A stretch of 23,464 bases of DNA from Candidatus Micrarchaeota archaeon (GCA_964496415.1 CAZBZN010000010.1:1-23464); one strand, 5' to 3'. Positions 1 to 23,464 are shown, counted from the stretch's first letter. The notes: generated by a model from the sequence alone, not told the origin. A program made the numbers and translations.

Positions 1-2
1 AA

Positions 3-1025
3 CTAAAAGAGGTTGATGAAAGCCTTGAAGAGCTTGAAAACTTGAAGGCTAAAAAAGAAGAAGAACTTAAAGCCCTTGTAAAGCAAAAGAAAGAGTACGA
101 GGAAGTTTTGGAAGAAAAGCAAAAGAAGGCAAAAGAACTTGCGTTTTCAATGACAGGGCTTTATGATGAAAAGAAAAAACTGGAGGAAGGGAAAGCAAAA
201 TTACTTGAAAAGATAGGGGAACTTAACAGGAAGCTTGAAAGAGTAAGGGAAGAACTAATGGAGAAAGAAATTGAAAAAGCAAAAATAGAGGAAAAACTAA
301 GAGAGCTTAAAAAAGAAGCTGGCAAGTTCAAAGAAGTAAGAGTTCTTGAAATCTCAAGAAAGAAAGCTGAAGAAGAATTAGAGAAAGTTCAAAAACAATT
401 AGACAACCTTGGCAGTGTTAATTTGAAAGCAGTGGAGTTATACTCTGAGCAGGAGAAAGTAGTAAAAGAGATGAAAGAGAAAAAGAAAAAACTTGAAGAA
501 GAAAAACAAGCAATTCTTAACATGATTAAAGAGATTGATGAGAAGAAAATAAAAGTGTTCATGGAAGCGTTTACTGAACTTAACAGGAATTTTGACAAGT
601 TCTTTAAACAGCTTTATCCTGAACAGGGTTCTGAGGCAAAACTCGTATTAGAGAACCCTGAAAACCCATTAGAAGGAGGCCTTTTGGTAAAAGCCAAGCC
701 AGGTGGAAAGCAATTAAAGTCAATAGACGCAATGAGTGGCGGTGAAAAAGCCCTTACTGCGATTGCTTTTATTTTCGCAGTACAAGCTTACAATCCTTCA
801 CCGTTTTACGTTCTTGATGAAATCGATGCTCCTCTTGACAGTGAAAACTCTGAAAGAGTAGCTTCAATGATAATGAAAAGCTCTAAAAAGTCACAGTTCA
901 TAGTAATAACACATAACCCAATAGTTGCTAGGAAAGCAGACCAGATAATAGGAGTTCACATGGGAAAAGATGGTTCTTCAATAATAGAACTAGACTTGAA
1001 GAAATACTCTCTTGGAGGAGGTTAA
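3..1025 (+). CDS. smc: Chromosome segregation protein SMC, C-terminal part (5'-truncated by the window edge)
   Basis: Frame is open from position 3. Coiled coil, then LGSVNLKA, ABC signature MSGGEK, Walker B/D-loop YVLDEIDAPLD and H-switch QFIVITH. Confidence 0.96.
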   Translation, partial: LKEVDESLEELENLKAKKEEELKALVKQKKEYEEVLEEKQKKAKELAFSMTGLYDEKKKLEEGKAKLLEKIGELNRKLERVREELMEKEIEKAKIEEKLRELKKEAGKFKEVRVLEISRKKAEEELEKVQKQLDNLGSVNLKAVELYSEQEKVVKEMKEKKKKLEEEKQAILNMIKEIDEKKIKVFMEAFTELNRNFDKFFKQLYPEQGSEAKLVLENPENPLEGGLLVKAKPGGKQLKSIDAMSGGEKALTAIAFIFAVQAYNPSPFYVLDEIDAPLDSENSERVASMIMKSSKKSQFIVITHNPIVARKADQIIGVHMGKDGSSIIELDLKKYSLGGG

Positions 1026-1433
1026 ATGTCGTCATATTGGAAGAAAATGAAAGCATTTAGAAAAAAACTTAAGAAAGTGCAGGAAAGAGCAATTCCTAAA
1101 GGAGTTCCTACAAAATTTGAAGAACAAGTGAAAAAAGCAAGAAAAATAAGTGAAGAAGCAAAGAAAAAACTTAAAGAAAAAGAAACAAAAGCGTTAGTGA
1201 CTCCAACAGGATACAGGATTTCAAAGGCAAAAACCATAAAAGGACTAATAGCTGACATGATGAAGCCGCTTGAAAAAAGGGCTTATCCCCCAAAAGAAGT
1301 CACTGATGCTCTTGCAAGAAAAATGAAATACAAGAGAAAAGAAGTAACTCCTGAGGAAGGAATGCTCTGGAACCTCTTGTTAAAAGACCCTGTTTCAAAA
1401 GAATACCTTGAATCCATCTGGGAAAAAATATAA
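1026..1433 (+). CDS. Hypothetical basic protein (135 aa) directly after smc
   Basis: ATG immediately follows the smc stop, with GGAGGT just upstream. Lys-rich; no recognised family. Confidence 0.75.
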   Translation: MSSYWKKMKAFRKKLKKVQERAIPKGVPTKFEEQVKKARKISEEAKKKLKEKETKALVTPTGYRISKAKTIKGLIADMMKPLEKRAYPPKEVTDALARKMKYKRKEVTPEEGMLWNLLLKDPVSKEYLESIWEKI

Positions 1434-2123
1434 TTACCTCCTACGTCTTCTTTTCTTTTCAACCCCAAACTTTTTACGGAGCTCTTCCATTTCTTTTGCA
1501 GCTCCTTCTTTTTTCTTCCTGATTTCTCTCATAAGCTCAGCTTGTTTTTCCATAAGGTGTTTTATTTCCTCTTCACGTGACTTTATTTCTTCTAAAAGAG
1601 CTTGTTTTTGCCTTTCAAGCTTCCTTTTTTCAATTTCAATACGTTTTTGCTTTTGATAAGACTGAACTGCTTTAGGACCTTCAATTTTAAGCTCTGTCTC
1701 TTTTTTATTAAGTTCTTCTAGTCTCCTGTCTATCGCGCTTATTTGAAGCTTCCTTTCAGTTACTTCTTCATTAAGTTTTTCAAGTATCCCGCTTCCAACA
1801 AGAACCCTTCTTTCCTCAGCACGTAGTTTTCCAGCCTCACCTTGACTAAACTTCCTGTCTAAATCAGCCCAGAAAATACCTTCTTCCATTGCAGCAATCT
1901 TATCCTCAAGGTCTTCAATTTGCCTTTCAATTTTCCTCTGTTCTTTTGCTTTAGCAACAGCTTTTTTTGCTTCAAGCTTAGCTAATTCTGCTTTTAGAAT
2001 GTTTAACTCAGCCTCTGCAGCAAAAGGATTCTCACGAGCTTTCAAGTATGCTTCTTTTTCCATTTCTTCAATTCTCTTATTTCTTTCTTCAATTTCTTTT
2101 TTCCAATCCTCTTCTTTACCCAT
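1434..2123 (-). CDS. Hypothetical coiled-coil protein ending in KKRRRRR
   Basis: E/K-rich helical ORF. Start moved to ATG 2123 (MGKEEDW), ~24 nt downstream of a minus-strand TTTAAATA box (2147-2154). Confidence 0.8.
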   Translation of the reverse strand: MGKEEDWKKEIEERNKRIEEMEKEAYLKARENPFAAEAELNILKAELAKLEAKKAVAKAKEQRKIERQIEDLEDKIAAMEEGIFWADLDRKFSQGEAGKLRAEERRVLVGSGILEKLNEEVTERKLQISAIDRRLEELNKKETELKIEGPKAVQSYQKQKRIEIEKRKLERQKQALLEEIKSREEEIKHLMEKQAELMREIRKKKEGAAKEMEELRKKFGVEKKRRRRR

Positions 2124-2178
2124 ACGTTTTTTAATGATTAAAGAAGTATTTAAACCCAAGACTGAAGGGGGTAAGTTG

Positions 2179-2364
2179 ATGAAAATAAACCAACCGACTA
2201 AGACAAAGTATCCTAAGGGGAAGAATTACCCTTCTAAGATAGTAGAAGAGTTAAGCGAACAGCAGAAGGAAGCAAAGGGAATTAAGAGGATCTTGAAAGC
2301 ATGGATTAGGAAATGGGTGTTGAAGCAGAAAGTAAAAGCTAAGAAAAAGCCAAAAGCAAAGTAA
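2179..2364 (+). CDS. Small basic hypothetical protein (61 aa)
   Basis: ATG 2179 preceded by GGGGGT. This is the non-overlapping part of ORF 1999..2364; Lys-rich like the genuine genes nearby. Confidence 0.55.
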   Translation: MKINQPTKTKYPKGKNYPSKIVEELSEQQKEAKGIKRILKAWIRKWVLKQKVKAKKKPKAK

Positions 2365-2370
2365 TTTTGT

Positions 2371-2592
2371 TTATACTGTTTCTAGCTTGAAAGAAACATT
2401 GCATCCTTTCAAGGTTTGGTGGACTTGGTTTGCTATGCTTAAAGCTTCTTCAGTGCTTACTCTCCTACCCCACTCGTACACGTAGTCGTAGTTTCCTTTC
2501 ACAGGCTTAAAGCCCATGCTCATCAAACGCTGAGTTACTTCCATTGGAGAAGCTCCTTCACTGTTAAACCACAAGGTCAGATAAGTCCTCAT
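2371..2592 (-). CDS. Small hypothetical archaeal protein (73 aa, MRTYLTLWFNSEGASP...)
   Basis: ATG 2592 avoids overlap with the aminopeptidase and has a TATA-like TTATTTAT ~25 nt upstream. The FNSEGAxP...GFKPxxGxxDxVYxW pattern resembles small archaeal proteins I recall (not searched). Confidence 0.75.
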   Translation of the reverse strand: MRTYLTLWFNSEGASPMEVTQRLMSMGFKPVKGNYDYVYEWGRRVSTEEALSIANQVHQTLKGCNVSFKLETV

Positions 2593-2694
2593 GAAGTAAA
2601 AGAAATCAATAGGGAAATAAATAAGTTTTGCTGTTGTTTTACAATCAGTAAAGTATTTTAAATCGGATTGTTTTAGGAAATTGAAGGTGAGAAA

Positions 2695-4044
2695 ATGAAA
2701 GGCTTTGAAAGGAAAAATGCTTGGCAGGAGTATGATCATAAGAAGGTAATGGCTTTTGCTGAGGAGTATAAGGATTTTTTGTCAAAAGCTAAGACTGAAA
2801 GGGAGGCAGTGGAGGAAGTAGTGAAAGCTGCTAGAAAAGAAGGGTTCAAGGAATACCCTAAGTCAAGGCAAAGGTTTTACTTGGTTTTTAAGGAAAAGGC
2901 AGTTGCGCTTGTAATTAAGGGAAGGAAGCCTGCTGAGCAGGGCATGCTTATTCTTGCAGCTCACTTGGATTCTCCTCGCATTGACTTGAAAATGGTTCCA
3001 TTGTATGAAGACAAGGATTCAAACCTTGTTCTTTTGGACACTCATTATTATGGGGGTATTAAAAAATACCAGTGGGTTAATCATGCTTTAGCATTGCATG
3101 GAGTGATAGTAAGAAAGAACGGTGAGAAGAAAAAAATAATAATTGGAGAAAAGCCTGGTGAAGAAGTGTTTGTGGTGCCGGATCTTCTTCCTCATCTTGG
3201 GAAGAAGCAGTTGGAGAAGAAAGCAAGTGAGGTTATTGAAGGAGAAAACCTTGACGCCGTGTTCGGGCATGTTCCTGTAAGAAAACCTAAGGACAAGGAT
3301 AAAGAGCTTATTAAAAAAGCTGTGCTGCAGGCTCTTAACAAAAAATACGGTATTAGTGAAGATGACTTTATTTCAGCAGACTTGTCGTTAGTTCCTGCTG
3401 GAAGACCAAGAGATGTTGGAATAGACCATGGCTTGATTGGAGGGTATGGGCATGATGACAGGTCGTCGGTGTTTACTGTTTTGAAAGCAGTGCTTGAAGT
3501 AAAGAACCCTGAAAGAACTGTTGTCGCGTTCTTTTTTGACCGTGAGGAAATCGGAAGCGAAGGAAGTGCTTCAGCAAAGTCAGCTTTCCTTAAGCACGTT
3601 GCAGGACTAGTGAGTAATGATCCTGAAACAGCTTTGCTTAATTCTGCTGCGTTGTCAGCTGACGTTGATGCTGGAATGCATCCCTTGTACAAGGAAGTGT
3701 TTGAGAAAAAGAACACTGCAGTGCTTGGCAAAGGAGTAGTGGTTACTAAGTACACTGGCAGAGGAGGAAAGTATGAAGCTAATGAGGCAAGAGCAGAATA
3801 CATAGCTTTTGTCAGGAGAGTATTTGATAATGCTGGAGTAGTATGGCAGCCTGGGAGTCTTGGAAAAGTTGATGCTGGAGGAGGAGGTACTGTAGCAGCT
3901 TATCTTGCAAGGCATGGCATGGACGTGGTTGACGTAGGAGTTCCAGTGATGTCAATGCACTCGCCGTTTGAAATCTTAAGCAAGGCAGACCTTTACTCAG
4001 CTTACTTAGCATTTAAAGCTTTTGCTAAGAGTAAAGGGTTTTAA
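2695..4044 (+). CDS. apeA: M18 family zinc aminopeptidase (ApeA-type)
   Basis: Motifs AHLDSP, THYYGGIKKYQW, GHDD, DREEIGS and SMHSP; AGGTGA SD upstream. Confidence 0.93.
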   Translation: MKGFERKNAWQEYDHKKVMAFAEEYKDFLSKAKTEREAVEEVVKAARKEGFKEYPKSRQRFYLVFKEKAVALVIKGRKPAEQGMLILAAHLDSPRIDLKMVPLYEDKDSNLVLLDTHYYGGIKKYQWVNHALALHGVIVRKNGEKKKIIIGEKPGEEVFVVPDLLPHLGKKQLEKKASEVIEGENLDAVFGHVPVRKPKDKDKELIKKAVLQALNKKYGISEDDFISADLSLVPAGRPRDVGIDHGLIGGYGHDDRSSVFTVLKAVLEVKNPERTVVAFFFDREEIGSEGSASAKSAFLKHVAGLVSNDPETALLNSAALSADVDAGMHPLYKEVFEKKNTAVLGKGVVVTKYTGRGGKYEANEARAEYIAFVRRVFDNAGVVWQPGSLGKVDAGGGGTVAAYLARHGMDVVDVGVPVMSMHSPFEILSKADLYSAYLAFKAFAKSKGF

Positions 4045-4069
4045 GCAACTTGCAAGATAATAAAAAAGC

Positions 4070-4672
4070 ATGTCAAGCAAAGTGTTTTTTGAGTCTGAAG
4101 GAGTATTACAAGAGTACGTTGTTTTGGATTGTGTGTATGAGCCTGCTGAGGACTCGTACTTGTTATTGGAGTCAGTGTTAAAAGAAAACGTTAAAGGCAA
4201 AAAGGCTTTGGAAGTTGGAAGTGGCTGTGGGCTGATAGCTGTCGAGCTTGCTTTAAGAGGAGCTGACGTCACAGCTGTTGACGTGAATCCTGTTGCTGTA
4301 GAAAACACGTTAATTAATGCTGTAAAGCATGGAGTTAGGGTTATTGCTTTTGAAAGTAACTTGTTTGAAAAAGTAAGAGGAAAGTACGATTTGATAGTGT
4401 TCAATCCTCCTTATGTTCCTACTGAGAAGAATGAGAAAAAGGACTTGTTGAGTTTGTCTTGGGATGGTGGTGTTGATGGGTCAGCAGTTATTAGAAAGTT
4501 TCTTAGCAAGTTTAAGGGTTTTTTAGCTGGTAATGGAAAGTGTTTTCTGCTGGTTTCTTCTAAAAACAACATAAAAGAAAGCCTTGAGGAAAAAGGATGG
4601 CGGGAAGTAGGCTCTAAGAACTTGTTTTTTGAAAAGCTTTTCGTAATGAAGTATGAAAAAATTAAAAAGTAA
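4070..4672 (+). CDS. HemK2/MTQ2-family protein N5-glutamine methyltransferase
   Basis: VYEPAEDSYLL, SAM motif LEVGSGCG, NPPY and WDGG. Confidence 0.92.
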   Translation: MSSKVFFESEGVLQEYVVLDCVYEPAEDSYLLLESVLKENVKGKKALEVGSGCGLIAVELALRGADVTAVDVNPVAVENTLINAVKHGVRVIAFESNLFEKVRGKYDLIVFNPPYVPTEKNEKKDLLSLSWDGGVDGSAVIRKFLSKFKGFLAGNGKCFLLVSSKNNIKESLEEKGWREVGSKNLFFEKLFVMKYEKIKK

Positions 4673-4674
4673 TT

Positions 4675-4737
4675 ATTTAAATATTTGTCCGGTTTTTCGG
4701 ACAAAAATTAAATATTTTGTCCGGTTTTACGGAAAAA
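4675..4737. repeat. Tandem palindrome pair, left copy (TTTGTCCG-N6-CGGACAAA)
   Basis: 4684-4705 TTTGTCCG GTTTTT CGGACAAA, and a second unit 32 bp later, 4716-4737 TTTGTCCG GTTTTA CGGAAAAA. Confidence 0.9.
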
Positions 4738-4767
4738 TTTAAAAATGAATTTAAGCAAAATAACTTC

Positions 4768-5952
4768 ATGGATGCTTTTTTTATTGAGAGAGAAAGAATA
4801 TTTAATAGGAGAAAAGAAGAGGCTTTGAAACTAAAGCCTAGGTTTTTTTATAAGGAATTATATTCCCTTGTGAAAAAACATAAGAGTGTTGGAATTTATG
4901 GGTTGAGGGGTTCTGGAAAAACAACTTTAGTACTTCAGGTTGCTTCAAAGTTCAAAGACAGTTATTATTTTTCATGTGATTCATTAGTATTAAGGGGCAT
5001 TAGGCTTTATGATTTCTTGGCTTATCTTGAATCAAAAGGATATAAGAAGATTTTCATTGATGAGATTCATTCTTATCCTGATTGGAGTAAAGAGCTTAAA
5101 ATAGCATATGATGATTTTGACATTAGCATTGTTTTTACTGGTTCTTCTAAGCTTGCAATTGAAAGCAAGAGCGAGATGCTTAGAAGAAGTGTGTTGTTTC
5201 ATCTTCCACCTTTGTCATTTAGAGAGTATTTATACTTAAGTAGAGGCGTAGTTTTACCAAAAGCAACCCTTGATTTGATAATTGATGAAAAGGAAAGAAA
5301 AAAACTCTTGTTAGAAGTACAACCTTATGCTTCGTTAGTTAGTGAGTTTATTAGTTTTGGTGGGCTTCCTATTGGTTTATCAAAAGAAAGGTCATTATTT
5401 TTAGGAGTTGTTAAAAAGATAATTGATGATGATATCCCAGCTGTTAGGAAAGTTGATAATGCTTTTAAGTCAAGTGTTTATAAGATTTTAAAAGTGATAA
5501 CCACTTCTTCTCCTGGCGGAATAAGTATTAGAACTTTGGCTAGTGTCTGCGGAAGGCATTCTGATACCATAGAGGATATAATAAGTCTTCTTGAGGGTGC
5601 TGGATTGATAAAAGTCATTAGCCCTTGGGCTCGGGGACCAAAATTAGTTAGAAAAGAGAAAAAAATAACTATGGTGCTTCCATTTAGAAGCGTTCTTTCC
5701 AATACTTATTCTGTAATACCTGACAAAGGAGCTTTAAGAGAAGATTTTTTCACTCACCATTTTGAAAAAGTTTATTATTACCCAACTGGTTCGAGAAAAA
5801 GCCCTGATTATGTCATAGATAATACCGTTTTTGAGATCGGCGGCGGCTCTAAAGGTTTTTCTCAGTTGAAGAGAAAAGGTTACTTGGTGACAGATGAAAT
5901 GGTTCTTGAAAAAAATAAGCTTCCATTAGTCTTATTTGGCTTGCTGTATTGA
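4768..5952 (+). CDS. AAA+ superfamily ATPase (AAA_14/DUF4143-like) with probable wHTH and C-terminal PD-(D/E)xK-like domain
   Basis: Walker A GLRGSGKTT, Walker B IFIDEIH, FTGSS, LPPLSFREYL, GGLP, and C-terminal PDYVID..FEIGG. Start taken as ATG 4768, ~23 nt after TTTAAAAA (4738-4745). Confidence 0.88.
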   Translation: MDAFFIERERIFNRRKEEALKLKPRFFYKELYSLVKKHKSVGIYGLRGSGKTTLVLQVASKFKDSYYFSCDSLVLRGIRLYDFLAYLESKGYKKIFIDEIHSYPDWSKELKIAYDDFDISIVFTGSSKLAIESKSEMLRRSVLFHLPPLSFREYLYLSRGVVLPKATLDLIIDEKERKKLLLEVQPYASLVSEFISFGGLPIGLSKERSLFLGVVKKIIDDDIPAVRKVDNAFKSSVYKILKVITTSSPGGISIRTLASVCGRHSDTIEDIISLLEGAGLIKVISPWARGPKLVRKEKKITMVLPFRSVLSNTYSVIPDKGALREDFFTHHFEKVYYYPTGSRKSPDYVIDNTVFEIGGGSKGFSQLKRKGYLVTDEMVLEKNKLPLVLFGLLY

Positions 5953-6012
5953 TTTAAATAGTTGTCCGGTTTTTCGGACAAAATCACTGTTTTTTGTACG
6001 GTTTTCTGGACA
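5952..6012. repeat. Tandem palindrome pair, right copy
   Basis: 5952-5983 matches 4675-4706 at 31/32 nt. A degenerate second unit (TTGTACG GTTTTC TGGACA) again lies 32 bp downstream. Confidence 0.9.
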
Positions 6013-6097
6013 TCAATTGCTTGACCTTGTTTTGTGGTTCTTATGATTCATTAAGAATTATATATCATGCTAAGCTTAAAAGCTTACTGGTGGTCTA

Positions 6098-6925
6098 ATG
6101 CCTATTAATGCTGACCCTGAGTTTTTTGCTGCTCAGAAAAAGTATGAAGAGGCTCGGACTCTTCAGGACAAAGTTAAGTATCTTCAGGAGATGATTTCCA
6201 AAGCACCAAAGCACAAGGGAGCTGAGAACCTCAGGAGAGAGTTAACCCGTAGGCTTGCAAGATTAAAAGAGCAGTTAAAAGCTCAGAAAAAGAAAGGAGG
6301 AGGAAAGTCCCTTGCAGTTAAAAAACAAGGGTTTCAAGTGGTCATTATCGGCTTTCCTAATACTGGAAAGTCAACTCTTTTGAAAAAGCTTACTACTGCT
6401 GATCCTTTGATAGCTGATTATCCTTTTACTACTAAAGAACCTGAAGTTGGAATGGTTGATTTTGAAGGAGCAAAGCTTCAGCTTGTTGAAGTTCCTGCGC
6501 TTTTAGAAGGAGCTGCTGAAAATCAAGCAATGCTTTTAAGCATAGTGATGAATGCTGATGGCATAATATTGCTTTATGATGATGAAACTCAGAAGCAGAT
6601 TCTGTTAAAAGAGCTTGAAAAGTTCGGCATTAAGAAAAGGGTCTTGTTTTTACGAAAAGGTGAAGAGATCACTCCAAAGCAGTTGTTTGAGTACTTTGAC
6701 TTGATTAGGGTTTATACTAAAGAACCAGGAGAAGAGCCTGAGAGACAACCAATCGTTGTAAAGAAAGGAACTACTGTTCTTGAAGTTGGAAGGATTATTC
6801 ACAAAGACTTTGTGAAAAAATTCAAGTATGCTAGGGTCTGGGGTTCGTCAAAGTTCCCTGGCCAGAGAGTTGATAAGGATTATGAGTTGAAAGATGGCGA
6901 CGTCGTAGAATTTCATATTAACTAG
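6098..6925 (+). CDS. DRG/OBG-family GTP-binding protein with C-terminal TGS domain (short form)
   Basis: PKHKG, G1 GFPNTGKST, G2 YPFTT, LIRVYTK, and TGS IH..F.KKFKYARVWG...GQRV...L.DGDVVE. Confidence 0.88.
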   Translation: MPINADPEFFAAQKKYEEARTLQDKVKYLQEMISKAPKHKGAENLRRELTRRLARLKEQLKAQKKKGGGKSLAVKKQGFQVVIIGFPNTGKSTLLKKLTTADPLIADYPFTTKEPEVGMVDFEGAKLQLVEVPALLEGAAENQAMLLSIVMNADGIILLYDDETQKQILLKELEKFGIKKRVLFLRKGEEITPKQLFEYFDLIRVYTKEPGEEPERQPIVVKKGTTVLEVGRIIHKDFVKKFKYARVWGSSKFPGQRVDKDYELKDGDVVEFHIN

Positions 6926-6927
6926 CT

Positions 6928-7140
6928 TTAACTTTTGGCTTCTTCTATTGCTTTGTTTAGTGCTTTTAGCAGTTCTTCTACTTGGATTCCATGAGCAGCT
7001 GCTCCTTGTTCTACTGTTTCAAACTGAGCTGCAGCGCATCCAATGCAGTGAACTCCGAAATCCAGAAACACTGGGATGGTTTCAGGGTGTTCTCTTATAA
7101 CTTTAACTATTAAGTCGTCTTTTTTTATCACATCTGACAT
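6928..7140 (-). CDS. DUF1858 / hybrid-cluster-protein-associated redox disulfide domain protein
   Basis: HPET..VF..FGVHCIGC..A..ETVEQGA.AHG pattern; AGGTGA SD. Confidence 0.88.
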   Translation of the reverse strand: MSDVIKKDDLIVKVIREHPETIPVFLDFGVHCIGCAAAQFETVEQGAAAHGIQVEELLKALNKAIEEAKS

Positions 7141-7150
7141 GTTTTCACCT

Positions 7151-8329
7151 TCATAATTTTTTAAGAATGTCTTTTACGTCAAGGATTTTCAGGGTTTTTG
7201 ACTTGTACTTGATGTTTTTCTTGGTTGGCACGATTAAAATCTTTTCACATGGAAACTTGTTTAATTTTTCTTCAGTCTTTTTTATTTCTTCTTTGCTTAT
7301 TTTATTTTTCCATTTGACTTCTCCAACTAGTTTCAGTTTGTTAAAGTCTCCTAGGACGATGTCAACTTCTAGGTTTGGTTTTGATATCATGAATTCTCTC
7401 TTGTTTAAGACCTTGGCTAATAAAGTTCTAAAAAATGCTTCTGTATGTTTTGGTAGTTTTTCTTTGAAGTACTTTTTATCAAGGTCTGTTTCTGAAAAGT
7501 TGTATTTTTCATCAAGGTAGTAGTAGAGGTCTATCATAGGTGATTCAATAAAGTAATAATACTTGTTTTTATAGTAATCTTTTGTTCTTTTTATAAGGCC
7601 TATTTGAATCAGGTTCTTTAAGTATTGTTTTATCATGCTTGTGTCTTGTTTTTTTATTAATCCTAAAGAATACAAGTACGCAACTATTTCTGAAAGGTTG
7701 TTTTTACCGCATGCTATTGCTCTTAGGATGCCTTCATATCTTGCTGATAGGTTTTTTTCTTCTTCTTCAAAAATTTCTCCCACTAATGCTGGGACAGTTA
7801 ATTTTAAAGCATTTAAGTCTAATTCTCCTTTGAAGAATCTTAATAAAAGCGGTTCTCTTAAGTAAACACAGTTTTCTATTAACTTCTTACCTTCATATTT
7901 GTTTTTCAAGTTCCTTATTATGTCTCTTTCGTCTATCAAATTCATCTTGAATTCAAGAAACAAGCCAAGGATAGGAGAGTTGCTGCTAATTAATTTCTTA
8001 GCTAAGTTTAAAGTTGAAGTGACAAGTATTATGTTTTTAGGTTGTTTTATGTGTAAGTATTCTAAAAATTCATCCCCAAGCCTATGGAACTCGTCAACTA
8101 TTACTGTTTTTTTAGTATCGTCTATTATCCTTATTAGTTCTTTGAGATTTATGTTTTCTTTTCTTCTTTCGTAGTATATGCTTTTGTCTTTTCTTACAAA
8201 GAAATACTCTCCATTCTTGAACATGCGTTTAATTAGGAAAGTTTTTCCTGTTTTTCTCCTGCCATACACAAGCAAAGGAAGTCCTAAGCTTTTAATTTTC
8301 TTTTCATCAACAAATCTTTCTATAATCAT
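7151..8329 (-). CDS. Archaeal ATPase (ATPase_2-like) with wHTH and C-terminal DUF234-like PD-(D/E)xK nuclease domain
   Basis: Walker A YGRRKTGKT, Walker B IVDEFH, SPILG, and C-terminal EVDIV...VGEVKW. Start ATG 8329 is 24 nt after a minus-strand TTTAATAA. Confidence 0.87.
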   Translation of the reverse strand: MIIERFVDEKKIKSLGLPLLVYGRRKTGKTFLIKRMFKNGEYFFVRKDKSIYYERRKENINLKELIRIIDDTKKTVIVDEFHRLGDEFLEYLHIKQPKNIILVTSTLNLAKKLISSNSPILGLFLEFKMNLIDERDIIRNLKNKYEGKKLIENCVYLREPLLLRFFKGELDLNALKLTVPALVGEIFEEEEKNLSARYEGILRAIACGKNNLSEIVAYLYSLGLIKKQDTSMIKQYLKNLIQIGLIKRTKDYYKNKYYYFIESPMIDLYYYLDEKYNFSETDLDKKYFKEKLPKHTEAFFRTLLAKVLNKREFMISKPNLEVDIVLGDFNKLKLVGEVKWKNKISKEEIKKTEEKLNKFPCEKILIVPTKKNIKYKSKTLKILDVKDILKKL

Positions 8330-8367
8330 AGTTATAGTAATCACAGTTATACTTATTAAACTTTTCG
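8320..8367 (-). promoter_or_regulatory. BRE/TATA promoter of the ATPase-nuclease with a tandem 14-bp repeat over the start site
   Basis: Minus strand CGAAAAG TTTAATAA (8353-8367). TAATCAYAGTTATA at 8323-8336 and 8338-8351 (15-bp period). Confidence 0.65.
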
Positions 8368-8441
8368 ATAGCTAATTCTTTAATTCCTTTTTTCTTTGCA
8401 ACATACCCATAGGTTTCAACTTTATGTCTTTAATGTGTTTT

Positions 8442-9578
8442 TTATGATAGTTTTCTTAGGTTTTCAACGCTTTCCTTAATAGCTCTTTCAGTGTATTCTA
8501 TGTCTTCTTGTTTAGTGTGTCTTCCTATGGTTATTCTCAACGAACCATGGGCTTTTTCAGGAGGCAGTCCTACTGCTGTCAAAACATGCGACGGTTTAAG
8601 TTCATGAGAACTGCACGCACTTCCAGTGCTTGCAGCTACTCCTTTTTCATCTAAAAGCATTACTAATGCTTCTCCTTCTATGAAGTCAAACCCAAAATTA
8701 GCGTTGTTTGGAAGTCTTTTTTCAGCATGCCCATTCAACCAGGAATCAGGAATTTCAAGAACCTTTTTTATTAGCTCGTCTCTTAGTTTTTCTTCTCTTT
8801 TGCTTTCTTCTTCCATTTTTTCAAAGCTGATCTCAGCTGCCTTTGCAAGCCCTACTATTCCTGGAATGTTTTCAGTTGAGCTTCTAAGTCCTCTTTCATG
8901 ACCCCCTCCATGAAAAAGAGGAGTAATCTTTACTCCTTCACGCACGTAAAGAAAGCCTGCTCCTTTCGGACCGTAGATTTTATGACCTGATACGCTCATC
9001 AAGTCAACGAACTCTAAGTTTATTGGGATTTTTCCAAAAGACTGCACTGCATCAGTGTGGAAGTAAACTCCTTTCTCATGAGTGATTCTTGAAAGTTCCC
9101 TTAAGTCTTGAATCGTTCCTATTTCATTGTTTGCATGCATTATTGAAACAAGTATTGTGTCGTCTCTTATTGCTTTTTCAAGGTCTGTTGGGTCAACCAA
9201 CCCGTCTTTGTCAACAGGCAAGTAAGTTACTTCAAAACCTTGTGATTCAAGCCACTTGCATACGTTTAAAACTGCATGATGCTCAATACTTGAAGTAATT
9301 ATGTGTTTTCCTTTTTCTTTGTTAGCAAAAGCCACTCCTTTGATAGCAATATTGTTTGATTCTGTTCCTCCTGAAGTAAAACATATCTCCCCAGGTTCTA
9401 CTTTAATGAGTTCTGCTATTTTTTCTCTTGAGTCTTCTAGTGCTTTGCTTGCTTCCCTGCCCCATTCGTGAAGGGATGAGGCATTACCAAACTTCTGTGA
9501 AAAATAGGGTTTCATGGCTTCTAAGACTTCAGGGTCAACTGGTGTTGTAGCAGCATAATCTAAGTAAATTTTTTTCAT
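8442..9578 (-). CDS. iscS: Cysteine desulfurase, group I (NifS/IscS)
   Basis: YLDYAATTP, TSGGTESNN, HTDAVQ, PLP-lysine motif SGHKIYGPKG and catalytic STGSACSS. Confidence 0.96.
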   Translation of the reverse strand: MKKIYLDYAATTPVDPEVLEAMKPYFSQKFGNASSLHEWGREASKALEDSREKIAELIKVEPGEICFTSGGTESNNIAIKGVAFANKEKGKHIITSSIEHHAVLNVCKWLESQGFEVTYLPVDKDGLVDPTDLEKAIRDDTILVSIMHANNEIGTIQDLRELSRITHEKGVYFHTDAVQSFGKIPINLEFVDLMSVSGHKIYGPKGAGFLYVREGVKITPLFHGGGHERGLRSSTENIPGIVGLAKAAEISFEKMEEESKREEKLRDELIKKVLEIPDSWLNGHAEKRLPNNANFGFDFIEGEALVMLLDEKGVAASTGSACSSHELKPSHVLTAVGLPPEKAHGSLRITIGRHTKQEDIEYTERAIKESVENLRKLS

Positions 9579-9590
9579 CTCATCACCTTT

Positions 9591-9902
9591 TCAGTTACAC
9601 TTGTCATGGCTTCCTATCTTCTTGCATAATTCGCAGTAGTTTACTTTTTTACCTTTGATTATTTTTTCAGCAGCTGCTTTTATCACTCTTTTAGTGTTTG
9701 GTTTTTTCAGAAGTTCTTTTGCTTTTTTCCCTCTTGCTTGTTTTAAGTATCTTGATATTGCTGGTTGGGTTGTCCCAAGAACTTCTGCTATTTGTTTTTG
9801 AGTGTATTTTTTTGATAATTCTTTAGCTAACAAGGCTCTTATGCTTGGAAGTATTTCTTTTACAGCGATTTCGCAGTAAGCAGTAGTTATTCTTGGTTTC
9901 AT
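9591..9902 (-). CDS. Small XRE-like HTH transcriptional regulator with Cys-rich C-terminus (resembles COG2522)
   Basis: CE.AVK..LP.IR..LA.EL; HTH TQKQIAEVLGTTQPAISRYL...RG; C-terminal CELC-x5-H-x2-C. ATG 9902 follows a GTGA SD; the gene ends 12 bp upstream of iscS. Confidence 0.85.
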   Translation of the reverse strand: MKPRITTAYCEIAVKEILPSIRALLAKELSKKYTQKQIAEVLGTTQPAISRYLKQARGKKAKELLKKPNTKRVIKAAAEKIIKGKKVNYCELCKKIGSHDKCN

Positions 9903-9921
9903 TTCAATCACACAAAATAAT

Positions 9922-9958
9922 ATACCACTGGTATTATTATACCTATGATATTTTTAAA
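9922..9958 (-). promoter_or_regulatory. Promoter of the regulator-iscS operon with palindromic operator(s) ATACCA-N-TGGTAT
   Basis: Minus-strand TATA TTTAAAAA (9951-9958). Perfect ATACCACTGGTAT at 9922-9934 and a 2-mismatch copy ATACCTATGATAT at 9939-9951. Confidence 0.75.
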
Positions 9959-10032
9959 GGCTTTGGGTTTTGTTTAAAAGTTTAAAAACAAGACTTGAAT
10001 AATTAGTTTTAACAAGCACGTGGGCGAGTAAA

Positions 10033-12537
10033 GTGACCTATAAAGTGAAAGGACTTACTGAAGCTGAGGCAAAAAGAAGGCTAAGCGTTTATGGTAAAAA
10101 CGAAATTGTTGAAGAGAAAAAAGAAAGCACTTTGAAGATGTTTTTATCGCAGTTCACGTCTCCTATTATTCTTCTTTTGCTGTTTGCTGCAGTGCTTTCA
10201 GGCTTGACAGGTTATTTTAAAGGAGGAAATTACTTTGACAGCATGCTGATTGTTACCATAGTTTTTGCAGCTGGGATAGCTGGTTTTATTCAAGACTATA
10301 AGGCTGAAAAAACAGTTGAGGAGTTGAAGAAATTAGCTACTCCAAAAGCAAAAGTAATAAGAGAAGGTAAGGAAAAAGTGATTGATTCTACTGAAATCGT
10401 TCCAGGGGATATTGTTGTAGTTGAAGCTGGGGACGTGATTCCAGCTGACGGGGTGATTATTAAAGGTTTTCTTGAACTTGATGAGTCAATGATGACAGGA
10501 GAGTCAAAAGCAGTAAAGAAAAAAGTCAAAGATGAAGTTTTTTCAGGAGCAAGTGTTTATACAGGAGAAGCTTTGATAAAAGTAACTCTTACTGGAATGA
10601 ATACAAAGATGGGACAGCTTGCTTTGAAAATGCAGGAAATTAAAAGGGAAAGCACTCCTTTTCAAGAGGATATGAAAAAATTCACTAAAAAAATAGTAAG
10701 TTTTACTTTGATTGTAATTTTTATAACTTTCTTAGCTGGAGTTAGGAAATTTGGCTTTATAGAAGCATTACTAATAGCTGTCTCGCTAGCAGTAGCTGCT
10801 GTGCCTGAAGACCTGCCGGCAGTGATTACTATCGCGCTTTCTCTTGGAGCAAGAGAAATGGCAAAAGTAAAAGCTTTAGTTAGAAGGCTTGCTGTTGCTG
10901 AGTCAATTGGAAGAGTTGACGTGATATGTACTGACAAGACAGGGACTATAACAGAAGGAAAAATGAAAGTAATTGACAAATGGTTTTTAAGCAGTAAGAA
11001 AAGTTCTCAAACTCGTGAGAGTGAATTGTTTCTAAAAGTTTGTTATTATTGTAATGACGCTGAAAAAGTCATTAACCAATCAAAAGAGGAATGGGTTGGT
11101 GATGAGACAGACATTGCTTTGATGAGGTATGCTTTTGGAAAGATAAAACCTCTGGGAAAAAGAATTGATGAAGTTCCATTTGATTCTAAAAGGAAAATGA
11201 TGACAGTAGTGCATAAAATTGGCTCTGGGAAGTTTGTGTTTTCAAAAGGAGCTCCTGAAGTAATAATCAAGAAATGCTCTAAAGCAATAGTTGATGGGAA
11301 AATAGTAAAGCTGAACGACAAATTAAAGAAATCAATTATTTACAAGAACGATGAGTTATCTTCAAAAGGATTTAGAGTTTTGGCTTTGGCTTATAAAGAA
11401 CTTAAACGCAAGGAGGATTATGAGAAAAACCTGACATTCATAGGGTTAATAGTTTTGTCTGATCCTCTAAGGCCTGAAGTTCCAGAAGCAGTGGAAGAAT
11501 GCTACAAGGCAGGGATTAGGATAATAATGATAACAGGGGATAATCCAAAAACAGCTTTGGAAATCGCTAGAGAAGCAGGAATAATGACTGAAGGAGTAGT
11601 CATTGGTGAAGAAATAGAAAAAATGAATGATGAAGAACTAGAGAGTATCCTTTCAAAAGGAGTTAATGTTTTTGCTAGGACAAATCCTTTCCATAAGCTA
11701 CGGCTTCTTGAAATTTTGAAACGCAAAGGCCACATAGTAGCAATGACTGGGGATGGAGTCAATGATTCCCTTGCATTAAAAAAAGCAGACGTGGGAATAG
11801 CAATGGGAATAAAAGGAACTCAGGTTGCTAAAGAAGCAAGTGACATAATCTTATTAGATGATAACTTTTCAAGCATTAGAAATGCTGTAAAACAAGGAAG
11901 AAGAATCTTTGACAACATCAGAAAATTTGTTGATTATTTATTTACTTGTAATATTGCAGAAGTAACGGTGGTGTTGTTAGCAACTCTCTTCCTGCCTTTT
12001 ATATCACTTTATCCTGTGCAGATTCTTTGGATTAACCTGATAACCGACGGGCTTCCTGCCTTAGCTTTGTCAGTTGACCCACCGCGGCCTGATGTTATGA
12101 AAAGAAAGCCAAGAAAGAAAACAGAGGGAATAATAAACAAAAAACTTGCAATGCTGATCGCGGGAATAGGGGTTAAAAAATCATTAGTTGTATTAGGTAC
12201 TTTCTTAGCAGTGCTTCCATTAGGAATTGAAAAAGCAAGAACAACATTGTTTACTGCTTTCATAATGTACGAGTTCGTAAGGATAGCAGTGATAAGATAC
12301 AATGAAAAACTAACCTCATTAAAGGACTGGTTTGCAAACAAGTTCCTAATTTATTCTCTGGCAGCATCTTTTGGACTGCAACTGATGATATTATATTCTC
12401 CTCTTTCAAAATTCTTTAAAATAGTTCCTTTAGGAGTTTACGAGTGGGGAGTCCTGATAGCTGGAACAATAATAGGCTTTGCTCTTGGAATACTCATTGC
12501 AATGGCAGTTGATTATGTTTCAAAACAAGAATACTGA
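10033..12537 (+). CDS. Cation-transporting P-type ATPase, type IIA (Ca2+-ATPase-like)
   Basis: TGES, CTDKTGT, KGAPE, MITGD, TGDGVND, TM5 CNIAE and TM6 QILWINLITDGLPALAL. Confidence 0.94.
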   Translation: MTYKVKGLTEAEAKRRLSVYGKNEIVEEKKESTLKMFLSQFTSPIILLLLFAAVLSGLTGYFKGGNYFDSMLIVTIVFAAGIAGFIQDYKAEKTVEELKKLATPKAKVIREGKEKVIDSTEIVPGDIVVVEAGDVIPADGVIIKGFLELDESMMTGESKAVKKKVKDEVFSGASVYTGEALIKVTLTGMNTKMGQLALKMQEIKRESTPFQEDMKKFTKKIVSFTLIVIFITFLAGVRKFGFIEALLIAVSLAVAAVPEDLPAVITIALSLGAREMAKVKALVRRLAVAESIGRVDVICTDKTGTITEGKMKVIDKWFLSSKKSSQTRESELFLKVCYYCNDAEKVINQSKEEWVGDETDIALMRYAFGKIKPLGKRIDEVPFDSKRKMMTVVHKIGSGKFVFSKGAPEVIIKKCSKAIVDGKIVKLNDKLKKSIIYKNDELSSKGFRVLALAYKELKRKEDYEKNLTFIGLIVLSDPLRPEVPEAVEECYKAGIRIIMITGDNPKTALEIAREAGIMTEGVVIGEEIEKMNDEELESILSKGVNVFARTNPFHKLRLLEILKRKGHIVAMTGDGVNDSLALKKADVGIAMGIKGTQVAKEASDIILLDDNFSSIRNAVKQGRRIFDNIRKFVDYLFTCNIAEVTVVLLATLFLPFISLYPVQILWINLITDGLPALALSVDPPRPDVMKRKPRKKTEGIINKKLAMLIAGIGVKKSLVVLGTFLAVLPLGIEKARTTLFTAFIMYEFVRIAVIRYNEKLTSLKDWFANKFLIYSLAASFGLQLMILYSPLSKFFKIVPLGVYEWGVLIAGTIIGFALGILIAMAVDYVSKQEY

Positions 12538-12548
12538 GGTGAGTTAAG

Positions 12549-12737
12549 ATGAATAAAAAAATCATTGGAATAGGATTAGCTTTTGTAGTTTTGGGTTTTG
12601 TATTGGAAAGCATTAAGTTTGCTTTTGCTAAGACAAAAGCAGAGTTAAAAGCAACAGCAGTTTCTTTTGGAATACCTGATGCATTAATCGTTCTTGGATT
12701 ACTGTTAGTAATTGCCACATTTTTCATTAAAAAATAA
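12549..12737 (+). CDS. Small membrane protein with two hydrophobic segments (62 aa)
   Basis: Strong SD GAGGTGA (12536-12542) overlapping the ATPase stop; two hydrophobic stretches with basic ends. Confidence 0.7.
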   Translation: MNKKIIGIGLAFVVLGFVLESIKFAFAKTKAELKATAVSFGIPDALIVLGLLLVIATFFIKK

Positions 12738-12770
12738 GATGACTCTTTGTTCCTTGATCATTTTTTGGTA

Positions 12771-14210
12771 TTAGTTTGAACCATACTTGTATTTTTCATA
12801 CTTGGTGTTTTCGATAAGTTTGTCTGCTATTATGCATCCAGGGTCTGGTCCTAAAGGATCTCCTGTGTACGCGTACGCCCTTGCCCTGCATCCTCCGCAC
12901 ACATACTTGTAAGGACAATTGCTTGCAAAATGCTGCGAAGAATCCCTGTCTCTAAATTTATTAAACAGCTCATTATTTTTCCATACATTCACGAACCCGT
13001 CTCTAAGCACGTTTCCTACTTTGATTGGCATGAACACGCAAGGGTAAATATCTCCATTATGGTCTATTGCACAATAACACCTTCCAGCACCGCATCCTCC
13101 TACAAATTCAGCAAGAGCCAACGCATTTGCATAGTTCCCCTCTAAAGATATGTCTCCAAAATGAGCTAAAGAAACATGCTTTCCTTCTTTTTTCATTACT
13201 TTTTCCATGCTTATACGAGCATAAGTAGGGCTTGTTGAAAAAACTTTTAATCCTCCTTTTTCAAGTTCTGAGTACAAGTACTTCATTAGTTTTTCTCTTT
13301 CATCAGGGCTTAAGTCAAGTTCTTGGATTTGTTTTCCTCTTCCAACAGGAACAAAATTAAAGAACATCATCGTGCAGACGCCAACGTCTCTTGCAAGTTT
13401 TATCATTTCTGGAACTTTACTAACATTTTGACTTGTAACAGTGTAAGCTATTCCAGTGCACATTCCGGCGTTTTTAGCATTTTTTACTCCTTGCAATGCT
13501 TTCTTCCATGCTCCTTTTACTCCTCTAAAAGCATCATGTTCTTTAGCATTAGGAGAGTCAATGCTTACTTCAACATACTGTACTCCTGCTTCTTTCATTT
13601 TTTCAGCTATCTTAGGAGTAATGAGAGTTCCATTAGTAGCAACATTTACATAAATTCCTTTATCAGCAGCGTATTTAAATATTTCAAAAATGTCAGGAGT
13701 AAGCAAAGGCTCTCCTCCTGAAAAAGCAATTGAAACTACTCCTGCTTCTTCAAGCTGGTCTATTACTTTTTTCTTTTCTTCTGTTGAAAGTTCGTCAGGA
13801 GCGCCAGCAGGACTTGCATTAGCATAACAGTGCTTGCATTTTAAATTGCATTTTTTAGTCACATTCCATACCACGAGGAAAGGAGCAACAAGACGCTGCG
13901 GTTTAGTAACCCCATATTCTGCTATTGACCTAACAGTAGTGACAAGCCCCTTTCTATAATAAGGATTCTTAAATGTCTCTACAAATGTTTCTTTGCTTCC
14001 ACCAAAAGCCTTTACTCCTTTGTTAACAGCAAAGCCAACTATCTTTGAATTAATTAATTCTCCGATTCCATGCGGTTTTCTTTCCCCTACAACTATATCA
14101 AGAGCTTTTTCAAGCCTTTCTTTCTTAGCAAAATGCTTTAAAACAATCCTCGCAGCAGGGTTTTCAAACAATCTTTTAATATACACTCCAGCATTCTGAA
14201 GTTCAGGCAT
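12771..14210 (-). CDS. Radical SAM / SPASM domain protein (PqqE/NirJ/Ahb-like superfamily) with N-terminal extension
   Basis: WNVTKKCNLKCKHCY, FSGGEPL, ATNG, and SPASM CGAG...GDIYPC...C-x5-CGGCRARAY...DPGC. Confidence 0.93.
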   Translation of the reverse strand: MPELQNAGVYIKRLFENPAARIVLKHFAKKERLEKALDIVVGERKPHGIGELINSKIVGFAVNKGVKAFGGSKETFVETFKNPYYRKGLVTTVRSIAEYGVTKPQRLVAPFLVVWNVTKKCNLKCKHCYANASPAGAPDELSTEEKKKVIDQLEEAGVVSIAFSGGEPLLTPDIFEIFKYAADKGIYVNVATNGTLITPKIAEKMKEAGVQYVEVSIDSPNAKEHDAFRGVKGAWKKALQGVKNAKNAGMCTGIAYTVTSQNVSKVPEMIKLARDVGVCTMMFFNFVPVGRGKQIQELDLSPDEREKLMKYLYSELEKGGLKVFSTSPTYARISMEKVMKKEGKHVSLAHFGDISLEGNYANALALAEFVGGCGAGRCYCAIDHNGDIYPCVFMPIKVGNVLRDGFVNVWKNNELFNKFRDRDSSQHFASNCPYKYVCGGCRARAYAYTGDPLGPDPGCIIADKLIENTKYEKYKYGSN

Positions 14211-14274
14211 TTAACTCACTTCCTTTCAATTTATTTGCATTTCTATTAATTTATATTTTGGCGCCTCTTATAAC

Positions 14275-15315
14275 TTACTTTTTAAACAATGTCCCATGAT
14301 AAGTATGTATTGCTGTTTTTGTTAAAGTAACAAACCAAAAGATAGCTAAAAGCAAGTACAAGCTAAACCCAATATAGTCAATTAAAGTGATTTTGAATAA
14401 TGATGATAAATTATGACTTGCTGCTACATACGCGCCAAGAGGGAAAGTAAAAGCCCACCAGGACATGGCATAAGGAAGTTTTATTTTTCTTATGTAGTGT
14501 AAAGTCATTATAAGAGCCATTATAACCCACCATATTCCAAACCCCCAAAGCAAGAGCCCAAACACGAAAAAAGGTTCTTTTATAGTTATGAATGGCGAAT
14601 TTTTAACTAAGTTAATTAATGCTGTTGTTCCAACCCCAATTGGTCCAAGATTTATCCATATTGTTGGAGCAAGAATACTTGGCAGGGGATGATGAAGGAT
14701 GAACCTATATAATGATATTGCTAGTAAAGCTAAGTAAAGAAAGAATCCTGCACCCCATCCAAAATAATTTAAGAAAATAACAATTTCTTTGGTCACTCCT
14801 GAAAAGTAGGGTATGATTAAACTTCCTGAAGTTGGAATTACTATCAACCCTACAGGGGGTATGAACCACGCTGGGTTTATGTGTTCTAATTTAACATCCT
14901 CTTTTTTAAACATTAAGTAAGGTGTTATTATACTAAAACAAACAGTAAATATTGCTCCTATAAACCAAAAAATTTCTCCAGCTATGATATCTTTTTTGAT
15001 TATGATAAAATTAGTTGCTAAAACAAGAATTCCTATTGCTATAGTAGCATAAAAGTTTGAAAGTATAGGATGTTTTAAGTCAGCTAGTGCTTCTTTTTTA
15101 TAAAATATCCATCTAAGAGTCCAGGGTATTAATAAAATGAAAAACAGGAAGATATTGAAATAAAACAAAACATATGCTAAGTTTTTCAAAAAGCTGAAGT
15201 ATTGTGAATAAGCAAGGCTTGTTATAGCAAAGATTCCAGTACCCATAATAACTGCAAACCATGAGGGCGTGAAATTTTTGATAATCTGACACTTACACTC
15301 AATTTCCTCTAACAT
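14275..15315 (-). CDS. TDT/SLAC1 family anion transporter
   Basis: FTPSWFAVIMGTG, PAWFIPPV and WWAFTFPLG; many transmembrane segments. ATG 15315 follows GTGA (alternative start GTG 15324). Confidence 0.9.
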   Translation of the reverse strand: MLEEIECKCQIIKNFTPSWFAVIMGTGIFAITSLAYSQYFSFLKNLAYVLFYFNIFLFFILLIPWTLRWIFYKKEALADLKHPILSNFYATIAIGILVLATNFIIIKKDIIAGEIFWFIGAIFTVCFSIITPYLMFKKEDVKLEHINPAWFIPPVGLIVIPTSGSLIIPYFSGVTKEIVIFLNYFGWGAGFFLYLALLAISLYRFILHHPLPSILAPTIWINLGPIGVGTTALINLVKNSPFITIKEPFFVFGLLLWGFGIWWVIMALIMTLHYIRKIKLPYAMSWWAFTFPLGAYVAASHNLSSLFKITLIDYIGFSLYLLLAIFWFVTLTKTAIHTYHGTLFKK

Positions 15316-15378
15316 AGAAATCACATTAAAAATTAGATGAGAACATCATTTAAAGTTTTTGTTTTACACTTTAATACT

Positions 15379-16104
15379 TTATTCTAAGGCTTTTATCATT
15401 ATTATGAAGCTTATTCCTGCGAGGAATGCGAGCATGTTAAGCATTGACCTGCGCAGGTTTTTTTCTTTATGAAGCTCTGGAATCAAGTCAGAGGAAGCAA
15501 TGTATAAGAACCCTCCTGCTGCAAAGGGAATTAACGAGAAGAACCATGAAGCGTTCTTAAGTAGGAATCCTATTATTCCTCCAATAATGCAAGTTGTTTG
15601 TGACAAAAAGTTGAACTTAAGTGCTTTCTTTTTGGAAAAACCTGAGTAGACGAGTACTGCGAAGTCCCCTAGTTCTTGAGGGATTTCATGGCCAATGATT
15701 AAAAGGGTAGTGATTATTCCAAAAGGAACGCTTATTAAAAAACTAACTGCTATTATCAAGCCGTCTATGAAGTTATGCACTCCATCCCCTAATAGGATTA
15801 AGTAAGACACTGGATGAACTTCACATTTTGGTTCATGGCAATGATGCCAGTGAAGGATTCTTTCAATAAAAAAGAATAACACGAACCCAAAAATCATCAC
15901 TGCAAAAGAATAAAAAGAAGAAAAATGCTCAAGGCTTTCTGAAAGCAAGTGAAAGAACGCTCCTGCTAAGAGGCCGCCTGCGGAAAAAGCAACCAAAGCC
16001 ATCAGCAACTTTTCAAATACTCTTTTCTTCAAAAAGAGGGTAATAACTCCTATTAAAGCTACGAGACTGTCAATAATGGTTGCAAGCAGGATCCACGCGA
16101 GCAT
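15379..16104 (-). CDS. ZIP family metal transporter
   Basis: AFSAGGLL, His loop HWHHCHEPKCEVH, GDGVHNFIDG, HEIPQELGDF and DLIPELH. ATG 16104 follows GTGA. Confidence 0.93.
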   Translation of the reverse strand: MLAWILLATIIDSLVALIGVITLFLKKRVFEKLLMALVAFSAGGLLAGAFFHLLSESLEHFSSFYSFAVMIFGFVLFFFIERILHWHHCHEPKCEVHPVSYLILLGDGVHNFIDGLIIAVSFLISVPFGIITTLLIIGHEIPQELGDFAVLVYSGFSKKKALKFNFLSQTTCIIGGIIGFLLKNASWFFSLIPFAAGGFLYIASSDLIPELHKEKNLRRSMLNMLAFLAGISFIIMIKALE

Positions 16105-16116
16105 GATTTTCACTTT

Positions 16117-16135
16117 TTGCAATGATGCATTGTAA
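16117..16135. promoter_or_regulatory. Candidate palindromic operator upstream of the ZIP gene
   Basis: TTGCAATG ATG CATTGTAA (8-3-8, one mismatch), between a minus-strand TTAAGTAA box and the SD. Confidence 0.45.
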
Positions 16136-16214
16136 GATTACTTAACTTTACGTAAAAGGTATTAATAAATAATCTGAAAAAGTTAAAAGATAAAAGAGGG
16201 TTGGAAGTGATTGA

Positions 16215-16919
16215 ATGAGAAGGATTCTTGTCATGAGTGGAAAGGGAGGAGTTGGGAAAACAACAGTAGCTGTAAATCTTGCAGTAAAGCTTTCTGAAAA
16301 GTATAAGGTTGGCTTGCTTGATATTGACATTCATGGCCCTAATGTTCCTAAAATGCTTGGCTTAGAAGGAAAAACATTAGAAGAAAAAGATGGAAAGATA
16401 AAGCCAGTTAATTACAATAATAACCTTAAAGTAGTGTCCGTAGGCTTCATGCTTAAAGAACAGTCAATCCCTATAATCTGGAGAGGTCCTTTAAAACATA
16501 AGCTGGTGAGTCAGTTTCTTAATGATGTTGAATGGGGTGACTTGGATTACTTTATTGTTGACTTGCCTCCTGGAACAGGGGATGAAGTCATAAGCATCAC
16601 GCAGTTGATTACAAAACCAGCAGAAGCAGTAATAGTTTCAACACCACAAGAAGTAGCTTTGCTTGACGTGAGAAAAGCAATTAATTTCGCAAGACGGCTA
16701 GGACTTGAAATAGACGGAGTAATAGAAAACATGACCAGTGAAGTTTTTGGAACAGGTAATGTTGAAAAAGTTGCAGAAGAAGAAGGAATTCCTTTTCTTG
16801 GAAAAATACCTTTACATAAGAAAATATCACAGTCAGGTGACTCTGGAAAGCCTTTTGTTAATGACAAAGAATTCAAAGAATTTGCTGAAATAGTTGAGAA
16901 AATAGAAAAAATAAAATAG
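16215..16919 (+). CDS. mrp: Mrp/ApbC/NBP35-family P-loop ATPase lacking the CxxC motif
   Basis: SGKGGVGKT, DIDIHGPN, WRGP, WGDLD...DLPPGTGD, STPQ and ENM. Confidence 0.92.
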   Translation: MRRILVMSGKGGVGKTTVAVNLAVKLSEKYKVGLLDIDIHGPNVPKMLGLEGKTLEEKDGKIKPVNYNNNLKVVSVGFMLKEQSIPIIWRGPLKHKLVSQFLNDVEWGDLDYFIVDLPPGTGDEVISITQLITKPAEAVIVSTPQEVALLDVRKAINFARRLGLEIDGVIENMTSEVFGTGNVEKVAEEEGIPFLGKIPLHKKISQSGDSGKPFVNDKEFKEFAEIVEKIEKIK

Positions 16920-16925
16920 CAACTG

Positions 16926-17885
16926 TTATTTTAGTATTCCTTTTACTATGAAGTCTATTGCTTGTTCTTCTGAAAGCCCTCTGCTCATAAGAGTTTCAAT
17001 TTCTTTTTTATTAATCCTGCCTATTGATGCTTCATGAGTAATCCGCGCAAGAGGATGGTTTACTGCAATTTTAGGCACTGCTTCTGCTTTTGCCTTGTCT
17101 CCTTGTACTATTTCATGACAGTCAACGTGCCCTCTTGTGTTTGCAGCGTTTCCTATTATCTCTCCAAGAACCTTAGCAGAGGAATTTTCAGTTAGGACTA
17201 TCCTGCTTTTTGCAGTTCCGCTTGCATTCTCTCCATCCAAATAAAGGGATTCTTTTATTATTATCTTATCATCTTTTTTCCCATACGCTTTTGTTATAAG
17301 ATTGCATGTGCTTGACTTTTCTTGCTTTACTTCATAGTCAAGGTCAAGAAATCCAACTTTTCCTTTTACTATTTTGAACTCATCTTCAAGAACTGCTTTT
17401 TCCTCAAGCACTGCTCTTAACTTAGGTTTAACTATAACATGCCCTTCTTCAGGATGAAAATGTTCCTCAAAATATTCTACTTTCGCGTTTTTCTTTACTT
17501 TCATGTCAAACTCCATCACGTGCTCTATGTCTTTTGCATTTGGAAACATGCAATGAGATAAAAAACTCACTTTAGAGTTTTTGCCTATCACAAAACTTGA
17601 CTTTATCACTTGTCTTCCTTTTTCGGGAGTCATTCCAAAACACAAATGAACAGGATTTTCTATCACCACGTTATCTTCAACAATCACTTTAACTTTTACT
17701 CCTTCTTCAAAACTCTCCAAATTTATTTTTATTCCTTCCACTTCTGTTTTTCCAAGCACCTTATTACCATTCACTACAGCACTTGCAGTAGTTTTTTGAA
17801 GTAAATCTAACAAATTAGCTCCTGTTGAAGAATAAACTCTTACTATTTCTTCGTATTCTTTTGAATAATCAAAACCATCAGCCAT
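16926..17885 (-). CDS. sufB: SufB/SufD-family Fe-S scaffold (SmsB-type, short form)
   Basis: PVHLCFG, RGHVDCHEI, P.I.V.HP.ARITHEASIG and LMSRGL. Overlaps the sufC stop. Confidence 0.9.
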   Translation of the reverse strand: MADGFDYSKEYEEIVRVYSSTGANLLDLLQKTTASAVVNGNKVLGKTEVEGIKINLESFEEGVKVKVIVEDNVVIENPVHLCFGMTPEKGRQVIKSSFVIGKNSKVSFLSHCMFPNAKDIEHVMEFDMKVKKNAKVEYFEEHFHPEEGHVIVKPKLRAVLEEKAVLEDEFKIVKGKVGFLDLDYEVKQEKSSTCNLITKAYGKKDDKIIIKESLYLDGENASGTAKSRIVLTENSSAKVLGEIIGNAANTRGHVDCHEIVQGDKAKAEAVPKIAVNHPLARITHEASIGRINKKEIETLMSRGLSEEQAIDFIVKGILK

Positions 17886-18606
17886 TAAGCTTCTCCTCTC
17901 TTATTTTTCCAACATGCAAGCACTTTGAACAGTTTTCTCTGAAAAAACTTGCTACATTCTCAGGCTTATCTTGTTTGATAATTTTTCCTTCACACATTAA
18001 AGAAACCACGTCACCTATTTCAGCCATTTTTTCATTATGAGTTATCAAAAGCACTGAAGTACCCTGCTTTTTGAAGTCCTTTATGATCTTTTTAATTACT
18101 TCAATAAAAGCAAGGTCTATTCCTGAGTCAGGCTCGTCTAAAATCACTAGTTCAGGATTCATTCCCATAACTGACGCTAGTTCTATTCTTTTCCTTTCCC
18201 CACCACTGAGGTTATCGTCAACATTTCTTTCAAGATATTGTTCAGGGTTAAGCCCTACTTTTTTCAGCAGTTCTTCTGGCTTGACTTTACTGTTTATTGA
18301 CAAGTAATCACGTACTGTTATTCCTTCAAAAACAGCAGGATTTTGCCATGCTAAAGTTATTCCTTCTTCAGCTCTCTTATTAATAGGATAACTAGTGATG
18401 TCCTTTCCTTTGAAAATTATTCTCCCTTCATTTGGTTCATACCCATATAACCCCATTATAACTGCTGCCAGCGTAGTCTTACCAGTTCCGTTGACTCCTA
18501 TCACTGAATGAATTTCTCCTTTCATGACCTGAAGGTTTACTCCTTTCAAAATCTCTTTTTCTTTTGAACTATAATAAACGTTTTTAACTTCTAACAAAAC
18601 CTGCAA
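17878..18606 (-). CDS. sufC: SufC-family ABC ATPase (SmsC-type, with C-terminal cysteines)
   Basis: GVNGTGKTT, AWQNP, LSGGERKRIE, ILDEPDSGID, LITH, SLMCEG and terminal CSKC. TTG start with GAGGGG SD. Confidence 0.92.
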   Translation of the reverse strand: MQVLLEVKNVYYSSKEKEILKGVNLQVMKGEIHSVIGVNGTGKTTLAAVIMGLYGYEPNEGRIIFKGKDITSYPINKRAEEGITLAWQNPAVFEGITVRDYLSINSKVKPEELLKKVGLNPEQYLERNVDDNLSGGERKRIELASVMGMNPELVILDEPDSGIDLAFIEVIKKIIKDFKKQGTSVLLITHNEKMAEIGDVVSLMCEGKIIKQDKPENVASFFRENCSKCLHVGKIREEKLNG

Positions 18607-18638
18607 TTGCCTTCCCCTCTTACTTCAAAGCCATAATT

Positions 18639-18659
18639 ATACCAGTGGTATTATTTAAA
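18639..18659 (-). promoter_or_regulatory. smsCB promoter with operator ATACCA-N-TGGTAT abutting the TATA box
   Basis: Minus-strand TTTAAATA (18652-18659) immediately followed by the palindrome ATACCAGTGGTAT (18639-18651, plus strand). Confidence 0.75.
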
Positions 18660-18707
18660 ATTATCTTTCCGAATTTCTTAAAAACAAGAACAGCTTACTA
18701 CTGATTC

Positions 18708-19403
18708 ATGAAGCAAGGGGCAAAGTTTTTCATAGGAACTTCTGGCTGGTCTTATTCATGGAACCCTGATGGGTTCGACTGGTATGCTGAAAACAGCGGA
18801 TTGAATGCTGTAGAGTTAAACTCTTCGTTCTATAGGTTTCCTTTTCCTTCATACGTCAAGCACTGGGCAAAAAAAGGAAAAGACCTTGCTTGGGCAGTGA
18901 AAGTAACAAGGTGGATAACGCACAGGAAAAAATTCAACCAATGCATTGAGCTTTGGAACCGTTTCCACTTGCTGTTCAAGCCTTTAGAAGAAAGCATTCA
19001 TTATTACTTGTTCCAGCTTCCTCCAAGCACTACGCCAAAAGCGATTCCGAAAATCCAGGAGTTCTTTGAAAAAACAAAACTCATAGAAACAGGCTTGATA
19101 GCTTTAGAGCCGAGGAATACTGAATGGTTCACGCAGGAATGCTTCAAATGGGCCAAGCAAAACAACATCACTTTCGTTTCAGTTGACGCTCCAAAACTTC
19201 CAAGAAACGTGATCAAAACCACCAAAAACGTTTACCTGCGTTTTCATGGAAGAACCTCATGGTATTCATACGACTACTCAAAAGAAGAGCTAAGAGAAAA
19301 AGCAGAACAAATCAAAAAAACCAAGCCAAGGAACGCGTACATCTTCTTCAACAACGACCATGCAATGCTTGAAAACGCTAGGGTAATGAAAAGACTACTG
19401 TAA
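18708..19403 (+). CDS. DUF72 (YecE-like) protein
   Basis: IGTSGWSY, VELNSSFYRFP, LFQLPP, EPR, VSVD, YLRFHG and FFNND. Confidence 0.92.
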   Translation: MKQGAKFFIGTSGWSYSWNPDGFDWYAENSGLNAVELNSSFYRFPFPSYVKHWAKKGKDLAWAVKVTRWITHRKKFNQCIELWNRFHLLFKPLEESIHYYLFQLPPSTTPKAIPKIQEFFEKTKLIETGLIALEPRNTEWFTQECFKWAKQNNITFVSVDAPKLPRNVIKTTKNVYLRFHGRTSWYSYDYSKEELREKAEQIKKTKPRNAYIFFNNDHAMLENARVMKRLL

Positions 19404-19434
19404 ACTGCAGAGGCAGTAACTACGTAGTCTTTTT
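19389..19434. terminator. Extended hairpin over the DUF72 stop followed by a T-tract
   Basis: AAAAGACTAC (19389-19398) pairs with GTAGTCTTTT (19424-19433); inner stem ACTGC-AGAG-GCAGT. Confidence 0.45.
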
Positions 19435-19463
19435 ATATGGCAAATGCGTATAGTCAAACCTTA

Positions 19464-21071
19464 ATGGGTTTTCAATTATTTGATAAAGAGATAAGTGGTC
19501 CTTTTACAATCCCATCGGGTGTTATGGTAACAAAGCCCAGCATGATCAGACGACTTTTTGAAATACCAGAGATAGGAATCGTCACTACAAAAAGCATTAG
19601 TTTTCATAAAAAACAAGGTAACAGAGAGCCTATAATCGCTGAGTATGGTTTTGGGTCTTTTATTAATGCTGTTGGTCTTGAAAATCCAGGCGCAGTAGAG
19701 TTTGCTAAACAACTCAAAAAAATAAAAATACCTGATGACAGGTTTTTGCTAGCATCAGTATTCGGGCGTGATGAGAAAGAGTTTGCGTTGGCATGTGAGG
19801 AGCTTTTGAACTACGTTGACGGATTTGAGTTAAACATTTCTTGCCCTCATTCAACAGAGTACGGCTTAAGCATTGGAAAAGACTTAGCGCTTGTTAAAAA
19901 AATAGTTGAAAAAGTTTCTTCATTGCAAAAACCAGTATTCGTGAAGCTGCCTCCAACAGTAGACGTAGAAGCAACAGTCACAGTATCTATGAAGGCAGGA
20001 GCTCGCGGCATCACTGCGATTAACTCAGAAGGCCCAAAGCTTTCTCCTTCCTATGAAGGAATACCTATCCTTTTTAACAAGTTTGGAGGAGTTTCAGGAA
20101 AAGCTATCCTAGACCTTGGTGTCAGCGTAGTAAAGAAAGTGAGGAGGGTCACACGAGCTCCAATAATAGCCTGCGGCGGCATATCAACGGCAAGAGATGT
20201 GTTAAGATATTCCAAAGCAGGAGCTAATTTTTATGGGATAGGATCAGCCCTAGCAGGAATGAAACATGCTGAAGTGAAAGAATATTTCCATGCTCTTTAT
20301 GAAGATGTGGTAAATGGAACTAACAATGCAGAGTCATATTTGAAGAAAAACTTGAGGATGAGTTACGAAAAGTTTAAAGTCGAGCATAGGAGACTACTGG
20401 CAAATGATTTGTTTATAATACAAACAGATAAAAGCATTAAAGCAGAGCCAGGGCAGTTTGTTTTTGTAATGTTGCCTGGGATTGGGGAAAAACCATTCTC
20501 AGTATTAGATGATGAACCACTTTCTTTGCTTGTCAAAATAAGAGGAAAGTTTACGAAAGCTTTACATTCACTAAAAAAAGGAGATCACATATACGTCAGA
20601 GGGCCCTATGGTAACTCCCTGAACATTAGCAAGAGTGACTCACTCCTTTTGGTTGGGGGCGGAACAGGAATAGCAGCGTTATACCTCTTCGCAAAAAGAA
20701 ACAATCATGCCGTTGCTGTCTTAGGCGCTTCAGACTATTCTCACTTGGCTTACGTTGACGAGTTTGAAAAGGAATGTCAGGAGGTATATAAGGTAACGGA
20801 AACCGGGGAAATAGGAGTGAAAGGCTTAGTGACAGATTTGCTTGATGACGTAATTGAAAAACATGATCCTAAATATTGCATAAACTGCGGTCCAGAGCCA
20901 ATGGTTAGGCAGGCAATTAAAAAAGAGAGCAAAACAGTCCCTTTAGAGAGGATATACTCTTCTATAGAAATGATTACAAAATGTGGGATAGGATTATGCG
21001 GCAGTTGCGTTACTTCACAAGGTTATAGGAGCTGTGTTGATGGAACGTTTTTTAACCCGCAGGATTTGTAA
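19464..21071 (+). CDS. pyrD: Fused dihydroorotate dehydrogenase family 1B: PyrD catalytic domain plus PyrK electron-transfer domain
   Basis: N-half: VTTKS, NAVGLENPG, ELNISCPH, FVKL, GGVSG, CGGI. C-half: PGQFV, KPFS, RGPYGN, VGGGTGIA, CGPEPM, CGIGLCGSC..SCVDG. Start ATG 19464 (26 nt after TTTTATAT) or 19437. Confidence 0.88.
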   Translation: MGFQLFDKEISGPFTIPSGVMVTKPSMIRRLFEIPEIGIVTTKSISFHKKQGNREPIIAEYGFGSFINAVGLENPGAVEFAKQLKKIKIPDDRFLLASVFGRDEKEFALACEELLNYVDGFELNISCPHSTEYGLSIGKDLALVKKIVEKVSSLQKPVFVKLPPTVDVEATVTVSMKAGARGITAINSEGPKLSPSYEGIPILFNKFGGVSGKAILDLGVSVVKKVRRVTRAPIIACGGISTARDVLRYSKAGANFYGIGSALAGMKHAEVKEYFHALYEDVVNGTNNAESYLKKNLRMSYEKFKVEHRRLLANDLFIIQTDKSIKAEPGQFVFVMLPGIGEKPFSVLDDEPLSLLVKIRGKFTKALHSLKKGDHIYVRGPYGNSLNISKSDSLLLVGGGTGIAALYLFAKRNNHAVAVLGASDYSHLAYVDEFEKECQEVYKVTETGEIGVKGLVTDLLDDVIEKHDPKYCINCGPEPMVRQAIKKESKTVPLERIYSSIEMITKCGIGLCGSCVTSQGYRSCVDGTFFNPQDL

Positions 21072-21089
21072 ATCACTTTACTCACTCTT

Positions 21090-21746
21090 TTATAATACCC
21101 TTCCTGCCTCTAGTTTTTTAAGGAACTCGTAGACTTTTGGGTGAAGTGAGGTCGTGAAGTATTTTTTGACTTCTGTTGGCTTGACCCATTTCAGTTCATG
21201 CAGGTCATCTTTTGGCTTTGCTTTTGTCTTAGCACTAGTTACAACATAGTAGATTGAGAGGAACTCCCTTCTTTCAGGGTAAGTCTTTGCAAAAACTATG
21301 CGTGGGTTTTTCACGTCAAGTCCTGTTTTTTCTTTAACTATTTTTACCACCCAGTCTTCAAGCTCTCTTTTATATCCTGGTCTTCCTCCTGGGAAAACCC
21401 ATGAAAGCTCTTTAATGTAAGGGTCGTTCTTCCTCAGTCCTATAAGGATCTTCTTAGTACGTGGGTTGTATATTATCGCCAGCACGTTCACTAAGAAAAC
21501 TCCCCTGTCAAACTGCGCCCAGTCAGGAATAACCTTTTCATAGTTCAACTCATACTTGGCATAAGGCTTGGCTTTTACTTTTTTGAGCACTCCTTCCTCC
21601 AGCAACTGTTTGACAGAAGAGTGAGCTGTTGATAAGCTAATTCCAGCTCTCTCAGCGATTTTCTTAATAGAAAGAGGTTTCCTTTCATTAAGAAGAACAT
21701 TAAGTACCTTTACATTACCCTTTTTAGCCAGCCTCTTACTAATCAT
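21090..21746 (-). CDS. N-terminal winged-helix HTH plus C-terminal Nudix-fold protein with a degenerate Nudix box
   Basis: LSIKKIAERAGISLSTAHSSVKQLLEEGVL; KILIGLR...WVFPGG...KEKTGL...ELKWV. ATG 21746 is 24 nt after a minus-strand TTTAAATT. Confidence 0.82.
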   Translation of the reverse strand: MISKRLAKKGNVKVLNVLLNERKPLSIKKIAERAGISLSTAHSSVKQLLEEGVLKKVKAKPYAKYELNYEKVIPDWAQFDRGVFLVNVLAIIYNPRTKKILIGLRKNDPYIKELSWVFPGGRPGYKRELEDWVVKIVKEKTGLDVKNPRIVFAKTYPERREFLSIYYVVTSAKTKAKPKDDLHELKWVKPTEVKKYFTTSLHPKVYEFLKKLEAGRVL

Positions 21747-21801
21747 GAATACTATTATTAATAAAAAATAATTTAAATGTTTCGCTTTTTCGAAATATCT
21801 T

Positions 21802-22221
21802 TCACTCAAACAACCTCAGAGCCTCGTAGAAGTTTAGTTTGAAGATTAGCATTATCAAGCTTATTGATATTATCCATAGAAGACCGACTATTGCTCTTTG
21901 CTTAGCGAATTCTAAGTTGTTCTTTTTGTCTAAGTCGTTCAATACGTGGCCATAATACCCAACAAAAAACGCTGTCACGTAAACCTTTGGAATCAAAAGC
22001 ATGATAAGGAAAGGAATTAGGAAAAAGTTAACCCACCAGTTTTTCTTGTTCAGTTTTGTCCAGAAACGCCTGTCAAGGTTAGGGACCAAAACCCCTAAAA
22101 ACGCTATGAGCACGATGTTCCAAAATCTTTCTGAGTAAAAATCAGCTTCCACTAGTACTGCAAAAGTAATTCCTAAAAGCACGCCGAAGAAAATACTCCT
22201 AGCATGCCTTTTTAATTTCAT
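21802..22221 (-). CDS. Membrane protein, distantly YdjM/metal-dependent hydrolase-like
   Basis: Several hydrophobic segments. G.L.PNLD and GYYGH..ND resemble the PDxD and GYxxHxxxD motifs of that family. Confidence 0.6.
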   Translation of the reverse strand: MKLKRHARSIFFGVLLGITFAVLVEADFYSERFWNIVLIAFLGVLVPNLDRRFWTKLNKKNWWVNFFLIPFLIMLLIPKVYVTAFFVGYYGHVLNDLDKKNNLEFAKQRAIVGLLWIISISLIMLIFKLNFYEALRLFE

Positions 22222-22284
22222 AAGTTGATATTATCAAAAGCAATTATTTAATTCTTTGCACTTACACCCTACATGCAGCTAAGG

Positions 22285-22362
22285 GATATTGGTTATTTCA
22301 AAATCCCCCGCATGCTGCTGGTTTTTCCAAACTTTTTTGACAGCTATTGATTTTTCAAAACT
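22285..22362. repeat. Three imperfect 20-bp repeats with 29-bp period
   Basis: GATATTGGTTATTTCAAAAT (22285), GCTGCTGGTTTTTCCAAACT (22314), GCTATTGATTTTTCAAAACT (22343). Confidence 0.5.
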
Positions 22363-22367
22363 GACAA

Positions 22368-22383
22368 CAGAAAGCTTTAAATA
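22368..22383 (+). promoter_or_regulatory. BRE/TATA promoter of the MC1 gene
   Basis: CAGAAAGC TTTAAATA; SD GGAGGT at 22427-22432. Confidence 0.7.
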
Positions 22384-22438
22384 CTTGTTGTTGTTTACTT
22401 TAACTTGTAAAACCATTAAAAAGAGTGGAGGTTAGAGG

Positions 22439-22825
22439 ATGGAGAAAAGGTATTTCGCGTTGAGAACATCTAAAAATGGTAGAGAAATAGCAGTGTTCAC
22501 TGGAAAACAACCAAGACAAGCAGCTTTAAAAGCAGCAAGCAGAGGCTACAAAGAAATTTACTTAAGAGAAAGAGGAACAAAAAAGCTTCACTACTTCAAA
22601 GGCACTAGGAAAAAAGTAAGAGCTCCTGCTGACAGACCAGACTGGATGCCAGAAGTAGTATGGAAGCCAAACGTCAGAAAAGTAGGGGTAATCCACTTAG
22701 AAAAGCCAAAGAAAAAAGCAGTAAAGAAAAAAGCTAAAAAGAAAAAGGCAAAGAAAAAGAAAGCTGCAAAAAGAAAAACCAAAAAGAAGAAAGCTAAAAA
22801 GAAAGCCAAGAGAAGACGCAGATGA
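22439..22825 (+). CDS. mc1: Non-histone chromosomal protein MC1 with Lys/Ala-rich C-terminal tail
   Basis: Hallmark VFTGKQPRQAALKAA.RG...LRERGTKK.H.F...AP..RP.WMP....KP.V.K. Confidence 0.94.
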   Translation: MEKRYFALRTSKNGREIAVFTGKQPRQAALKAASRGYKEIYLRERGTKKLHYFKGTRKKVRAPADRPDWMPEVVWKPNVRKVGVIHLEKPKKKAVKKKAKKKKAKKKKAAKRKTKKKKAKKKAKRRRR

Positions 22826-22847
22826 ATTTCTTTGATTACTAAACCAT

Positions 22848-22866
22848 AAGGCGCCTTCGGCGCCTT
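22848..22866. terminator. GC-rich hairpin downstream of MC1
   Basis: AAGGCGC-CTTCG-GCGCCTT in AT-rich context, with a T-tract shortly after. Confidence 0.5.
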
Positions 22867-22920
22867 GATTGATTATCTTTTTCTATCATAGCTACAACTC
22901 TTTGAATCACTACTTTCATC

Positions 22921-22935
22921 CGATAAGTTTATAAA
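22921..22935 (+). promoter_or_regulatory. rRNA promoter (BRE + TATA)
   Basis: CGATAAG TTTATAAA, ~250 nt upstream of the 16S start. Confidence 0.75.
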
Positions 22936-22957
22936 TACAAACCAGTAAAATTTATTA

Positions 22958-23187
22958 CGCGGAGCAAGCAAAATTTTCCTTTTGGTTTTTTAAATTATTC
23001 TAAGATGAAGTGCTTTCCAAAAATTAAAGGAAGGCACTGAAGCTTAAAAAGAAGCGTGAGTAGAGAGAATACTCGCGCTAATGAAATTTAATGAAGGCTT
23101 AATGTTCATCGTTAAGTCTGAAGCAGGCCTGCAGGAAAGCTTCCCCAATCACTGATTCTTGGATCAGCTTAAAGCGGCCGATCCCCA
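22958..23187 (+). other. Structured pre-16S rRNA leader (5' external transcribed spacer)
   Basis: Successive hairpins: GTGCTTTCC/GGAAGGCAC, AGCGTGAGTA/TACTCGCGCT, GGCTTAATG/CGTTAAGTC and CTGATT/GATCAG. The 5' boundary is estimated from the TATA position. Confidence 0.65.

Positions 23188-23464
<277 letters not shown>

Follow-up and report, generated by a model that had tools for sequence, protein, structure and literature searches.

Paired palindromes at the regulator-iscS and smsCB promoters of a Candidatus Micrarchaeota archaeon: a lineage-specific variant of an archaeal sulfur/Fe-S regulon

In a 23,464-nucleotide stretch of DNA from a Candidatus Micrarchaeota archaeon (hereafter the window; contig C10 of assembly G000, which spans 687,403 bp and is 91% complete), the same 13-bp palindrome lies at the promoters of a regulator-iscS gene pair and of smsC-smsB, and the presence of these paired palindromes was confirmed. 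The feature is a lineage-specific variant of an archaeal sulfur/Fe-S regulon, and the regulon itself is apparently undescribed. Two aspects are new: a change of the operator that accompanies a Gln-to-Arg substitution in the regulator, and an smsC promoter that resembles a copied regulator promoter. Our explanation of the whole, to which we give slightly less than an even chance, is that the regulator is an autorepressor acting on both promoters, which it would shut at sulfur or Fe-S sufficiency, most likely via an Fe-S cluster. The features concerned are listed in Table 1.

Table 1. Positions of genes, operators and TATA-like boxes around the two promoters, in window coordinates
Feature	Position	Strand	Details
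DUF1858/hybrid-cluster-associated small protein	6928..7140	-	downstream of iscS and an AAA ATPase gene
IscS/NifS-type cysteine desulfurase	8442..9578	-	TIGR03402 above cut-off; GSAC motif
Regulator gene, 103 aa	9591..9902	-	Cro/C1-type HTH at residues 30-56; Cys10-Glu11, Arg51, C90-x2-C93, C102
Strong operator ATACCA-S-TGGTAT	9922..9934		core ATACCACTGGTAT (9922-9934); centre ~30 bp downstream of TATA first T (inferred start site); 26 bp before ATG
Weak TATA-proximal operator copy, decayed	9939..9951		2 mismatches; 3.9 bits
TATA-like box TTTAAAAA, regulator-iscS promoter (inferred)	9958-9951	-	from sequence
mrp	16215-16919	+	convergent with smsB; no operator site
SmsB (SufBD core, 319 aa)	16926..17885	-	best NCBIfam hit SUF_like_SmsB, under its cut-off
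SmsC (SufC-type ATPase)	17878..18606	-	C-terminal Cys + CxxC (LMCEG...NCSKC)
Strong operator at smsC	18639..18651		core ATACCAGTGGTAT (18639-18651); abuts smsC TATA box; aligns with site 1 of relatives' regulator promoters
TATA-like box TTTAAATA, smsCB promoter (inferred)	18659-18652	-	from sequence

Results

The exact palindrome occurs twice in the assembly

The 18-mers at 9921-9938 and 18638-18655 are identical at 17 of 18 positions, and both the coordinates and the identity reported in the initial annotation, which had placed them 8.7 kb apart, were reproduced. Exact ATACCA-N-TGGTAT was found in the window only as these two cores, which differ in the central base. When up to two mismatches were allowed, the window contained four matches versus a shuffle mean of 0.56, and none of 100 shuffles reached four. 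The initial annotation had also noticed no motif in other intergenic regions and had suggested a genome-wide scan. In that scan, ATACCA[C/G]TGGTAT was detected exactly twice in the 687,403 bp, at the regulator-iscS and smsC-smsB promoters, versus 0.013-0.078 matches expected by chance for an exact 13-mer (Markov order 0-5), in agreement with this. Inexact matches comprised two with one mismatch and 28 with two, the weak copy at 9939-9951 being among the latter.

A matrix derived solely from six sites in three relatives (G001, G003 and G004) assigned 17.1 bits to each window core and ranked them first and second genome-wide among 91 hits of at least 9 bits, 12 of which were intergenic. The next best of the intergenic hits reached 15.0 bits (C37:1613, intergenic, with glycosyltransferase-like genes on either side) and 13.9 bits (C6:2823, 71 bp upstream of a radical-SAM activase-like gene). 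No operator site was found in G000 upstream of thiI, ttuA, thiF, cysS, rubrerythrin or mrp. A third-site candidate at C12:1110 was rejected at 6.0 bits, and a pattern match in metagenomes was set aside as not independent, being one contig with the same protein and promoter as the window.

Promoter layout and gene content

The promoter layout supports repressor-type positions for the palindromes, which would sit at or just after the TATA boxes. By the usual spacing between a TATA box and its start site, the expected start of the regulator-iscS transcript falls at the strong operator; start sites are predicted around 9928 for regulator-iscS and around 18629 for smsC. The weak copy lies 17 bp from its strong counterpart and shares one base, the final one, with the minus-strand TATA box; G001, G003 and G004 each have a good site at the homologous position. 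At the smsC promoter, a decayed site 2 lies 17 bp beyond the strong operator. The operator starts 8 bp from the first T of the TATA box for the smsC copy and 7 bp for the weak copy. A weaker second copy 17 bp away, touching the TATA box and placed like the smsC copy, as first described, was thus seen.

Regulator-iscS and smsC-smsB are 8.7 kb apart, all on the minus strand. The claim that each site heads an Fe-S operon stands as to promoter position, but the "iscS operon" is without iscU: iscS precedes iscU in relatives and not in G000, and iscU was not found in the 91%-complete assembly. The C-terminal Cys plus CxxC layout of SmsC is that reported for the cluster ligands of M. jannaschii SmsC. 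The mrp gene does not belong to the smsCB operon: it lies on the opposite strand, convergent with smsB and without a site. Whether the DUF1858 gene belongs to the regulon is uncertain. A DUF72 gene is divergent from smsC, and the window contig ends in an archaeal 16S rRNA gene.

The regulator is a small Cro/C1-type HTH protein

The open reading frame encodes 103 aa when read from ATG at 9902 and 106 aa from GTG at 9911. Pfam HTH_3 scored narrowly above its gathering threshold (24 versus 23 bits), and all 10 of the 10 best Atlas families agreed with an XRE/Cro-C1 HTH assignment. An Rrf2 model was absent from the 15 Pfam hits at E<=0.01, from the 7 NCBIfam hits of the protein and from the best 25 of 46 families for the alignment; no hit to PF10120 (ThiN) was obtained in the regulator, whose reading frame stops at residue 103 and is followed by iscS; and no GRP AT-hook was found in the 103-aa sequence. 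The AlphaFold model (pLDDT 77.5, pTM 0.67) is all-helical with a Cro/C1-type HTH lacking a wing, and puts Cys10 at the beginning of helix 7-29 and C90/C93 at that of helix 89-101. The whole regulator aligns with the N-terminal ~125 residues of HTH-ThiN fusions (hhalign against fusion P0057: 99.8% probability, 124 columns), and the Atlas structure neighbours agree. Beyond the HTH, no solved homologue was found by sequence, Foldseek (none at E<=0.001) or VIA-align (best Z 5.2), which is not proof of a new fold. Four short bacterial HTH matches from a single-protein locus search were not used. The family is presumably the one labelled COG2522/arCOG.

The open reading frame carries C10, C90-x2-C93, H99 and C102. 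The initial annotation had described a ~103-aa HTH protein with an N-terminal Cys and a C-terminal C-x2-C-x5-H-x2-C; size, HTH, N-terminal Cys and CxxC stand, but His99 is not conserved, C-x2-C-x5-H occurring in 3 of 143 homologues. The ligand set proposed there was wrong, and the conserved set is the N-terminal Cys10-Glu11 plus C90-x2-C93.

The operator recurs with the regulator family

The family is pan-archaeal: a profile built from 29 sequences detected it, counting ThiN fusions, in 184 of 301 archaeal genomes, and 1,836 family representatives were obtained at E<=1e-10; judged by source names, homologues come from Thermococcales, Archaeoglobaceae and Nitrososphaeria. Among the matches listed, 106 loci of 97 genomes, taken from close-relative genomes and from the top and middle of the 184-genome list, made up the locus set, and 97 more matches lay outside it. 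A de novo palindrome search in the 120 bp upstream at these 106 promoters returned TATAAC-RNY-GTTATA, with log-likelihoods of 222-240 at widths 13, 15 and 17 and of 129 at width 14, versus 26-40 in three shuffles. Sites of at least 12 bits occurred in 39 of 106 regulator promoters versus 6 of 169 neighbouring upstream regions and 0.5% of 2,120 shuffles, the neighbours being the fairer control because the regulator promoters had also served to train the matrix. No 12-bit site was present within 150 bp in about 63% of regulator promoters, and some of the genes are operon-internal.

Within two genes of the regulator at the 106 loci, we found cysteine desulfurase (21), IscU (12), CysK (12), CysE (8), ThiI (6), Cys/Met PLP enzyme (5), TtuA (4), CysRS (3) and SufB (3). 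Automated labels gave a sulfur/Fe-S neighbour at 51 of 106 loci, a count that includes one mislabelled ABC protein and misses the iscS of G007.

The pattern WTAACRSYGTTAW matched 162 times versus 59 for the reversed pattern in 40 regulator-positive genomes (109 versus 57 without G080 and G196), an excess that is inflated because many of these genomes were picked for a local site. Another 24 genomes, in which no regulator was found, gave 13 matches versus 24 reversed and hence no enrichment; 11 of the 13 sit in coding sequence and none lies before a sulfur gene. Intergenic positions accounted for 79 of 91 sites among the matches listed for 28 regulator-positive genomes versus 2 of 13 in the 24 regulator-not-found genomes. 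Exact sites before sulfur/Fe-S genes that are not at the regulator occurred in 12 genomes: before desulfurase genes in G088, G149, G178 (two), G203, G232 (two), G257 and G292, before cysK-type genes in G167 and G309, and before an iscU-sufT fusion (G196), thi4 and a homocysteine-synthesis gene (G186) and a sufT-like gene (G008). In G080 and G196, numerous unrelated genes also have the motif upstream, and it is not restricted to sulfur genes.

Footprinting upstream of homologous regulators, as proposed in the initial annotation, thus showed that the operator recurs with the regulator across archaea, and also before distant iscS, sufS, iscU and sufT. Of the regulon first suggested, the conserved operator tied to the family and the coverage of Fe-S biogenesis were retained, but the targets are wider (cysK, cysE, OAH/OAS sulfhydrylase, thiI, ttuA and cysS). 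Since these targets reach beyond Fe-S assembly, the regulon is better described as one of sulfur supply.

A residue of the predicted recognition helix tracks the operator half-site

Position 51 (S-x-Y, in model helix 46-53) is Gln in 93 and Arg in 5 of 139 scored homologues. Of 82 half-sites belonging to Gln51 proteins, 68 have A at position 4, and of 14 belonging to four Arg51 proteins of the family, 12 have C there (two variable columns masked). Furthermore, all 14 Arg-type Thermococcales promoters carried a 14-bp site beside the TATA box that ends in GTCAT, 13 of them beginning with ATTCC or ATACC; the regulators there read S-R-Y and are without the N-terminal Cys and CxxC. In a FastTree tree (127 columns, many open forks), the two Arg groups formed separate branches, with local support of 98 and 98 and three state changes. 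A third, independent Arg lineage of Cys type was sought with P0060; only 1 of 87 genomes matched, and that protein was Gln-type. Judged from these alignments, the Gln-to-Arg change in the predicted recognition helix appears to track the operator change from ATAAC to AT(A/T/G)CC, a pattern repeated in Thermococcales. The Arg/C correlation amounts to two events in two clades, which is not statistical proof, and the Thermococcales sites measure 14 versus 13 bp.

Proposed mechanism and the nature of the signal

We propose that a regulator homodimer would act as an autorepressor on the palindromes beside the regulator-iscS and smsC-smsB TATA boxes, and that both promoters would be shut when sulfur or Fe-S is sufficient. 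Palindromes at or just after the TATA box argue for a dimeric repressor, and supply-side sulfur/Fe-S targets argue for repression under sufficiency. From the sequence evidence, the regulator very probably binds the palindrome directly, and it probably represses by covering the region downstream of the TATA box and the start site. The N-terminal Cys and the CxxC are present at 90 of 106 loci and in 126 of 143 representatives, with Glu directly after the N-terminal Cys in 87 of the 90. The cluster would be carried on Cys10/Glu11/Cys90/Cys93, its predicted ligands. Three Cys plus Glu, as in SufR, favor a cluster, and that an Fe-S cluster is the signal, given binding, comes close to an even chance.

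With the same regulator, operator and repression, the signal might instead be cysteine, sulfide or persulfide, perceived through cysteine modification or oxidation or through zinc release, with the protein acting in the manner of a repressor of cysteine metabolism. Such a thiol signal would suit the targets that need sulfur and build no clusters (cysK, cysE, OAH/OAS sulfhydrylase, thiI, ttuA, cysS and a SepCysS-like enzyme), as well as the scarcity of feoB, which adjoins the regulator in only 2 of 106 loci. However, IscS and IscU are the commonest neighbours, sufT, sufB, smsC and mrp are also present, and three Cys plus Glu is the ligand set reported for SufR; we consider a thiol signal rather unlikely.

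Another reading is that the cysteines hold structural zinc and that the protein, a DNA-binding module of ThiR type, would have its activity governed by a partner protein or by its own level instead of by Fe-S or sulfur chemistry at the cysteines. The full-length homology to the N-domain of HTH-ThiN proteins points this way, and the retention of all cysteines in the ThiN-fused P0057 and in three ~300-aa homologues of G037, G060 and G273 fits a structural metal site. In addition, a second, zinc-type C-x2-H..C-x2-C motif occurs in 88 of 143 homologues, reduced to C102 in the window protein, whose own family retains four Cys. Nevertheless, 16 of the 90 proteins with N-terminal Cys and CxxC have only three Cys in total, which would not suffice for a Zn-Cys4 site within one molecule; both of the Thermococcales HTH-ThiN proteins examined are devoid of the N-terminal Cys and CxxC, as expected if ThiN replaces that sensor site; and stand-alone members have no other sensing domain. 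Structural zinc as the whole role of these cysteines is thus distinctly unlikely.

Close relatives and the origin of the smsC promoter

Of the 31 genomes in the class, 12 have the regulator. The gene after it is iscS in G000, G001, G003, G004, G007, G008 and G010, and the regulator heads iscS-iscU in G001, G003, G004, G007 and G010; it is divergent from iscS in G018, G022 and G029, precedes sufC-sufS in G005 and is divergent from feoB in G020. The regulator promoters of G001, G003 and G004 contain two good sites, 16, 17 or 18 bp apart, from 7-8 bp after the first T of the TATA box. These three relatives, which share the operator variant, possess iscU, and no SufBD gene was found in them (80-90% complete). 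In G002, smsCB is present, a regulator and an IscS-grade match were not found, and there is no operator site; the smsC promoters of G002, G009 and G024, which have close SmsB proteins and where the regulator was not found, are without a site, and no promoter site was found in the upstream extensions of smsCB/sufB in G007, G020 and G005. Among regulator-positive genomes with adjacent smsC-smsB, the site lies directly before smsC in 2 of 12, G000 and G038, where the regulator is divergent. Since no smsB was found in the three same-variant relatives and the site stands at smsC in 2 of 12, the smsC link is without a cross-species replicate.

Column by column, the smsC promoter can be aligned with the regulator promoters of the relatives over the TATA box, site 1, the spacer and a decayed site 2. 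Decay went opposite ways: as aligned to the relatives, the regulator promoter of G000 retains site 2 with site 1 decayed, whereas the smsC promoter retains site 1. In G004, DUF72 is found upstream of the regulator at a distance of ~0.9 kb. The smsC promoter resembles a duplicate of the regulator promoter, in a genome without detected iscU, and we infer that an 8.7-kb block may have been inserted between the regulator and DUF72, with smsCB taking the promoter copy. Through this copy, SmsCB would have come under the same control as IscU in relatives. The same alignment and the position of DUF72 in G004 would also fit a real regulator-iscS operator accompanied by an smsC copy that is a passive relic of promoter duplication at the insertion, or that serves the divergent DUF72; moreover, in no genome examined besides G000 was a distant site found right before smsC. 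We regard this as quite improbable, since a perfect palindrome abuts the smsC-oriented TATA box while the second site and the flanks have decayed, which suggests selection, the central base is unlike between the two copies, and DUF72 in G004 stands behind another gene without a promoter site of its own.

A chance origin of the palindromes, or their recognition by an unrelated factor, is very improbable, for although the family motif is widespread beyond sulfur genes in G080 and G196, the expectation is <0.1 per copy, the operator variant changes with the recognition residue, and regulator-not-found genomes are not enriched (13 versus 24 reversed).

Discussion

Autorepression of both promoters by the regulator, the explanation we prefer, resembles several known systems in part. 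IscR is the Rrf2-family [2Fe-2S] autorepressor of iscRSUA. Like IscR, the window regulator is the first gene of a desulfurase/scaffold operon, has an operator at its own promoter and three Cys, and includes a second Fe-S locus in its regulon; it differs in having no Rrf2 match, a wingless Cro/C1-type HTH, cysteines split between the N terminus and a C-terminal CxxC, and another operator. CymR, the Bacillus repressor of cysteine metabolism, is likewise an Rrf2 protein; it is controlled through CysK and is not known to be controlled through Cys ligands of its own. The family shares with it the targets cysK, cysE and sulfhydrylases, but belongs to another fold family. By analogy, the regulator may work like IscR or CymR while being a member of neither family.

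SufR (COG2345) is described in a recent preprint (bioRxiv 10.64898/2025.12.26.696629) as an Fe-S biogenesis repressor with three Cys plus Glu as ligands, archaeal homologues before suf operons, a larger winged HTH, a GRP AT-hook and a CAAC-N6-GTTG-type site. The window regulator conserves C10-E11, C90 and C93, but the spacing of these residues is unlike that in SufR; moreover, it is only 103 aa long, lacks a GRP, and its site measures 13 bp. ThiR, an archaeal HTH plus ThiN thiamine regulator named in PMC10746257, has an N-terminal HTH domain of the same type, whereas the window regulator is without ThiN and targets sulfur/Fe-S genes. Minimal Fe-S systems have been defined as SMS (SmsCB) and MIS (IscS/IscU-type), the sulfur source of SMS being left open in PMC12192291. 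The window has an smsC-smsB operon, C-terminal cysteines in SmsC and a desulfurase gene, but its smsCB has an operator in common with a desulfurase for which no iscU partner was found. The consulted text on SMS/MIS (PMC12192291) and on methanogen ISC names no transcriptional regulator. Similarly, no description of the regulator family or its operator was found in the parts of the literature covered (including PMC10746257, PMC12192291, PMC7585200, PMC1274295 and bioRxiv 10.64898/2025.12.26.696629); the ThiR motifs, the archaeal-sites motifs of 2000, RegPrecise and supplements could bear on novelty.

A broader generalization is doubtful, but would run as follows. In archaea at large, the family would take the part of IscR/CymR as a cluster-sensing repressor, built on the ThiR-type scaffold and governing sulfur supply from cysteine synthesis to Fe-S assembly in several phyla, with a one-residue code (Gln to ATAAC, Arg to AT[ATG]CC) switched at least twice, and with a copied promoter that wired in SmsCB for a lost IscU. 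As Thermococcales, Archaeoglobaceae and Nitrososphaeria all have homologues, it is likely that cultured hosts can be obtained, and the Gln/Arg switch offers a single-mutation handle on whether the regulator reads operator DNA.

The control of Fe-S assembly and cysteine supply is poorly described for most archaea, and a specific family, an operator and predicted targets are provided here. The predicted co-regulation of a desulfurase with smsCB, in an assembly where iscU was not detected, bears on the sulfur source of SMS: if SmsCB was indeed wired in place of IscU, IscS would feed sulfur to the SMS scaffold.

Surroundings of the two operators and weaker matches

As shown in the table, the block lying between the regulator-iscS and smsC-smsB operators carries transporter, radical SAM and Fe-S assembly genes and may be an insertion; its GC content showed no distinct composition. 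The AAA-type ATPase gene was found to be preceded by a 98-bp gap with a separate TATA-like box. Elsewhere in the assembly, intergenic matches weaker than the two operators occurred at C37:1613 (15.0 bits) and at C6:2823 (13.9 bits), the latter 71 bp ahead of a radical-SAM activase-like gene.

Features of the window and genes with an upstream family motif
Feature	Position or locus	Remark
AAA-type ATPase gene	window 7151-8344	occupies iscU place of relatives
Inter-operator block	window 10033-18606	P-type ATPase, radical SAM/SPASM, TDT, ZIP transporter, mrp, smsCB
Single 544-aa ORF	window 19437-21071	fusion of dihydroorotate dehydrogenase with its FAD/Fe-S electron-transfer subunit
MC1 chromosomal protein gene	window 22439-22825	product with long Lys/Arg tail
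16S rRNA gene	window 23188-23464	5' end
cdc6/orc1	G160 L297, G178 L230, G239 L242	3 genomes
Lhr-like helicase	G035 L292, G080 L268, G160 L295	3 genomes
nrdR-type genes	G080 L271, G196 L289	2 genomes

Variants of the regulator family

Three proteins of 226-257 aa (P0004, P0007 and P0148), each with two regulator-profile matches, apparently consist of two regulator domains fused in tandem. In Thermococcales (loci L024, L033, L157, L166, L172, L308-L316 and L326-L338), a regulator subfamily without the N-terminal Cys and CxxC has a 14-bp site of the ATGAC-N4-GTCAT type upstream of its own gene, and the same type of site also precedes hcp, DUF438, fprA and a ferritin-like gene, which together form a candidate oxidative/nitrosative-stress regulon.

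Spread of the family motif

The family motif, TATAAC-RNY-GTTATA, is tied to replication and repair genes because it was found upstream of cdc6/orc1, Lhr-like helicase and nrdR-type genes. It matched 40 times in genome G080 (loci L232 and L258-L280) and 13 times in G196 (L281-L291), versus one match each for the reversed control pattern. Nearly all of these copies were intergenic, the downstream genes including those for DinB polymerase, Lhr-like helicase, NrdR, TrmB and the mevalonate pathway, and a second regulator paralogue was likewise preceded by the motif. This spread suggests that in both genomes the regulon has possibly grown into a global one.
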